Below are positions 1 through 64,000 of a stretch of 64,000 bases of DNA, piece by piece. The stretch covers positions 1 to 64,000 of the forward strand of contig CDROCS010006605.1 in assembly GCA_977020255.1 (NCBI GenBank), read 5' to 3'. The position numbers were made by a program, and so were the translations under genes. Source of the DNA: Obrimoposthia wandeli (taxonomy: Eukaryota). The notes below the pieces were generated by a model. That model saw nothing but the letters and a program-made list of their open reading frames with translations, had not been told where the DNA came from and made no database searches. Positions within the stretch are counted from its first letter, which is position 1; the number at the start of each line of letters is the position of its first letter.

Positions 1-465
1 GGCGGCAGTATTTATCGTATGCGTATGTACGATGTCGTTACCGGTAATAAAATTGATGAGGCGTTCAAAGACTCTGATATGTTGAACTTTGCTGACTTGG
101 TTCGTCGCCCAGTTACCTTCTCTTATTCTGATGGTGATGAGTTCGTGTTTATGGACAGCGAAGATTACACCTCGTTTAGCTTGAATAAAGAAAGCATTGA
201 AGATGAGTTGTTTTTCATTAGCGAATCAACGGAAGGTTTACAGATCGTTATCGTAAATGATGCGCCAGTGGGCCTTCAGCTTCCTGCGACGGTTGATCTT
301 GAAATTGTTGAAACCGATCCTTCGTTAAAAGGCGGTTCTGCAACAGCGCGAACTAAGCCAGCCCTTCTTTCTACAGGGTTGACGGTACAAGTTCCTGAGC
401 ATATTTCGATGGGCGAGAAGGTTAAAGTGAATGTTGAAGAGCGTAAGTTTATTAGCCGTGCCTAG
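1..465 (+). CDS. efpL: Elongation factor P-like protein (EfpL/YeiP), 5' end outside window
   Basis: Frame is open from base 1 ([10 protein letters not shown]...). EF-P fold motifs [28 protein letters not shown] and [11 protein letters not shown] are of the YeiP type. Confidence 0.85.
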
Positions 466-487
466 GTTGATATAACGACTTTAAAGA

Positions 488-520
488 AGGATAGCTCACT
501 TAGTGATCTATCCTTTTTTT
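488..520 (+). terminator. Intrinsic terminator after efpL
   Basis: Hairpin AAGGATAG-CTCACTTAGTGAT-CTATCCTT followed by a T-run. Confidence 0.75.
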
Positions 521-576
521 ATGCACGCTGGTTATGTCAGCTACACTCAATAGACCTACATGCTATAGACCTCGAT

Positions 577-1717
577 ATGGCCTCTTTTGAAGAGCTAAGT
601 GAAACACAAAAAAATAGCTACGAGATTCAAGTTAGTGAAGACCTGATTGCTCGATCAATGCCAGGATCATTGATGATCTTGCTGCTATGGGCAGGTATTG
701 CTTGGCTTATCGATAGCCGTAGTAATGATGCTGCAAACACGCAGTGGGTAATTAATTTCAGTGCGGCTTTTATCGTGGCCATTGTCTTACGCTCATATTG
801 TGTTTATGTCGCTCAAAAAAATATAACCCAGACGCCACTCTGTCGTCTTTATATTACCCTAGGCTTATCTGTTGGCTGTCTTGCATGGGGCGTCATGGCG
901 GCATGCTCCTACCTTGAAACGCCTTTATTTGTTCATCAAGATATTATTCTATTTGCCCCCGCGGGCAAGCGTCTAATTGAATGCGGTCTTTTTCTGCTTC
1001 TCGGTTTTACACCTATATTTATGTTCTATGCATGATGGTGCCGATCTTATTGGTCGAGTTTTTTATCGTGGAACAAATGATTGTAGAGAAGGTGACTATT
1101 GTCAGTATTTATATTTTTGGTTTGCTGTGGGTAACGGCTAGCTCGTCACAGGAATATATGTCGGCCCGTGTCAGTAATCTTCAGCTGGAAAAAATGAGTA
1201 ATACGGATGGCTTAACGGGAGTTCGCAATCGTCGCTATTTTGATTTGCAGTTAAAAAAGAAGAATTGCAACGTACGCAACGTACAGCGGGATCTGTTGCA
1301 TTGTTAATTCTTGATATTGACCACTTTAAAAAAGTGAATGATGCATATGGGCACATTACCGGTGATGACTGTTTAATTGCCGTTGCTCACGGCTTAAAAA
1401 ATTCGGTGCAGCGTATTAGTGATACGGTTGCACGTTACGGTGGTGAAGAATTTGCGATTATTTTAGCCAATGCTAGTGAGGCAGACTGTTTAGTTATTGC
1501 AGAGCGTATTCGCGTCTCTATTGAGGCTATTCAGATGGAGGTAAATAATGAAATCGTGCCTTTAACCATAAGTATTGGCGTAAGTCACTGCAAGGCATCA
1601 GATGCACAATGCAAAGCTGAGAACCTATTGGCCGCCGCAGACTCCGCGCTTTATCAAGCGAAGAAGGAGGGGCGAAATAGGGTTCGTGGCAACATGATGA
1701 CTGCTAATAATACCTAG
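577..1717 (+). CDS. Membrane-anchored diguanylate cyclase (GGDEF), split over three ORFs by two frameshifts
   Basis: ORFs 577-1035 and 981-1307 give the TM helices and the TDGLTGVRNRRYF linker. ORF 1265-1717 gives DIDHFKKVND, the RxxD I-site (RISD) and GGEEF. Breaks lie near 961-980 and at the A6 tract 1253-1258. Confidence 0.85.
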
Positions 1718-1881
1718 TGCTTAATTAGCTTAATTTTCCCGGGACTCACACCATAGTGTTTCTTAAACATTCTGCTGAACGCGGCTTCTGATTGGTATCC
1801 TACTTGGTCAGCGACTTGGGTTATGCGCATGCCGTGCATTAATAAACGGTAAGCCAGTTGCATTCGCCACCACGTGAAAAC
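1714..1881 (-). pseudogene. C-terminal remnant of an AraC-family regulator (not in ORF track)
   Basis: Manual translation gives FTWWRMQLAYRLLMHGMRITQVADQVGYQSEAAFSRMFKKHYGVSPG..., an AraC second-HTH signature. An in-frame stop lies immediately upstream and no N-terminal part was found. Confidence 0.8.
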
Positions 1882-2088
1882 CTATTCGATTTATTGGTGT
1901 ATGGCAGTTTAAATCACAGCTCTCACAAGTCCTAGAGGCTGCTCAACAATGTTTACTCTCAAATAAGATGGATTTTGAAAAAACCGTTCGAGAGTAAGTG
2001 CCTATCGCTAGACCATCGGCTACACTAAAGGTGATCCGAAGTTCTTTTTGTTGCGTATGCTTTATCAATTGTCGCTAGGTTAATTAAC

Positions 2089-3054
2089 ATGAATTCAGAA
2101 GAAATCCAGAAAATAAAAATCGGTATTAGCAGCTGTTTAATGGGCGAAAATGTTCGCTTTGATTCCGGCCATAAAAAGAATGCCTATGTGACAGACATTT
2201 TAAATGACTATTTTGAATTCACGCCTTTCTGCCCCGAGGTCAGCATTGGGTTGGGTATTCCGCGCGAAACGATACGTTTGATTAATCTTGATGATGAAAT
2301 TCGTTGTGTAGGTACTAAGACTGATGATTTGGATGTGACTGAGAAACTGTACCAGTCTGCCGAAGATCAAAAAGGCTGGCATGGCCAGCTTAGTGGTTAT
2401 ATTTTAAAGAAAGACTCCCCTAGCTGCGGTATGGAGCGGGTTAAGCTGTATAACGGTTACGAAAAGAAGGGTATGGCCGAAAAAATAGCGGTTGGCTTGT
2501 ATGCCAAGCGTTTAATGGAAAACTTTCCGCATCTTCCTGTCGAAGAGGAAGGGCGATTATCAGACTCTCGTTTACGTGAAAACTTTATTCAGCGGGTTTA
2601 TATCTATGCGCGCTGGCAGGCGATGGAGCAAGAAGGTTTTACCTTGGCAGGTTTGCAGGCTTTTCACGCTAAACATAAATATATCTTTATGAGTCACAAT
2701 CAAAATTTGGGCAGACTTCTGGGAGCTTCATTAGCGAACAGTAGTGAAGGAGTTGATGCTTTAGCATTAGAATATGTGGCGTCGATGATGAGCTTGCTAA
2801 AATCGAATGCAAGTCGCAAAAATCATGTGAATACGATGCAACACATTCAGGGCTATTTGAAGAATGATTTGGATGCGGGTGATAAAGAAGAGTTATGTGC
2901 AACGATTGAAGATTATCATAAAGGCTTATTGCCATTGATCGTGCCGATTACATTATTTCGCCATCATTTTCGTCGTCATCCAAAAGACTATATCGAGAAC
3001 TCATTTTATTTGCAGCCTCATCCCGGTGAAATGATGTTGCTAAATCATATTTAA
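2089..3054 (+). CDS. DUF523/DUF1722 (YbgA-family) protein
   Basis: IGISSCLMGENVRFD, FCPEV, KKDSPSCG, HAKHKY and FRHHFRRHP motifs. Confidence 0.85.
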   Translation: MNSEEIQKIKIGISSCLMGENVRFDSGHKKNAYVTDILNDYFEFTPFCPEVSIGLGIPRETIRLINLDDEIRCVGTKTDDLDVTEKLYQSAEDQKGWHGQLSGYILKKDSPSCGMERVKLYNGYEKKGMAEKIAVGLYAKRLMENFPHLPVEEEGRLSDSRLRENFIQRVYIYARWQAMEQEGFTLAGLQAFHAKHKYIFMSHNQNLGRLLGASLANSSEGVDALALEYVASMMSLLKSNASRKNHVNTMQHIQGYLKNDLDAGDKEELCATIEDYHKGLLPLIVPITLFRHHFRRHPKDYIENSFYLQPHPGEMMLLNHI

Positions 3055-3109
3055 GTGAGTGATTTAGGCTTCTTTAAGGAGATTAGTCTTTAGGTGAAGA
3101 GCCTTTAAA

Positions 3110-3140
3110 ATGGGGCTGGTCATCAATACTAGCCCCATCA
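3110..3140. terminator. Probable bidirectional terminator between convergent genes
   Basis: ATGGGGCTGGT-CATCAAT-ACTAGCCCCAT stem-loop. Confidence 0.6.
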
Positions 3141-3155
3141 TTTAAAGAAAATTCT

Positions 3156-3401
3156 TCACGCGCCGGTTGTTTCTAGCATACCCAATAAATCATCTTTCAA
3201 ATGCACGCGGCGCATTTTTAATCCTTCAATACGTGCATCTGAAGAGGCTTCTGAGCCTTCTTCAATTTTACGTATTTCCCGATCAATATCGTGATATTCC
3301 TCAAATAAACGAGCAAAATGTCGATCGTTCATTTTCAATTCACGAATTCGGTCATTGTGCTGAGGGAATTCGTTATGCAGGCTATGATTTTCAATGCTCA
3401 T
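3156..3401 (-). CDS. DUF465/YdcH-family small coiled-coil protein
   Basis: HNEFP...DRHFARLFEEYHDIDREI...LKMRRVHLKD pattern. Confidence 0.8.
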   Translation of the reverse strand: MSIENHSLHNEFPQHNDRIRELKMNDRHFARLFEEYHDIDREIRKIEEGSEASSDARIEGLKMRRVHLKDDLLGMLETTGA

Positions 3402-3517
3402 TGAATGTCCTTATTTATCTATTCTTGTGTGGTTTATTTACTGATTTAAGAATAGGCTTTTGCTGACATTTTAAATTGATTTAGCTCAAGAGTTAGTGAC
3501 GATTTATTACGTGATTG

Positions 3518-3955
3518 CTAGCTTGGCATTTTACTGAGGGTTTGCTCAATCCATTGCTGCAGTTGATTGGCAGGTAAGGCCCCAGCGATACGATCGACTT
3601 CTTTTCCGTTGCGAAAAACGGCGAGGGTTGGGATGCTGCGGATATTTAATTGTGAACCCAGCTGTTGAGCATTTTCGGTATTCACTTTAGCGAATAAGGC
3701 TTGGTCTTTCATTTGAGATGCGACTTGCTCATACGCAGGAGCCATCGCTTTACAAGGTCCGCACCAGCTTGCCCAAAAATCAACCACCACAGGCATATCA
3801 TTCTTACTGGTATATTTGGCAAACTGGTTTTCGGTTAAATCGACCGGCTTACCTTGCCAGATCGTTTGCTTACATTTTCCACATTGCCCTTCGCTGGCTT
3901 TACGCCCTTCAGGAATGCGGTTTGTGGAGTGGCAATGAGAGCAAACGATTAGCAT
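3518..3955 (-). CDS. trxC: Thioredoxin 2
   Basis: N-terminal CxxC...CxxC zinc finger plus WCGPC active site. Confidence 0.9.
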   Translation of the reverse strand: MLIVCSHCHSTNRIPEGRKASEGQCGKCKQTIWQGKPVDLTENQFAKYTSKNDMPVVVDFWASWCGPCKAMAPAYEQVASQMKDQALFAKVNTENAQQLGSQLNIRSIPTLAVFRNGKEVDRIAGALPANQLQQWIEQTLSKMPS

Positions 3956-3994
3956 AATAAAACTCGATTTATTTTTTCAATTCAATAGTGAACG

Positions 3995-5797
3995 TTATAA
4001 GGTCGCTTTAACTTTATTCAAGTGATTCACAAACTGTTCTTTATGCATTTCCCCTAGAATTCGTAATGTATCTACCTCGCCATTCTTTGTAAAAAACAAC
4101 ATGCTGGGTGGCCCGAATAAGTTGAAATCTGTCATCAATTGAACTTGCTCTGCCGTTTGCTCGGTAACGTCGATTTGCAGCCATAATAGTTCTGGCCAGT
4201 GAGCTTGTACGTCTGCTTCGTGAAAGACGGCTTTTTCCATCACCTTGCAGGCGATACACCAGTCGGCGTAATAATCGAGCATCACGGCGCCATTTGGATT
4301 GGCGGCGAGGTGATTTTTAATCGCGGCGTCTAGCTGAGTTTTATTTTCAATATTTTTAAACGGGCTAGCATTGTTATGATTTGTTGGGTTGTTAGTACCG
4401 CTGGCAGCATAGCTAGAGGCTAGGGGTTTTAGTGGATCGTCGTTACCTTGCAAGGCACCCATTAAGGCGAGTACACCATAAACCAGTATTACAAAACCAA
4501 TGCCTTTTACGGTGCGTTTAACGCCCGTGTGTGCAGGTTCGATCGGTTCAATAGCACCGAGGTAGATCGCATAAACGATCGCCAGTACGCCCCACATTGC
4601 GAGAATAAGAGTTGCGTCTAGGAAGCGTGATAATAACCAAATTGCTACACCGATTAATAAAATACCGAAGAAAGCTTTGATCTGATCCATCCAGCCGCCC
4701 GCTTTAGGCATAATAGAGGCGCCTGAAGTGCCGAGGATAATGAGGGGGGTTCCCATACCTAAGCCAAGGGCTAATAATGCGCTGCCGCCTAGCCAAGCAT
4801 CCCCTGTTGTACTCAAATAAACCAAAGCTCCCGCAAGCGGTGCTGATACGCAAGGTGAAACCACGAGAGCTGAAAGAACACCCATCAAAAAGACGCTGAT
4901 TAAGTTGCCGCCTTTTTGCTTTTGATTCATGTTGTTTAAACGATTACGCAAGCCGCTGGGTAGTTGCAGTTCGTATAGGCCAAACATTGAAAGTGAAAGT
5001 ACTAAAAATAAAATAGCAAAAATTGTGAGGATCCAAGGCGTTTGCATCCACGCTTGAATGTTGGCTCCTGCACCTAATAAACCAACGGTAATACCGGCCA
5101 CTGCATAAGTAATCGCCATGCCCATCACGTAGGTGGTGGATAAGACGAAACCTTTGGCGGGGGTATGCTTGTGCTGGCCGATAACGATGCTGGTTAAAAT
5201 CGGCACCATGGGTAATACGCACGGAGTAAAAGTGAGGCCTAAGCCTAGAATGAAGAATAAACCCACTACGCTGAACCAAGATTTGCCTTCGATCCAGCTG
5301 TCATTGTCAGTAGAAGGTTTTGCTGTGCTTTTATTTTCTGCAGAGGCTTTAACCAATGTCCAGTCGATATCGAGTTCGATTTTCTGCGGTGGATAGCAAA
5401 GCCCTGCGTCGGCGCAGCCTTGAAAGCGTAATTGCAACGGCTGTGTGGGATCTAATTTTGTTAGGTCAAATAGCGCTTCGGTTTGGCCATAAAAAACAGT
5501 TACTTCACCAAAGGCTTCATCGTGCTTAAGTATGCCTTTTTGGCTAAAGCGGTTGGCGAGGTGTTTGGTCTTGGCTTGTTTAAGTAGGATTTTTTTACGG
5601 TAAAGGTAATACTCATCAGCGCTATCCCACATAACGCTTAACTCGTTGCCTTTCTGGTCAATTTGATAAGGAAAGGCTTCGCTGACGGGTAAGAACTTAG
5701 GTTCGCCTTCGGTGAGGCTATCGAGAATGCCTGCCTGAGCTGAGCTGATGCTCAGCAGCAGAAAAATAAAGCAAACAGAAATGCGCGATCAAACCAT
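3995..5797 (-). CDS. dsbD: Thiol:disulfide interchange protein DsbD; the true start is probably 5797, with an in-frame TGA at codon 3
   Basis: GCADAGLCYPP, LTFTPCVLPM, SPCVSAP and WCIAC motifs. The frame continues upstream of the track start (5632) through a signal peptide to ATG 5797 with an AGGAG RBS. TGA at 5789-5791. Confidence 0.85.
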
Positions 5798-5880
5798 GTT
5801 AAGGCTCCTGTTTAGTTTAGGCTCAGTAAAAGAGTTAACGAGAGAGAATCCAAGAAGCCATGTTAAGGCTCCTATTTAGT
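5794..5880. repeat. 23-bp direct repeat (two copies, 64-bp period) containing RBS+ATG on the minus strand
   Basis: CCATGTTAAGGCTCCTGTTTAGT (5794-5816) and CCATGTTAAGGCTCCTATTTAGT (5858-5880), 22/23 identical. Confidence 0.9.
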
Positions 5881-5941
5881 ACAACTGTTTATCACAGTTT
5901 GATCTTCAGGGCCTTAGCAATAAATGAATGGCTGCAGAGGC

Positions 5942-6910
5942 TTAAGTATTTCGTTCAATGGCGATACGGGCCAAACTATGAAGCGCTTGTTTGGCATCAG
6001 TATCGGCTAAATGGTTCAAACATTGTTGCGCTAGCTCAACATGTTTACGTGCAATCTGCTTGGTATACTCTAATGAACCGCAGGTTTTAACGATTTCCAT
6101 AATGGCATCGATGTCATCTAAACCGCCTTTACGGATAGCTTTGCGAATCAATTTCGCTTGTTCATCAGTGCCTTCACGCATGGCATGAATCAATGGCAAG
6201 GTGGCTTTACCTTCGGCTAGATCGTCACCGACGTTTTTGCCCATGGTTTCGGCATCGCCTTCATAATCAAGTACGTCATCGACCAGCTGGAATGCCATGC
6301 CTAGGTGATGGCCATATTCTTTTAATGCTTGCTCTTGCTCGGCATTGGCTTCGCATAAAACCGCCGCTGAGTGCGTCGACGCTTCGAATAACATCGCGGT
6401 TTTACCCTTGATGACATCCATATATTGTTCTTCGCTGGTATCTGGATTCTTACAGTTAACCAGCTGCAGTACTTCGCCTTCAGCGATTACACACGTCGAA
6501 TTGGATAAGATATCCATGACTTGTAGGTTCTTCAGCTCAACCATCATTTGGAAGGAGCGAGAATATAAGAAGTCACCGACTAGAACACTGGGCGCATTGC
6601 CCCATTTTTCATTCGCGGTCGGGTTGCCACGGCGCATGTCTGAAGTATCAACCACATCATCGTGTAATAGTGTCGCGGTGTGAAGGAACTCGATCACAGC
6701 GGCGAGTTTATTGGCTTGAGAGCCTGATTTTTCAAGTGCCTTAGCGGTCATGATTACAAGTAGAGGGCGTAAACGTTTGCCTCCACTGGAGACGATGTAG
6801 TCGGCAATTTTTTCTACCAGAGGAACACGAGAAGAGAGTTGTTCGCGGATCAGTGTATCGACGTCAGCAAAATCCTGCTCGATAAGCGCGTAAATGTCTT
6901 TAACCTGCAT
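5942..6910 (-). CDS. ispB: Octaprenyl diphosphate synthase
   Basis: GGKRLRP, LLHDDVVD and FQLVDD motifs; divergent from rplU as in the usual synteny. Confidence 0.93.
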   Translation of the reverse strand: MQVKDIYALIEQDFADVDTLIREQLSSRVPLVEKIADYIVSSGGKRLRPLLVIMTAKALEKSGSQANKLAAVIEFLHTATLLHDDVVDTSDMRRGNPTANEKWGNAPSVLVGDFLYSRSFQMMVELKNLQVMDILSNSTCVIAEGEVLQLVNCKNPDTSEEQYMDVIKGKTAMLFEASTHSAAVLCEANAEQEQALKEYGHHLGMAFQLVDDVLDYEGDAETMGKNVGDDLAEGKATLPLIHAMREGTDEQAKLIRKAIRKGGLDDIDAIMEIVKTCGSLEYTKQIARKHVELAQQCLNHLADTDAKQALHSLARIAIERNT

Positions 6911-6952
6911 GGTGAAAATAGGGCCTTTAGGCTAGAGGGAATATAAATGAAC

Positions 6953-6981
6953 ATGCTATTGCCAAGGGCGTAAACTGTCAA
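6953..6981 (-). promoter_or_regulatory. Sigma70 promoter of ispB
   Basis: TTGACA-17 nt-TAGCAT on the minus strand. Confidence 0.65.
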
Positions 6982-7002
6982 GCATGGAGGTGAATCGGAT
7001 GC

Positions 7003-7031
7003 TTGCACTGACTTTGAGCTTGAGTTACAAT
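7003..7031 (+). promoter_or_regulatory. Sigma70 promoter of rplU-rpmA
   Basis: TTGCAC-17 nt-TACAAT. Confidence 0.65.
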
Positions 7032-7174
7032 CACGCGCCCCGAAATTCCGTTCTCTATAATATTGGAAATCAGAGTATTTCCCGTAGACCTAGAACAAAA
7101 GCAACGGCATGTTGAGTAAGATCACTTGCGAGATTCGGTATTTAGATTCTTAAATCCACAACGGAGACATTGCT

Positions 7175-7486
7175 ATGTACGCAGTTGTTGTTACAGGCGG
7201 TAAACAGTACCGTGTTGAAGAAGGTCAAACTCTTAAAGTTGAAAAACTTGAAGTAGCTACTGGCGGCGCCGTAGAGATCGAACGAATTTTGCTAATTGGC
7301 AATGGCGACGATGTTAAAATCGGTCAGCCTCTTGTTGAAGGCGCTAAAGTAACAGCTGAAGTTGTTGCTCATGGCCGTCATAAGAAAGTTAAGATCATAA
7401 AGTTCAAGCGTCGTAAGCACCACATGAAGCAAATGGGCCACCGTCAGTGGTTCACTGAAATCAAAATTACCAGCATCGCTGTTTAA
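7175..7486 (+). CDS. rplU: 50S ribosomal protein L21
   Basis: [14 protein letters not shown]...GHRQWFT. Confidence 0.98.
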
Positions 7487-7568
7487 TTCTGACTTTATAA
7501 CTAATTTATTAATTACGGCGAACTTGGCGGCAGTGATGCACCAAGGGAACCAAATTGGAGGCTAGAGC

Positions 7569-7829
7569 ATGGCTCACAAAAAAGCTGGTGGTAGTACTAA
7601 TAACGGTCGCGATAGCGAAGCTAAACGCTTAGGCGTCAAAATGTTCGGCGGCCAACAGGCAATCGCAGGTAACATCTTGATTCGTCAGCGTGGCACTAAG
7701 TTCCACCCTGGAACTAACGTTCGTATGGGTCGTGACCACACTTTGTTCGCTACTGAAGCGGGCGAAGTTAAGTTTGAAGTTAAAGGACCACGTAACCGTA
7801 AGACTATTAGCATTATTGTTGCTAGCTAA
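7569..7829 (+). CDS. rpmA: 50S ribosomal protein L27
   Basis: [16 protein letters not shown]. Confidence 0.98.
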
Positions 7830-7852
7830 GTTTTATAGTTAAGTGTGTTATC

Positions 7853-7886
7853 AAAGACGCCCTGGCCTTGCTGGGGCGTTTTTGTT
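7853..7886 (+). terminator. Intrinsic terminator after rpmA
   Basis: AAAGACGCCC...GGGGCGTTTTTGTTT. Confidence 0.7.
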
Positions 7887-7972
7887 TGAGTAAAACAGCA
7901 ATTTGATGCTGAAAAGAATTTAGCGCCTATTAAAGGTGCGAGAAGTTAAGACTGTTTGTGTATCGATATTGA

Positions 7973-9217
<1,245 letters not shown>

Positions 9218-9275
9218 TCGCTTACAAGAGCGATTCATGAACCGCGCCTATAAAAAATAAGTGAGCATGAGAGCA

Positions 9276-10418
9276 ATGAAACCAGTTGTTGATTTAAATA
9301 CCGCCAGAGACCGCCTTGTTAGTGGTCAACGTTGGGTTATTAAAATTGGTAGCGCTCTGCTTACGAATGACGGCAAAGGCCTTAATCGCCCAGGCATCCA
9401 GGCTTGGGTTGATCAAATAGCCGATTTGATGTCGCAAGGCATTGAAGTCGTTTTGGTTTCTTCTGGCTCTGTTGCCGAGGGAATGACGCGTTTAGGTTGG
9501 ACTTCACGCCCTAGTGAAGTTCATCAGTTACAAGCCGCTGCGGCGGTAGGTCAAATGGGTTTAGTACAAGCTTACGAAACCGCTTTCCAGCAGCATAATA
9601 AACATACTGCGCAAATCTTATTAACTCACGCTGATTTATCCAATCGCCAACGCTATCTTAATGCGCGCTCGACTTTGCGCACGTTAATTGAAATGGGTGT
9701 TGTGCCGATCGTGAATGAAAACGATACCGTCGTCACCGACGAAATTCGTTTTGGTGATAACGATACGTTAGGTGCTTTGGTTGCTAATTTAGTGGAAGCC
9801 GATACGCTGGTTATTCTGACCGATCAAGATGGTTTATTCACTAAAGATCCACGCCATAATGATGATGCTGAATTAATTACCGAAGGCCGAGCTTCTGATG
9901 CATCGTTTGCTGCTATGGCAGGTGATGGTGGTGCGTTAGGTCGTGGTGGTATGATTACTAAGGTAAAGGCAGCGGGTGTTGCTGCGCGTTCTGGTGCGGA
10001 TACTGTTATTGTCGGCGGTCGCATTGAGAATGTATTGATACGTTTACGTGCGAAAGAAAAAATTGGTACGCTTTTGGTGGCTGATACTGAGCCAGAAGTT
10101 GCGCGCAAGCAGTGGATTGCTGGACATTTACAGCATTCTGGTGAGCTTATTCTTGATGACGGTGCGGTGAAAGCATTGAAGAAGGGCGGTAATAGTTTAT
10201 TGCCCGTGGGCGTTAAAGCGGTGAAAGGTATTTTCCGCCGCGGTGAAGTGGTTGCTTGTTTAGATGGTAAGAGCCGAATTATTGCTAAAGGGTTGATTAA
10301 CTTCGACCATAGCGAAGCGCAAAAGTTGTGCGGCAAGACCAGCGCTCAGCAGCAAGAGCTGTTAGGGTATGTTGGCGAAGCTGAGTTAATACATATTGAT
10401 AATTTAGTGGTGCTTTAG
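9276..10418 (+). CDS. proB: Glutamate 5-kinase (track start 9261; ATG 9276 more likely)
   Basis: [15 protein letters not shown] and NENDTV...FGDND motifs plus a PUA domain; follows obgE. Confidence 0.96.
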
Positions 10419-10447
10419 GGTTAATGAGCAATTGTGGGTTTTAAAAC

Positions 10448-10953
10448 CGCCGTTGTGTTACATATTGGCATGCGCTGCATTAGGTAATTCATTTCAGGGG
10501 ACGCCGTGAATACGTCACTTCGTTCTCCCTGTAGGCTCGTATCTGGCATCCATGCCAGATGACGCCGCCTGAAATGAATCACCTAATACATCACCATAGA
10601 AATTTTCTCAGATTTTAAAATGAATAATTATTTAAAATTTGACGGCTACAGGTGATGTACAAGCTTACTTCAATTCAGTCTTGAGAATGGATTTTTTTAA
10701 ATAGCTACGCATTCAAAATTTGGTCGTAGTGAGCGGTGAGCGCTAGAAGTTAATTTTTAAGGCCATCCGATTCCAGGGAGCGTAGCGCCGTGAATACTTG
10801 GAGCGGCTGGGAATCGTTGAGCTTACAGGGACAAAATGGCAGGACAGCCATTTTGCACAGCCGCAGGCTGCCCGAAGGGCGAAGTACAGGATGTACTGAG
10901 TGAGTGCGAACAGCGTGCCGCCTAAAATTCAACTTCTAGTGCGAGCAAAAGCG
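10448..10953. repeat. Composite palindromic element, copy 1 (long hairpin A 10479-10587, AT-rich spacer, long hairpin B 10740-10942)
   Basis: Two long inverted repeats enclose short hairpins. A 73-nt core at 10831-10903 nearly matches 32025-32098. The flanks align with the reverse complement of 31685-32165. Confidence 0.8.
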
Positions 10954-10964
10954 CACGGTGTAAA

Positions 10965-11065
10965 AAATAGCATATAACCGATCCGTGAGAAGTTTAAAGA
11001 ATCTAACGTCTTGGTCTAGTAAATAGCATATAACCGATCCGTGAGAAACTTAAAGAATCAAACGT
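10965..11065. repeat. 45-bp tandem direct repeat (two copies, 56-bp period)
   Basis: AAATAGCATATAACCGATCCGTGAGAA.. at 10965-11009 and 11021-11065, 42/45 identical. Confidence 0.9.
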
Positions 11066-11109
11066 ATCGGCGTAATTAATAATAATTTATATTTTCAAAC
11101 TTATTTTGA

Positions 11110-11966
<857 letters not shown>

Positions 11967-12069
11967 CCAGATTCTGGGTTAGAATTTTGAGCGCGAGCCC
12001 AATCATTGAGTGGATTTCAGATTTGGGCTTTTTTGTTTCTAGATATTAGTAAATTTACTCTTCTCTTCT

Positions 12070-15000
12070 TTAGATCCTACCCTTAAAGCGAGCATGCACC
12101 CACTGATAAAGCGTCGGTAATACGATTAGGGTTAATAGCGTCGAAGAAATAATGCCGCCAATCACCACCGTTGCTAACGGTCGTTGAACTTCTGCACCGG
12201 TCCCTGTATTAAACGCCATCGGTACAAACCCTAAGCTAGCCACTAACGCTGTCATCAATACGGGGCGTAAGCGCTGACTAGCACCTTGCCATACGGCTTG
12301 AGCAAGCTCTAAGCCGCTTTCACGCAGTTCTTTAATGAACGATAACATCACCACACCGTTTAATACCGCAACGCCGGACAACGCGATAAAACCAATACCT
12401 GCAGAAATCGATAATGGCATATCTCTTAGTGTTAGCGCGATGATGCCGCCAGTGAGTGCGAGTGGTACGCCGGTGAAAATAATCAGCGTATCGCGCATTG
12501 AGCTAAAAGCGCTGTAGAGCAAGCCTAAAATAAGTAACAGAGTAATGGGTACCACAATGCTTAAGCGTTGGCTGGCAGACTCTAATTGTTCAAAAGTACC
12601 GCCGTATTCTAGCCAGTAACCTGCGGGTAGTTTTAACTCGTTACGCATTAACTCTTGGGTTTCTGCAATGAAAGAACCTAGGTCACGGTCCTCTACGTTT
12701 GCGCTAACTACGATATTGCGTTTGCCACTGCGGCGGTTGATTTGATTCGGCCCTTGAATTTCTACAATGTCGGCGATTTCACCAAGCGGTACATAATCCA
12801 ATTCTGATTTTTCGTCATCACCTCCTCTTGAAAGAAAGGGGCTAGGGTAAGGAATCGCCACAGGAATTTGCGCCAGCGCTTTAGAGTCTTTACTTAAGCT
12901 TTCATCCATTCGCACCAACAATTTAAAGCGGCGGTCGCCTTCGTAAATTAAACCTGTTTCAATGCCACTCACGGCAGAGCGTAAAGTCTCTTGTACGTCA
13001 GCAACCGATAACCCTAGCAAAGCTAAATGATCTCTTTGCGGAATAACGGAAATCATCGGCAGGCCTTTCGCTTGCTCCATACGCACGTCTTGGCCACCAG
13101 AAACTTGCGCTAATAGTTGCGATACTTTGCCGCCAATCTCAGCCAAAGTCTCGAGATCATCGCCATAAACTCTTAATGCCACATCAGCACGGACACCTGA
13201 AATGAGTTCGTTAAAACGCATTTCAATCGGCTGTGTTAGCTCGTAGTTATTGCCAGGAATTTCTTCAATAGCATGACGAATCTCATCCACTAATTGTTGT
13301 TTTTGTTTTTCTGGATTAGGCCAATCTGCTATTGGTTTTAATATCAAAAAAGTATCGGCTACATTCGGTGGCATAGGATCGGTAGCAATTTCTGCGGTGC
13401 CGATTTTAGAAAAAACGTGCTTCACTTCTGGAAATTCCATAATGCGTTTTTCTAATAACAACTGCATTTCTGTCGCTTGTTCTATACCTGTGCCTGGAAT
13501 GCGCATGGCGTGCAAAGCAATATCGTGTTCATCTAATTGTGGTAAAAATTCACTGCCCAATCGTGTTGATTGATAAGCTGTTGCCGATAGCAAAATAATT
13601 GCCGCGATAAAAACAATCGGGCTGTTATTTAAGGCTGTTTTTAATAGCGGCTGATAAAGGCGGCGCGCCTTTGCCATGACGATGTTTTCTTCTTCGCTTA
13701 CCTTGCCTTTCACTAAAATGGCGACAGCAGCAGGAACAAAGGTGATCGAAAAAATTAATGCACCGAACAATGCGGCCACGACGGTAAATGCCATTGGGTG
13801 GAACATTTTTCCTTCAACGCCTGCGAGGGCGAAAATAGGTAAATACACCAGCATGATAATTAACATTCCAAAAACTGCCGGGCGGAAAACTTCCTTGGTA
13901 CTTGCAGTGACTTCTAATAAGCGTTCTTGCAAGGTTAATAAGCGGCCGTATTTTTTCTGGGCTAATCCTAAACGTCGTAATGCGTTTTCAACCACGATAA
14001 CGGCACCATCGACTATGATGCCAAAATCAATCGCCCCCAAACTCATCAGATTGCCAGAGACGCGGTTCATCGCCATGCCCGTGATCGCAAATAGCATACT
14101 TAATGGAATGACCAAAGCTACGATCAGCGCCGCGCGAATATTGCCCAATAACGCAAACAACACTGCGATCACTAATACTGCACCTTCGAATAAGTTAGTA
14201 CGCACTGTATCGATGGTTTTATCGACTAGAGTTGTGCGATCATAAACAGGAATTGCATTAATACCAGGCGGTAAAAAATCGTTAATTTCTTTCAGTTTTT
14301 TCGCCACGGCTTTTGATACCGTGCGGCTATTTTCACCGAGCAACATGAACGCTGTACCCAACACAGTTTCTTCACCACTAAACGTAGCCGATCCTGTTCT
14401 GAGTTCTTTGCCGTATTTTACTTCTGCTAAATCTTTAATGCGTACCGGGGCATCGTCGCGACGGGTAACGACCAGCTGTGCAATCTCTTCTAGATTATTC
14501 AGTTGGCCCGGTGAGCGAATTAACCACTGCTCGCCGTTGCGTTCGATGTAGCCAGCGCCAGAATTCTGGTTATTCTTTTTTAGGGTTTCTACCAGATCGC
14601 TTATGGTGACTTTATAGGCGAAGAGTTTGCCCGGAATAGGGGCCACCTGATATTCCCGCGCATAACCACCCATGCTATTAATTTCTGTAATGCCTGGGAC
14701 TTTTACTAGCTGCGGGCGAATGATCCAATCTTGAATCGTTCTTAAATCTTCTGCGCTATAAGGTTTTCCTTCATCGGTCACAGCATCAATTTCAGCTTGT
14801 ACGGCGTAGGTGAAAATTTCACCGAGGCCGCTGGCGACAGGGCCAAGTTTAGGCTCGATCCCCACAGGTAATTCACCTTGAATACCTTGTAGGCGTTCGC
14901 TGATTTGCTGGCGTGCCCAATAGATGTCCGTGCCTTCTTCGAAGATCACTGTGACTTGTGATAATCCATAGCGTGATAATGAGCGGGTATAGTCCAGCTT

Positions 15001-15234
15001 CGGAATACCTGCCATGGCATTCTCAATACTGTAGCTAATACGTTGCTCGGCTTCTAAGGGAGAATAGCCCGGCGCTGAGCTGTTAATTTGTACTTGTATA
15101 TTGGTGATGTCGGGCACGGCATCAATCGGTAACTGGGTGGTTTTATAGATACCCAATGAGGCTAATAATAATGTCAGCACCATTATTAACCAGCGTCTTT
15201 CAATCGCGAAGGTGATTAAATGATTAATGGTCAT
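12070..15234 (-). CDS. czcA: CzcA/CusA-family heavy-metal RND efflux transporter
   Basis: LPIDAVPDITNIQVQI, AIDFGIIVDGAVIVVEN and RLRPVLMTALVASLGFVPM. ATG 15234 overlaps the czcB stop. Confidence 0.93.
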   Translation of the reverse strand: MTINHLITFAIERRWLIMVLTLLLASLGIYKTTQLPIDAVPDITNIQVQINSSAPGYSPLEAEQRISYSIENAMAGIPKLDYTRSLSRYGLSQVTVIFEEGTDIYWARQQISERLQGIQGELPVGIEPKLGPVASGLGEIFTYAVQAEIDAVTDEGKPYSAEDLRTIQDWIIRPQLVKVPGITEINSMGGYAREYQVAPIPGKLFAYKVTISDLVETLKKNNQNSGAGYIERNGEQWLIRSPGQLNNLEEIAQLVVTRRDDAPVRIKDLAEVKYGKELRTGSATFSGEETVLGTAFMLLGENSRTVSKAVAKKLKEINDFLPPGINAIPVYDRTTLVDKTIDTVRTNLFEGAVLVIAVLFALLGNIRAALIVALVIPLSMLFAITGMAMNRVSGNLMSLGAIDFGIIVDGAVIVVENALRRLGLAQKKYGRLLTLQERLLEVTASTKEVFRPAVFGMLIIMLVYLPIFALAGVEGKMFHPMAFTVVAALFGALIFSITFVPAAVAILVKGKVSEEENIVMAKARRLYQPLLKTALNNSPIVFIAAIILLSATAYQSTRLGSEFLPQLDEHDIALHAMRIPGTGIEQATEMQLLLEKRIMEFPEVKHVFSKIGTAEIATDPMPPNVADTFLILKPIADWPNPEKQKQQLVDEIRHAIEEIPGNNYELTQPIEMRFNELISGVRADVALRVYGDDLETLAEIGGKVSQLLAQVSGGQDVRMEQAKGLPMISVIPQRDHLALLGLSVADVQETLRSAVSGIETGLIYEGDRRFKLLVRMDESLSKDSKALAQIPVAIPYPSPFLSRGGDDEKSELDYVPLGEIADIVEIQGPNQINRRSGKRNIVVSANVEDRDLGSFIAETQELMRNELKLPAGYWLEYGGTFEQLESASQRLSIVVPITLLLILGLLYSAFSSMRDTLIIFTGVPLALTGGIIALTLRDMPLSISAGIGFIALSGVAVLNGVVMLSFIKELRESGLELAQAVWQGASQRLRPVLMTALVASLGFVPMAFNTGTGAEVQRPLATVVIGGIISSTLLTLIVLPTLYQWVHARFKGRI

Positions 15235-16249
15235 GGCTTGCACCACTTTTTAAAATGTCGGCTTTTATTAGGAAACTATTTTCACTAACATATTCAGTGC
15301 CTACCTCTAAGCCTGAAAGTATTTCTGCCCACTGGCCATCTTTTTCTCCAACTTCTACGGGGATCATTTCGAAGGTATTGTCATGGCGCTTGAAGACGAC
15401 GGTTGTGTCTTCCATTATTTGTAGGGCATCAATTTTTACGGCAATAGGAATAGCACGAGCCGATACTACGACATCGGCTTTTACGTGCATACCTGGACGC
15501 CAGTGACCTTGTTTGTTATCAATAATCGCACGGGCACGAGCGATGTGACCGCCACTCATTTGTGGGGCGATATAACTGATTTCACCAATGATATTTTCAT
15601 GGTCGTGCATGTCATAAATTTTTGCTTGCTGGCCTTTCTTTAAGCGCTCAACATTTTCTGGGAAAGCGGATAAATTAACCCAGACCTTGGATAAATCACT
15701 GACCTGCAACATCTCTTCGGCATCAATACGGTTGCCGGTATTAACCGAACGTGAAGTCACTTCACCTTTCGAAGGACTTTTAAGTGTGTAGCTTTGTAGT
15801 GTTTGAATGTTGGTTAAACGTGCCAGTACTTGGCCTTTTTTTACTTGATCACCGACTTGCACAAAGATTTTTTCAACCATGCTTGGGAAGGCTGCATGCA
15901 AGCTAAAAACTTGATCTTGAACGGGGGAAATTACACCAAATAGGGTATCGGTTTGAGCGAGACTTTGTGCGCCGGCCGCTTCAGATTTTATACCTGATAC
16001 TTGAATGTAATAAGACGATATTTCAGTGCTATCAGCATGTTCTTCTTCATCTCCGTGTCCATGGGTATGATCGTCATTTTTTTCTGTATGCTCAGCTTCG
16101 TCATGATCTTCTTGCTCATCATGTTCTGTTTCTGTTTTGTGTTCACTATGATCGTGATCGTCGCTGGCAAATACGCTGCTGACAAAACTACTGCCCGCAA
16201 GTGCCAATATGATAAAGAATGGCGCGATTATTCTGGATAATAAATTCAT
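15224..16249 (-). CDS. czcB: CzcB-type periplasmic adaptor with His/Asp/Glu-rich N-terminus
   Basis: Signal peptide, DDHDHSEH...HTHGHG stretch, membrane-fusion motifs WRPGMHV and SGASHDH. Confidence 0.88.
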   Translation of the reverse strand: MNLLSRIIAPFFIILALAGSSFVSSVFASDDHDHSEHKTETEHDEQEDHDEAEHTEKNDDHTHGHGDEEEHADSTEISSYYIQVSGIKSEAAGAQSLAQTDTLFGVISPVQDQVFSLHAAFPSMVEKIFVQVGDQVKKGQVLARLTNIQTLQSYTLKSPSKGEVTSRSVNTGNRIDAEEMLQVSDLSKVWVNLSAFPENVERLKKGQQAKIYDMHDHENIIGEISYIAPQMSGGHIARARAIIDNKQGHWRPGMHVKADVVVSARAIPIAVKIDALQIMEDTTVVFKRHDNTFEMIPVEVGEKDGQWAEILSGLEVGTEYVSENSFLIKADILKSGASHDH

Positions 16250-16259
16250 TATAAAAACC

Positions 16260-17516
16260 TTATTGAGTACTAACAATTGACTGGCCTAAAATACGTTCCA
16301 GTTCTAATACGTGATTGAAAATACGGACTTGGCTATTGATTAAGTCCTGTTCTAAATTAAAGACTTGGTTTTGTGCGTCGATCCATTGCAAAACACTGTA
16401 CTGGCCTTGGCGGTAGGCTTTTTGTGTTGTGCTAAGCAGTTCGCTGGCGAGCGGTAATAAATAATTATTAATCTGCTGTGCTAGCTGCTGTTCTTTTTTT
16501 AAGCGGGTTTGGATGCGAGTCAGCTCGATGGTTAATTGCTGGCGTTTTAATTCCAGTTGTTCATAGCTTAAAGCTTGCTGAGCCTGAGCACTGGCGATAC
16601 GACCGCGGTTAGGATTGCTAAAGTTAAGTGGCATTGAAGCGGTTAATACCAAGCTCTGGTCGCCGCTGGTATCGTTATGGCGCAAACCTAATCCTAGATT
16701 TAAATCTGCACGGCTATTGGCTTGGCTTAATGAAACACGGCTATCGGCTAAGCGTGACAGTGCAATTTGATAGCGATAGTCTGGCAGCTGATTAATACCT
16801 TGGCTGATGATGTTGGTTAAAACTTCATCATTGGGTAGTGGTGGTAGTTTGGATAAATTCCCCAGTAATTGGGTGAAACTATTCTGACCTAACCACATAG
16901 CGCTAAGAGCATCTTGTTGTAATGTAATGCCGAACTCTAGCTGCTCTAACGTATTGGTAGAGCGCGCTAAACCGAGTGCCATTGTCGCTACGTCAGCTTG
17001 GGCAACAGACCCTGCTTGCGCTCTTTTAGTGATGATTTTTAGTGCACGTTTTTCTTGTCCTAAGCGTATTGTTAGAAGCGTCTTCTGTTTCTGTAAAGCT
17101 AATAGTTGATAATAGCGACGGCTGGTTTCTGCCAATACATCCAGCTTGGCAATTTCAAACTCAGCTTGCAGTTGCTCTTGCTTAGCGTTGGTGAAACCGA
17201 TTCTGGCTTGGCGTTTATCCCCTAGTTCAAAATTCTGACTTAACGTAAGAGTGGCCTCATCGGAACTCAACTCAATTTCGGCTCGAGGTATTGGGCTGAG
17301 ATCAGCTTGGGCTACTTCTCCGTCTAACTGACGCACATAATAAGGGTATGCTTTCAATTGAGGGTTTTGTTGCAGTGTTAGTTTCAGCGCATATTTTAGC
17401 GACAGGCTGCCAGATACATTACTGCTAGATAAATTACTGTCAGGCAAACTATAGGCAGGCAAGCTGCACACCAGCATTAGCATACCCAAACGGGCACGCA
17501 TTCGATGTTTGTTCAT
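16260..17516 (-). CDS. czcC: CzcC/TolC-family outer-membrane factor
   Basis: OEP repeats (ELGDKRQARI, AYRQGQYSVLQWIDAQ); first gene of the CBA order. Confidence 0.85.
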   Translation of the reverse strand: MNKHRMRARLGMLMLVCSLPAYSLPDSNLSSSNVSGSLSLKYALKLTLQQNPQLKAYPYYVRQLDGEVAQADLSPIPRAEIELSSDEATLTLSQNFELGDKRQARIGFTNAKQEQLQAEFEIAKLDVLAETSRRYYQLLALQKQKTLLTIRLGQEKRALKIITKRAQAGSVAQADVATMALGLARSTNTLEQLEFGITLQQDALSAMWLGQNSFTQLLGNLSKLPPLPNDEVLTNIISQGINQLPDYRYQIALSRLADSRVSLSQANSRADLNLGLGLRHNDTSGDQSLVLTASMPLNFSNPNRGRIASAQAQQALSYEQLELKRQQLTIELTRIQTRLKKEQQLAQQINNYLLPLASELLSTTQKAYRQGQYSVLQWIDAQNQVFNLEQDLINSQVRIFNHVLELERILGQSIVSTQ

Positions 17517-17521
17517 AAATA

Positions 17522-17548
17522 TCCCTCATAGCATTCGGCTATGAAAAA
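17522..17548 (-). promoter_or_regulatory. Hairpin overlapping the czcC ribosome-binding site
   Basis: Minus-strand UUUUUCAUAGC-CGAAU-GCUAUGAGGGA. The 7-bp perfect stem is extended by G.U pairs over the GAGGG SD. Confidence 0.5.
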
Positions 17549-17579
17549 ATGATTATTAGATGGGTTTAATAATGAGTAT

Positions 17580-17921
17580 TTATGAACGTACGGTAGGAGG
17601 TGGGATCGGGGGGCTATACGTGAGCGTGCGATAATGTGGAATAGAGCTGCTTATGTTTAAGCGTGCTTTAAGGCTATCGCTACCGGAATACTGAGTGGTT
17701 AAATCACTTAAAACATGAAAATGTGTTTCTTCTATTTCTGGTGCGGATTCATCTAAATCGCTGCCAAAGTCAAACAGTGTTTTCAAGTCGGAAACAATAT
17801 GTAAGTGAGGGGTTTCTAAACTGCTATGTTCGTTGGCAATAAGATGCACTGAAGCCCATACGCTGTTGATGAGCGTATTACTGATAATAATAAATAGCGC
17901 CAAAAGGTGCTTTATTTTCAC
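17580..17921 (-). CDS. Small secreted His-motif protein with Pro-rich tail (CzcI-like/leader-type)
   Basis: Signal peptide, HLH and HFH motifs, C-terminal YSPPIPPPT; lies directly upstream of czcC. Confidence 0.65.
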   Translation of the reverse strand: MKIKHLLALFIIISNTLINSVWASVHLIANEHSSLETPHLHIVSDLKTLFDFGSDLDESAPEIEETHFHVLSDLTTQYSGSDSLKARLNISSSIPHYRTLTYSPPIPPPTVRS

Positions 17922-18057
17922 AGTGTGAACCTAGAAGGAAAAATATGAGGCTGCATTAATCCATATTTTATGGAGCTGGGCAAGTAAGGGTTTGCAAAGA
18001 TTGAAGTTCGTCGGGCGATTGCAGGCCAGTGTTTTATCACGTGACCTGCAAGTATGT

Positions 18058-21000
18058 TTACTGGTGACGTCTTATTCGTGTGGCGATGGCCATTATTGTG
18101 AAGAAAAAGAAGATGAATGGCGATAGTGCGCCTGCTTTTGATTTACTCTTTTCAGGAGCTACAACTTCTGGTGCCTCAATAAAATCGAAGTTGACGCTAT
18201 CGAGTTCAAGTTGCTGTATGGAAGCTTCTCCAATTCCTTTGAGGAAGGTTCTTTCTATGCCATTAATCATCAAGGTGACTGAGGGGTAGCTTCTTCCTCT
18301 CCAAGCTTTTTCCCCAACGTTGGTTATATAAAAAGTGTTTTCGCCTTCTAAAACATCACTAGAGCCTTCTTGATAGCCACTATTATTAGACGTAAATACA
18401 TGACCTGGTTTCAGGCTGCTGGGCAGAATCTGAAAATTTTCGTAGAGGAACGTCATGTCAAAATCCGTGTAGGTAGAAGAAATTAGATAAATGCCACTGC
18501 TTCGTCTTTCAATAATTATTTCAATGTCATTAGTCGAGGACACCTTGAAGCGGCCAGGGATTTCCGTGGTCGTCATAGAGGTACGGATAAATCGATTATC
18601 GGTAACATAGAAATAATCTAAAATGCCAACCGGGTAATAATCTAATAAATTAATATCTTCGAAGGTATCCACTTTATCAGCCGATAAGTTGTTATTTAAT
18701 TCGTATTGATTTGATGCGCCATCATTATCGTAATCTAAAAGAGCATCAGTAGGGTCAAAGGAATTCAGAAAGTCATACTGATCTTCAATGCTATTCAATA
18801 AGCCATCATTATCAGTATCGAGATCACAGAGATCTCCGAAATAATCATGATCAAAATTCTTTTGTTCTGGATTAGCCGTATTAGGGCAATTATCTGAATA
18901 GTCAGGGATACCATCCTGATCAACATCGCTGGGGCGATCATCTACGTCGTCACAAGCATCGCCATAATAATCGTTATCTATGTTCAGCTGGTCTGGGTTG
19001 TAGATGTCTGGGCAGTTGTCCTTGTTATCGCCAAAACCATCAGCATCTTTGTCTTGGCCATAAGGGTCGCTATCACAGGCGTTGCCTATACCATCATTGT
19101 CTGAATCGTGCTGGTACTCGTTATCAACGCTTGGGCAATTATCGGTCTCATCGGGTATGGAATCACTGTCTGCGTTTAATCGGTAAGATAGATGGTCAAT
19201 TTTTATTAATGTAAGAAAAATGTTCGAATTTGACGTAGATGTCGATGCAAATTTAAATTCAACCGTATGCACACCTTTCTCAAGATTAACTAGAGATGTA
19301 TTCCAGTTTGAATAGACATTCTCAGTTTTTTTAAGCTCACCATCAATGATGATTTCTAATGTGTAATTATTATAGTAACGGGTGATGCTGTGTTTTAATC
19401 CTAATATGCCCTGCTCAAATTCGGCAGTATAGAATAGGCTTATTGGCTGATTTGATATGGGGACTGATAAATAAGACTCATCCTCCTCTGTTGAAATGGT
19501 TAGGTGCGTTAACGGTTCTAAGTTATATAGACCAGCAGGAATTTTTTTCTCAAAAGACTCATCTAGCTTACTGATTATGGCAGGCTTAGATAGGTTATTA
19601 TTTATGTCGGTAGCATAAAAATATTCGACAAGGTTGCTAAAGTCATCACCATCTAAATCTAATGCGGCATCTTCTTTATTCAGCGGGTCTAAGCCAGCCG
19701 CTATTTCAATGTCATTCGGAATTGAGTCGTTATCGCTATCGTCATCACAAATGTCACCAATATCATCTTGGTCTAGATCTTCTTGCTTGGGATTGCTTTT
19801 AAACTCACAATTATCATCAAAATCATTGATTGAATCATCATCGCTGTCTGAGATTGTCTTTATGTCGGTATAGATAAATATGGGGCGAGTATTTAATTGT
19901 TTAACAATGAGTAGCTTTTCATTTAGGTTAAATAGTCGAGTATTGTTGGTTTTAGAAAGCTGATGCTCAGATGTTAATAAATAGTCTTCTTGCCAAAATT
20001 GTAAGGTATTACTGCCTTCTTTCATCGTGACTAAGTTGTCATTGATCCAGGCTGCATCATCAATTGAATTGGTTAAATTATTCAAAATGGTTTGGTTATT
20101 AGTGCCAATAATTTCACCCGAACCTAATAATAGAATTTGGCCATTTGGACTTATTCTTAGTGGGAATTTATAATTCGATTCTGAATTATAATTGCTGTTT
20201 TTATAGATTCCAAAATTACCATCACTGGATAATAATTCAGTCCATCTTATGTAGTGTGTGCTTAGCTGATAAATATAGTCATTTAGGTGATTCCATACGT
20301 ATTCTTCAGAGTGCTCATGATTATTTTTATGGTCAATAATCACGCCGTCTTTATCAATACTGTAACTATGCGGGGATGAGTTAGGCTCGGCATCTTTGGC
20401 AAATAAGTAATCTCCTGCTGAAACGAGCGCGCGTATTTCACCGGTTAAACTGATGAGGTGAATTTCCTCGGCGGTATCGGCTTTTGTTGTATCAAAATAG
20501 GTTATTTTTCCTGACTGATAACCTAGGTAGAGTCTTTCATGCGACGTCGAATAAGTGATCCAGTTAGGAGATTCTACTAGTCCCCAGCTGCTGGCGAATT
20601 CTTTTTCTTTGGCTTTGCGACGGTGTATTGCAAGATTGTCTTTATCTACTAAATAGACAATATTGTTGTTATCAGTGGTCATTAAATCAGTGATATAGCT
20701 TGTGGTGGATGGATCTTGTGGGATTGTGGTTGTCGGTTTTATAAGTAGATCGACATTGGTTTGATGGGCGGAAACGATACTATCACTGGTCACAAAGCTG
20801 GTGATGATTTGATCTTTGGCAGCGACGTAGTGAGGAGTGTGATCTAACAGAATGCTTTTACTGTCGAGATTATCTTCTGAATAGATGAAAAGGTTATTAT
20901 CTCTGATGACGACGGGGCGATTACCTAAGAAGGTCATGTCGGTAAAATCGCCTGTTAGCGTCCCGAGGAAGTTAAGGTCCTCAGCTGAATAAATAAAACC

Positions 21001-21639
21001 TTTGTTGGAGTAAATTTTATTTTCGATTGGATGAATATATAGAGTATTTGCATGGGGGCGCGAGGACTCAAACGATGAGTTGATGCGGCGCGTTATTTTT
21101 CCAGAGGCATCTAATATTGCTTTACTGGGTGTATGTGAATAGTTCGATACAGAGAAAACTGATTGGTTTATCGGTGAGGCGACTAAATCCGTCGCGCTAG
21201 TTGAATAATAATAATTATTTGGAATTTCGGTGTAAGTCTTTGTAGATATGACGTCGGTTCGATTATCGCTATTAATACAATAAAGATAGTCGCCTAGCAG
21301 GGTTAGATGTTTAATCTCGTTGATTGCCTGAAAAATACTGTTAGGAGAGTTACCACTGATATCAGACTGAACTATTTCTTTGCCATAGCTTGTGTATATT
21401 TTTGTTTCGCTGACATGGAAGGCGGTAGGGATTTTATCTAATGAAATTTTAGCTAAGAAATCATTATTATTCAGATCATAACGAACGATTTTATTTGGGG
21501 CTGCAAATAGAAAATAAACGATGTTATTTTTTTCTTGAACGTCGATTAATGCCGCGAAGCTAGTATTGGGGATAAGTAGGGTAGAGAGGCCTAGGCTAAT
21601 TAAGAGCCACAGGTTGCGTAAAGCCTTTATTGAAAGCAC
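18058..21639 (-). CDS. Large secreted/surface protein with thrombospondin type-3 Ca-binding repeats and a GlyGly-CTERM-like anchor
   Basis: Signal peptide; duplicated N-terminal beta-rich domain; many DxDxDGxxDxxDNCP repeats; tail KSKSKAGALSPF-hydrophobic-RIRRHQ. Confidence 0.8.
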   Translation of the reverse strand: MLSIKALRNLWLLISLGLSTLLIPNTSFAALIDVQEKNNIVYFLFAAPNKIVRYDLNNNDFLAKISLDKIPTAFHVSETKIYTSYGKEIVQSDISGNSPNSIFQAINEIKHLTLLGDYLYCINSDNRTDVISTKTYTEIPNNYYYSTSATDLVASPINQSVFSVSNYSHTPSKAILDASGKITRRINSSFESSRPHANTLYIHPIENKIYSNKGFIYSAEDLNFLGTLTGDFTDMTFLGNRPVVIRDNNLFIYSEDNLDSKSILLDHTPHYVAAKDQIITSFVTSDSIVSAHQTNVDLLIKPTTTIPQDPSTTSYITDLMTTDNNNIVYLVDKDNLAIHRRKAKEKEFASSWGLVESPNWITYSTSHERLYLGYQSGKITYFDTTKADTAEEIHLISLTGEIRALVSAGDYLFAKDAEPNSSPHSYSIDKDGVIIDHKNNHEHSEEYVWNHLNDYIYQLSTHYIRWTELLSSDGNFGIYKNSNYNSESNYKFPLRISPNGQILLLGSGEIIGTNNQTILNNLTNSIDDAAWINDNLVTMKEGSNTLQFWQEDYLLTSEHQLSKTNNTRLFNLNEKLLIVKQLNTRPIFIYTDIKTISDSDDDSINDFDDNCEFKSNPKQEDLDQDDIGDICDDDSDNDSIPNDIEIAAGLDPLNKEDAALDLDGDDFSNLVEYFYATDINNNLSKPAIISKLDESFEKKIPAGLYNLEPLTHLTISTEEDESYLSVPISNQPISLFYTAEFEQGILGLKHSITRYYNNYTLEIIIDGELKKTENVYSNWNTSLVNLEKGVHTVEFKFASTSTSNSNIFLTLIKIDHLSYRLNADSDSIPDETDNCPSVDNEYQHDSDNDGIGNACDSDPYGQDKDADGFGDNKDNCPDIYNPDQLNIDNDYYGDACDDVDDRPSDVDQDGIPDYSDNCPNTANPEQKNFDHDYFGDLCDLDTDNDGLLNSIEDQYDFLNSFDPTDALLDYDNDGASNQYELNNNLSADKVDTFEDINLLDYYPVGILDYFYVTDNRFIRTSMTTTEIPGRFKVSSTNDIEIIIERRSSGIYLISSTYTDFDMTFLYENFQILPSSLKPGHVFTSNNSGYQEGSSDVLEGENTFYITNVGEKAWRGRSYPSVTLMINGIERTFLKGIGEASIQQLELDSVNFDFIEAPEVVAPEKSKSKAGALSPFIFFFFTIMAIATRIRRHQ

Positions 21640-21798
21640 TGGTGAGTATCCTTACTTCGTATTGATTGATTTGTAATTTTACTTGAAAGTAGGGTATGAG
21701 GTCTAGTAAAGAGCTGTTAAATAAACAATAAGGCTGGATGCTAGGTTACGGATGAGCGTGGTATTATATGGGCATGCAGATATCTAAGAGTAAGTATT

Positions 21799-22233
21799 AT
21801 GTTGAATGAACTAGCAGGCGGTGCCTTAATCGGGATTGCAGCTGCGATCTTGTGGTTGGGCATTGGTCGTATCGGTGGTATATCAGGTGTGGTTGCTAAT
21901 TTATTTTTATTACGCCAGGGGCATCGATATTGGAGTCTTTATTTTTTCATCGGTTTGTTATCGGCTTACCCTTTGTATGTTTATTTTGTAGGAACGCCTG
22001 ATATGCAGATGACGGGCAATAAAATTATGATTGCCGTCGCGGGTATTCTTGTTGGGGCGGGAACCTATATTGGTAACGGTTGTACATCGGGCCATGGGGT
22101 TTGTGGTAATGGCCGTTTGTCGGTGCGTTCTATGGTGGCGACTTGTACTTTTATGGCTTTCGGTATGTTGACGGTTTTGATTATGAATAACATAACGCCT
22201 AGCGTTGCCAATGCACTGGGGAGTATAAAATGA
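21799..22233 (+). CDS. YeeE/YedE-family (sulfur transport) membrane protein
   Basis: GRIGGISG and [12 protein letters not shown] motifs. Confidence 0.88.
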
Positions 22234-22661
22234 ATCATAAAATAATGAAGATGATTACTCCGCTCGCGGCGGGCATTATATTTGGTTTGGGCCTGTTACT
22301 TTCGGGTATGACTAACCCCGCTAAGGTGCGTGGCTTTCTTGATATTTTTGGTGATTGGCAGCCTGCTTTAGCGGCGGTGATGGTTTCTGCGATTGCTATT
22401 TTTGCTTTGGCTTATCATTTTTCCAGCAAAATGAAGCAGCCTTGGTTTCATAGCATTTTTCATCGGCCAACACTTACGCAATTGGATGCGCGACTGTTAG
22501 TCGGTGCGGCTTTATTCGGTATTGGTTGGGGGCTTGTGGGGCTTTGTCCTGGCCCTGCTTTATTGAATATTATGACAGGGCAGGAAGATATTTTGATCTT
22601 TATATTGGCCTTGCTAGTGGGTAACCGAATTGCCCATTTTTCTGTTGGCCCAGCAAAATAG
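22230..22661 (+). CDS. YeeE/YedE-family membrane protein (second half-size partner)
   Basis: [14 protein letters not shown] and [11 protein letters not shown] motifs. Confidence 0.88.
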
Positions 22662-22667
22662 CAGGCT

Positions 22668-23516
22668 TTAGAAAAAGTCTCTAAAGGCACTCATGCTGGG
22701 TTTTAGGCTATCTTTACGCCAAATCATTGCGGTGGTGCTATGACGCCACTGCTGGTCGAGGATGTGCTGTTGAATGCTGCTGGCGAAAGGGTAGTGGTCT
22801 AATAGTACCTTGGGTACAATACCGACTCCCATGCCTGCGGCGACGCAGCTCAATAGGGTGTGGTACGAGCTAATTTCAATGATGTGCGCAGCTATGCCTC
22901 CTTCTTTCGTCCAATCTCTCATGCGGCCTCGGTAAGCGCATAAATGGCTAAAGCTCAGTAGTGTCGGCTCGGGGTCAAGGTCTTCGGTGCTGTTGATTTT
23001 TTTATGCTTCAAATCTGAGATTAAAACCAGTTCTTCTTCAAAGATATTACTAATTTCAAGTCGAGCATCTTTTCTAGGGTCGGCTACGAGGGCGACATCG
23101 ACTTCTCCTGCTAAAATCTTTTCGATCAACTGGCCTGTCGGGCCTGTTTCTATTTGCAGCTTAACGTCTGGATATTCTTGATGGAAGCGCATTAAGGGTT
23201 CGGTTAATCGTGTTGCGGCTACGGCTTCCATTGCGCCAATCACTAAGCGCCCCTTGGGAGTTGTTTGCTGCAGTTCGTTGATGGCTTGCTGAGAGAGTTT
23301 GATCATCTGTTTGGCATAGGGCAGTAACTGCTCACCTGCGGGAGAGATGCGTAGGCGATTCTTTTCTCTTAAGAACAGCTGGGTATTCAGCTCTTGTTCT
23401 AATTTCTGAATGCGCGCGGTTATATTAGACGGCACTCGGTGCAGTTTTTGCGCTGCGGCGGTTATTCCTCCCGATAGCACGACTTCTTGAAATACTTTTA
23501 AATCTGAAAGCTCCAT
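22668..23516 (-). CDS. LysR-family transcriptional regulator
   Basis: N-terminal HTH GITAAAQKLHRVPSNITARIQKLE plus substrate-binding domain. Confidence 0.92.
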   Translation of the reverse strand: MELSDLKVFQEVVLSGGITAAAQKLHRVPSNITARIQKLEQELNTQLFLREKNRLRISPAGEQLLPYAKQMIKLSQQAINELQQTTPKGRLVIGAMEAVAATRLTEPLMRFHQEYPDVKLQIETGPTGQLIEKILAGEVDVALVADPRKDARLEISNIFEEELVLISDLKHKKINSTEDLDPEPTLLSFSHLCAYRGRMRDWTKEGGIAAHIIEISSYHTLLSCVAAGMGVGIVPKVLLDHYPFASSIQQHILDQQWRHSTTAMIWRKDSLKPSMSAFRDFF

Positions 23517-23536
23517 ATCGACCTCGATCATTATTT

Positions 23537-23573
23537 ATGAATGATTAATTCATTATTATTCATTTTTAAAGAA
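23537..23573. promoter_or_regulatory. Candidate LysR operator(s) between divergent genes
   Basis: ATGAAT-N5-ATTCAT (23537-23553) and TTC-N9-GAA (23559-23573) dyads. Confidence 0.4.
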
Positions 23574-23638
23574 TGATAAAGAGAGTTATTGTTATGGCAT
23601 GAAGTAGAGAAGGGTTAGGCCCGAGTTATGAGAGAGCG

Positions 23639-24613
23639 ATGAAAAGTGTTATGAGTGAAATAAAAAATCAGGCTTCGAGTGGACAAGGCTTTAACGATTT
23701 ACAGAAGGGCTACGGTTTTGCCCTTGCGGCAGCTCTTATTTGGGCGGGCTTTATTCTGGTATCACGCATGGGTGGCATGAGTGAGTTGTTGGCGTTTGAT
23801 GTGATTGCGATTCGGTATGCGACGTGTGCGAGTATTTTATTGCCGATTTGGTGGTTTAAGTATCGCTTTACCTTGTTCACCCCGCGTTTAATTATTTGCA
23901 GTTTAATTGGTGGCTTGGCGTATACCTTGTGCGCCTTTAGTGGTTTTCAGCTGGCGTCAGCTTCTCACGCCGCTATTTTATTACCGGGCATGATGCCGCT
24001 TTTTATTATCGTTTTATCATTTTTAATTAATAAAGAATCCCATAGTACGCAAAAGTGGTTGGGCATCGGTGTTATTACGCTGGGCATTATTGTTTTATTT
24101 GCCGGTGAGTTGGGTGTATTTGAAGGTGCGATAACGTTAAATATTACGACTTTATTGGGTGATGGCTGGTTGGTCGCTGCGGCTTTTTTCTGGGCATTAT
24201 TTTCAGTATTGATTAAACGTTGGCAGATAACGCCATGGCAAGTCACGGTGAGTTTAGCGTTGTTAACAAGTTTGTTTTATTTGCCGGTTTATATCGCTTT
24301 TTTACCCAAGGCATTATCGGCTGCGAGTTGGACGGATATTTTATTGCAGGTTTTTTATCAAGGTATTATGGCGACGATCGTGCAAATGATTTTTTATGTT
24401 AAAGCGGTACAGAAGATTGGGCCGTCAAACATGGGCGCTGTGATGTCGATTGTTCCGGTGATCTCTGGCCTAGCGGCCATCGTATTGTTTAACGAGCGGG
24501 TTAGTGTAGAGCTAATTATGGGATTAGTCTTGGTGAGTTTAGGCGCTTGGTTTGCTCATAGTCGATATGTTGAGCGTAAAAATACATTAAGAAAATCACT
24601 GAAAGTTAGTTGA
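23639..24613 (+). CDS. DMT/EamA-family transporter
   Basis: About ten TM segments in two EamA-like repeats. Confidence 0.85.
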   Translation: MKSVMSEIKNQASSGQGFNDLQKGYGFALAAALIWAGFILVSRMGGMSELLAFDVIAIRYATCASILLPIWWFKYRFTLFTPRLIICSLIGGLAYTLCAFSGFQLASASHAAILLPGMMPLFIIVLSFLINKESHSTQKWLGIGVITLGIIVLFAGELGVFEGAITLNITTLLGDGWLVAAAFFWALFSVLIKRWQITPWQVTVSLALLTSLFYLPVYIAFLPKALSAASWTDILLQVFYQGIMATIVQMIFYVKAVQKIGPSNMGAVMSIVPVISGLAAIVLFNERVSVELIMGLVLVSLGAWFAHSRYVERKNTLRKSLKVS

Positions 24614-24641
24614 GTCAAATTTAAAAAACTGAGAAATTATT

Positions 24642-24842
24642 ATGCCTTATGTAAATATTAAAATTACCGATGAACAAGTAACCCGAGAGCAGAAAGCTGA
24701 ATTGATTGCTGGAGTAACACAGCTTTTAGTGGATGTGTTAAATAAGAATCCAGCAACAACCGTTGTGGTGATTGACGAAGTGAATACCGATAACTGGGGG
24801 ATTGGTGGCGAAGTTGTTACCGCGTTACGAGAGAAAGGCTAG
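24642..24842 (+). CDS. 4-oxalocrotonate tautomerase-family protein
   Basis: Catalytic Pro at position 2 (MPYVNIKI) and NWGIGG motif. Confidence 0.9.
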   Translation: MPYVNIKITDEQVTREQKAELIAGVTQLLVDVLNKNPATTVVVIDEVNTDNWGIGGEVVTALREKG

Positions 24843-24859
24843 CGCTTTCTTTGGCTCTT

Positions 24860-24976
24860 CTCTGTGCACTCTGTGTCTCTGTGGTGAATTTTTTTTGGAC
24901 CGATCCGTAATTCAGTATTTAGAGTTACGAGAAAAGTTATTGACCACAGAGGCACAGAGCGCTTCGCTTCACAGAG
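24860..24976. repeat. Inverted pair of 20-bp CACAGAG repeats (locus 1)
   Basis: CTCTGTGTCTCTGTGGTGAA (24869-24888) and TTGACCACAGAGGCACAGAG (24940-24959), plus extra CACAGAG half-units. Confidence 0.85.
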
Positions 24977-24991
24977 GAAAGGTAGAGGTTT

Positions 24992-26680
24992 TTATAGTTG
25001 AGTCGGTGCCCAAATCACTTCGGTTTTATTCGTGCTGTGTTGATCGCATAATGCTGTGTAGTGTTTTTCTACAATATTACGTTTTATTTTCAGCGTAGGG
25101 GTTAATAAACCGTTTTCAGTTGTCCAGGTGTCCGTAATGATAAATGCACGGTCGAGCATTTCATGATGCTCAACTTCTTCGTTCACTTGTTTAAGGATTT
25201 CTTTGAAGCGTAATTCAATCGCGTTTTTATCTTTTTGTGCCAGTGTTTTTCCCTCTTCCGAAAGTTCGATTAAGCACACAGGTTGTGGTGCGCCCGAACC
25301 CAAAACACAAACCTGTTCTATTAAAAGATTGTGTTGCAATAAGCATTCAATTTTATTGGGTTGAACAAATTTGCCTTTGCTGGTTTTAAAAACGTCTTTC
25401 ACTCGGCCAGTAATGCTGAGATAACCTTCGCTATCAATTTCCCCTTTATCACCTGTATATAACCAGCCATCACGAATTGTTTCGGCTGTTTTTTCAGGTT
25501 CTAAATAATAGCCTGTCATTAGCGTGGGAGAGCGGGTGATAATTTCTCCTGCTTCGGTTATTTTTATTTCAGTATTTGGCATGGCGGTTATTGAACCGAC
25601 GGTGCCTATTTTTACTGCGCCGGGTAAATTTAACGCTGGGCCATACGCTAGGTTTTCTGTCATGCCATAACCTTCGTTAATTTCGAAGCCGATGTCTTTG
25701 TACCATTGCAATAAATCGAGTGCGATGGGGGAAGCGCCGGAGATTAATAAACGTGATTTATCCAGCCCCATGCCTTTTTGAATTTTCTTACGAATGAGTT
25801 TGTTGATCAGAGGAATACGCAGTAATTTTTCTAGTTTTTTCTGCGGTAATTTATTGTTCACTTTTTGCTGAAACTTTTGCCAAATTCTTGGTACTGCGAA
25901 TAATAAAGTTGGGCGCGTTGTTTGTAGGTTTTCACCAAAGGTATCTAAAGATTCTACGAAAGACACATCGCTGCAGCCGTAAGTTGAGCAACCTAATACC
26001 ATGAAGCGTTCGGCAATATGCGACAGTGGTAAGAAGGAGAGATAGCGATCGTCTTTATTGATTTTTAAGACGCGAGTTGCGTTTTGCGCACCAAAGCTGA
26101 AGCTACGATAAGTGTGCATTACGCCTTTAGGGTTGCCTGTGGTCCCTGAGGTATAAATAATGGTCATTAAATCGTCCATGGCGTGCACAGGGCTTGCGGT
26201 AATAGGTTCTACGCTATTAAGCAGTTCATCCCACAGATGATCAGTGTGCATTTCCATTTCATAAGGCATGGCAATGCGAATGATAGTCTCTGGAATGCCC
26301 GGCTCCATCGCTTTGGCACCGTCTAGTTTGCCGATGATGATCACTTTTGAGTCGCTGTGTGTTAGTACGTACTCTAGGGCATCAGGGGTTTGCATGGGGT
26401 AAAGCGGAACACTAATAAGCTCGGCTAGTTGAATGGCATAATCACTGATAAACCATTCGGCGCAGTTTTTAGAAAAAATAGCGACTCTATCGCCTTTAGT
26501 CAGACCTTGAGCGAGCAGGGCAGAGGCTAAGCGGCGCGCTTGGTCATTCACTTGTGCCCATGTATAGGTTTTGTAGTGGCCATTGACTGGCTGGCGTAGG
26601 AAGACTCGATTGGGAACTTGTTCATTCCACTGGTAAAGCATTTCTAAGGGAGTTGTGCAGGTATCTTTGTATGGATCCAT
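24992..26680 (-). CDS. Long-chain fatty acid-CoA ligase (AMP-binding)
   Basis: YTSGTTGNPKG, EGYGMTE, TGDKG and GRVKDVFKTSKG motifs. Confidence 0.92.
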   Translation of the reverse strand: MDPYKDTCTTPLEMLYQWNEQVPNRVFLRQPVNGHYKTYTWAQVNDQARRLASALLAQGLTKGDRVAIFSKNCAEWFISDYAIQLAELISVPLYPMQTPDALEYVLTHSDSKVIIIGKLDGAKAMEPGIPETIIRIAMPYEMEMHTDHLWDELLNSVEPITASPVHAMDDLMTIIYTSGTTGNPKGVMHTYRSFSFGAQNATRVLKINKDDRYLSFLPLSHIAERFMVLGCSTYGCSDVSFVESLDTFGENLQTTRPTLLFAVPRIWQKFQQKVNNKLPQKKLEKLLRIPLINKLIRKKIQKGMGLDKSRLLISGASPIALDLLQWYKDIGFEINEGYGMTENLAYGPALNLPGAVKIGTVGSITAMPNTEIKITEAGEIITRSPTLMTGYYLEPEKTAETIRDGWLYTGDKGEIDSEGYLSITGRVKDVFKTSKGKFVQPNKIECLLQHNLLIEQVCVLGSGAPQPVCLIELSEEGKTLAQKDKNAIELRFKEILKQVNEEVEHHEMLDRAFIITDTWTTENGLLTPTLKIKRNIVEKHYTALCDQHSTNKTEVIWAPTQL

Positions 26681-26764
26681 TATGTATCACTTAAGCGCCA
26701 GTTGATTTATTAGCGTTTATTCTACACAGGTTGTCCGATACACGTTATGGCTAAATCGTAGGCA

Positions 26765-26794
26765 CAAAAAAACCAGCCGAAGCTGGTTTTTTTG
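26765..26794. terminator. Intrinsic terminator downstream of rpsT
   Basis: CAAAAAAACCAGC-CGAA-GCTGGTTTTTTTG. Confidence 0.85.
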
Positions 26795-26852
26795 TTTAAG
26801 TCCTAAGCTCACTCCGCTGAGAGAGCTTGGTCTTAATTTAAATGCTTAGCAA

Positions 26853-27122
26853 TTAAGCTGCTTTAACAGCAAAAACTGCAGCATTTAAACGGCTCTTAGT
26901 ACGAGCAGCTTTGTTCTTGTGCAAAATGCCTTTAGAAACCATCTTGTCGATGTATGGCATAGCATTAGTCAATGCAACTTGTGCATCGTCATAGTTGTTT
27001 GCATCAATGGCAACTTGTACTTTCTTAATGTAAGTACGAACCATAGAACGAAGGCTTACGTTACGAGAGCGACGTACTACAGCCTGGCGTGCGCGTTTTT
27101 TCGATCCAGCGGAATTTGCCAT
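26853..27122 (-). CDS. rpsT: 30S ribosomal protein S20
   Basis: MANSAGSKKRARQ...HKNKAARTKSRL. Confidence 0.97.
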   Translation of the reverse strand: MANSAGSKKRARQAVVRRSRNVSLRSMVRTYIKKVQVAIDANNYDDAQVALTNAMPYIDKMVSKGILHKNKAARTKSRLNAAVFAVKAA

Positions 27123-27166
27123 AGTCGGCTCCTTTGGGAATTATTAACTTGAAAATAAGGGCGTGA

Positions 27167-27195
27167 ATTATCCTGAGTAGCGCCCATATTGTCAA
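27167..27195 (-). promoter_or_regulatory. Sigma70 promoter of rpsT
   Basis: TTGACA-17 nt-GATAAT on the minus strand. Confidence 0.65.
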
Positions 27196-27301
27196 CAGGC
27201 AATTAAGGATATTCACGGCTCTTTGCTTATTCGTGCCTAAGTTAACAAAAACTCCAGCAAATTCAATGGCTTATTTGAAAATATTTATAAGGTTTAACGG
27301 C

Positions 27302-27931
27302 CTAAACTGGCTTTATGGCGAGACTAAGGGCCATTTGGGCGAGTTGGTCGATGGTTAAATCACCTTCTTGGCGATACCAGTTGACGGTCCAGCTCAATGC
27401 GCCGGTTAATAAACGGCGTAAGACGAAAGGGTCAATAACCACAGAGCCTGACTCTTTTGCGGCGGTTAATGCACTGATCCATAAGCCTTCGTAGGTGTCG
27501 CGTAACTTCAAAATATGTTGCTGACTGGCTTCGTTGAGTGATCGCCATTCATACACTAAAACGGTCATTGCAGCCCCCGTATCACCCATTACAGATTCAA
27601 GCTCGCATTGAATTAGCGCGAGCACTTTATCCTCGGGTTTATGACTCTGTGCTAACGCGGCTTTTATTAGCTCGGTATTGAGCAATATGGTCTCTTCCAT
27701 GACCGCACGTAAAATGGCTTCTTTATTCGGATAGTGATGAAACAAGCTGCCCGATTGAATACCAATGGCTTTACCTAGGTCTCTTACTGTTGTGCGTTCA
27801 TAGCCTTTTTCTTTGAACAGTATGGCCGCTGCTTGCAATAAACGACCTTTAGCGCTGTTAGGGGCATTGATGATGCCCTGATCGATTAATGCTTGGTGGG
27901 TAGGAGAAAGCTGGGTGTTTTTTTGGGTCAT
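27302..27931 (-). CDS. atuR: TetR-family repressor of the atu cluster
   Basis: TetR HTH (LFKEKGYERTTVRDL...GSLFHHY); divergent from atuA. Confidence 0.75.
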   Translation of the reverse strand: MTQKNTQLSPTHQALIDQGIINAPNSAKGRLLQAAAILFKEKGYERTTVRDLGKAIGIQSGSLFHHYPNKEAILRAVMEETILLNTELIKAALAQSHKPEDKVLALIQCELESVMGDTGAAMTVLVYEWRSLNEASQQHILKLRDTYEGLWISALTAAKESGSVVIDPFVLRRLLTGALSWTVNWYRQEGDLTIDQLAQMALSLAIKPV

Positions 27932-28075
27932 GATTTAACAGTGCTCAATGCGGGGTCTTTCTATCTAAATGGTAACTATCTGAGATAGCTACGGTTTTTA
28001 TATTAATGCCTTTTACATAGCGGTAATACTGCTGATCTATACGCTGATTATATAGATACCATTGAATCAAATACT

Positions 28076-28105
28076 TTACAAACCAAGCGCTTGCTTGGTA
28101 GTCTT
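28076..28105 (+). promoter_or_regulatory. Candidate atuA promoter with palindromic operator between -35 and -10
   Basis: TTTACA-18 nt-TAGTCT; the spacer contains ACCAAGC-GCTT-GCTTGGT (28082-28099). Confidence 0.55.
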
Positions 28106-28145
28106 GAGTCATTGACATTATTCATGAGTATTTTAGGGTCTGAAT

Positions 28146-30020
28146 ATGATAGAGAAGAAAGTTCGTATTGGCTGTGCATCGGCTTTTTGGGGTGATACCT
28201 CAATGGCGGCTCAGCAATTAGTGAAGCAAGGTCGGATCGATTATTTGGTATTTGATTATCTGGCTGAAGTGACGATGTCGATTATGGCAGGCGCACGTAT
28301 GAAAAACCCTGAAGCAGGCTTTGCCCCTGATTTTGTCATGACCTTAGAGCGTTTGTTGCAGCCGATTGCTGAGCAAGGCATCAAGGTCGTGAGTAATGCA
28401 GGTGGTGTGAACGTACTTGGTTGTGTGGCAGCTTTGCAGGCAGCTATAGATAAAGCGGGCATTGATTTAAAAGTGGCTGCGGTAGAAGGCGACAATCTGG
28501 TTCAGCGTCAGCAAGAGTTTGTTAAAGCTGGTGTGGTTGAGATGTTTTCGGGAGAAGAATTCCCCGAGCAGTGTTTAAGTATTAATAGTTATTTGGGCGC
28601 AAGTGCTGTTCGTGATGCATTAGATGCTGGCGCGGATATTGTGATTACTGGGCGCGTAGTTGATAGCGCGGTTGTGCTTGGGCCATTGATGCATGAATTT
28701 GATTGGTCTGAAACGGATTACGATCAACTAGCTCAAGGCTCACTTGCAGGTCACGTCATTGAATGTGGTGCGCAATGTACCGGTGGTAATTTCACTGATT
28801 GGCAGTTAGTTGAAGCGGGTTACGCCAATATGGGTTTCCCGATTGTTGAGTGTGTGGCGGACGGTTCTTTTGTGGTGAGTAAGCCAGAGGGTACTGGTGG
28901 GTTGGTTTCTGAGGGGACTGTGGGCGAGCAAATTTTGTATGAAATAGGCGATCCTTCACAATATTTATTACCGGATGTTACGTGCGATTTTACGGCGGTA
29001 AACATAGAGCAGTTAGATGATGATCATGTTTTAGTTTCGGGTGCGAAAGGTCGTGCACCTTCGGATCATTATAAAGTCAGCGCGACGTATATAGATGGTT
29101 TCCGCTGTAATGCTTCTTTCATGATTGGTGGTCGCCAAGCGGTCGCGAAAGGCCAGCGTGTTGCGGAAAGTATTATTGAACGCGTCAGTTTTATTTTCCA
29201 AGCGATGGGGCTAGAAGATTTTACGGCGACAGATATTGAAGTACTCGGCAGTGAAACAACTTATGGTGCACATTCTCGTGCTGTAGATAGCCGTGAAGTC
29301 GTAGTTAAAATTGCTGTGCATCATCAAGATAAAAAAGCGTTGGGTATTTTTGCGCGCGAAATCGCCCAAGCAGCGACAGCGATGGCGCCAGGTTTAACAG
29401 GCTTAGTCGGCGGTCGTCCTAAACCCAGCCCGATGATTCGTTTGTTTTCATTCTTGTGGCCTAAAGATCAAATTGAAGTTTCTTATACTTTAAATACTCA
29501 GAGTTCTACAGTCGCTATCGCACAAGGTGAATCATTAGAAGACTTTGAGCAGGCGTCAAACGCTCTGCTTGATGGTGAAACGAATATCAACCTGACTACT
29601 TGTGACGCCAGTACAGCGTTAATTAATTTGGCCATGGCGCGCAGTGGTGATAAAGGTGACCATTGTAATGTGGGTATTCTTGCCCGTGATCCTGCTTATC
29701 TTCCTTATATTCAAAACGCGGTACAGCCAGAAAAAATTCGTCAGTATTTATCGCATATTATGGGTGAAAATAGCGATGTAAAATTGTATTCGTTACCAGG
29801 ACTTAATGCGTTCAACTTGATGCTGGAGCAAGCATTGGGCGGCGGCGGTATTGCTAGTTTACGCATTGATCCACAAGGTAAAGCGATGGCGCAGCAGTTA
29901 TTGGATATGCCGATTGCGGTGCCTGCGAAGTTGGCAAAACAGGCGGAAGAAGATTATCAAGCGCTGATTGGCAGTGCGTATAAAGCAAGCTGCGCTGACA
30001 AAAAAGAGGCAAACATATAA
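28146..30020 (+). CDS. atuA: Acyclic terpene utilization protein AtuA
   Basis: [35 protein letters not shown] and ARSGDKGD motifs; cluster context. Confidence 0.9.
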
Positions 30021-31636
30021 TGGCTATTTTAACCTCAGAAATAGAAATTCATAGCGAAGATTTTGCGAATAATTGTGCTGCTATGCAGGTGGCGATTGAT
30101 GAGTTTCGCGCGGTTGAAGAAAAAGTTTTAGCGAAGGCTGAGCAAGCGAAAGAAAAATTTCGCCAGCGTGGAAAATTATTACCGCGTGAGCGTTTAAATC
30201 TTTTATTGGACAGCGGTTCTAACTTTTTAGAGTTATGTTCACTTGCCGGTTTGAAGATGCATGATGATAAAGACGGCAGCAGCGCGGGCGGCGGTATTAT
30301 TGCTGGCATCGGTTATGTGGCGGGTAGCCGTTGCATGATTCAGGTGAATAACAGCGCGATTAAAGGCGGCACTATTTCCCCTGCGGGTTTGGATAAAACG
30401 TTACGCATTCAAGAAATTGCGCGTGCGAATAAATTGCCGATTGTTACTTTGGCAGAATCCGGTGGTGCAAACTTGCAGTATGCAACGGATGTTTTTGTTC
30501 CGGGTGCGCAGGCGTTTGCTAATCAAGCGCGTTTATCTGCTGCGGGTATTCCTCAGATTACGGTGGTGCATGGTAATGCTACGGCGGGTGGTGCTTATCA
30601 GCCAGGGCTTTCTGATTTTATTATTGCGGTGCGTAATAAAACAAAGATGTTTTTAGCCGGGCCACCTTTGTTAAAAGCGGCGACCGGTGAGATCGCCACG
30701 GATGAAGAGTTGGGTGGCGCTGAGTTGCATGCTTATGAAGCAGGCACGGCGGATTATTTAGCGGAAGATGATGCGGATGGTGTGCGCATTGCTCGTGAAG
30801 TGATGGCAGGTCTGCCATGGGGTGATCAAGTTGCTCCGCGTACGGAAAAAACGTATGACGAACCGCTTTATAGCGCCGATGAGTTGTTGGGTATTGTACC
30901 TTGTGATTCGAAGCGACCTTACGATGTGCGTGAAGTGGTTGCGCGCATTGCGGATGGCAGTGACTTCCAAGATTTTAAACCTGACTTTGATATTCAGACT
31001 GTGTGTGGGTTTATTAAAATTTCAGGTCATGCGGTTGGTATCATTGGTAACAATGGTCCTATTACGGCGAAGGGTGCAAATAAAGCGGCGCAGTTTATTC
31101 AGTTGTGTGATCAGAACCAAGTGTCGCTTTTGTTTTTGCATAATACGACGGGTTTTATGGTGGGCACTGAGTCTGAGAAGAGTGGCATTATTAAGCATGG
31201 TTCTAAGATGTTGCAGTCGGTTGCGAATGCGCGTGTGCCTAAGATTTCGATTGTGATTGGTGGATCTTACGGTGCAGGTAATTATGCGATGTGTGGTCGT
31301 GGTTTGGATCCAAGATTTATTTTTGCTTGGCCCAATAGCAAGACGGCGGTGATGGGTGGCGCGCAAGCGGGCAAGGTTTTACGCATTGTGACTGAAGAGA
31401 AGCAGTTGAAGATGGGGCAGGTGCCTGACGAGAAGATGCTTGATCAGATTGAGCAAATGACGGCGGCGAAATTAGAAGCGGGTTCTACTGCGTTGTTTGG
31501 TACGGCTCGTATTTGGGATGACGGTTTAATCGATCCTCGCGATACGCGTAAGTTGTTGGTGATGCTATTGGACATGTGTGATGAAGAGAAGCATCGCTCT
31601 CTTCAGGGGAATAGTTTTGGTGTTAGTCGTTTTTAG
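30020..31636 (+). CDS. atuC: Geranyl-CoA carboxylase beta (carboxyltransferase) subunit
   Basis: Carboxyltransferase motifs ESGGANL, GNATAGGAY and GSYGAGNYAMCGRG; cluster context. Confidence 0.85.
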   Translation: MAILTSEIEIHSEDFANNCAAMQVAIDEFRAVEEKVLAKAEQAKEKFRQRGKLLPRERLNLLLDSGSNFLELCSLAGLKMHDDKDGSSAGGGIIAGIGYVAGSRCMIQVNNSAIKGGTISPAGLDKTLRIQEIARANKLPIVTLAESGGANLQYATDVFVPGAQAFANQARLSAAGIPQITVVHGNATAGGAYQPGLSDFIIAVRNKTKMFLAGPPLLKAATGEIATDEELGGAELHAYEAGTADYLAEDDADGVRIAREVMAGLPWGDQVAPRTEKTYDEPLYSADELLGIVPCDSKRPYDVREVVARIADGSDFQDFKPDFDIQTVCGFIKISGHAVGIIGNNGPITAKGANKAAQFIQLCDQNQVSLLFLHNTTGFMVGTESEKSGIIKHGSKMLQSVANARVPKISIVIGGSYGAGNYAMCGRGLDPRFIFAWPNSKTAVMGGAQAGKVLRIVTEEKQLKMGQVPDEKMLDQIEQMTAAKLEAGSTALFGTARIWDDGLIDPRDTRKLLVMLLDMCDEEKHRSLQGNSFGVSRF

Positions 31637-31684
31637 TCGTGTTTGGATTCTATAAAGAGCGTTCGACGGTTTTGGTTTATTAAC

Positions 31685-32165
31685 CGCTTTCGCTTGCTAT
31701 CGATATTGGGTATGTCGTTAGGCGGCACGCCGTGAACCCATCCATGGGGGCTCGGAGAACACATCCATGTGTTCTAACGGCCTTAAACGACACACCCAAT
31801 ACCGATACGCGAAAGCTGACAGCAATAAAATTTGAGATGACGTATCTCGTTTCAATATGTGAAAGCTGACATGCATGGGATTTAGAATGTCGAGTTGAAC
31901 AAGAAACTTAAACACAGTGATAAGCCGTCAGATTTAGATTATTGAAGGCTTTGAATAATAGAAAGTATTAGAGGCGATGTATGAGGTGGGTCGTTTGAAG
32001 CCCTTCTACAGCAGGGAGCTGTAGACAAAATGGCAGGATAGCCATTTTGCACAACCGCAGGTTGCCCGAAGGGGGAAGTACATGGATGTACTGAGTGATT
32101 GCCTTACGGCGTGGCGAAGAACGAGCTACCTCATGCAGAGTAAGCCCATATTTAGAATTACGGCG
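31685..32165. repeat. Composite palindromic element, copy 2 (long hairpin C 31686-31816, spacer, long hairpin D 31981-32134), inverted relative to copy 1
   Basis: 22-bp and 15-bp inverted-repeat arms. The core 32025-32098 matches 10831-10903. Flanks are homologous to 10448-10953 in reverse. Confidence 0.8.
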
Positions 32166-32236
32166 TTGTAGAATATTAACTATCTTAACGCCAAATGAAT
32201 TATAAAATTTAAGATTAAAAAAATAGGAATAATAAA

Positions 32237-33394
32237 ATGATCCTGACTCAAGAACATAAAGAAATTAAAAGAACCGTTCGCAACTTTGTAGAGAACGAAA
32301 TTAACCCGTATGTAGAGCAGTGGGAAAAAGACGGTATTTTTCCGGCAAAAGAATTGTTCAAAAAAATGGGCGATTTGGGTTTGTTAGGAATTTCTAAGCC
32401 TGAATCTGCTGGTGGTATGGGTCTAGATTTCTCTTATGAAATGGCTGCGGCGGAAGAATTTGGTGGCATCACTTGTGGTGGTGTTCCAATGGCGATTGGT
32501 GTGCAGACTTCCATGGCGACGCCTGCGCTTGCGCGTTTTGGCAGTGATTATATTAAAGAAACTTTCTTGGCACCTGCGGTTGCCGGTGACATGGTTGCGT
32601 GTATTGGTGTTAGTGAGCCGGGTGCAGGTTCTGATGTTGCAGCGATTAAAACGACTGCGGTAAAAGACGGTGATGATTACATCATCAACGGTACAAAAAT
32701 GTGGATCACTAATTCCACGCAAGCTGATTTTATTTGTTTATTAGCCAATACCTCAGACGATAAAGCGCATAAAAATAAATCATTGATCGTAGTGCCAATG
32801 GATTTAGCGGGTATTAGCTTCTCAGAAAAGTTGGATAAGCTAGGCATGCGTTCATCGGATACTGCACAAGTCTTCTTTGACAATGTTCGTGTACCGCAGA
32901 AAAATCTAATCGGTAGTGAAGGCGCTGGCTTCATGATGCAGATGATGCAGTTTCAAGAAGAGCGTATGTACGTTGCTGCAATATCACTGAAGTCGATGGA
33001 AATTTGTGTTGATAGCACGATTGCATACTGTCGTGAGCGTGAAACATTTGGCCAGCCTTTGATTAATAACCAAGTCATTCATTTCCGTATGGCAGAGCTG
33101 CAAACCGAAATTGAAGCGCTGCGTTGCATGGTCTATCAAGCTTGCGAAGGTTATTTGAACAAAGAAGATATGACCCGACTTGCGTCGATGGCTAAATTAA
33201 AATCTGGCCGCCTAGCGCGTGAAGTAGCCGATAGTTGCTTACAGTATTGGGGTGGTATGGGCTTTATGTGGGATAACGTGGTTTCACGTTTTTATCGTGA
33301 TAACCGCTTGGCTTCCATCGGTGGTGGTGCGGATGAAATTATGATCGGCATTATTTGTAAATACATGGATATTCTGCCGAAGAAACGTAAATAA
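32237..33394 (+). CDS. atuD: Citronellyl-CoA dehydrogenase (acyl-CoA dehydrogenase)
   Basis: VSEPGAGSD, NGTKMWITN and SIGGGADEIM motifs; cluster context. Confidence 0.85.
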   Translation: MILTQEHKEIKRTVRNFVENEINPYVEQWEKDGIFPAKELFKKMGDLGLLGISKPESAGGMGLDFSYEMAAAEEFGGITCGGVPMAIGVQTSMATPALARFGSDYIKETFLAPAVAGDMVACIGVSEPGAGSDVAAIKTTAVKDGDDYIINGTKMWITNSTQADFICLLANTSDDKAHKNKSLIVVPMDLAGISFSEKLDKLGMRSSDTAQVFFDNVRVPQKNLIGSEGAGFMMQMMQFQEERMYVAAISLKSMEICVDSTIAYCRERETFGQPLINNQVIHFRMAELQTEIEALRCMVYQACEGYLNKEDMTRLASMAKLKSGRLAREVADSCLQYWGGMGFMWDNVVSRFYRDNRLASIGGGADEIMIGIICKYMDILPKKRK

Positions 33395-33432
33395 TTCTGC
33401 ATTGTCATAAATGTTGTTATCGAGATTTTAAT

Positions 33433-34278
33433 ATGAGCCAACAAGAATTTGAAACACTAGACTTTGAAACATTAGTAATACAAGACCAAAAACCTGTATT
33501 ACGCGTTATGTTAAACCGCCCTAAGCTGGCTAATGCGATGAACCTGAAAATGGTTGCTGAGCTAATGGCTGTGATGGAGAAAGTTGAACAAGAAAACTAT
33601 CGTATATTAATTATTAGCGGTGGTAATGGCAACTTTTGTGCGGGTGGCGATATTAAAGACATGCAATCGGCGGGTGCTGATAAAAATGCTTTAGTAGAAC
33701 TCAATCGTGCGTTTGGTCACATGATCACGAAAGCGAATCACCTTCCTTGTGCTGTTATTTGTGCATTAGAAGGTGCGGTGCTCGGCGGTGGTTTTGGTTT
33801 GGCTTGTGTTTCTGATTTAGCGATCGCGGTTGAGAAAACTCAGTTTGGTTTGCCGGAAACTTCGCTAGGAATTATTCCTGCGCAAATAGCACCGTTTGTT
33901 GTGCAGCGTATTGGCTTAACACAAACCCGTCGTTTGGCATTATTCGGCAATCGTATTAAAGCGCAAGAAGCGATGAACCTTGGTTTGATTCATCAGGTTG
34001 TGGAGAGTAGTGAGCAGCTTGAAGAAGCGGTCACGAAAGCCATTAAGCTCGCACTTAAATGTGCACCACAAGCCTCGCAAACGACCAAAGCCTTAATTCA
34101 TAGTGTTGATGAACAAGATCTTGAAACATTATTAGATCAAGCGGCCACCGATTTTGCAGATGCCGTGATGGGAGAAGGTCGTGAAGGTGGCGCTGCATTT
34201 ATGCAAAAACGTTTACCTGTTTGGGCTGATGTTTCATTAGAAACGTCTACTGCATCAGCAGAAAAGGAGAACGTATAA
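33433..34278 (+). CDS. atuE: Isohexenylglutaconyl-CoA hydratase (crotonase family)
   Basis: FCAGGDIK, VLGGGFGLACVSD and FGLPETSLGIIPAQIAPFV motifs. Confidence 0.82.
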   Translation: MSQQEFETLDFETLVIQDQKPVLRVMLNRPKLANAMNLKMVAELMAVMEKVEQENYRILIISGGNGNFCAGGDIKDMQSAGADKNALVELNRAFGHMITKANHLPCAVICALEGAVLGGGFGLACVSDLAIAVEKTQFGLPETSLGIIPAQIAPFVVQRIGLTQTRRLALFGNRIKAQEAMNLGLIHQVVESSEQLEEAVTKAIKLALKCAPQASQTTKALIHSVDEQDLETLLDQAATDFADAVMGEGREGGAAFMQKRLPVWADVSLETSTASAEKENV

Positions 34279-36323
34279 TGTCTGTTGAAAAAAATATTTC
34301 TAATAAAGGCTTTAACAAGGTACTGGTTGCCAATCGTGGCGAAATTGCAGTACGCGTTATTCGCTCTGCACAATCTTTAGGTTATCGCACGGTTGCTGTA
34401 TTTTCTGAAGCCGATGCGAATGCACCTCACGTCAGTATTGCCGACGAAGCTATTTGTATTGGTGCTTCTCCTGTTGGTGAAAGCTATTTAGTCGCGGAAA
34501 AATTAATTGCAGCGGCGAAGAAAACAGGCGCTGATGCGATTCATCCGGGTTACGGTTTTTTATCTGAAAACTCAGCTTTTGCCAAAGCCTGCGTTGATGC
34601 TGACATCGTATTTATTGGTCCACGCCCAGATGCCATTGATTTAATGGGCAGTAAACGTCATTCAAAAATTGCCATGATCGCGGCAGGAGTTCCTTGTATT
34701 CCTGGTTACGAAGGTGCTGATCAGTCGGATGATGTATTAAGAAATGCGGCGATTGAAATCGGTATGCCTGTAATGTTGAAAGCCAGCGCCGGTGGTGGTG
34801 GACGTGGAATGCGTTTAGTGACCGACGCTAAAGATTTAGATGAACTTATTAAATCTGCCCGCTCGGAAGCATTGAATGCCTTTGGTAGTGGTGAGCTGAT
34901 TATTGAAAAAGCAGTGATGCAGCCGCGTCATATTGAGATTCAAGTCTTTGCCGATAGTTTTGGTAATACGGTTTACCTTGGCGAGCGTGATTGCTCGGTG
35001 CAGCGTCGTCATCAGAAAGTTGTGGAAGAAGCACCATCGCCTTTTGTTAATCCTGCAATGCGTAAAGCGATGGGAGAAGCGGCGGTTAATGCGGCTAAGT
35101 CTTGTAATTATGTTGGCGCAGGTACGGTTGAATTTTTAGCCGATAGTGAAGGTAACTTCTACTTTTTAGAAATGAATACACGCTTGCAAGTTGAGCATCC
35201 AGTGACGGAATTAATCACTGGCTTAGATTTAGTGGCTATGCAATTACGCGTTGCCGCGGGTGATAAATTATCGATTACTCAAGAAGATGTGACGCTTACA
35301 GGTCACGCGATGGAAGTGCGTTTATACGCCGAAGATCCGGGCGCTAATTTTATTCCACAAACGGGTTTATTAAACGTGTGGCAGCCTGCTTCTGGTGATG
35401 GCATTCGTATTGACTCTGGCATCCAACAAGGGCAAGTGGTCAGTTCGTTTTATGATCCTATGCTGGCAAAGATTATTGCTTATGGTGAAAACCGCGAAGA
35501 AGCACGTCGCCGTTTAGTGTGTGCAGTGGAAGACAGTAAGTTATTGGGCATTAAAGATAATCGTGCATTCTTAGCGGCTATCTTGCGTAATGAAACGTTC
35601 ATTCAAGGTGATGCAACGACGGCATTTATCGGTGACGATTTTAGTCAAGATCCGAGTTTGCAGCCATTGCAAGCGCAGTGTCTTGAAGTTGCATTGGCTG
35701 CAAGTATTTTATCGGCAATTCAATCAGGATCTTCTGGTTGGCAGAATAATAGAACGGGCAGTCGTGTTATTAAATTGTCATGCGAAGATCAAATCTTTGA
35801 ACTTGCATTAACAGCGATTGAAAATACCATTACCGTAGATTTCGCTGCTGATACTACCGATGAAGATTCAGGCAAAGAGTCGCAAGCTAATAAAAAAGAA
35901 ACAATTAAAATAATCGAACAATCTGAAAACATTTTAAAGTATGTGCAGGATGATATCGTTCGCACGATTACTTATAGTCAAACAAAAGGTTCAGGTGAGG
36001 CGCTAGGCTGTAATCAAGTTCATTTAGCCGCGAGTTATGGCAATTTAACCTTTACCGATATCAGCTTACAGTCGACGAAGAAAAACAAAGGTGGATCAGA
36101 TCAGGTATTAGCCTCAATGGATGGTGGCATGGTTGATGTGATGGTGAAGGTGGGTGATGTCGTCGAAGTTGGTCAGACCTTAGCGGTGCTAGAAGCTATG
36201 AAAATGGAGCACCCATTGAAAGCAGGTATTGCCGGTACGATTGCAGAAGTATTAGTACAAGCGGGTGATCAAGTTAAAGGTCGTCAGAAATTAATTCAGA
36301 TTACAGCTACAGCAGCTGAATAA
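34278..36323 (+). CDS. atuF: Geranyl-CoA carboxylase alpha (biotin carboxylase + biotin carrier) subunit
   Basis: ANRGEIA, HPGYGFLSE, RDCSVQRRHQK and EAMKME biotinylation motif. Confidence 0.87.
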   Translation: MSVEKNISNKGFNKVLVANRGEIAVRVIRSAQSLGYRTVAVFSEADANAPHVSIADEAICIGASPVGESYLVAEKLIAAAKKTGADAIHPGYGFLSENSAFAKACVDADIVFIGPRPDAIDLMGSKRHSKIAMIAAGVPCIPGYEGADQSDDVLRNAAIEIGMPVMLKASAGGGGRGMRLVTDAKDLDELIKSARSEALNAFGSGELIIEKAVMQPRHIEIQVFADSFGNTVYLGERDCSVQRRHQKVVEEAPSPFVNPAMRKAMGEAAVNAAKSCNYVGAGTVEFLADSEGNFYFLEMNTRLQVEHPVTELITGLDLVAMQLRVAAGDKLSITQEDVTLTGHAMEVRLYAEDPGANFIPQTGLLNVWQPASGDGIRIDSGIQQGQVVSSFYDPMLAKIIAYGENREEARRRLVCAVEDSKLLGIKDNRAFLAAILRNETFIQGDATTAFIGDDFSQDPSLQPLQAQCLEVALAASILSAIQSGSSGWQNNRTGSRVIKLSCEDQIFELALTAIENTITVDFAADTTDEDSGKESQANKKETIKIIEQSENILKYVQDDIVRTITYSQTKGSGEALGCNQVHLAASYGNLTFTDISLQSTKKNKGGSDQVLASMDGGMVDVMVKVGDVVEVGQTLAVLEAMKMEHPLKAGIAGTIAEVLVQAGDQVKGRQKLIQITATAAE

Positions 36324-36359
36324 TTCATCGTAACGATATTTAGTATTAAGGAATTTATT

Positions 36360-37244
36360 ATGAGTTCATTGAAAAACAAAACCATCATCATCACAGGCGC
36401 TAGCCGTGGTATCGGTCGTGAAGTGGCGTTAGCGTGTGCTGCTGAAGGTGCAAATATTGTGATCGCGGCGAAGTCGGATCAGCCGCATCCAAAGTTGGAA
36501 GGCACGATTCATTCTGTAGTGAAAGAAGTTGAAGAGGCTGGCGGTAAAGGCCTAGCCGTTAAGGTTGATGTGCGCAGTGAAGAAGACATTGATAACCTAA
36601 TTGCTAAAACGGTTGAAACCTTTGGTGGCATCGATGCAATTATTAATAATGCGGGTGCGATTGCTTTGGCGGGTGTTGAATCAACACCGCTGAAGAAACT
36701 TGATTTGATGATGCAGGTGAATTTCCGTGCTGTTTTCTTATTAAGCCAGAAAGCATTGCCGTATTTGAAAAAATCAGAAAATGGTCACATCTTAAGTTTC
36801 TCTCCGCCGTTAGATTTAGATCGTCGCTGGATGCGTAACCACTCGCCGTACACATTAACTAAGTACGGCATGTCGATGTTGACTATGGGGATGTCGGATG
36901 AATTTAAGCGTTATGGCATTGCGGTAAATGCGCTATGGCCTCGCACAGTTATTCATACCGCCGCGACGTCTTTTGGTGGTAAGCAATCCTTTGATCGCGC
37001 TCGTGGCCCTAAAATTATGGCGGATGCGGCGTTTGCACTGTTGAAAACTGAAAACCGTGCAATCACTGGGCAGTTGTTAATAGACGAAGATTTCTTACGT
37101 ACTCAGGGGGTGGAAGACTTCGAACAGTATCGTGCGAATCCTGAAAGTGATAAAACAGATTTGATGCCTGATTTGTTTGTACAAGACGCTGATGCTTATG
37201 TTCGTGGTACAGTGCCTCCTTTAGCGGGTTTGATTGACGAATAA
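36360..37244 (+). CDS. atuG: Short-chain dehydrogenase (AtuG/HSDL2-like)
   Basis: TGASRGIG, NNAG and YTLTKYGMSM motifs; follows atuF. Confidence 0.75.
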   Translation: MSSLKNKTIIITGASRGIGREVALACAAEGANIVIAAKSDQPHPKLEGTIHSVVKEVEEAGGKGLAVKVDVRSEEDIDNLIAKTVETFGGIDAIINNAGAIALAGVESTPLKKLDLMMQVNFRAVFLLSQKALPYLKKSENGHILSFSPPLDLDRRWMRNHSPYTLTKYGMSMLTMGMSDEFKRYGIAVNALWPRTVIHTAATSFGGKQSFDRARGPKIMADAAFALLKTENRAITGQLLIDEDFLRTQGVEDFEQYRANPESDKTDLMPDLFVQDADAYVRGTVPPLAGLIDE

Positions 37245-37258
37245 AAGCTTAAAGAAGG

Positions 37259-37376
37259 TTAACCACAGAGGCACAGAGAAGAGCGGAGAAAAGAAGGGCA
37301 ATAATTAGCTGAAGGACAAAGAGATATTGTCATTTTTTATTTACCTTTTTTCTTTTCTCTGTGCCTCTGTGGTGAA
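37259..37376. repeat. Inverted pair of 20-bp CACAGAG repeats (locus 2)
   Basis: TTAACCACAGAGGCACAGAG (37259-37278) and CTCTGTGCCTCTGTGGTGAA (37357-37376). Confidence 0.88.
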
Positions 37377-37410
37377 TGTCTTTCCTTTTAAAGCATTGAC
37401 TGAAAGAGAA

Positions 37411-38133
37411 ATGAATATGTCTTTAATGAGTTTACGCAACGAAGGTAAGGTTGCGATTATTTCCATGGATAATGGCAAGAACGCCAATAACCTTGAGTTT
37501 GCCCAGCAGCTTTTAGGCTTGTTAAAACAAGTCGAAGAAGAAAAAAGCAATAAAGCCCTTATCCTGACTTCAAGTGATGAAAAGAACTGGAGTCAAGGTA
37601 TTGATGTACCTTGGATGATGGGCAGCATTCAGGGTGGCAAGCACGACGATGTAAAAGAATTTTTGCATACTATGGATGCGTGTTATACCGCGATGATGCA
37701 ATACCCTATGCCTATTATTGCAGCGATTAATGGTCATACTTTCGGCAATGGTGGTGTTATCGCCTGTGCTTGTGATTTCCGTTTTATGCGTTCTGATCGT
37801 GGATTTTTCTGCTTCCCAGAAGTCGATATGAGTGTGCCATTTTTGCCAGGCTTGATCGATGTGATTTTAAAAGCGATGCCAATATATCGTTTTAATGAAA
37901 TGATTCTTTCAGGACGCCGTCTATCGGCCGAAGAGTTAAAAGAAGATAAGGTTGTCGATCAGATATTCGATGGCGCTGATGCTTTGTTTGAAGGCGCTTT
38001 AGCGTATGCAAAAACCTTTACCAAGGGACGCGCAATTTTTTCTGAACACAAACGTCGCTTACATAAATCTGCGATCGATGCTTTAGCAGAGAAAAATCCG
38101 CCTATGATTGATGCGATGAAAGTATTGTTGTAA
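37411..38133 (+). CDS. Enoyl-CoA hydratase/isomerase family protein (track start 37327 runs through the repeat; ATG 37411 or 37417 likely)
   Basis: WSQGID, AAINGHTFGNG and FCFPEVD crotonase motifs. Confidence 0.85.
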   Translation: MNMSLMSLRNEGKVAIISMDNGKNANNLEFAQQLLGLLKQVEEEKSNKALILTSSDEKNWSQGIDVPWMMGSIQGGKHDDVKEFLHTMDACYTAMMQYPMPIIAAINGHTFGNGGVIACACDFRFMRSDRGFFCFPEVDMSVPFLPGLIDVILKAMPIYRFNEMILSGRRLSAEELKEDKVVDQIFDGADALFEGALAYAKTFTKGRAIFSEHKRRLHKSAIDALAEKNPPMIDAMKVLL

Positions 38134-38379
38134 TACTATTCTTCTAATCGTCAGGCATCCCTGCTTTCTTACCCTTTAGAAGGTAGGGTTTTAGTTCACC
38201 AGTAAGAGACAGCACATTATTCCAAAAGTGGTATTCACCTTTAGGCACTCAGATGATACTTCTCCACATCCCATTTCCAGTTGTCCAATCACCCATATAA
38301 TTCTATTTTTCCTATCGGTAAATCGATCTTTATCATCTTGATTCTCGTTGATATTGCTATTTTGTAGGCTTAAATCAAG

Positions 38380-38684
38380 TTACTAACAAGATCTGTGCAT
38401 AAGTATGGGTATAAAATATTTATAACAGGCTGTAGCCCTTATAGAATCGCTCATTGAGTTAGATTGTTGCTTTTTCGAACAATTGTTTGAATTGCTTTAA
38501 AGCCAGTAAAGTCAATGGTTTAGCTGTCTTTTTCAGAAAAATAATAGCTGTGGAAAAAGTTATAAATATTTTTGTTTTTCTTCATTACAAGACTTGTTTT
38601 TAGAAAAAATAAACGTTATTTAAAGAATGTGGCGCGAGTTATCATAATTGTATCCACAGATGTTGTGGATAAGTGTAGGGATAA
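38380..38684. promoter_or_regulatory. Cluster of DnaA boxes, DARS-like
   Basis: GTATCCACA (38650-58), TGTGGATAA (38664-72, perfect), TAGGGATAA (38676-84), TGTGCATAA (38394-402), TGGGTATAA (38406-14), TGTGGAAAA (38549-57). Confidence 0.7.
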
Positions 38685-38885
38685 CTAATAGCATAACTTT
38701 ATATCTCCAACTCTTATCCTAGTCCTGCGTAGATATTTCTTCAGCGACCTTAGATTGTACTTTTTTTAATCAGGCAATCAGTTTTACTTTCGGCTAAGTA
38801 GTTAATAAATTATCTGGTAAGATAGGCGCATATAACTTCAAGCTTTACCAAACTTTTTTGTCGCTTCTATTAATTAGGCCATTCC

Positions 38886-39131
38886 ATGAAACTATTAGTC
38901 CGTAACCTTGCCCGTTCTCTTTCTGAAGAAGATGTAGCGGCTTTATTTGCCCCCTTTGGTGAAGTTGCAGAATGCAGCTTAGTGATGGATTCACAAACTG
39001 GTGAATCGAAGGGTTTTGGTTTTATTGAGATGCCTGGGCCGGGTAATGGCAAAGCGGCGATGAAGTCACTGAATGCGACAGAAATTGCTGGCCAAGTTAT
39101 CCGTGTAAAGCGTGCAGCAGAAGATAAATAA
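38886..39131 (+). CDS. RRM-domain RNA-binding protein
   Basis: RNP2 (LLVRNL) and RNP1 (KGFGFIEM). Confidence 0.9.
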   Translation: MKLLVRNLARSLSEEDVAALFAPFGEVAECSLVMDSQTGESKGFGFIEMPGPGNGKAAMKSLNATEIAGQVIRVKRAAEDK

Positions 39132-39176
39132 TACTCAATTTAGTTAACCTCCTCTTTATTCCAGCACGGAAGCTCC

Positions 39177-40778
39177 ATGTCTGAACGCAAATCTAAGGCT
39201 AAAGCCACGGACAACAACATAAACGAACAGGCTGAACCAGAAAAACAAGCCTCATTAGTTAAGTCTTCCAGTATTGTCAGCATTATGACGTTATTGAGTC
39301 GCGTATTGGGGCTGGTGCGTGACGTGGTGGTGGCGCAGTATTTTGGTGCCCGTGCGGATGCCTTTTTTGTGGCGTTTAAAATTCCCAATTTTTTACGCCG
39401 CTTGTTTGCCGAAGGCGCATTTTCCGTCGCCTTCGTCCCTGTTCTTTCCGAATACAAGACGCAGCGCAGTGTCGCCGAAGTTAAGATGCTGATTGCCAGT
39501 GTTTCTGGGGTTTTGGGCTTAATACTGTTTTTAGTCACGGTTATTGCGCTGCTCTTAGCGCCTTGGTTGCCGTATGTGTTTGCTCCAGGCTTCAGTGGTG
39601 ATGCTGAAAAATTTGCCTTAACCGGTAATTTGTTAAGAATTACTTTCCCGTATTTATTATTTATTTCCCTTACCGCGTTCGCGGGCAGTATCTTAAATGC
39701 CTATGGCCGTTTTGCGGTGCCTGCGTTTACGCCAGTCTTATTGAACGTTTGCCTGATCTTCTCTACCTTGGTGATGACAAGCTGGTTTATTGAGCCTTTA
39801 TACGCCTTAGCGTGGGGCGTATTCATGGCGGGGGCGCTTCAATTACTGTTCCAGTTACCGTTCATTGCGCGCTTAGGCTTGTTGGTACGCCCGACTTATC
39901 AGCCTAAACAGGAAGGTGTGGGGCGTATTCTGAGATTAATGGGACCTGCATTATTTGGGGTTTCTGTTAGTCAGATTAATTTATTACTCGATACTTTATT
40001 AGCCTCTTTCTTAGAACCGGGCAGTGTCAGTTGGTTATATTATTCTGACCGCTTGAATAACTTGCCGTTAGGTATCTTTGCAATCGCGATTGGTGTGGTG
40101 ATTTTACCGGCGCTGTCGAGAAAGCATGCTGAAGATAATTCAGAGCACTTTGCGCAAACCCTAGATTGGGCAACGCGGATGATCTTCTTATTAGCCTTGC
40201 CAGCTGCCTTGGCTTTAGTCGTATTGGCAACGCCATTAATGGCGACGATCTTTTTCCACGGTGAAATTACTCCGTACGATATTGGAAAAATGACATTAAG
40301 CCTGCAAGCTTATGGAACTGGGCTGTTTGCCTTTATGTTGATTAAGGTGTTGGCGCCAGGCTATTACGCCCGCCAAGATACTAAAACTCCAGTGAAAATC
40401 GGTATTCAAGCCATGGTTGTTAATATGGTTTTGAACCTTGCATTAGTTGGTCCGTTTCAGCATGCAGGTTTGGCATTAGCGACTTCGTTATCCGCATTCT
40501 TCAACGCTTATATGCTTTACAGAGGATTGAAAGCGACGGGGCATTACAAAGCGCAACCCGGTTGGCCTGTCTTTGCGCTGAAAGTATTAATCGCCAATGT
40601 CGCGTTGTTTGCGGTGATGTATTTAATGATGGGCGATGCCCAGCAATGGTTAGAGTGGGGTACTTGGCAGCGCATTGGCTGGATGTCGGCAATTGTCGGC
40701 GCGGGCGTAAGTATTTATTTCATCACCTTGTTGGTTTTTGGATTAAGGCCTAGGCATTTAAAAGGGGCTAGCTTTTAA
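39177..40778 (+). CDS. murJ: Lipid II flippase MurJ (MviN)
   Basis: TLLSRVLGLVRD, FKIPNFLRRLFAEGAF and LAPGYYARQDTKTPVK. Confidence 0.96.
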   Translation: MSERKSKAKATDNNINEQAEPEKQASLVKSSSIVSIMTLLSRVLGLVRDVVVAQYFGARADAFFVAFKIPNFLRRLFAEGAFSVAFVPVLSEYKTQRSVAEVKMLIASVSGVLGLILFLVTVIALLLAPWLPYVFAPGFSGDAEKFALTGNLLRITFPYLLFISLTAFAGSILNAYGRFAVPAFTPVLLNVCLIFSTLVMTSWFIEPLYALAWGVFMAGALQLLFQLPFIARLGLLVRPTYQPKQEGVGRILRLMGPALFGVSVSQINLLLDTLLASFLEPGSVSWLYYSDRLNNLPLGIFAIAIGVVILPALSRKHAEDNSEHFAQTLDWATRMIFLLALPAALALVVLATPLMATIFFHGEITPYDIGKMTLSLQAYGTGLFAFMLIKVLAPGYYARQDTKTPVKIGIQAMVVNMVLNLALVGPFQHAGLALATSLSAFFNAYMLYRGLKATGHYKAQPGWPVFALKVLIANVALFAVMYLMMGDAQQWLEWGTWQRIGWMSAIVGAGVSIYFITLLVFGLRPRHLKGASF

Positions 40779-40817
40779 CTCCCTTTCTTGGGTTTTTATT
40801 CAACTTCTTTCCGTGTC

Positions 40818-40837
40818 TTCCGTGCCTCAGTGGTGAA
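40818..40837. repeat. Single diverged 20-bp CACAGAG-family repeat (locus 3)
   Basis: TTCCGTGCCTCAGTGGTGAA versus consensus CTCTGTGCCTCTGTGGTGAA. Confidence 0.6.
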
Positions 40838-40949
40838 TCGCTTTTGTATTCAATCAACCCAGAGCAAAGGCAAGGGTCAAAAGACCTGTTCACTTGCTGG
40901 CCAAGTCGCTATAATCCCGCAGTTATTTTAGGCGGGGTTTATCTGCGGT

Positions 40950-41930
40950 ATGCGCCTTATTCGTGGGTTATACAACATTCCATCCGACTTTTCCGGCTGT
41001 GTTGCTACTATCGGCAACTTTGATGGTGTTCATTTAGGGCATCAGGCAATTTTACAGCAGTTGAAAAAACAGGGTGAAGAACATCAATTACCGACTGTAG
41101 TGATGATGTTTGAGCCTCAACCGCGTGAGTTTTTTGCACCGGATCAAGCCCCTGCGCGTCTTGCTAATATGAGTGAGAAGTTACAAGACCTCGCCAGTTT
41201 TGGCGTTGACTATGTATTGTGTTTGCCGTTTAACCAAAAACTACGTTCGATGAGTGCTGATCAGTTTATCCAGACGATATTACTGGATGGGTTAAAAATT
41301 AGTCACTTAATAGTGGGTGATGATTTCCGTTTTGGTTGTGATCGCACGGGTGATTATCAGTTATTGCAGCAAGCGGGCTTTAGCGTTGAAGATACCAAAA
41401 CCTTTGAGTTAGAAGGTCAGCGGGTAAGCAGTACTCGAATTCGAGAATGTTTAAGCGCTAATGATTTAGCGACGGCAGGTAAGTTACTCGGTCGCCCTTA
41501 TCGTATGAGTGGCCGTATTGGCTATGGTCGCCAGTTGGGACGCACGATTGGTGTGCCTACCGCGAATGTGATTTTACAGCGTAATAAATTGCCGATGACG
41601 GGGGTTTATGCGGTGAAAGCGATCGCTATTACCGTAGACGAGTGCAATGAAAGCCAAGCGCTCGATCAAGCTGGTCAGATTAAGGAGTGGCAAGGTGTGG
41701 CAAACATTGGGGTAAAACCTACGGTTGCTGGTACACCAGAGCCATCGTTAGAAGTTCACGTTTTTGACTTTCCTAGTTTGGGAGGTGATGAGAACCTCTA
41801 TGGTAAGCGCTTAAGTATTGAGTTTTGCCAGAAGATTCGTGAAGAGAAAAAGTTTAAGGGTTTGGATGAGCTGAAAGCAGCCATCGGTAATGATATGACG
41901 GTTGCACGGGAATTTTTTTCCTTAGATTAG
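40950..41930 (+). CDS. ribF: Bifunctional riboflavin kinase/FAD synthetase
   Basis: IGNFDGVHLGH, GRTIGVPTAN and LEVHVFDF. Confidence 0.96.
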   Translation: MRLIRGLYNIPSDFSGCVATIGNFDGVHLGHQAILQQLKKQGEEHQLPTVVMMFEPQPREFFAPDQAPARLANMSEKLQDLASFGVDYVLCLPFNQKLRSMSADQFIQTILLDGLKISHLIVGDDFRFGCDRTGDYQLLQQAGFSVEDTKTFELEGQRVSSTRIRECLSANDLATAGKLLGRPYRMSGRIGYGRQLGRTIGVPTANVILQRNKLPMTGVYAVKAIAITVDECNESQALDQAGQIKEWQGVANIGVKPTVAGTPEPSLEVHVFDFPSLGGDENLYGKRLSIEFCQKIREEKKFKGLDELKAAIGNDMTVAREFFSLD

Positions 41931-42017
41931 CAGCGATCGCGTGTCGATCGCGTCACAAAATACAGAATTAAATTTTAAAACATAAGAGCCTAACGGCGAA
42001 TTATAGTTGGAAGAAAA

Positions 42018-44990
42018 ATGAGCAATAAAGACCAAGCGGGAAAAGTAGAGAGCCAATATAAGGCGACATTGAACTTGCCAGAAACCGATTTCCCAATGCG
42101 TGGAAATTTGGCACAGCGTGAGCCTGAATTATTAGCTCAGTGGCAAGATATGGGTTTGTATCAGAAAATTCGAAATGCCCGCTCTGGTCGTGAACAGTTT
42201 ATTTTGCACGATGGCCCTCCGTATGCAAACGGTGATATTCACATCGGCCACGCAGTCAATAAAGTTTTAAAAGATATTATCGTTAAATCGAAAACCATGT
42301 CGGGTTTTGATGCTCCGTATGTTCCTGGTTGGGATTGTCACGGTTTACCGATTGAATTAAAAGTTGAAGAATTGGTTGGTAAAGCGGGCGATAAAGTGAC
42401 TGCTGCCGAATTCCGTCAGCATTGTCGTGAATACGCCGCTAAGCAAGTTGATGGCCAGCGTGAAGGTTTTAAGCGTTTGATGGTTTTAGGTGATTGGGAA
42501 AACCCTTACCTAACCATGGACTTCAAATTTGAAGCCAACATCATTCGTACTCTGGGTAAAATCGCCGATAACGGCCACCTAGAAAAAGGCTTTAAGCCGG
42601 TTAATTGGTGCATGGATTGTGGTTCTGCATTAGCGGAAGCTGAAGTTGAATACCAAGATAAAAAGTCGATCGCAATTGATGTGAAGTTTGCTTTCAGTGA
42701 TACGGCGGCATTATTAACAGCATTCGGCGCAGACAGTGCTTTATCTAGCAAGACAGCAAGCATTGTTATCTGGACAACAACGCCTTGGACCTTGCCGGCT
42801 AACGAAGCGGTATCTGTGCATCCTGAATTAGAATATTCGTTAGTTCATATCAATACTGAAAGTGAACAAAGTGAAATTCTAGTATTAGCCACAGCGCTGG
42901 TTGAAGATGCGATGGGCCGTTATGGCATCACAGATTTTAATATCATCGCTAATGCATCAGGTTCTACTTTTGGTCAGACACTTGATCAAAGTTCAGCGCC
43001 TTTTTCTGTGACTCATCCGTTTATGATTGTTGCAGGGGCGGCTAAAACAGTGCCTGTCATTACCGGCACTCACGTAACGGCTGATGCGGGTACAGGTTCT
43101 GTTCATACTGCCCCTATGCACGGCGCAGACGATTATGTTGTGTGTAATCACTACGGAATTTTCTCAGAAACTATGTTGGTGAGTGCCGAAGGTACTTTCA
43201 TTAATAGCCCTGAATTAGAAAGTCTAGAACTTGCGGGCTTGTCGGTTGCTGATAAAGGTAATTTCCGCGTATTGGGTATCCTTGGCGACCCTCTAATTGG
43301 ACAGCCTGGTGCTTTGATTAAGAAATTAAAAATCGAGCACAGCTACCCGCATTGCTGGCGTCATAAAACGCCGATTATTTTCCGTGCAACGCCACAGTGG
43401 TTTATCGCTATGGAAGCGAAGAATGCGGAAACGTCTTTATTATCACAAGCGATGCACGCTGTTGAACACGATATCGAATGGCGTCCAACTTGGGGTAAAG
43501 CCCGTATCGAAGGCATGATGAATGGCCGTCCTGACTGGTGTATTTCTCGTCAGCGTACTTGGGGTGTGCCGATTGCTTTATTCGTTCATAAAGAAACGTC
43601 TGCATTGCATCCTGATAGCCAAGCTTTGATCGAGAAGGTTGCGTTAAAGGTTGAAGAAAAAGGCATTGATGCTTGGTTCGAATTAGAAGTACAAGATCTT
43701 CTTAGCGCCGAAGACGCTGAAAATTATGTAAAAGTGACCGATACGTTAGACGTTTGGTTTGACTCGGGTGTGACTCACGCTGCTGTTCTTGATGAACGTG
43801 ATGGTTTGCGTTCTCCGGCTGATTTGTATCTTGAAGGTTCAGATCAACACCGCGGTTGGTTCCAGTCGTCTTTATTGACCTCGGTTGCGGCTAAAGGCCA
43901 AGCGCCTTATAAAACGGCTTTGACCCACGGTTTTACCGTTGATGCGAAAGGTCGCAAGATGTCGAAGTCGATCGGTAATACCATATCGCCTATCGATGTT
44001 ATGGATAAGTTAGGCGCTGATATTTTACGCTGGTGGGTTGCGGATACCGATTACAGCACTGAGATGACGGTTTCTGATGAAATTTTAAAACGTAATGCCG
44101 ATGCTTATCGCCGTATTCGTAATACTTTCCGTTTCTTGTTGGCTAACATCACTGGCTTTAATCCTAAAACGGATTTGGTTGCGGTTGAAGATATGTTGCC
44201 ATTGGATGCGTGGATTTTAGATCGCGCGGTGAACATTGATAAGCAAGTGAAAGAGCTTTATACCGATTATAACTTTAGTGGTTTAACCAAGTTGTTAATG
44301 AACTTCAGTGTGGGTGAGTTAGGTTCTTTCTATCTAGATATTATTAAAGATCGCCAGTACACCTGTAAGGCCGATGGTCTTGCGCGTCGTAGCGCACAGA
44401 CGGCCTTGTATCATATTGCGGAAGCGATGGTGCGTTGGGTTGCTCCGGTATTGAGTTTCACCGCTGAAGAAATTTGGGATGTATTGCCTGTTGCGGTTGA
44501 TGCAGAAGGTAATGAGCTTGAGCGCGATAAATCAGTGCTTCTTGCTGAATGGTACGAATTGCCTGAAGTGAAAGACTTGAGCTTAGACGATGCTTACTGG
44601 CGTCAAATTATGGCGGTTAAAACTGCTGTGAATAAAATATTAGAAGAAGCGCGTGCTGAAAAGAAAGTCGGTTCTAGTTTAGCGGCTGATGTAACTTTAT
44701 ATGCTGATGAGGCATTAAAAGCTCAGTTAGAAAAATTAGGTGAAGAACTTCGCTTTGTGACGATTACTTCGAAAGCCGATGTTGAAGCTTTAGCATCCGC
44801 TAATGAAGAAGCTACGCAGAAAACAGAGGTGAGCGGCTTACGTTTATCACTTTCAGCTTCAACGGCTGCAAAGTGCGAGCGCTGCTGGCACCACAATGTG
44901 ACGGTTGGTTTACACCCTGAACATGCGACTTTGTGTAGCCGTTGTGTAACGAATATTGCAGGGGATGGCGAAGTACGTCATTTCGCATAA
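42018..44990 (+). CDS. ileS: Isoleucine--tRNA ligase
   Basis: [19 protein letters not shown] and C-terminal CERCWH zinc finger. Confidence 0.98.
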
Positions 44991-45016
44991 GTCATTTAAA
45001 AAATAGAGAGTATAAA

Positions 45017-45565
45017 ATGAATCAAGAACGCAAGGCTGGTGAACACTCGGCCCTGATCTGGTTGTGGTTATCGGTCTTCGTGATTGCGTTCGATCTCATT
45101 ACCAAGCAGTTAGCAGAAAACTTTTTAAGCTATGGTCAGCCTGTGCCGATCTTGCCGATATTTGATTTAACCCTGCTTTACAACCCAGGTGCAGCCTTCA
45201 GTTTTTTGGCGGGTGAAGATGGCTGGCAACGTTGGTTTTTTACTGCCATTGCGCTGGGTGTAAGTACGATGCTGATTACTTGGCTGTATAAATTACCGCG
45301 CGAAAATAAATGGTTAGCGATAGCGCTAACACTTATTTTAGGCGGGGCATTAGGCAATTTGTTTGATCGACTGGTATATGGTCATGTGATTGATTTTATT
45401 TCTGTGCATTGGGCAGGTTCTTATTTCCCTGCCTTTAATATTGCCGATAGCGCCATCACCATTGGCGCTATTATGCTAGGTTTAGACGTGGTATTTGAAG
45501 CCCGTCGAGAAAAAGCGGCTGCTACGATAGCAGAACAAAAGCTTAAAAAAGAAGGTGAAAAATAA
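45017..45565 (+). CDS. lspA: Lipoprotein signal peptidase II
   Basis: NPGAAFSFL, GALGNLFDR and FNIADS; ATG 45017. Confidence 0.96.
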   Translation: MNQERKAGEHSALIWLWLSVFVIAFDLITKQLAENFLSYGQPVPILPIFDLTLLYNPGAAFSFLAGEDGWQRWFFTAIALGVSTMLITWLYKLPRENKWLAIALTLILGGALGNLFDRLVYGHVIDFISVHWAGSYFPAFNIADSAITIGAIMLGLDVVFEARREKAAATIAEQKLKKEGEK

Positions 45566-46050
45566 TGTCTAATTCTATTCAAACAATTACTGCTAATTCT
45601 AAAATATCCATGCACTTTGCCTTACGTATGGAAGGTATTGCAACGGATGGCACACGTAAAAAAGACGAAGTTGATTCAACCTTTAATACAAAGCCAGCTG
45701 AATTCGTATTAGGCGATGGTAATTTATTACCGGGTTTTGAAGAGTTTTTAATCGGCCTAACTACGGGCGATCATAAAACCTTCACTGTGCCAGCAGAAAA
45801 AGCCTTTGGTCAAACAAATCCGCAAAATATTCAAGAAATGAAACGCTCTAGCTTTGCTGTTGATATGCCTTTATCACCAGGCTTAGTCGTTTCTTTTGCT
45901 GATGCTGCTAAAGCAGAGCTGCCGGGTGTGGTGAAGGCGATTGAAGGCGATTACGTCATTATTGATTTTAATCATCCGTTAGCCGGTAAAGACCTAGAAT
46001 TTGAAGTTCAAATTCTTTCTGTTGCTGATGCAGACTGGGCTGAAGCGTAA
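45565..46050 (+). CDS. fkpB: FKBP-type peptidyl-prolyl isomerase
   Basis: LGDGNLLPGFE and DFNHPLAGK; lspA-fkpB-ispH synteny. Confidence 0.92.
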   Translation: MSNSIQTITANSKISMHFALRMEGIATDGTRKKDEVDSTFNTKPAEFVLGDGNLLPGFEEFLIGLTTGDHKTFTVPAEKAFGQTNPQNIQEMKRSSFAVDMPLSPGLVVSFADAAKAELPGVVKAIEGDYVIIDFNHPLAGKDLEFEVQILSVADADWAEA

Positions 46051-46995
46051 ATGAAAATAAAAATGGCGAATCCGCGTGGTTTTTGCGCAGGTGTTGATCG
46101 TGCAATAGATATCGTAAATCGTGCGCTGGATTTATTCGAGCCACCCATCTATGTTCGCCATGAAGTGGTGCATAACAAATTTGTGGTAAATGGTTTACGT
46201 GAACGTGGTGCTGTCTTTGTTGATGAGCTGCACGAAGTTCCAGACGACAGTATTGTCATATTTTCTGCTCACGGTGTTTCACAATCGGTTCGTAATGAAG
46301 CAACAGCCCGTGGCTTAAAAGTATTTGATGCCACCTGCCCGTTAGTCACTAAGGTGCATTTAGAAGTTAGTCGCTACAGCGCCGATGGCAGTGAGTGCAT
46401 TTTGATTGGTCATAAAGGCCATCCAGAAGTTGAAGGTACGATGGGTCAGTACGACCATTCTAACGGCGGTAATATTTATCTTGTTGAAGATGAAAAAGAT
46501 GTAGCAGCGTTAGAAGTTAAAAATCCTGCAGCACTTTATTACGTCACGCAAACGACACTTTCAATGGACGATACCGCGAGGGTCATTGAAGCCTTACGCG
46601 CTAAGTTTGAAAAAATTGAAGGGCCGCGTAAAGATGATATTTGTTATGCTACCCAAAATCGCCAAGATGCGGTTAAAGTTTTAGCAGCAAGCACTGAGTT
46701 ATTGTTAGTTGTAGGCTCACCTAATAGCTCTAACTCTAATCGTTTACGCGAACTGGGTGAGCGTATGGGTGCTAAAGCGTATTTAATTGATAACGCTGAA
46801 GAGATTCAAAAAGAATGGTTAGACGGTATTGAGAGCATTGGTATTACAGCCGGTGCTTCAGCTCCTGAGGTGCTTGTGCAGTCGGTGGTTGATCGCTTGA
46901 AAGAATGGGGCGGTGAAGTACCAGAAGAGCTGCAAGGGCAGGAGGAGAACGTTGTGTTTTCTTTGCCGAAAGAGCTTAAGTTGGTTGAAATTTAG
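46051..46995 (+). CDS. ispH: 4-hydroxy-3-methylbut-2-enyl diphosphate reductase
   Basis: [21 protein letters not shown] and SSNS. Confidence 0.97.
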
Positions 46996-47014
46996 CAGGG
47001 TTAGCTGCTGAAAT

Positions 47015-47050
47015 CGCTATTTATCATAAGCACCTTGATGATAAATAGCG
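47015..47050. terminator. Hairpin between convergent ispH and pilE
   Basis: Perfect 13-bp inverted repeat CGCTATTTATCAT / ATGATAAATAGCG. Confidence 0.7.
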
Positions 47051-47070
47051 TTCTTTGTTATGCGTTCTAT

Positions 47071-47580
47071 CTAGTGGCCATAACTTGATCTTAAAGCTAT
47101 GCACTCAGGGCATGCTGAATTTGGAAGGTCACCACCATTTCGATCCTTTAATTGGCTAAAGCCATGATCATGAATATACCTACCACGAGAATCCATAATA
47201 ATTAAACCGTCTTCTATCTGCGCTCCAAGTGGCGCTGCAATAATCATAACGCAACGAGCAATTGAGGGAAGGTCTGGATAAATTGATGCATTTGTACAGG
47301 CTGATGCAGTTACACTGTATGCATCACTTCCACCTGATGATGTCATAATTGCAGGGTTGGTAGGGAATCCTAAATCACCAACCAAATCAACGGTATAGGT
47401 AAAGTTAGTGCCGTTGTATTTCTCTTGTAAGTCAAGAATTGCTGATAATTGCGGCGCGCTGCTAGAGCGCACGCCTTTCAGAACATATAAAGTGTACATT
47501 GGCCAAGAGATAGTTGCTAAAATACCTATAATTGCAACCACTACCATCAACTCAATTAATGTGAAGCCTTTGCTCTTCAT
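47071..47580 (-). CDS. pilE: Type IV minor pilin PilE
   Basis: GFTLIELMVVVAIIGIL prepilin motif; last gene of the cluster. Confidence 0.8.
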   Translation of the reverse strand: MKSKGFTLIELMVVVAIIGILATISWPMYTLYVLKGVRSSSAPQLSAILDLQEKYNGTNFTYTVDLVGDLGFPTNPAIMTSSGGSDAYSVTASACTNASIYPDLPSIARCVMIIAAPLGAQIEDGLIIMDSRGRYIHDHGFSQLKDRNGGDLPNSACPECIALRSSYGH

Positions 47581-50500
47581 GGACTTACCTCTAACCAGTA
47601 GTTTTTATCAATATTATCATATAGCCCACCGATAGAGACAGTCTTTCCGCTATCGTCTTTTACAACCTCAGTCCCAATTAGAATATTTCGTTGCAGTTTC
47701 TGAGGTGGCACATTTGTGCCGCTTGATGTGGGTTTAGGAGTTATCAGTGTAGGAGCAGCAGGAATACCTCCCTGATTCAAATCATATTCATCGGAATCGA
47801 AAGTAGCAATCCCATTTTCAAATTTAAGGGTTAATGCATAAGCCTTGGCTTGGCCTAAGTCGAAATTACAAGCAACGGCAGAGCTAGTATTTTTTGGAGC
47901 AAAGGTCGAAAACAAAATATTGTTACCGACAGTCGTTGATCTTGATAATACTTTTTCGCCGGATTCAGATAATTCAACATGCCAACCTAAAGCGTTATCT
48001 GTTCCCCAAGGACTTAGTTGAGAAAATAGGGCGGTTGTATAGCTACTTGGCTTTTCAACGGAAGTACGGATAACAAAATGATAATCATTTACCTGCGTTG
48101 ATAGCGGGTGTGCTCTGTAACCACTGCCAACACTCAATAATATTTCATCAATTTCTTTTTGATAGACAACATCGACTTCATTATAAAATTTTCTGTTTCC
48201 TGTCTGAGTTCCATCATTTATATCGGCCAAAACTCCACCTGTTGCAAAGTCTTCAGGCGTACTTGTTGTTGCCAATGTGGTTGTATCAAAGCGCCATATT
48301 CTGCCACCAACATCTGCCGCGAATATAATGTTTGCTAAGCCATCACCAGTACTGTCCACAGGGGAAACATTAGCAGGAAAGCTATTTGACATAGAGGTTC
48401 CTGATGCAAAACTCACATGTTTATTTGCGCTCCATAATATTTCACCATCTATTGGATTAATCATGTAAATTGTATTTCCGATTGCATTGGTTTGGCGTGC
48501 AATCGGCCCATTTGGAGTTGTTCCATCCTCAATTGGGTCGTAGCCACCGGCCATAAATAAAACTGCTTTAGGCTGGCTATTCCACATAACCGTTGCAGGT
48601 TCAATCATTGACCACGTTTGGCCTAATAAGTCGTAATTAGAACTAAGATTTGGTGGTATATCTTTATCGGATGGATACTTTCCATGTTTTTGCCATACCA
48701 AGCTAATATTGCTTCTATCGGTAATGTTCAAGGCATAAATACTTTGCCCACCCCGTCTTAGAGTCAAATAAAGATAGACTTTGTCAGCACCATCGACCTG
48801 GCCATTACCATTAAAATCTTGATGCCAATGAGATAGTGGGCCATGCCATAGGCTTTAAGTTCATTAACTCCCCCACCATCGTAGTACTTATCTAAATTGG
48901 CTAGCAGCTCATTGGGAATAAAAGAGAAATATTCTTCGGGGCTGTCAATATTAAAGGCGTGTACCATACCGCTATTTGTTCCAATATAGACAGTGCGGTC
49001 TGATGTACGATTAGCATCATCAATTGAATACGTTACGATAGTGGGTTCACTGTGAAGTGGATCTTCCATTCTGGAAGATCTAGCTTCTGTTATATCGCCG
49101 TCAGAATCAGAGTCTTTAACATCAGCTCCTTTTACCCAGCTGATTAATTGGTTTTTATAGTTAGTATTTGAGGTCGCTTTATTAGCAATATTTAGTGCTG
49201 CTTCTGATGCAGAACTGATATCGATCAACGAATTACTGTTAGGCGAGTTAGTCAATACCTTACGACTGGCAGTTATATGACTTGCCATGCCGCCAGACGA
49301 TACGATTGGGCCATCAACGTCATTAGACCAAGAGCTTTTGGCGGTAGTACCCCAAATATTAGATGTTTGAGGATCAACAGCAGCAGTACCGTTTGCATCT
49401 AGAACAACAATTGAATTCGCTGAATCTACTCCTAAGCGATAGCGTTTGAAGTTACCCTCCCACTTAATATCACGCTTAGGTTTGAATACGCCATAATAGA
49501 GTTCATCGGAAAGTTCAAAACTATTGAATGCATTTACTGAGACCACGGGGGCAGTGGCGCTGGCTTCAGTGCTAACTATGCCATTGAGAATAGCGGCAAA
49601 ACCGGCTTCTAGTTCTTTTAAGTATTCTCCTTCTGGTTTTGGATTGCCATACTCATCAACGGTGCTAGAAAATATAGACTCTCCCTGTCAGGTTGCAATT
49701 TTGTAAAGATAACCCCTAACGCTATTTTCTTGTGATGATGAAACAAAGCCACCAAGAGTATGGGTATAGATAAATTGATCAGCATCTAATCTTGAGTTAT
49801 CGACTTGATCGACGTTAGCAAGATAGTATGCCAAGTCGTCTGCGCACTCTCCGTGTCCACGAGTAAATCCACTAAAAATACCATCATTATCCTTGAGTGG
49901 CCCTTGGTTCGAACAGTCATTATTAATTGCAGGTGGCTTAGATTGGTTTAATAAAAGGTTTTTAATATCATCATTAGCAGCAGTATCATACGTTGGAGCG
50001 CCATCAGTGAATATTATGATGTGATTCGCCTGACATGATTCGGTAATTGGGCTTTTATAGTCACCAGTAGGATTCTTATTGATTCGTGACTCCGCAACAC
50101 TCGGCATCGGAACTTCCAGATGTCTGGCAAAAAATCCACCATCATTTCTCCTGCCTTTGGTAGAATTACCGAATTTTGGTGATTTTTCCGCGCATGTACT
50201 GGGCCACCTCATAATAAAGATTCGCTTAGGGGTGTTTTACCATAGGGATCCCAATTTTTTATTGTATTTTCAATGGTAGTTGCAATTTCTTCAAGGGCCG
50301 AACAGGAACACTGATCATACCTCCATTTGGAGCCGCTATAAATGTACCGCCTAATACTCGGCCATCGTAACGCGCTAATCCCGCATTAATACCAGGGGTG
50401 GTGCCGACTAAATTTCCTATCATTTGTCCCATAATGTACATTCTGCTTGCATAAGTTACGGCACCAGCCCCATCACCGCTGGTATAGAAATCATAATTAA

Positions 50501-51275
50501 GAAAATTACCTGTAAAAATATCTTTGCGTGTTTTATTACCTATTAGGGCTATGTAAGGTAAAAAACCTTTAACGCCTGGCCAGTCAACTCGGTCATCTCC
50601 ATCTCTAGCTCGTCCCCAGAAATTACTATATTTTAGTGAGTCAGGTACAGCATCATTAGAATTAGTAGAATAGGCATCACCATTTTTATAGTGAGTCATA
50701 TAGCTGCTGTTACCAGTTTCAGATTTCCCGTAGCCTTTACTTATGTCAGCCCAGCAGTCGACATACTTAGTAGAGTCACCATCCTCTGTGCGTCTAACGT
50801 CTTTCCAAACACCTTTTCGATTGGTGAATGAGCCAAATGCGGATTCTTTTGTTGAAAAATCCTGATCTGGGTCCCATTGGGCAAATAAACTTTGTGTGCG
50901 TCCATATGTTTCTAAATTTGGTTCTAAAGATTGGCATTTGAAAGCAGACTTGGGAAAATAATTATCCAACATGTTTTTACGAGTTACTTCTAAATCCCAG
51001 TCAAATAAGCCATCAAAAATTCCTCCAAATCGCACGATTGAATACCTAAAATAATACCGATCTGTATGAAAGGGACCAGGATAGATTACCGTATGATCAT
51101 ATTCACCCTTGGCGAAAGCGACTTCCTCCTCCATAGAGCCAGAAGTATCAAGTAGAAACATAATATTGGGACGTGTAGATGCACTTCCGCCCTTGTAAAT
51201 TTCTGTATCATCAGCAACTAGGTGCGCCGTATGAAAAGAGTATAGGACTATGAAAACAATAATATTTTTTAACAT
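47577..51275 (-). CDS. pilY1: PilY1 adhesin, copy 1, fragmented by multiple indels
   Basis: Track ORFs 50259-51290, 49688-50212, 49524-49706, 48764-49546 and 47577-48767 join into signal peptide, vWA (DTSGSM), DPLHSEP beta-propeller and C-terminal NYWLE. Confidence 0.85.
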
Positions 51276-51276
51276 G

Positions 51277-51640
51277 TTAATCTTCCTCATAATTCCATTT
51301 TAATTTAAAGATAATATCGTCACGAAAATTAACACCGATCAAAATGTACTTTTTAGGTTCTAAACCAGTAGCAACAACGCTTAAAGTCAGGATAAGAAGC
51401 GCGACTTCTTTTGTTATAAAACTTTGTGATCTCCGTGGTTGAATAATTATGCCATTTACAGGTTGAGCACGTGCGATATGAAACGGATGCTGTTTTTTTA
51501 AATATATCATTTGGAAAAACTATTTTGACATTGTCTTCTGATAGCATGAAATCATGGCTCACTATAATTGGAGCTGACTGAACCAGTGCTGTTGATAAAA
51601 ATAGTACTGCAAATAATACTAATTTTTTGAAAGAGCGCAT
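51277..51640 (-). CDS. Small secreted CxxC protein between pilX and pilY1, copy 1 (frameshift near 51375)
   Basis: Signal peptide and CSTC; the other frame gives the tail EPKKYILIGVNFRDDIIFKLKW, which aligns with copy 2. Confidence 0.65.
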
Positions 51641-51650
51641 AATTAGTACC

Positions 51651-52130
51651 TTAGTATTCTGGATTAAGCGTTAAACCAATAACTTGGCTAGATGCGATAG
51701 AATTTGGAAGAGTGGATGTAGCGTTGATTCGAAATTTTTCTGAGCCTGCTCCTACTCTTGAGCGTGAGCGCTCATTTCTTAGTAGAGCGGTATCTCGGTT
51801 TCCCTCTGTATTGCCATTTTTCATATGTGTAAGAGATTTGTCGAGAGTTATAAAGGCAGAGGGGGGTGTTGTACAGTTCGATGTAGGAATGTAGGGGGTT
51901 CCTGCATTTCGTTTTGCTAGGTCAAAATCAGTTGTTTCTTCGTGTGCTTTGTCAAATTGGCAGTCTACTTCTGAACGAGTTGAACTAAATACAGCTTCTT
52001 TATGTTGAATGTTGGTAACGATATGAGTCTGCAGTCCAGAACGCTGCATTCCCGCCATGGCTACAAATGTAATTGCTGCCAATAAGACTAAACTTATAGC
52101 CAGCACTGATCCAGATTGTTTATGCGTCAT
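51651..52130 (-). CDS. pilX: Minor pilin PilX, copy 1
   Basis: KQSGSVLAISLVLLAAIT (G|S cleavage site, no Glu5). Confidence 0.8.
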   Translation of the reverse strand: MTHKQSGSVLAISLVLLAAITFVAMAGMQRSGLQTHIVTNIQHKEAVFSSTRSEVDCQFDKAHEETTDFDLAKRNAGTPYIPTSNCTTPPSAFITLDKSLTHMKNGNTEGNRDTALLRNERSRSRVGAGSEKFRINATSTLPNSIASSQVIGLTLNPEY

Positions 52131-52205
52131 AACAATTCCCTTTAGACTTTTTAGTGGTGAGGTTGATTGGTTAGATCTTCGCCTAACTCAATCGGGTATT
52201 ATTTT

Positions 52206-53096
52206 TTATTTATAGTTATCAATCGTATATGTTGTCGTTAATACTTGTCGATTAACGGTATCCGTCATCGCGTAAGGTTCTGCATCTAATAATATGTAAC
52301 TGCGAAGCACATTATCATTTGTTGCGTCAGTAATAGATCGAGTCATTATTGAAACGGAGTACACTCTATTCCAATTAGTTACATCATCAGCCGCAATAAA
52401 TTTGCTCACATTGCGATTTTCAGCCCCAGTGAGAGCTTGACTTGCTTCTCCATATAAAAGTTGAATTGCTTCTACACCATTTGCAATAGCTTGCTTAGGA
52501 GAAGATCCTACGACCTTTGCTCCATCAAAAAAGTGACCTTGGCAATATAAGCTATTCATGCTGCTTGTAGCATCAAACTCAACCCAAAAAGTATTAATTA
52601 TTCTGTCATTCACTTTATAAGGCGTTGAGTTGGCAGCAGCACCTATTATGTACCCAGTACTTCCTGTGCAATCTCTTAATTTATTGGGGTTAGAGACAAA
52701 TGAAACCGCTAAACGATCACCGTGAGCCGGGTTAGTCATAATGGTAATATTGTCCTGTGTTTTACCCCCTACGCCTTCAAATATACATTCTCCAGCTTTT
52801 AAAGCTGGATATTCAGTACAACTAACAAATGCTGGCGTTGTTATTTGAGGTGACTTGACTCCGGGGGTATTACTTATCTCAATAGTAGGCGTCCCTGCTT
52901 CTCGAATGTATTTGGCTAGGAAGGAAATAACAAACCGACCAGTTTCTTGTGATTGCGACATGCCGTCGGTAGTGAGAGCGCTTCTATTTGAACTAATTAA
53001 TACTTGAGATATACCATATGTAATTGTCAGACTTAACAAAAGCGTGATCATTAACTCAATAAGGGTAAATCCACGATGCTTGGATGATATTATCAT
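52206..53096 (-). CDS. pilW: Minor pilin PilW
   Basis: GFTLIELMI and QETGRF; GVEAIQLLYG motif. Confidence 0.82.
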   Translation of the reverse strand: MIISSKHRGFTLIELMITLLLSLTITYGISQVLISSNRSALTTDGMSQSQETGRFVISFLAKYIREAGTPTIEISNTPGVKSPQITTPAFVSCTEYPALKAGECIFEGVGGKTQDNITIMTNPAHGDRLAVSFVSNPNKLRDCTGSTGYIIGAAANSTPYKVNDRIINTFWVEFDATSSMNSLYCQGHFFDGAKVVGSSPKQAIANGVEAIQLLYGEASQALTGAENRNVSKFIAADDVTNWNRVYSVSIMTRSITDATNDNVLRSYILLDAEPYAMTDTVNRQVLTTTYTIDNYK

Positions 53097-53695
53097 GGGG
53101 TAAATCCTGGGTGAGTAAGTGAAAGCAAGCCACTATTTGCAGTTCGAGCTGCGCCAGTAGTTGTTTCGTTATCTGATCTTGATCTCCACTGGAGTGAGAG
53201 ATTCAATGCTTGTCCCTTTACACAAGGAAGATCCACGCACGTAATAGTTACTTGTGCGTCAGGTAAATAAGAGATTGCGCTACCCTGGAAGCCATTGGCT
53301 TTGGGGGTGCCGCAACTAATTTCATAAAGATCCTCTGCCAGTTCTTCACCGCTACAGTCAGCAGCACTGGGGACTAAAGTGCTACCTGTGTGATAACTGG
53401 CACATTTTTTAGTGGGTATGCCGATTCTTTTGGCGTCGGTTGTTCCAATTTTTGGAATACAAACATTGCTACCGGTTGTTACGTAGCTCACGCTAGCATC
53501 TTTATTGGCATGTATACGATTACGAATGTCATTTAAAATCAATTGCGCTTGACTGCGGTTGCCAGTATCTGAGGTGGCGCGTAATGATTGCATTTGTAAT
53601 GATAATAAGCCCATTAAACCAATGCTGGTTATCGCGATGGTGACAAGGACTTCAATTAAACTTAGGCCACGAATCTGTAAGTTCATAATTTTCAT
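53093..53695 (-). CDS. pilV: Minor pilin PilV
   Basis: GLSLIEVLVTIAITSIGLMGLLSLQ and RSQA motif. Confidence 0.85.
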   Translation of the reverse strand: MKIMNLQIRGLSLIEVLVTIAITSIGLMGLLSLQMQSLRATSDTGNRSQAQLILNDIRNRIHANKDASVSYVTTGSNVCIPKIGTTDAKRIGIPTKKCASYHTGSTLVPSAADCSGEELAEDLYEISCGTPKANGFQGSAISYLPDAQVTITCVDLPCVKGQALNLSLQWRSRSDNETTTGAARTANSGLLSLTHPGFTP

Positions 53696-53707
53696 ATTTA
53701 TAAAACC

Positions 53708-54215
53708 TTAAGGACACATAAATTTGGTCATGATAACTTGGCCAATCTGATTTATTTGAATAGTACGTCCATTTTCCCCAATACAGCCGGGTACTACCTG
53801 TTAAAGCCCCTGGTGTTGTCGACATACCGTCACTAGTAAAGGTTATAGGATTGTCTTTATCTAATATATCCCCTCCCGTCGACTGAAGAACACTTCCATT
53901 CCTAAAGGGCGGTTGAATTTTTATGGGGGTCGTCGTATCACTCGTGTTTATTTGCCAGCCTAAAGCCCAGTTAGCCGTAGCACCAACTGTTTGATCGACT
54001 GGATCTATTGTGACGGTAATTGGAGCCGAGCTTGACACCGCATGGTTTCGAGCATAAGTGATGTCTAACCACATAGCGTTGCCGATGCCTCGGGATGTCG
54101 AGTTCGATAGTGCTTCACCAATGAAGGTGGCTGTGGACATTGCTAACATCCCCATGATTGCAACTACAATCATCAATTCAACCAATGTAAAGCCATTATG
54201 TTTTTTCATAGGCAC
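53708..54215 (-). CDS. fimT: FimT/FimU-type minor pilin (frameshift near 53800; true stop probably 53708)
   Basis: GFTLVELMIVVAI and ARNHAV. The alternative frame ends VVPGCIGENGRTIQINQIGQV...CP*. Confidence 0.78.
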
Positions 54216-54342
54216 AGTTTCTTTAATCTATCTTTAATGCGCGAGTCTTGTCAGATAAGCGGTTTTTGAATTGATACGAATGGTCTAATTTACCATGATT
54301 GAATTGAAATATCGTGGCCAGAGAGCCGAAAGAAGTAGGAAA

Positions 54343-54371
54343 AAGGGCCAAGTAAGCGTTATTTGGCCCTT
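54343..54371 (-). terminator. Intrinsic terminator after pilY1 copy 2
   Basis: AAGGGCCAAGTAA-GCG-TTATTTGGCCCTT with a T-run on the minus strand. Confidence 0.6.
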
Positions 54372-54388
54372 AGTGCATTGTTGTATCG

Positions 54389-57300
54389 TTAGTTTTCTAA
54401 CCAATAACCTTTACTTAGTTGATCGCACCGAGTGATGTTTGTATCTAATATCTCTGCTCCTATCGCGGTAATACTTTTCTATTCTTCACTACTTGTTTTC
54501 CTTATGTCTTAGTCTGGGCAACCACCTCCCTCTCCGTCTTCATACATCTCTTCTTCGGAGGGAGGGAATAGAACGACGGGATTGGGTGGGATGCCACCTT
54601 GAGCTAGATCAGTTAGCCCCCAATTGCGCTTTAGTGTTGGGGTATTATCCGTTGGTGCTATTGGCTTAACCTGATACAAGCGTGTATAGCCCGTATTTGA
54701 ATCGCAACTAACGGGTAATGAGGAGTCAGTAGGGCGGTATGTCGTGAATAAAATATTATTAGCAACCGTCACGGATGTTGCTAAAACCTTTTCTCCGTCA
54801 CCTGTTAATGTGTAATAAGCTCCAGCTTCTAGCTTATCTGTAGTGGCGGATGAGTAGTTTTTAGCATTTGCTAAGTCAGCCTCTGTATAGTCGCTGTAGC
54901 TTGAGGGAACTGTTGAAACGTAGGTATCGTTAATAATATAAAAACGATCGGTGACGCTTGTGTTCAGAGGATGTGCGCGATAGCCAGATCCTATGCTTAT
55001 TTGAAATTGTCCATCAGTTGAAAAACCACCATAGCGAGAGAAAGATACATCAGGGGTGTTGAAGAAACGAATATTACGGCTAACATTATTTCCGTTAAAA
55101 TCTGCAATTACTCCGCCTAGGGCAAAGCTGTTAGCGTCAGTGGCCTTATTGTCTAAGTCAATTCTCCAAACTCTGCCGCCAACATCTGCGGTGTATAGGA
55201 TATTAATGTAACCATCAAGAGTGCTATCAATAGGAACAATATCAGCAACGATACTATTTTTCATCTCCGTTAAGTTTAGATTTGCACCAGCGTTGGAGCT
55301 ACTCCAAAGTAATTCACCACTAGAAGCTTTTACCATGTAAATTGCGTTACCCATAGTACTGTTGCTTCGGGTTGTTTTATTATCTTCCGCGGGATCATAA
55401 CCACCACCAAAAAATAATACTTTTTCTTCCTTACCATCAAATTTGACAGTTGCAGGTGTCATTTTTGACCAAGTTTGACCAAGCTTGCTGAAACCAGACA
55501 TTGTATTTTTAATTTGCCATGCAAATTTAGGATCTCCTCTATCTGAAACATCTAATGAATAATAACTGCGTCCACCTCGACGCATTCCTGTATAGAGGTA
55601 GATATGTTCGCCAGATTCTTTTACGCCATTGTTATCAAGTATGACGCCATTAAAGTTTCTATCATAATGCCAGTACGACATTGGGCCATCACAATCCATA
55701 GACTTTATCTAAGCTTTTGGCGCCATTATAGTATTTGGTGATATTGCCCAGCAGCTCTTCTGGAATGAATGAAAAAGTGCTCTTTGGGATTATTTTTATC
55801 CGTTGAAAAGGCATGTAGATAACCTGAATTCGTGGCCATAAAAATACTACTATCAAATGTTTTAGTATCTATATCTTTACCATATGTGATTACTAGAGGC
55901 TGGCTATGTAATGGATCTTCCATAAAGATACGAGCGTCTGATGTATCTGCATCTTTATCTTGATCCTTAACATCAATTCCGCGTCCCCATTTAAGAATAG
56001 CTGTTCGATCAGGGCTGTTCGTTGGAAGACCCAAACGGTTTGTTGTTAGATTAGTGTTTGATTCATGAAGGCTATTCGAGGTGCTTTTTAGTGTTTTATC
56101 ACCTAAGAAAGTATAGATTTTTCTAGCCGTCGTTAATCGACTTGCAGCACCGCCTAGTTCTACTTCTTTTCCATCAGGGTTTACCCCGTCAGGATTTGGT
56201 ATGATGTCTCCAGCCTCATCGATTTTATTCAGTGTCCAAAAGCTTTGAGGCTTGTCATCAAAGAAGCCCGTTTTAGTATCAGCTGCTGGTTTATTGTTTA
56301 CATCATAGACTTTACCTTCAGGCGTTAAGCGGTAGCGCTTTAAATTGCCGGACCAATCAACGGATGTATTGGGCTTGAATACAGAGTAATAAAGTTGATC
56401 TAAGTGCTCTAGGTTGTTAAAGGCGTTTACCGATACTGCTGGTGCGGTAAATGTCGTAGAAACGCTGGTGATGTTATCAAAAATTGAAGTAAGAGCCTCT
56501 TCTAGTCCCACAGGGTCAGATGCTACAAAGTAGGTCTGAATCGCCGCAAATTCATTACTGCTATCAAATTCGGTGTTGGGCTTAGTCCAAGATCCAAACC
56601 TAGCAATATTTTTTAGTTTGTCAGCGGCTGCATTTTCAACAAAACCACCAACTGAATGGATAGTTATATTTTGGAATCCGTCTAGACCACTAATGTCAGT
56701 TGAGTTTGCGTATAGTGCAAGCTCTTCAGCGCATGCACCTTCCTTACTATAATTTCCAACATCCCGCGTTTGTATCTTATGGGTGTATAGATTTTGTCGT
56801 AATAATCATTATAGCCATAAGAACTACTAACGTAGGTATAGACAACACCAGATTTAGTATAAGTCGAGTTGTGGCTACTGCTATAGCTGAGATATGATGT
56901 GAATTCACTATGGCCTATATTACATTGCTCTACATCGTTATTTGAGGTTATAAGTGACTTTTTATCTGACGAGAGGGCGTTAAATGCTGTTTGTATGATG
57001 GAGTTGGAACCTGTGTCAACACTGGGTTCTCCATCAGAAAAAAGCACAATATGATTTTGTTGGCACTTATGGGTAATCGGGGAGTCGTACTTATTGTTAT
57101 TGTAAGCATGGGAGTCTCCAGTACTTGTGCTTGAATACTTAGGAGACTCACCTTTTAAATATAGAATTGCTTCATGAAGAGATTCAGTAATTGGAGTCCC
57201 CCCATTAGCTGTAAAGGAGTTTAATTTAGTTTCAAAGGGGCCATCGTTACCTTTAACATCAGCAATAGGCGACATTGCTAAGCTAACGTGACCACCATTA

Positions 57301-57593
57301 TTGTTAGAATTAAAACGCATCAATGCAATATTAATATTATCAATTGCCTTGATTGTCTTGATAGCAGCTATATATTATAAGCGAGACACTAGAGGCGGGG
57401 TTTCAGGGTTATTATAGTCAATTGTTTTACCGTCAGCAGTCCAAGCCATACTGCCAGATGTGTCCATAATGAAAATAACATTAGGTGGAACTGTCGGTTT
57501 TAAGCCAGTGTAAATTTCAGTATCGTCTGCGTGTACAAATAAGCTAGACATAGAAATTAATAATGCGATATGAGACTTATAAAATGATGTCAT
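54389..57593 (-). CDS. pilY1: PilY1 adhesin, copy 2, fragmented by indels and in-frame stops
   Basis: ORFs 57375-57593, 56682-57323, 55726-56511 and 54509-55699 plus a tail ending GYWLEN* at 54389. vWA DTSGSM and DPLHSQP motifs. Confidence 0.85.
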
Positions 57594-58009
57594 AATGTAT
57601 TCTCCAGCTTAGGTCTTTCTTGAAGTTCGCTATTGATTGGATCTAATGACATTCGAGTTATCTCTCCTTTATCTCGATCAATCCCTAATCCAACACGATA
57701 AAATTTCTTTTCTGTAAACAGACTGGTTAGTCTATTAATATTAAACTTATATCCGTTTTTCTCTAATAAAGCGTCTTTCTCAAGCCTGTAAGCAATAGGT
57801 TGGCAAGTTTTACATAGAGTCATCTTAAAATGAGAGGGGTGTGCACCACCATAAGATGAAATTGTAATATCCTCTGCGGGTATGTTATAGGATAACAACC
57901 TTGTGGTCGGATTAATCGACTCAGGATTAACCAATGTGGCAGTATCTTGCGCGTACGTGAATGGAACGTACGCGCAAGCGAGTAGACATAAAGAAAAAAA
58001 GTATTTCAT
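57590..58009 (-). CDS. Small secreted CxxC protein between pilX and pilY1, copy 2
   Basis: Signal peptide and CKTC; same position as 51277-51640. Confidence 0.7.
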   Translation of the reverse strand: MKYFFSLCLLACAYVPFTYAQDTATLVNPESINPTTRLLSYNIPAEDITISSYGGAHPSHFKMTLCKTCQPIAYRLEKDALLEKNGYKFNINRLTSLFTEKKFYRVGLGIDRDKGEITRMSLDPINSELQERPKLENTL

Positions 58010-58027
58010 AAAACCTCCTAGGTGTAT

Positions 58028-58648
58028 TTAACCTGCTGGTGCAATGTATTTAATGCCAATAGTTTGATTAGAAAGTTCTTGGCCTGTAACCGGATGGCTG
58101 GCAATTGCAATAGATTTGAACCCATATTCAACAAATGTTCCTATGCTAAAGCCTTCAACAAGTGAGCTACGAACTCCTGTATGTTCAATGCTACTTTCAA
58201 CGCTGATCCTTGGTGGACTTGAACCACCTACAGAAGAACCATCACTGTGTGGTGTGTGGTTAGAGTATGTTGAATCATGTCCTGGTGTGACAGGCTGAAA
58301 TTCTTGGACTTGTTTTGTTACTGCACTTCCAGAGTCGTCGTGTATTGGATTGCCTGAATCGTCGACTTGCTCTACTTCTGCTATATCGAATTCGTTAAGA
58401 GGAATTGACAATGCTTGTGTTGCAGAAGCTTGAGTGCTAAAAAAATCATATATATCTTCTAATTCACTATTGGCTATATGAAAAGCATTCTCTTTGGTTT
58501 GAATGTTGTTGGCCATGCGTGTTTGTAAGCCTGAGCGCTGCATAGCGTTTACGGAAACTAAGGTAATGGCTGTTAATATGACTAAACTAATAGCCAGTAC
58601 TGAGCCTTTATTCGCAGAGTAGTGAGAATTAAAAGAGTATGTCTGCGC
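58028..58648 (-). CDS. pilX: Minor pilin PilX, copy 2 (start codon appears as GCG at 58646-58648)
   Basis: Frame is open upstream of track start 58543 through NKGSVLAISLVILTAITLVSV. AGGAAG SD lies 5 nt before the GCG. Confidence 0.75.
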   Translation of the reverse strand, partial: AQTYSFNSHYSANKGSVLAISLVILTAITLVSVNAMQRSGLQTRMANNIQTKENAFHIANSELEDIYDFFSTQASATQALSIPLNEFDIAEVEQVDDSGNPIHDDSGSAVTKQVQEFQPVTPGHDSTYSNHTPHSDGSSVGGSSPPRISVESSIEHTGVRSSLVEGFSIGTFVEYGFKSIAIASHPVTGQELSNQTIGIKYIAPAG

Positions 58649-58842
58649 GAAGACTTCCTATTATTTATCTAATTAGGAGAACTTCATTTTTAGCATTTCC
58701 TTTTGCTTTTTAATTGATCTAGCAATAGATGCCTAGTTACAATTACTTACAAATGAAATGAATTCTCATTAATAGACTAGTTCTAAATGCTAGGTTTTCA
58801 CATTTGCTAGAGATAAGCGGTATCCTTTTATAGAGCTAATGG

Positions 58843-59391
58843 TTATTCGCAAGTAACGGGTGTGCGGAGGTTCACATCAGGAATGTGATCACCGTTCAAA
58901 TCTTGTGCAAATCGAATTCGGCCAATTCTTGATATTACTATTGCTTCGACAAATTCATGAAAACAGTAGCTTAATGTTCCATTATAATAGTTGGCGATTC
59001 CTTGTGAGTTAAAACGTATCTGTGATTTTGGGTAATCGATTGAGATTTTGGGATTGTCGAACGGCTTAAATTGAGTTGTTATGACTTCATTGCCGTCACG
59101 TATTTTATTTTTGTTGATATCATTGAATAGAATAATGGGTAACTTCCAATTACGAATACATGTTCTCGTATCGCTGGAGGGGCACAATACGGCTGTTGTT
59201 GCAGAGTTAATTGATTGAAGCCTTGTCATTTTTACCATCGATAATAACCGAAACTTATCGGTGTTCACTTGAGATTTGATTTTTAAAAATGCATAGCTGT
59301 TAGAGCCTGAAAAAATGATGCTTGATACAATAGTACAAGTGGTCAATAACTCTATTAGCGTAAATCCCTGCTGTTTCATATAACCGTCCAT
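58843..59391 (-). CDS. GspH/FimT-family pseudopilin
   Basis: GFTLIELL, LCPSSD and IVISRIGRIR motifs. Confidence 0.78.
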   Translation of the reverse strand: MDGYMKQQGFTLIELLTTCTIVSSIIFSGSNSYAFLKIKSQVNTDKFRLLSMVKMTRLQSINSATTAVLCPSSDTRTCIRNWKLPIILFNDINKNKIRDGNEVITTQFKPFDNPKISIDYPKSQIRFNSQGIANYYNGTLSYCFHEFVEAIVISRIGRIRFAQDLNGDHIPDVNLRTPVTCE

Positions 59392-59663
59392 GGTCTGATA
59401 GGTAACAGTTTGAGTACAGCAGAGGTTTATTAGGTTGTTATGGAAACCCGCTCATTATCAGCTGGTTGACTGATAAGAATGGTGATTTAGGCTGAGGAAG
59501 AATTAATGCTAAACGGTAACTTCATCCCCATCATTTCTTGTATAAAGGCAACTATTCAGAAAATTTTATAAATTGATCCATGATTGGATATTTATTCCAC
59601 AAACACTCAATACTGGATCTTACTCTGTCTTAATTTTAACTACCTGAATGGTTACGTATAAAA

Positions 59664-61013
59664 CTACTCAATATTCAATTTCGTACAACGATAACGCAAT
59701 GCGCGAAAACTAATCCCCAGCTTTTCAGCGGCGGCGGTTTTATTCCAGCGTGTCGCTTCTAACGCTTCATTAATCGCTAATCGTTCGATGTTTTCGATGT
59801 AAGCCTCAAGATTGCCATTCGCCATGTTAGTTGAGTTTTCCACAACCTGGCTGGGTTGGCTTTGATGGTTGGGTAGGTTCAGGTCTTCTATGCTGATGTC
59901 ATCATTTTCTGACATGGTGAATGCGCGCTGTAAAATGTTTTCAAGTTCTCGTACATTGCCAGGAAAAGAGTACTCACACAGTGCCGCTAAGGTTTCGGGT
60001 GCTAATTTTGCAGCGGGCATTTGCCAGTCTTTGGCATACTTTTGAATGAAGTGCTCGGCCAGCATGGGAATATCGTCAGGTCGCTGCGCTAAAGAGGGCG
60101 TTTTAATGGTGATGACGTTTAAGCGGAAGTATAAATCTTGGCGAAATAAATCTTCTTCAACACGCTGGGCTAAGTCTCGGTGACTGGCACTTAGAATTCG
60201 AACATTAATGGGCAGTTCTTGTTCGTGCCCGACAGGACGGACGTTTTGTTCTTGAATTACGCGCAGTAGCTTAGCTTGCATCTCCATCGGGAGTTCTGTT
60301 ATTTCATCTAAAAACAGTGTGCCGCCATCGGCAGCGCGGAAAAATCCGAGCTTGTCTGAACTAGCGCCGGTGAAGCTGCCTTTCATATGGCCAAAGAATT
60401 CACTTTCCATTAAGTCGCGTGGAATTGCGCCGCAGTTAACCGCGATAAAAGGCTTGTCGCGGCGTGCGCCTAATGAATGGATTAATTGCGAGACCAGTTC
60501 TTTACCCGTTCCGGAAGGACCATGAATGAAAATAGGCGCTTGGGTACGAGCGACTTTTTCGATCTGACTATTAAGTTTTACCATGGCTGTTGAATCGCCA
60601 ATTAAGCGCACGATATTGCTTTTATTAGCATCCGTCGCAAGAGGCACTTCGGTTAGTTTAAGCGCTGCGGTGACAACTTCTCGTAAGCGAGCTAGGTCGA
60701 TGGGCTTAGCAATAAAATCAAAGGCACCAGACTTTAATGCGGCTACGGCGGTTTCCATATTGCCAAACGCGGTAATCATTGCGATGGGCATTCTTTTATA
60801 TTTTTTGTTGGCTAGGGCGATTAAGTCCATGCCATTACCGTCGGGCAATTTCATATCGGTTAGGCAGAAGTGAAACTCTTGCTGCTCTAATAAAGCAATG
60901 GCTTGGCTGAAATTTGCAGCACAGCAGCAGTCGATATTCATCCGTTCTAAAGTAATTTGAATAAGGTCGCGAATATCGGGTTCGTCATCAATTATTAACG
61001 CTTTGTACTTCAT
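59664..61013 (-). CDS. pilR: Sigma54-dependent response regulator PilR
   Basis: REC domain, GPSGTGKE, ESEFFGH, GSFTGA, FPGNVRELEN and HTH. Confidence 0.9.
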   Translation of the reverse strand: MKYKALIIDDEPDIRDLIQITLERMNIDCCCAANFSQAIALLEQQEFHFCLTDMKLPDGNGMDLIALANKKYKRMPIAMITAFGNMETAVAALKSGAFDFIAKPIDLARLREVVTAALKLTEVPLATDANKSNIVRLIGDSTAMVKLNSQIEKVARTQAPIFIHGPSGTGKELVSQLIHSLGARRDKPFIAVNCGAIPRDLMESEFFGHMKGSFTGASSDKLGFFRAADGGTLFLDEITELPMEMQAKLLRVIQEQNVRPVGHEQELPINVRILSASHRDLAQRVEEDLFRQDLYFRLNVITIKTPSLAQRPDDIPMLAEHFIQKYAKDWQMPAAKLAPETLAALCEYSFPGNVRELENILQRAFTMSENDDISIEDLNLPNHQSQPSQVVENSTNMANGNLEAYIENIERLAINEALEATRWNKTAAAEKLGISFRALRYRCTKLNIE

Positions 61014-61021
61014 GCTAATTC

Positions 61022-62620
61022 CTATGTCACTTTGGCAAAGTTGAGGCTAAAACAAGTGCCTAAGTTTTCAGCTAAATGGTCGCTGGCAATGTGTTTAATA
61101 CTGGCTTTATTGGCTTCACAAATTTCACGGCATAAATATAAACCCAAGCCAGTGCCAGAATGCTCGGTGGTGAAAAAGGGCTCAAATAAGTTCTTCTGAT
61201 ATTCTTTACTAATGCCAGGGCCATTATCCATTAAATAGAGACGAACAGAACCATCAATATGTTGCTTAGCCGTTATTTTTAACTGCGCATCGCTAGGGTG
61301 TTTTATTAATGCATAGCGTAAGCCATTACCGCAAATATTGTGCAATACCTGTTGTAATTGGTCAGGATCGAACTTAACCAAGTAATCCGTGCTGCAGGTG
61401 ATTGTGAGTGAAAATTTGTCTTCATGCGCTTGTTGAAACGAGTTTTTAAAGTGTTCCAGCCAAGGCTTCAGCTTTATCACTTCTACGTTGGCGTGATTGC
61501 GTCGGCTAATTTGTAAAATGTCTTCTACTGTACGATTGATACGCATACAGTGCTGTTCGATAATTTGGGTGAGTTTAATATCACCTTTAGACAGATCGGG
61601 CGCCTCTGCTAATAATTGAGCAGCATGGCGCAGTGCGCTGAGTGGGTTGCGAATTTCATGAGCGATACTCGCCGTTAGTCGTCCTAATGACGCTAACTTT
61701 ATTTGTTGTGCTTCGGCGGCAATGTGGATGCTATCTTCCATCACTAAAACATAATCGCCAGCGGTCGAATTAACGAGAGGAGATTTATTTAGAATGAGCT
61801 GATAGTCGTCATGCTCAAAGCGAGTATTGGAGCAATCACTGTGATTAATAAAATTCATCAGCTCTGGGGGAAGAGGTTGACCATCGTTGCAGTCAAACCA
61901 GCGCTGTGCGGTTTCATTACTAAGTAGAATTTTATTTTCTTTATCGCAGGCAATAATGGCGTTAGGCAGTGCTAATAGAACATTTTTATTTATTTTACGC
62001 AGGCGTGAAATGTTTTCGGCTTGCCGATAGGTTAAATCTAATGTGCTATTGAGTTTGTTGGAGAGGGTTTGGGTTAAAAACGCGAGAGTGAAACAGAAGA
62101 AACCATATAATCCTGAAGTGAACACTTCTTTTTCGTCAAATTGCCAAGGCAGAAAATGTTGAGTATAGATGACGGCAATGGTTGTCCAAGCGGCTACCGA
62201 ATAGCCTAGCGATCGGGTCACTAGTAGGTTAGATATGAATATCGGGATCAAGATGAGATTGCTGAATCCGCTCTCTAGGCCACCACTGGCCTGCATCATA
62301 ATAATGAGCAAGGTGATGTCACCAAAAAAGAAAGTGACGGCATATTGCGGGTGTGTGCTTAGGCGAGAACTGGAAAAAACCAGCATAATCGCCGACCAAA
62401 ACACATAGGCGGTATTGGCAAGCAAGAAACTGCGGGGATTAGCGTGGGCAACAATTACATTGGCCGTATCCAAGCTGTCTAAAACGACGAGCATTAACGA
62501 TAATAGCAGGGCGTAAAAGCTGTAATAGCGTAATAAACGCTGCCCTTGGACAAGAACGTCCGCTGGTTTTAACCACATTTTGAAATATCCGTTTGCAACC
62601 TGTCCACAATTTTTCGACAA
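61022..62620 (-). CDS. pilS: Sensor histidine kinase PilS
   Basis: KLASLGRLTASIAHEIRNPL, DNGPG and GTGLGL; adjacent to pilR. Confidence 0.9.
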   Translation of the reverse strand: MSKNCGQVANGYFKMWLKPADVLVQGQRLLRYYSFYALLLSLMLVVLDSLDTANVIVAHANPRSFLLANTAYVFWSAIMLVFSSSRLSTHPQYAVTFFFGDITLLIIMMQASGGLESGFSNLILIPIFISNLLVTRSLGYSVAAWTTIAVIYTQHFLPWQFDEKEVFTSGLYGFFCFTLAFLTQTLSNKLNSTLDLTYRQAENISRLRKINKNVLLALPNAIIACDKENKILLSNETAQRWFDCNDGQPLPPELMNFINHSDCSNTRFEHDDYQLILNKSPLVNSTAGDYVLVMEDSIHIAAEAQQIKLASLGRLTASIAHEIRNPLSALRHAAQLLAEAPDLSKGDIKLTQIIEQHCMRINRTVEDILQISRRNHANVEVIKLKPWLEHFKNSFQQAHEDKFSLTITCSTDYLVKFDPDQLQQVLHNICGNGLRYALIKHPSDAQLKITAKQHIDGSVRLYLMDNGPGISKEYQKNLFEPFFTTEHSGTGLGLYLCREICEANKASIKHIASDHLAENLGTCFSLNFAKVT

Positions 62621-62656
62621 TACGCGGCAAATATCCCGTGGTCAAAGATAATCGCT

Positions 62657-64000
62657 ATGCAACAATTCTCAATCGCCCTTGCCCAAGTCAATTTTAAAGT
62701 GGGTGATATAGACGGCAACGTTGAACGTATATCCTCAGCCATCGATGAGGCTAAGGCGCGTAATCGCGCGGATAAAGCCTTAATGGTGGTTTTTTCAGAG
62801 TTAGGATTAATTGGTTATCCGCCGGAAGATCTATTATTACGCCCCAGTTTACAGCATAGAATTGAAAGCGCTTTGCAGCACATCGCAAAATTGAGTGCTG
62901 ATATTACGATTGTGGTGGGCTATCCCTGGCGTGAAAACGGACAATTGTTCAATATGGCAGGTGTTTGGCAAAACGGTGAGCAGGTTGCTCGTTATGCCAA
63001 GCGTTGCTTGCCTAATTATCAGGTATTTGATGAACAGCGTTATTTTACGCCGGGTGATGAGGTCTGTGTTTTCGAGTGGCTGGGCCATAAAGTCGGCTTA
63101 ACTATTTGTGAAGATATTTGGCACGAGCACCCAATTGCCGAATCAAAAGCGGCGGGCGCTGAGTTGATGGTGAATATCAACGCTTCACCCTTTCATGCAG
63201 GAAAATTACAACAGCGCCATGAGTTGTTAAGCAATCATGCTAAGCGCCATCAGTTACCGATTGTGTATGTTAATCCAAGGGGTGGCCAAGATGAGCTGGT
63301 GTTTGATGGTGCTTCGTTTGTAGTGGATGCTCGTGGCGATATTGTTGCCAGCGCGCCTGTGAAAGTGCATTAACGCTGGTGGATTTTGACGAGTTATTGA
63401 ATGTACAAAACCCACAGAAGATTTTGGCTAAATCTGAACTCGCCAGCATCTACGATACCTTGGTACTGGGGACGCGTGATTATATTGAGAAGAACGGTTT
63501 TAAAGGCATTGTTTTAGGGTTATCCGGTGGTATCGATTCCGCGCTTACATTAGCGATTGCCGTGGATGCGATTGGTAAGGATCGGGTTGAAGCGGTGATG
63601 ATGCCGTTTAAATATACTTCCTCTATGAGTATGGAAGATGCCAAGTTAGAAGCCGATGCTTTGGGTGTTAGTTATAAAGTACTGCCGATTGAGCCTATGT
63701 ACAATGCCTTTATGCTGGCATTGGAAGACGAGTTTGCGGGCTTGGCTGCCGATACCACGGAAGAAAATCTGCAGGCGCGTTGTCGCGGCGTCATGCTGAT
63801 GGCCATCTCCAATAAAAAAGGCTACATGGTAATTACCACCGGCAATAAGAGTGAAATGGCGGTAGGTTATGCCACGCTTTATGGTGATATGGTCGGCGGC
63901 TATAGCGCCTTGAAAGATGTGTATAAAATACTCGTCTTCAAATTATCGCGCTACCGTAATGAGCTAGCCGCAAGCCAAGGTGAAGCTGAAATTATTCCGG
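62657..64000 (+). CDS. nadE: Glutamine-dependent NAD+ synthetase, frameshifted at ~63360, runs off the window
   Basis: Nitrilase domain (GYPPEDL, ICEDIW, GGQDELVFDG). After the shift the frame from 63361 reads LGLSGGIDSA, VMMP, ENLQARCRG, TTGNKSEMAVGYATLYGD. Confidence 0.93.

Follow-up and report, generated by a model that had tools for sequence, protein, structure and literature searches.

The window analysed here, a stretch of 64,000 nucleotides, is bacterial DNA with a G+C content of 43% and zero N. The product of its kdsA gene is 99% identical to the kdsA product of Oleispira antarctica RB-8; Oleispira is a psychrophilic, oil-degrading marine bacterium related to Thalassolituus. Two hairpin-rich blocks occupy gaps between genes of the window, and the DNA flanking them shares 85-91% identity with several Oleispira lineages. 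Block 1 (10419-11127) separates proB (AA_kinase+PUA) from kdsA, and block 2 (31637-32236) lies between a carboxyltransferase gene (atuC-like) and an acyl-CoA dehydrogenase gene (atuD-like) of an operon of the atu type, atu standing for acyclic terpene utilisation. All four genes flanking the two blocks are encoded on the plus strand. The atu/liu-type operon, found at 28146-34278 and onward, encodes an AtuA-like protein, a carboxyltransferase, an acyl-CoA dehydrogenase, an enoyl-CoA hydratase and a biotin carboxylase. The closest relatives of these proteins are only ~91% identical, and no RB-8 protein is found among the 120 best matches listed for the operon (identities down to ~75%); the atu/liu region of the window may therefore differ from that of the type strain RB-8.

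Each block consists of two long imperfect palindromes that point away from an AT-rich spacer. We located four such palindromes, designated E1L and E1R in block 1 and E2L and E2R in block 2, and so recovered in both copies the succession of hairpin, AT-rich spacer and hairpin that had been described in the initial annotation of this DNA. E1L (10446-10647, minus strand) is an element of the A frame, whose arms (10476-10503 and 10563-10590) close a head, X (10504-10562), with an AUGGAU-loop hairpin at 10542-10559; its 5' box, AGCCGTCA, is found at 10640-10647 on the minus strand and its 3' box at 10446-10453. The spacer of block 1 (10648-10735), which is the leader of the B-frame element, is followed by E1R (10736-10955, plus strand), a B-frame element with arms at about 10740-10763 and 10920-10942. 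E1R contains a nested hairpin (10769-10815), the top of which spans 29 nt (10780-10808), and a unit termed Y (10830-10903) that comprises four small hairpins whose loops show AGGACA and CAGGAUG. Two tandem 56-nt repeats (10957-11068, plus strand) are present 3' of E1R. In block 2, the B-frame element E2L (31684-31818, minus strand; arms 31684-31719 and 31783-31818) closes a head X (31720-31782) in which two hairpins (31737-31748 and 31757-31774) have AUGGAU loops. The spacer of this block (31819-31922) is followed by the A-frame element E2R (31923-32167, plus strand; arms at about 31976-31996 and 32119-32139), which begins with the 5' box AGCCGTCA (31923-31930), carries a Y unit at 32024-32098 and ends with the 3' box ACGGCGTT (32160-32167). 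Locus 1 is A-frame+X (minus) / B-frame+Y (plus), and locus 2 is B-frame+X (minus) / A-frame+Y (plus). Inverted boxes of the CGCCGT / ACGGCG type are found at the block ends, and the 5' and 3' boxes of its own give the A element a self-contained look.

A member of this family is built on a long basal stem, termed the frame, and the head that this stem closes comprises between two and about seven small hairpins. The stems of the window elements measure 20-36 bp per arm (~36 bp in E2L), and fold prediction places 4 to 6 inner hairpins in each of E1R and E2R. Compared with dinucleotide shuffles, the predicted folds were far more stable for E1L (z = -4.2), E2L (z = -7.5) and the E2R region (z = -4.4), and weaker for E1R (z = -2.4 and -1.6 in the two folding windows that cover it). 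CsrA-type loop motifs (AUGGAU, CAGGAUG and AGGAYA) occur on several hairpins, on the strand that reads outward from the spacer. Counting over the four window elements, GGA is found 14 times on the outward strand and 4 times on the inward strand, with 4.9 expected, and eight of the outward-strand copies sit in predicted hairpin loops; E1L, E1R and E2R have one AYGGAY loop apiece in addition to other GGA loops. The outward strand folded better in 13 of 13 elements, a strand test that is not decisive because shuffles of the same composition, with G in excess over C, show most of the difference. A protein-coding reading of the small ORFs across the elements was ruled out by indels of 11, 14 and 29 nt between orthologues.

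Homology between the blocks and comparison with known RNA families

We compared the local-alignment scores of frames and cargo between the two blocks with the scores of 1000 dinucleotide shuffles. The cargo Y aligned in direct orientation (10830-10920 with 32024-32116) with 88% identity over 93 nt (E = 1e-22). Frame A aligned with inverted orientation in two stretches, 10439-10533 with the reverse complement of 32173-32079 (66% identity over 96 nt, E = 5e-5) and 10567-10647 with the reverse complement of 32001-31923 (66%, E = 0.003). The scores of the 5' part (z = 10.3) and the 3' part (z = 11.4) of frame A and of the 3' part of frame B (z = 7.2) were each reached by 0 of the 1000 shuffles, indicating that these parts of the scaffold align far better than shuffled controls. 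The 5' part of frame B gave no significant match between the loci in the same comparison, with TTTAAGGCC alone common to both. The proposal that the frames are homologous in inverted orientation thus stands for frame A, in its 5' part as in its 3' part, and within frame B it stands for the 3' part only. The central spacer showed no homology between locus 1 and locus 2. As for the cargo, which had been described as swapped between slots, Y does occupy opposite frame slots in the two blocks, while the match of cargo X (CGCCGTGAA..GGCTCG..CATCCATG) between the loci is weak (z = 3.4, reached by 12 of 1000 shuffles).

Searching Rfam with gathering as well as permissive thresholds yielded zero family matches above cut-off for the elements. 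The nearest family was TwoAYGGAY (RF01731), with a score of 21.1 bits (E = 1.6) for the minus strand of E1L and of 32.6 bits for an element at locus L046 (3568-3700), both below the cut-off of 43 bits and both on the outward strand; E2L, E1R and E2R gave no TwoAYGGAY match in this search. E2L, read on the minus strand, has the canonical TwoAYGGAY layout of two AUGGAU-loop hairpins on one long stem. The TwoAYGGAY motif was first found in 2010 by Weinberg et al. (PMC2864571) and was put forward as a CsrA binder in 2015 (PMC4333381); CsrA binds at short hairpins that carry GGA in the loop, and such sites are usually paired (PMC4383904). The likeness to the Rfam family lies in two adjacent AYGGAY-loop hairpins on a common stem and in the occurrence in Gammaproteobacteria. 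The difference lies in E1R and E2R, which carry one AYGGAY loop, one AGGAYA loop and two further hairpins, together forming the Y unit.

Y units outside the window

Species-representative genomes were searched with a 19-base pattern derived from the first Y hairpin. The pattern had 82 matches, compared with ~4 expected by chance, nearly all of them in Gammaproteobacteria and distributed over many orders. An alignment of thirty Y units shows four small hairpins. Their AGGAnA and CAUGGAUG loops are conserved, with GGA invariant, and their stems covary, both sides having changed in 8 of 19 pairs. The first Y hairpin is fixed by the search pattern in this 30-unit alignment; in the relative at locus L095 it had covaried, and R1, the covariance model of Y, still scores 52 bits there. 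In the 64 kb of the window R1 found exactly two copies, in E2R (93.5 bits) and in E1R (87.3 bits). A plasmid search with E1R and a metagenome scan for the 56-nt repeat each gave no match. Given that G-U pairs are about as frequent as A-C mismatches in the Y alignment, covariation alone cannot separate constraint on an RNA from constraint on a DNA palindrome.

In 29 of the 82 loci (among L003-L077), the Y unit is found within ~500 nt downstream of a tRNA or tmRNA gene, the adjoining tRNAs being of the types Ser, Ala-GGC, Arg, Asp and Gln, and in 29 of these 29 it is on the strand of the RNA gene. The RNA gene with its trailer and terminator is followed by an inverted copy of the acceptor/T strand, then by Y, and then by a direct copy of the 3' end of the RNA gene that begins in the T-loop. 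The basal stem of a tRNA-linked Y is a tRNA minihelix (acceptor/T). The direct repeat measures ~73 nt at L040 (1734-2222), and units of ~175 nt are repeated in tandem at L024 (225-1000) and L028 (3159-4300); further examples of linked Y units are found at L043 (5700-5990) and L059 (1-460). An integrase was considered as a companion of these units, and the ten downstream genes proved mutually unrelated, with none of the ten encoding an integrase. The arrangement recalls CIME-like remnants, integrase-less elements at tRNA genes, in that Y is bracketed by direct copies of tRNA or tmRNA 3' ends, in other orders, and in that units accrete in tandem (L024 and L028). It differs from them in that the tRNA bracketing is absent from the window, that no integrase is consistently nearby and that the repeated stretch can include the trailer and the terminator, which is unusual for an att core. 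The linkage to tRNA and tmRNA genes may hint at how the units move or mature.

A general explanation of the elements would be that they are palindromes of the REP, BIME or ERIC kind, working at the level of DNA or as generic palindromes in mRNA (for example as binding sites of proteins on DNA, stabilisers of operon mRNA 3' ends or processing barriers), with GGA loops unrelated to CsrA. REP/REPIN, BIME, ERIC and bacterial MITEs are likewise intergenic imperfect palindromes, mosaic, strain-variable and present inside operons. Within operons, the elements are found between co-directional genes, as is often the case for REP and ERIC, transcription signals of their own were not detected, and the covariation, without an excess of G-U over A-C, fits the upkeep of a DNA palindrome equally well. 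REP/REPIN sequences have conserved arms around a variable centre, and a RAYT gene is flanked by REPs; the elements described here have a conserved centre and variable arms. Presence and absence at orthologous sites, as in MITEs, is seen for these elements, but no RAYT or transposase was identified in linkage with them, nor a terminal inverted repeat shared by the copies or a target duplication, unlike in REP/REPIN and MITEs. The loops, moreover, are conserved and asymmetric, with GGA on one strand, while the stems are variable, their sequences closely match the CsrA site (PMC4383904), and the tRNA- and tmRNA-linked Y units keep to the strand of the RNA gene without exception. Together, these features make an explanation by REP-like palindromes unlikely, in our judgement.

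The duplications that start in the T-loop, the minihelix-like stem and the addition of units in tandem point to a more far-reaching scenario, to which we give a similarly small chance. The modules would form a self-spreading regulatory RNA kit, in which GGA hairpins insert into loops, including the T-arm of tRNA and tmRNA, and build up a changing set of CsrA-binding RNAs. If true, this would represent an undescribed site- or structure-specific way of moving regulatory RNA, for which an integrase supplied in trans, a single-strand HUH enzyme and maturation via tRNA-like ends are candidates.

Y units also occur outside such contexts. At L030 (4100-4300, minus strand, Oleispira) and L056 (60-180, Shewanella) a stand-alone Y lies in an AT-rich intergenic region and by eye is followed by a hairpin and a U-rich tail, like a small independent sRNA gene; a simple terminator scan made no call at either of the two. 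Psychrobium sp. nBUS_13 (L026, L055, L065, L070 and L071) carries at least six near-identical Y-bearing repeats of ~150-300 nt, several of its loci overlapping or being segmental duplicates of ~99% identity. One of these repeats, on the strand opposite to a 5S rRNA gene, lies 155 nt downstream of that gene.

Gain, loss and exchange at orthologous sites

The gap between proB and kdsA measures 36-38 nt in 12 contig places with near-identical kdsA, including the complete RB-8 genome. From all 12, block 1 is absent as a whole, that is, both hairpins, the spacer and the 56-nt repeats, and no intermediate with one element was seen among them. Two metatranscriptome contigs link 10417 to 11122 via 31 other letters; they speak to the layout only and cannot show transcription. 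The same doublet fills the gap in the metagenome contigs L109 and L118. The gap between atuC and atuD measures 46-55 nt in L095-L099 and is filled in the window, in L046/L114 and in L105/L115, so that relatives with empty sites were found for both blocks. The atuD-atuE gap, which in the window spans 38 nt and holds no element, is occupied by a single TwoAYGGAY-like element in L046 and by two convergent elements in L095. A tree of the flanking genes places L109/L118 outside a group that consists of the window and two empty lineages and is a trichotomy inside; the filled alleles (the window; L109/L118) are separated in this tree by empty lineages. This history of locus 1 would be compatible with one or more losses, or with a minimum of two gains or transfers. 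The comparison of filled and empty alleles shows that, over the time in which species diverge, intergenic DNA gains and loses members of the family.

The edges of block 1 can be placed within ~15-25 nt, and comparison of its filled and empty sites revealed no clear target-site duplication, which had been suggested as a thing to look for. A terminal repeat common to all copies was not found, the stems being inverted repeats that differ between copies, and no linked transposase was found. Short outer boxes are common to the A-frame copies.

Exchange of the inner hairpins is most evident at the atuC-atuD site. The B-frame stem of the window is 100% identical to that of L114 and 92% identical to that of L105. 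The head on this stem is a 57-nt TwoAYGGAY-like X unit in the window and in L114, and an unrelated head of ~110 nt with other GGA hairpins in L105; the L105 head recurs at three other loci with 73-79% identity. Judged by these alignments, the inner hairpins are exchangeable within a conserved scaffold, a real exchange of cargo, and the same stem with different heads bears out the initial description of a modular non-coding repeat family. Other differences are found within heads. In the X unit of L046/L114, one hairpin stem is wholly replaced and its loop kept. Eleven nucleotides within X (10514-10524 of E1L) are absent from the L109 orthologue, and the 29-nt top of the nested hairpin of E1R (10780-10808) is missing in L109, where the hairpin then closes on an AGGGAA loop. 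E2R is without a 14-nt module of the AGAGCCTACAGG type that is present in L105 and L114. The 56-nt repeat is represented by one diverged copy in L109 and L118, as against two in the window. These comparisons show that heads are reassembled out of a common pool of hairpin modules, of which some sit within the loops of other hairpins.

The identity of the elements does not track that of their flanks. E1R is 97% identical to its L109 counterpart, while the flanks are 85% and the spacer of block 1 is 48% identical; E2R is 98% identical to L105 and 78% to L114. This lack of agreement suggests that, in addition to constraint, copies or lineages have recombined with one another, and at the same time it blurs an argument from purifying selection. 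The spacer of block 2 is poorly conserved and its orthologues are 46-60 nt shorter there; overall, spacer identity between orthologous blocks ranges from 48 to 71%.

To describe pairing beyond the window, we scanned metagenomes with an Oleispira-type Y pattern and obtained 27 loci, of which 23 were distinct and 20 had hairpins. An opposite-strand GGA-loop hairpin is present 150-300 nt upstream in 15 of these 20 independent loci. Among the Oleispira loci, L005 is a divergent doublet with the A frame on both sides, L049 is a divergent doublet in which A-frame+Y stands beside a B frame without Y, L020 is a triplet that includes one divergent pair, and L030 has the lone Y; the element at L046 3568-3700 is a single one. 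The frame combinations among loci are A/A (L005), A/B and B/A. L095 contains a convergent pair, and L117, where opposite-strand GGA hairpins are located downstream, is probably convergent too. The earlier statement that the elements are always oriented outward was too strong: outward orientation is the rule, not a law.

These observations bear on the claim, made in the initial annotation, of a single composite element. A two-slot mobile element of ~500-700 bp that transposes as a unit would account for the absence of the whole of block 1 from 12 places without a one-element intermediate, for the inverted boxes at the block ends and for doublets being the commonest state (15 of 20 loci), but it is at odds with frame combinations that differ between loci, with the existence of singles and convergent pairs, with a spacer that is non-homologous between loci and 48-71% identical between orthologous blocks, with the 5' and 3' boxes that the A element carries by itself and with the lack of a target duplication at the block ends. 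We consider such a composite quite improbable. Given the varied frame pairs, the singles, the convergent pairs and the non-conserved spacer, we read each block as two separate elements.

Extended TwoAYGGAY elements and the likely mode of action

In its main text, a preprint by Li et al. of 24 September 2026 (bioRxiv 10.64898/2026.09.22.753630), which covers genomes of Pseudomonadota and mainly of Pseudomonas, describes extended TwoAYGGAY elements with a long basal stem and extra hairpins. Their copy number has a median of 11-23 per genome and a maximum of 202, and 68.4% of the doublets are divergent, with a median distance of 249 bp (10.64898/2026.09.22.753630). According to the same text, repeats accompany the elements at some loci, short ones upstream and larger ones downstream, and in some variants hairpins are swapped for further AYGGAY hairpins (10.64898/2026.09.22.753630). 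The authors suggest that the elements are multivalent Csr/Rsm sponges and that they expand in the manner of mobile elements, by a mechanism that they state to be unresolved (10.64898/2026.09.22.753630).

The blocks of the window agree with this account. In common are the long basal stem closing several hairpins with AYGGAY or GGA loops, the extra or replaced hairpins, the multi-copy and intergenic occurrence, the prevalence of divergent doublets (here 15 of 20 loci, with ~150 nt between stems), in agreement with the 68.4% reported for Pseudomonas, and the downstream repeats, represented here by the two 56-nt repeats after E1R. The elements described here differ in their host lineage, Oleispira, and in that arrays of the 5-6-mer GMTBT(T), which in the preprint lie within 200 bp upstream, are not evident: upstream of the elements the motif occurs 1.05 times per 100 nt, against a background of 0.63, without forming arrays, and in 6 of the 13 elements one box stands alone at -46 to -50. 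The Y unit, the mosaic of frame and cargo at orthologous sites, the empty sites and the linkage to tRNA and tmRNA genes have no mention in the main text of the preprint. Since the window blocks match what the preprint describes, the paired architecture, of which it had initially been left undecided whether it had been reported, is no longer undescribed.

We consider it probable, if well short of certain, that the two repeats of a block are separate members of a dispersed, non-coding multi-hairpin family, standing as a divergent doublet, and that this family is the counterpart, in Oleispira, of the extended TwoAYGGAY elements. The finding is a real and well-defined member of the kind described in Pseudomonas in September 2026. 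What it adds are lineage-specific modules and unusually clear evidence, from comparison of alleles, of turnover and cargo exchange. Modules would be exchanged when copies recombine with each other or when a module inserts into a loop.

With respect to transcription, GacA/UvrY boxes number 3 in the window, compared with 7.5 expected, and none is found in the spacers. A scan of the spacers for sigma-70-like promoters and terminators revealed none beyond chance, and promoter-like matches in the spacer of block 2 were no more frequent than in shuffles. With no promoter or terminator detectable in the spacers, co-transcription with the operons is favoured, and the elements of the window would probably be read within the proB-kdsA and atu operon transcripts. 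Operon transcription would expose the GGA loops of the sense-oriented member only. This member could offer several GGA hairpins to the CsrA dimer, either as a sponge or as a module that binds CsrA locally; the elements would then act as RNA, via CsrA. The Csr/Rsm sRNAs (CsrB and CsrC; RsmX, RsmY and RsmZ) are similar in having GGA repeated in hairpin loops, usually paired and suiting the CsrA dimer, and differ from the elements described here, which lie scattered, vary in their presence and form part of long palindromes, with no Gac-type promoter or terminator of their own detected and no sequence match to these sRNAs. That the elements are vertically inherited sponge genes of the CsrB, RsmY or RsmZ type, placed head to head under Gac-controlled promoters of their own, agrees with the several GGA hairpins per element and with the lone Y units of L030 and L056 and their U-rich tails, but is very unlikely in view of the scarcity of GacA/UvrY boxes, the sigma-70-like promoter and terminator that were not called, the lack of an Rfam match to CsrB, RsmY or RsmZ, the presence that varies among close relatives and the location of elements inside operons.

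CsrA is a master post-transcriptional regulator, and repeats that scatter and reshuffle CsrA-type hairpins in operons between strains could rewire regulation quickly. One of the doublets, that of block 2, is located inside the atu operon of an oil-degrading psychrophile. The mechanism of TwoAYGGAY spread, left unresolved in the preprint, the only paper on doublets of these elements, becomes testable through the filled and empty alleles described here, through the replacement of the head on the same stem at one orthologous site and through the link to tRNA and tmRNA 3' ends.

A second family of palindromic repeats is present in the window at 24868-24959 and 37263-37372, with a weaker copy near 40818. 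In this family CCACAGAGGCACAGAG and its complement form conserved arms around a variable centre, a REPIN-like layout that is the reverse of that of the GGA-hairpin family.

What the first reader, a model, noticed from the sequence alone, without database searches (positions are those of the whole stretch)
10740..10942. Repeat hairpins look like CsrA/RsmA-binding RNAs, with strand-specific G.U pairs and a compensatory change
Seen: hairpin B has six GGA motifs on the plus strand, including loops in CAAAATGGC-AGGACA-GCCATTTTG and AGTAC-AGGAT-GTACT. D has GTACATGGATGTAC and CTACAGC-AGGGA-GCTGTAG. A and C carry ATGGAT loops on the minus strand. In all four long stems nearly all mismatches become G.U pairs on the GGA-bearing strand. 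CAGCC-GCA-GGCTG versus CAACC-GCA-GGTTG is a compensatory G-C to A-T change. Known: CsrA/RsmA prefers GGA in hairpin loops (SELEX consensus RUACARGGAUGU), and GTACAGGATGT/GTACATGGATGT are one change from it. Inference: selection acts on single-strand structure, and these may be repeat-encoded CsrA sponges transcribed divergently from the spacer or by read-through. GNA triloops could alternatively indicate ssDNA hairpins bound by a transposase.
Basis: partly seen in the sequence, partly recalled or inferred. Interest (0 to 1): 0.7.

Follow-up and report, generated by a model that had tools for sequence, protein, structure and literature searches.

The report
Mobile RtT-like hairpin module with CsrA-type loops
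A repeat between two housekeeping genes of a marine Oleispira-like bacterium carries a 74-base, four-hairpin insert related to the E. coli tRNA-trailer RNA RtT; it is widespread in Gammaproteobacteria and shows two loops that look like docking sites for the regulator CsrA, but binding is untested and the idea is already published for a related repeat family.

Summary
The hairpins, the GGA loops and the compensatory change are real. Two sub-claims are weaker. Six GGA in 203 nt is not above chance (P=0.11). The G.U strand bias holds for elements A, C and D but not for B.

B (10738-10944) is composite. It is a hairpin host repeat carrying a nested 74-nt module (10830-10903). The orthologous host element in three relatives lacks the module.

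The module is a distinct family. It matched 66 of 151 sampled genomes of the class. 16-17 of its 22 base pairs show compensatory changes. Its loops are near-invariant: AGGA in hairpin 1 and CA(N)GGA(N)G in hairpin 4.

It is homologous to the core of RtT RNA (Rfam RF00391, the E. coli tyrT trailer), with model hits in both directions. In many genomes it sits in T-loop-like context just after tRNA genes, always co-oriented with them. In two genomes the order is csrA, tRNA-Ser, module.

So selection on single-strand structure is supported, and RNA is the more likely form. CsrA binding remains plausible but untested. No promoter is predicted in the spacer, and dispersed copies show no sense bias.

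The CsrA-sponge idea is already in print for the related TwoAYGGAY family. This scan noted similar GGA-hairpin modules nested in MITEs on other DNA of this assembly (s1-244686, s1-224247).

The parts
10472..10594 (-). Element A: host-type hairpin repeat with a long outer stem. Its CATGGATG loop is on the minus strand. It forms a divergent doublet with B.
   Evidence: Inverted repeat I1. Weak TwoAYGGAY match of 21.1 bits against gathering 43. Minus strand folds at -62.7 against -49.6 kcal/mol for the plus strand.
10595..10737 (.). AT-rich spacer between the divergent doublet A/B. Short blocks (ATCACCAnAGA, CAGATT, GACGGCT) recur in the spacers of other doublets (L002, L005).
   Evidence: Sequence comparison. 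No promoter-like or terminator-like site.
10738..10944 (+). Element B: host hairpin repeat (outer arms 10740-10759 / 10923-10942) that carries the nested module.
   Evidence: Inverted repeat I3, 85% complementary. Fold z-score -3.5. Orthologous copies without the module exist in three relatives.
10830..10903 (+). Nested 74-nt four-hairpin module (RtT-core-like), the source of the two loop GGA motifs.
   Evidence: Model R1 scores 94.4 bits. Covariation. Reciprocal RtT homology.
10832..10855 (+). Hairpin 1: 9-bp stem, loop AGGACA.
   Evidence: Loop is AGGA(N)(N) in most copies. 7-8 of 9 pairs show compensatory changes in wider sets.
10858..10870 (+). Hairpin 2: CAGCC-GCA-GGCTG (GNA triloop).
   Evidence: Compensatory against copy D. 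4-5 of 5 pairs covary. Shared with E. coli rttR (GCCGCAGGC).
10871..10879 (+). Hairpin 3: CCC-GAA-GGG, nearly invariant.
   Evidence: Shared with E. coli rttR and the Rfam RtT consensus.
10883..10897 (+). Hairpin 4: AGTAC-AGGAT-GTACT, a CsrA/Rsm-consensus-like loop.
   Evidence: Loop is CA(N)GGA(N)G in 25/25 class-wide copies while 4 of 5 stem pairs covary. Consensus cited.
31700..31808 (-). Element C: host-type repeat with two CATGGATG hairpins on the minus strand. It forms a divergent doublet with D.
   Evidence: -57.2 against -50.4 kcal/mol; G.U 5 against 0.
31958..32142 (+). Element D: A-type host repeat in the opposite orientation. It carries a second copy of the module at 32024-32098.
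   Evidence: Direct repeat D1, 93%. R1 scores 98.3 bits. Fold -81.2 against -63.4 kcal/mol.

Best explanation
B is a non-autonomous composite repeat. A hairpin-type host element, in the general style of TwoAYGGAY/REPIN divergent doublets, has recently acquired a 74-nt four-hairpin module at a hot spot (ACAGGGA | GTATTCAC). The acquisition was probably by conversion from another module-bearing copy.

The module is a mobile derivative of the core of RtT-type tRNA-trailer RNAs. In its commonest setting it sits inside a T-loop-like sequence (GGTTCGA|...|ATCC) of a tRNA 3'-end mimic. That unit is transcribed with the tRNA operon and followed by its own terminator.

Its four helices and two GGA loops are kept by selection on one strand. 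The most likely working form is RNA. Hairpins 1 and 4, whose GGAs lie 47 nt apart in B, would offer a two-site docking platform for one CsrA/RsmA dimer. That makes it a low-valency decoy, with higher valency in tandem arrays.

At this locus the plus (GGA) strand is the sense strand of both proB and kdsA. It is probably carried passively on a proB-to-kdsA read-through transcript. It is not a dedicated sponge gene.

Shown: composite anatomy, recent acquisition, covariation, loop conservation, RtT homology, tRNA linkage.
Inferred: RNA as the active form, CsrA as the partner, read-through transcription.
For: - Nesting: the orthologous element in strain C6451 and in two Oleispira MAGs lacks the module. 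A metatranscriptome contig also shows the empty form.
- Family: R1 finds 5-6 copies per Oleispira genome and 36 in a Marinimicrobium genome. It hits 66/151 evenly drawn genomes of the class.
- Structure: 97.6-98.7% of cells paired, and 16-17 of 22 pairs with compensatory changes.
- Loops: hairpin 4 is CA(N)GGA(N)G in 25/25 copies; hairpin 1 is AGGA in 19/24. They match the published CANGGANG / RUACARGGAUGU consensus.
- RtT link: Rfam RtT aligns end to end with an Alteromonas unit at 30.4 bits, E 5e-4, and with others at 27-40 bits. R1 hits exactly the three E. coli rttR repeat units at E about 6e-4. The shared blocks are visible by eye.
- RNA orientation: every tRNA-linked copy examined is co-oriented with its tRNA and is followed by a terminator or a tRNA 3'-end copy. 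Oleispira copies L042 and L050 lie 12-21 nt after a stop codon and just before an intrinsic terminator on the GGA strand.
- csrA is present in the Oleispira genomes. The order csrA, tRNA-Ser(GCU), module on one strand occurs in two genomes.
- A relative has proB and kdsA only 31 nt apart, which suggests co-transcription.
Against: - There is no direct evidence of transcription or of CsrA binding.
- No promoter or terminator is predicted in 10380-11140.
- Dispersed copies show no sense bias: 15 sense against 10 antisense in co-directional gaps. Several host-nested Oleispira copies are antisense to both neighbours.
- E. coli RtT and some RtT-like units lack GGA loops, so GGA is not essential to the scaffold.
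- Hairpins 2 and 3 have GNA triloops, which are especially stable in DNA (my own knowledge).
- The G.U excess is modest and biased by the alignment method.
- B itself shows almost no strand asymmetry.
Confidence: 0.55

Rival explanations
1. Selfish DNA only. The hairpins act as single-stranded DNA on one strand during mobilisation or copying, through a transposase, a recombinase or template switching. The conserved loops would be recognition determinants of that machinery, and any RNA would be incidental.
For: - Presence/absence polymorphism at orthologous sites.
- Tandem head-to-tail cores with a 71-nt period.
- Insertion into hairpin loops (tRNA T-loop-like sites, the host-repeat loop) and at gene 3' ends.
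- Copy number varies from 1 to more than 33 per genome.
- No sense bias for dispersed copies.
- GNA triloops in hairpins 2 and 3.
- G.T wobble can also stabilise DNA hairpins, so strand asymmetry does not separate RNA from ssDNA.
Against: - No partner enzyme was found. Y1/RAYT genes are absent from the two genomes searched that hold 36 and 3 copies. Where present they are not flanked by these motifs.
- The homologue RtT is annotated as an RNA gene (rttR, ncRNA 'small RNA RttR') in E. coli K-12.
- Strict co-orientation with tRNAs and terminators.
- The loops match a known RNA-binding consensus.
Confidence: 0.2
2. One reading: A/B and C/D are dedicated CsrA-sponge genes, transcribed divergently from promoters in the spacer.
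For: - In both doublets the GGA strands diverge from the spacer.
- Divergent doublets are the enriched architecture of TwoAYGGAY repeats, for which a multivalent Csr/Rsm sponge role has been proposed.
- Spacer blocks recur between doublets.
Against: - No sigma-70-like promoter or terminator in or beside the spacer.
- No Csr/Rsm Rfam hit.
- A relative lacks the whole 700-bp repeat block.
- The module is absent from the same element in three relatives, so there is no conserved gene here.
- Only 2-3 loop GGAs per element.
Confidence: 0.12
3. A structured RNA module whose partner is not CsrA. Candidates are a tRNA-processing or T-loop-recognising factor, a 3'-end stabiliser, a Shine-Dalgarno mimic that contacts 30S subunits, or the still unknown RtT function linked to the stringent response.
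For: - RtT homology and T-loop/acceptor mimicry of the tRNA-linked units.
- RtT-type units without GGA loops exist.
- The AGGA/AGGAG loops are also Shine-Dalgarno-like.
Against: The exact CA(N)GGA(N)G loop closed by an invariant C-G pair is the specific Rsm/CsrA signature. The window copy has lost all tRNA-like ends.
Confidence: 0.13

Closest known systems
RtT RNA (Rfam RF00391; E. coli rttR in the tyrT operon)
   Same: The core is shared: hairpin 2 (GCCGCAGGC), hairpin 3 (CCCGAAGGG), the CGA(A/G)G linker, the hairpin 4 stem and the GAGUAA/GAGUGA end. Model hits run in both directions. Relatives of the window module sit, like RtT, after tRNA genes within a copy of the tRNA 3' end, often in tandem.
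   Different: The window copy has no tRNA-like ends and is nested in another repeat. It gives no RtT hit at any threshold used, and relatives score 27-40 bits against gathering 45. Hairpins 1 and 4 carry GGA loops that E. coli RtT lacks.
TwoAYGGAY RNA (Rfam RF01731, clan CL00106 with CsrB/Rsm RNAs)
   Same: A repeat-like element on a long basal stem with AYGGAY hairpin loops. Divergent doublets are a few hundred bp apart. A CsrA/Rsm-sponge role and mobile-element-like spread are already proposed.
   Different: Only A gives a weak hit (21 bits against 43). B, C and D give none, and the Oleispira genomes give none. R1 does not hit true TwoAYGGAY elements, although it lies within 250 nt of them at 2 of 12 loci.
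CsrB/CsrC/RsmX/Y/Z sponge sRNAs
   Same: GGA motifs are presented in hairpin loops that fit the CsrA/RsmE consensus. Tandem arrays reach 6 or more loop GGAs.
   Different: There is no dedicated promoter or terminator here and no model match. Each module has only two conserved sites. The element is multi-copy and mobile.
Stable-RNA operon trailers acting as decoys (E. coli rrA/rrB/rrF sRNAs after rrn terminators; the 3'ETS-leuZ sponge)
   Same: A small RNA made by read-through or processing of a tRNA/rRNA operon that binds a global regulator. The rrn-trailer sRNAs bind Hfq and CsrA in vitro, according to the abstract of PMC8144298.
   Different: There is no sequence relation. 3'ETS-leuZ (my own knowledge) sponges sRNAs, not CsrA.
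REP/REPIN-RAYT systems and MITEs (ERIC, Correia)
   Same: Short, non-coding, hairpin-forming intergenic repeats with doublets, nested insertions and strain polymorphism.
   Different: No RAYT association was found. No clear terminal inverted repeat plus target duplication for the module. At this locus it replaced 18 nt rather than inserting cleanly.

Membership tests
CsrB/Rsm-type CsrA-sequestering sRNA (Rfam clan CL00106) | Several A(N)GGA motifs exposed in hairpin loops | tested here: met
   There are two conserved loop sites per module. However, the total GGA count in B is not above chance.
CsrB/Rsm-type CsrA-sequestering sRNA (Rfam clan CL00106) | Independent gene with its own promoter and intrinsic terminator | tested here: not met
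   No promoter-like or terminator-like site in 10380-11140.
CsrB/Rsm-type CsrA-sequestering sRNA (Rfam clan CL00106) | Covariance-model match at the gathering score | tested here: not met
   No hit in the window. Elsewhere only weak RsmV/RsmY/RsmZ matches of 17-24 bits.
CsrB/Rsm-type CsrA-sequestering sRNA (Rfam clan CL00106) | Binds and titrates CsrA | not testable with these tools
   Needs EMSA, CLIP or genetics. A csrA gene is present in related genomes.
TwoAYGGAY RNA (RF01731) | Model score of at least 43 bits | tested here: not met
   A scores 21.1 bits. B, C and D give no hit, and Oleispira genomes G001/G002 give none.
TwoAYGGAY RNA (RF01731) | Two AYGGAY hairpins on a basal stem; divergent doublets | tested here: inconclusive
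   C has two CATGGATG hairpins, A has one, and the B host has none of its own. The divergent doublets A/B and C/D match the published pattern.
RtT RNA (RF00391) | Model score of at least 45 bits | tested here: not met
   The window copy gives no hit. tRNA-linked relatives score 27-40 bits. A GNA-loop unit in Gilvimarinus scores 78 bits.
RtT RNA (RF00391) | Homologous core (hairpins 2-4 and linkers) | tested here: met
   R1 hits the three rttR repeat units and nothing else comparable in the 2.2-kb E. coli locus.
RtT RNA (RF00391) | Lies after a tRNA gene inside a copy of the tRNA 3' end | tested here: not met
   B and D are nested in host repeats between protein genes. The feature is met for relatives.
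REP/REPIN with RAYT | Cognate Y1 (RAYT) transposase gene flanked by the repeats | tested here: not met
   Y1_Tnp genes in G001-G003 carry none of the repeat motifs in their flanks. No Y1_Tnp gene in G004 (36 modules) or G005.
MITE | Terminal inverted repeats plus target-site duplication, with filled and empty sites | tested here: inconclusive
   Filled and empty sites exist. At this locus the module replaces 18 nt, and no consistent duplication is seen.

The most novel reading that the evidence does not exclude
RtT-type tRNA-trailer RNAs carrying two CsrA-consensus loops form a previously unrecognised, class-wide family of CsrA/RsmA decoys in Gammaproteobacteria. They would be co-transcribed with tRNA operons, often the tRNA-Ser operon directly behind csrA. 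That would couple stable-RNA synthesis (growth rate, stringent control) to the Csr network. Their 74-nt core has become a mobile micro-module that seeds CsrA sites into other repeats and into 3' UTRs, as in this window.
Probability: 0.25. Interest if true: 0.8.

Novelty: new variant of a known kind. Interest (0 to 1): 0.55.

Why it matters
- RtT has had no established function since it was described. A GGA-loop variant present in roughly four in ten sampled gammaproteobacterial genomes gives a concrete, testable partner: CsrA.
- It suggests a possible link between tRNA-operon transcription and the Csr system.
- It shows that a structured RNA core can move as a micro-module into tRNA T-loop-like sites, into other repeats and into gene ends. 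That bears on how regulator-binding sites spread through genomes.
- For this locus the practical message is more modest. The element is a recent, probably passenger, insertion between proB and kdsA.

Tried and rejected
- Rfam at gathering threshold on the window: nothing.
- blastn of an Alteromonas unit against E. coli genomes: no match. The homology shows only with covariance models.
- RNA evidence: the only RNA runs are metatranscriptome contigs from 90-95% relatives. They are strandless and fragmentary, so they show polymorphism but not expression.
- Promoter and terminator scans of the spacer, and of stand-alone copy L029: no promoter.
- RAYT/IS200 partner: rejected.
- Integron attC reading: considered because of GTTAGGC/GCCTAAC-like ends of the host element. 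Dropped, because there are no cassettes or integrase context and the elements lie between core genes.
- tmRNA or tRNA-gene reading of the tRNA-linked units: rejected. ARAGORN and Rfam call only the neighbouring genuine tRNAs and tmRNA.
- Orientation test against flanking ORFs: no significant sense bias. ORF calling was crude.
- Literature searches for rttR alone were swamped by unrelated acronyms. No paper links rttR functionally to CsrA.

Full report
**Setting**

The window is a bacterial contig inside a 1.35-Gb mixed assembly. proB (9261-10418, +) and kdsA (11128-11955, +) are 85-90% identical in DNA to two Oleispira MAGs. This agrees with an earlier scan note that called the window Oleispira. 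The finding, B (10740-10942), lies in the 709-bp gap between these two genes.

**Observation check**

All quoted hairpins are present at the stated places. B has six GGA on the plus strand and two on the minus strand. Six is not unusual for its composition: shuffles give a mean of 3.7, and P(>=6) = 0.11. Only the GGAs at 10842 and 10889 sit in hairpin loops that prove to be conserved.

The GGA-bearing strand folds better than its complement in A, C and D, by 7 to 18 kcal/mol. In B the gap is only 3.4 kcal/mol, and the G.U counts are equal. The claim about all four stems is therefore only partly right.

The CAGCC/GGCTG to CAACC/GGTTG change is real.

**Anatomy: B is composite**

- A second strain in the same assembly (contig C6451, locus L002) has the same proB-kdsA gap. 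Its B arms are 98-100% identical, but the central 74 nt are missing.
- The orthologous elements of both Oleispira MAGs also lack the insert. All three read ...CTTACAGGGA|GAGCGAAGCGGCGTATTC|ACAGCGTGCC...
- The window reads ...CTTACAGGGA|[74-nt module]GTGCGA|ACAGCGTGCC.... The module is therefore a recent acquisition. It is a replacement of 18 nt rather than a clean insertion with target duplication.
- A metatranscriptome contig from a relative shows the empty form. Another shows proB and kdsA only 31 nt apart, with no repeats at all.
- In other Oleispira copies the module sits at the same host position, between CTACAGG(GA) and GTATTCACGCCG, in eight cases. In three cases it stands alone within about 20 nt of a stop codon and just before an intrinsic terminator on the GGA strand.
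- A(-)/B(+) and C(-)/D(+) are divergent doublets of two host types in swapped order, with partly conserved spacers.

**The module is a widespread structured family**

An exact 27-mer of hairpin 1 occurs in Oleispira, Alteromonas, Gilvimarinus, Marinimicrobium and Shewanella records. I built covariance model R1 from 19 copies. It finds:

- 5 copies in the assembly;
- 5-6 per Oleispira MAG;
- 36 in a Marinimicrobium genome;
- 3 each in an Alteromonas and a Gilvimarinus genome;
- matches in 66 of 151 genomes drawn evenly from the class, at E <= 1e-4.

| Set | Distinct copies | Cells paired (shuffles) | Pairs with changes on both sides |
|---|---|---|---|
| A2 | 49 | 97.6% (79.5%) | 17 of 22 |
| A3, independent class-wide set | 25 | 98.7% (75.3%) | 16 of 22 |

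Slid-partner controls fall to 25-46% paired. These alignments are fitted to the model, so they lean towards the structure. The size of the effect and the hand-checkable stems leave little doubt.

The loops are conserved while the stems vary. Hairpin 4 is CA(N)GGA(N)G in 25/25 class-wide copies, closed by an invariant C-G pair. Hairpin 1 is AGGA(N)(N) in 19/24. This fits the Rsm/CsrA consensus (A/U)CANGGANG(U/A) and the SELEX consensus RUACARGGAUGU, as quoted in PMC6849547.

G.U pairs on the GGA strand outnumber A.C, which would be G.U on the other strand, by 20 to 7 (p about 0.02). The model's scoring favours G.U, so this is weak support.

**Relation to RtT**

In many genomes the module lies about 80-90 nt after a tRNA gene. 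The tRNAs seen were Ser (most often), Ala, Glu, Lys and Val-Asp, plus tmRNA. The module is always on the same strand as the tRNA.

There it is flanked by GGGTTC|GA...core...GA(A/G)T(C/G)A|ATCCC. That is, it lies inside a T-loop-like sequence. A copy of the tRNA's T-stem and acceptor 3' strand, up to CCA, follows, and then a terminator. Upstream is an arm complementary to that 3' end, so the unit ends in a tRNA-like minihelix.

This is the architecture of E. coli RtT. The supporting hits are:

- The Rfam RtT model aligns end to end with an Alteromonas unit at 30.4 bits, E 5e-4 in a local search.
- It aligns with others at 27-40 bits, below the gathering score of 45.
- A Gilvimarinus unit after tRNA-Lys scores 78 bits.
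- Conversely, R1 hits exactly the three 178-bp rttR repeat units of E. coli K-12 (E about 6e-4) and, more weakly, the tyrT-tyrV spacer.
- The shared blocks GCCGCAGGC, CCCGAAGGGCGAAG and CUGAGUAAUCC can be read directly.

E. coli RtT and some other units have GNA loops where the marine subtype has GGA loops. The GGA loops are therefore a feature of a large subfamily, not of the scaffold. No other Rfam family describes the module.

R1 does not hit genuine TwoAYGGAY elements, but lies within 250 nt of them at 2 of 12 loci.

**RNA or DNA?**

For RNA:
- The homologue rttR is annotated as an RNA gene.
- tRNA-linked and 3'-UTR copies are always placed so that the GGA strand is the transcript, and they precede terminators.
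- The loops match an RNA-binding consensus.
- There is a G.U excess.

For DNA or selfish spread:
- Filled and empty sites exist.
- There are tandem 71-nt cores.
- The module inserts into hairpin loops and at gene ends.
- Copy number varies widely.
- Dispersed copies show no sense bias: 15 sense against 10 antisense in co-directional gaps (crude ORF calls).
- GNA triloops are present.

A RAYT/IS200-type partner is not supported. I judge RNA-level selection on the family more likely than ssDNA, roughly 3 to 1. Spread by an unknown DNA-level process is compatible with both.

**CsrA**

- csrA is present in both Oleispira MAGs and in Marinimicrobium.
- In two genomes (handles G133 and G004) the order csrA, tRNA-Ser(GCU), module lies on one strand. 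This reflects the conserved csrA-tRNA-Ser neighbourhood and is only circumstantial.
- The two loop GGAs in B are 47 nt apart. From my own knowledge, that is within the range reported for bridging by one CsrA dimer.
- No promoter or terminator is predicted in the spacer or around B. The divergent-transcription idea therefore has no support here.
- B's GGA strand is the sense strand of proB and kdsA, so read-through is plausible. A's GGA strand is antisense.
- The public RNA data are strandless contigs from relatives and show nothing about expression.

**What is already known**

Gardner and Eldai (PMC4333381) proposed that TwoAYGGAY RNAs bind CsrA. Li et al. (bioRxiv 10.64898/2026.09.22.753630) showed that these elements are repeat-like, enriched as divergent doublets (68%, median 249 bp apart) and vary in copy number. 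They suggested multivalent Csr/Rsm sponges with mobile-element-like spread.

A scores 21 bits against 43, and B, C and D give no hit. This scan also noted GGA-hairpin micro-modules nested in MITEs on other contigs of the same assembly.

I did not find the following in the literature searched:
- the RtT homology of the GGA module;
- its class-wide distribution;
- its T-loop-like setting;
- its nesting in other repeats.

**Verdict**

The features are real. The element is a composite mobile repeat carrying a new GGA-loop variant of the RtT core. Selection on single-strand structure is well supported. CsrA binding is a reasonable but untested mechanism for the family. At this particular locus the element is most likely a recent passenger, not a dedicated sponge gene.

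Noticed in passing
window 10957-11068: Two tandem 56-nt direct repeats (86% identical) lie directly downstream of B and upstream of kdsA. The sister strain (L002) and the Oleispira MAGs appear to have one copy or a diverged one.
   Followed up: partly
L108 (G004:C26:80500-82400) and L106 (G133:C64:13800-16400): The order csrA, tRNA-Ser(GCU), one or two GGA modules, all on one strand. In L106 a tRNA-Arg(ACG) follows. A candidate CsrA-binding RNA therefore sits directly behind csrA in two genomes.
   Followed up: partly
L022 about 5100-5290 (Gilvimarinus chinensis): A second, partial tRNA-Ala(GGC) copy has an intact acceptor, D arm and anticodon arm, but the module is inserted in its T-loop. It lies about 600 nt upstream of the intact tRNA-Ala gene, with a TwoAYGGAY element (47.8 bits) between them.
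   Followed up: partly
L013 5270-5610 (Marinimicrobium sp.): Three head-to-tail module cores (71-nt period) lie after tRNA-Ala, without intervening tRNA-like ends. That gives six GGA loops in about 215 nt.
   Followed up: partly
L063 about 2160-2230; also L020 and L094: The terminator after the tRNA is the centre of a long palindrome. The tRNA 3' end (CCCTCCCTCTCCGCCA) is repeated as an exact inverted copy on the far side of the terminator hairpin, forming the 5' arm of the RtT-like unit.
   Followed up: no
window 10514-10526; L002 and L005: A 12-13-nt micro-insert (GAGCGAAGCGGC, or its complement) occupies the same host-repeat site that takes the 74-nt module. This suggests an insertion or conversion hot spot.
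   Followed up: partly
L085, L086 (class-wide sample): Some module copies in GC-rich genomes seem to abut or overlap the 3' ends of open reading frames. The module's terminal ...TGA may serve as the stop codon.
   Followed up: no
window 10417-11122, seen through run X6: A related strain in a marine metatranscriptome has proB and kdsA separated by only 31 nt. The whole repeat block is lineage-specific.
   Followed up: partly

Follow-up and report, generated by a model that had tools for sequence, protein, structure and literature searches.

A 752-bp gap separates the end of an enoyl-CoA hydratase-family gene (at 38133) from a gene for an RRM-type RNA-binding protein (38886–39131) in the window, which is the whole 64,000-nucleotide stretch of DNA analyzed here. 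Downstream of the RRM gene come murJ, ribF, and ileS, in that order, and the flanking genes all lie on the plus strand. The gap had been described as free of open reading frames, and our scan agreed: an ORF of 40 aa or longer is absent from 38134 to 38844. The gap holds a conserved noncoding element with two DnaA-box cores, laid out as follows (window coordinates; features without an assigned strand are given as unstranded):

38159–38198, plus strand: intrinsic terminator-like hairpin with a T-run, ending the enoyl-CoA hydratase gene; it lies outside the conserved element and marks the left limit of the gap
38376–38830, plus strand: the whole conserved noncoding element (two cores, the blocks between them, and a promoter-proximal part), recovered by blastn, alignments, and profile search
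38380–38425, plus strand: core 1, with box I TTACTAACA (38380–38388, forward), spacer AGATC, box II TGTGCATAA (38394–38402, inverted, fitting TTATNCACA), spacer GTA, box III TGGGTATAA (38406–38414), and, at 2-bp spacing, a candidate box III′ TATTTATAA (38417–38425)
38459–38493, unstranded: near-invariant 35-bp block with an 18-bp near-palindrome centered on AATT, from the alignment of relatives
38510–38522, plus strand: IHF-like site AGTCAATGGTTTA, one mismatch to WATCARNNNNTTR, at +130 from the start of core 1
38549–38557, minus strand: lone DnaA box TGTGGAAAA (TTTTCCACA on the minus strand), at +169 from the start of core 1
38584–38602, unstranded: conserved block with the palindrome ACAAG-A-CTTGT and then a T-run, also recognizable in the topB paralog
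38639–38696, plus strand: core 2, five boxes, with weak box I′ TTATCATAA (38639–38647), box I GTATCCACA (38650–38658, plus strand), spacer GATGT, box II TGTGGATAA (38664–38672, inverted), spacer GTG, box III TAGGGATAA (38676–38684), and box III′ ATAGCATAA (38688–38696)
38750–38775, unstranded: AGATTG-N4-T-run motif, second copy, ~100 bp downstream of where core 2 starts
38815–38823, plus strand: extended −10 element TG-n-TAAGAT (TCTGGTAAGAT), conserved in all relatives
38886–39131, plus strand: gene for an RRM-type RNA-binding protein of 81 aa (Pfam RRM_1, 4.6e-17)
39177–40778, plus strand: murJ (Pfam MurJ, 4.3e-138)

The extended −10 element is probably part of the promoter of the RRM gene. 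Expression data came from public runs and consisted of contigs of relatives only; these metatranscriptome contigs cover the RRM gene from about 38851, and over 38367–38518 their depth is only 2–5, which may be DNA carry-over and is uninformative about a small RNA. Farther upstream, between a short-chain dehydrogenase gene and the enoyl-CoA hydratase gene, lies a long near-perfect hairpin (37240–37395; −59.2 kcal/mol, z = −7.3), for which Rfam returned only weak, microRNA-precursor look-alike matches.

The contig carrying the window (C6605) belongs to an Oleispira species within a 1.35-Gb multi-organism assembly of 6912 contigs. The MurJ encoded in the window is 88–94% identical to MurJ of metagenome-assembled Oleispira genomes. 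Given the many bacterial dnaA genes in the assembly (at least 20), we take it to represent a host together with its microbes. Contig C6451 (28732–32208) comes from another, more distant Oleispira-like bacterium and has the same intergenic element at 73% identity.

DnaA-box cores and their distance from the origin

The initial annotation had reported a main triad of DnaA boxes at 38650–38684 with its first box opposed to the others, a second, degenerate triad at 38380–38414, and a lone box at 38549, all of which were recovered from the sequence. Both triads have the same 9-5-9-3-9 geometry, with box I opposite to boxes II and III, and core 2 starts at +270 from the start of core 1. Box II fits the full consensus TT[A/T]TNCACA in both cores; the triad of core 1 is the weaker one (two mismatches in its box I), and the sequences at the box III positions are degenerate. 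Together, boxes I and II make up a perfect 8-bp inverted repeat, a potential hairpin, and the ATAA ends of boxes II, III, and III′ of core 2 repeat with a 12-bp period. Two one-mismatch IHF-like sites had also been proposed. The one at 38510–38522 (plus strand) is 95% conserved and recurs in paralogous elements, and the one at 38373–38385 is unconserved among relatives.

One-mismatch DnaA boxes number 26 in the 64-kb window (vs. 16.8 ± 4.4 in shuffles), and five of these fall within 38260–38672. Under a loose definition, inverted pairs with a 5-bp spacer occur twice in the window, both times in the element upstream of murJ, where Markov simulation predicts about 0.4 per 64 kb (equivalent to 27 per 4.4 Mb). 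At this chance rate the first triad would be unremarkable by itself, and it gains weight from its conservation and position.

The locus had been placed far from dnaA and oriC, which GC skew and a complete Oleispira genome (4,406,383 bp) bear out. Skew in the window is positive to the left and to the right of the gap (0.19, 0.04, and 0.15 in three 2-kb bins). In the complete genome, the element is found at 636,258–636,7xx, 636 kb from dnaA/oriC; dnaA occupies position 1, and the rpmH-dnaA region before it contains three full-consensus boxes. Sampled GC skew of that genome is above zero between 0.1 and 1.9 Mb and below zero between 2.1 and ~4.1 Mb, and dnaA and the box-rich rpmH-dnaA region sit at the switch. 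Its position relative to dnaA and the skew puts the element at about one-third of the length of one replichore from the origin. In the assembly, the dnaA genes that were found are on contigs other than that of the window, with the one closest to the DnaA of the complete relative on contig C1564. That the element is itself oriC is ruled out by the window skew, which does not change sign, by the sampled skew of the relative, and by the position of dnaA.

Conservation and paralogous loci

Whether the element is retained upstream of the RRM gene and murJ in relatives had been proposed as a check, and the boxes proved to be conserved genus-wide while the spacers drift. The element (38376–38830) is conserved in 14 Oleispira-like genomes (13 other loci found by blastn; MAFFT alignment), with a mean identity to the window of 0.78, vs. 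35% for the upstream DNA between the terminator and 38375, so that conservation starts sharply at ~38376. Over the 14 genomes, identity to the window is 82–96% in the boxes (0.89–0.96 in core 1 and 0.82–0.96 in core 2) and 55–63% in the spacers; in core 2, the 5-bp spacer has an identity of 0.63 and the 3-bp spacer 0.55, with both lengths fixed. The 9-5-9-3-9 spacing is exact in both cores in all 14 relatives. Boxes I and II of core 2 are invariant except at the first base of box I and at one G/A position, and in box II of core 1 most of the variation falls on the free N of TTATNCACA (TGTG[C/G/T]ATAA).

Other parts of the element are conserved as well. The most conserved part is the block at 38459–38493, which exceeds the DnaA boxes and is explained by neither DnaA nor IHF; the IHF-like site at 38510–38522, the block at 38584–38602, and the extended −10 at 38815–38823 are also invariant. 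The lone box (38549–38557) is conserved in closer relatives only (0.66). In contrast to this genus-wide retention, the element was absent from the position upstream of murJ in 21 loci of Thalassolituus, Bacterioplanoides, Oceanobacter, and others. The copy upstream of murJ is confined to Oleispira and is therefore probably a genus-level duplicate.

The locus proved not to be a single one: it is one of about five paralogous loci, of a family that reaches other genera. A strict pattern matched seven sites in the complete Oleispira genome vs. none in the reversed control. These sites fall into five loci (166 kb, 636 kb, 3.232 Mb, 3.528 Mb, and 3.750 Mb), of which the 166-kb locus has one core and the other four have two cores each, 200–331 bp apart, giving up to nine cores across the five loci. 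The same loci with the same intercore spacing recur in four other Oleispira genomes. A profile built from the element upstream of murJ matched the topB locus over both cores and everything between them (E = 7e-24), the 3.232-Mb locus (E = 7.5e-11), and the 166-kb locus (E = 8e-8); the best background match in 400 kb of sampled sequence had E = 0.88. The topB paralog (L075:3958–4645, at 3.528 Mb) is the closest one and is located between the divergent genes topB (topoisomerase III) and ndpA/yejK (a nucleoid-associated protein), both chromosome-structure genes.

In the wider family, the strict pattern was present in all 41 sampled genomes, with 2–9 matches each vs. 0–2 in controls. When the distance between the inverted boxes was left free from 0 to 20 bp in five family genomes, 15 of the 17 sites had exactly 5 bp. 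Beside a pseudouridine synthase gene, Oleispira, Thalassolituus, and Bacterioplanoides share a syntenic two-core element (L074:3926–4291, L108:2991–3325, and L107:2819–3183); its cores are 300–331 bp apart, and each of the three genera has an IHF-like site at +119 to +121. All seven two-core elements examined, like E. coli DARS2, have an IHF-like site on the same strand at +109 to +130 (+130 also in the topB paralog, +119 to +122 in the remaining two-core elements), a recurrence to be read with the caveat that one-mismatch IHF-like matches are common in AT-rich DNA. A lone full box occurs at +202/+203 in two other genera, and the AGATTG-N4-T-run part of the 38459–38493 block recurs ~80–100 bp past most cores in the paralogs. 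Consensus scans for Fis sites gave no full match in the window element and nothing consistent overall: the 38459–38493 block of the window matches the Fis consensus poorly, with a full match at the same offset (+86) in two paralogs.

Comparison with DARS, datA, and other DnaA-box systems

In DARS, the published spacer between boxes I and II is 5 bp, an arrangement needed for ADP release (PMC6868365). Comparison with the E. coli DARS cores, which had been suggested as a check and which we carried out on the MG1655 sequence, gave the same 9-5-9-3-9 spacing with box I inverted. The DARS1 core reads TTATCCACT-5-TGTGGATAA-3-TGTGTATTA and the DARS2 core TTATTCACC-5-TGTGGATAG-3-TGTGAAGAA, so that both are identical in geometry and box orientation to both Oleispira cores. 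DARS1, upstream of uvrB, shares with the Oleispira cores a full-consensus box II and a degenerate III′, the latter being the additional box known to follow its box III (PMC6868365), but it differs in being one 101-bp core that works without accessory proteins.

The layout of the Oleispira element resembles that of DARS2 more than DARS1, in its core, IHF-like site, lone box, and second core. DARS2, upstream of mutH, is likewise intergenic and far from oriC. It requires IHF binding at a set distance from the core and Fis sites (FBS2-3) adjoining a DnaA box. Counted from where the core starts, its two IHF sites are 13-mers at +93 and +109, and they coincide with the published IBS1-2 in their 3-bp separation and in adjoining a PciI site. 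The match at +109 (AGTCAATGCATTA) is nearly identical to, and on the same strand as, AGTCAATGGTTTA at +130 in the window. The lone box V of DARS2 is at +211, compared with +169 in the window, and a second inverted pair, TTATCCCAG-5-TGTGGATAA, is at +316/+330, compared with a second core at +200 to +331 in Oleispira. This second pair (MG1655 ~2,969,451–2,969,473) mirrors the two-core layout and coincides with a published DnaA ChIP peak. The Oleispira element differs from DARS2 in its neighbors and in occupying about five loci instead of one, and sequence homology beyond the boxes is not detectable. In a profile search against DARS1 and DARS2, only the cores matched (E ~0.3, not significant), so the likeness to the E. 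coli elements could be convergent. Published DARS2 homologs come only from near relatives of E. coli, Vibrio and Shewanella among them. We rejected positional orthology with DARS1 or DARS2, because no core lies upstream of uvrB and mutH is absent from the genome.

E. coli datA resembles the Oleispira element as a noncoding DnaA-box cluster with an IHF site, situated away from oriC. However, its layout (tandem boxes 7-2, IHF site, box 3) differs from both Oleispira cores, and its only inverted pair has a 3-bp spacer, a pair with a 5-bp spacer being absent. Bacillus subtilis has several intergenic DnaA-box clusters over the origin-proximal chromosome that act by titration; it belongs to a different phylum, and we know of no description of these clusters with an inverted 5-bp pair. 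At the "double box" promoter sites of E. coli, a tandem spacing of 2–3 bp is needed for stable DnaA binding (PMC11317965). Boxes II, III, and III′ of Oleispira share this arrangement, but the "double box" sites are single tandem pairs, at the nrdA, polA, and purH promoters, without an inverted partner.

The proteins that would act at such sites are also present. DnaA of the complete Oleispira genome is 64% identical to E. coli DnaA, and DnaA of contig C1564 is 87.6% identical to that of the complete relative. Both keep Q208, V211, L214, Q215, F239, K243, D269, R285, and L290, among them the residues needed for DARS action (Gln208, Leu290, and Asp269), and both keep the box-reading residues R399, P423, D433, H434, T435, and H439. 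Oleispira also encodes an Hda-like protein of 235 aa and, at 62% identity, a homolog of Fis.

Proposed function, alternatives, and significance

We think it somewhat probable, judging from box geometry, conservation, and the retained DnaA residues, that the element is a chromosomal DARS-type cis-element, i.e., a DnaA-reactivating sequence. The initial annotation had offered a DnaA-reactivating or a datA-like element; the first of these fits the sequence features of DARS that could be tested, and the second fits less well, datA being without the 5-bp inverted pair. Of the refuting outcomes named in that annotation, the two that sequence can decide, a GC-skew origin at the locus and unconserved boxes, were both contradicted. 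We infer that DnaA binds the Oleispira element and releases ADP there. By analogy with E. coli, ADP-DnaA would bind the full-consensus box II, and partner molecules would be recruited across the 5-bp spacer to box I, which is inverted, and to boxes III and III′, which follow in tandem at 2–3 bp. A head-to-head contact of AAA+ domains on boxes I and II, involving Gln208, would loosen ADP, and the empty DnaA would drop off and rebind ATP, enlarging the pool of initiation-competent ATP-DnaA. Bending by IHF would probably modulate the activity of the element.

The main rival to the DARS reading is a role opposite in effect, in which the element restrains initiation either as a DnaA sink, by titration as in B. 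subtilis, or by datA-like ATP hydrolysis with IHF. Five loci with up to nine cores, vs. two DARS in E. coli, would also suit titration, as would the many high-affinity boxes at these loci, which in the complete relative are all in the origin-proximal halves of the replichores; the conserved IHF-like site between the clusters and the 2–3-bp tandem spacing, which favors cooperative DnaA binding, point the same way. However, the family is defined by inverted boxes exactly 5 bp apart, an arrangement that DARS has and datA lacks, and simple titration does not require so sharp a spacer preference. We regard titration or a datA-like role as unlikely. The promoter-proximal position of core 2 (~130 bp upstream of the conserved extended −10) raises another reading, namely that DnaA controls transcription of the RRM gene and the murJ operon, with core 2 tuning the promoter at 38815–38823 to the replication cycle. 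A role in transcription is possible because the murJ and topB copies are each ~200 bp upstream of a codirectional gene, the topB paralog being at the same distance from its gene, and E. coli DnaA is known to regulate promoters through paired boxes (PMC11317965). Yet the remaining paralogs face converging or diverging genes, and this difference in neighbor orientation argues against a purely promoter-linked role. The element is, moreover, 450 bp long, with its other core 440 bp from the promoter, and only one genus has the element upstream of murJ, whereas its family extends further. Transcriptional control as the function of the element seems quite improbable.

A reading without DnaA, as a structured small RNA or long 5′ leader, as the site of another palindrome-binding protein, or as a chance cluster, is in our judgment very improbable. 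It could draw on the 8-bp inverted repeat of boxes I and II, which could form a hairpin, on the low-depth metatranscriptome contigs that touch 38367–38518, and on the fact that the most conserved block (38459–38493) is not a DnaA box. The repeat is, however, a canonical DnaA box, and box II of core 1 varies at the free N position. A structured RNA was rejected for want of an Rfam family and of covariation: the Rfam search returned no match, and RNAalifold gave a weak consensus fold with a covariation term of +0.3 and compensatory changes in 2 of 45 pairs. A chance cluster is excluded by the conservation and the controls.

If the DARS reading is followed, the element is a strong candidate, on the strength of its sequence, for a replication-timing element outside the close relatives of E. 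coli. To our knowledge, DARS are the only known DNA sites that recharge a bacterial initiator; we are aware of experimental study of them only in E. coli, and of reported sequence homologs only in its close relatives, at the uvrB and mutH positions. What is new here is the presence of five loci, the preference for a 5-bp spacer, the family-wide occurrence, the offset of the IHF-like site, and the retained DnaA residues together with the Fis homolog and the Hda-like gene. Inverted DnaA boxes exactly 5 bp apart, followed by tandem boxes, provide a simple genomic signature for such elements.

Oleispira antarctica has a complete genome, and the genus is marine, oil-degrading, and cultivable. The Oleispira modules would offer an independent system for testing the generality of ADP release by head-to-head DnaA dimers, and could be used to test whether initiation timing is set by the number of copies and by how far they lie from the origin, and whether the layout of two cores plus IHF is the ancestral form of DARS2. 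A more tentative and rather doubtful extension is that the family of Oleispira, which lacks Dam-directed MutH, runs a multi-site network of DnaA nucleotide exchange with four to five paralogous DARS2-like two-core modules on each chromosome, in which the copy next to the pseudouridine synthase gene, common to several genera, would be ancient. E. coli DARS2, whose second inverted pair at +316/+330 has drawn little notice, would be the single survivor of this older two-core plan. If this is true, DARS would be an ancestral and expandable feature of the gammaproteobacteria rather than a peculiarity of enteric bacteria and Vibrio.
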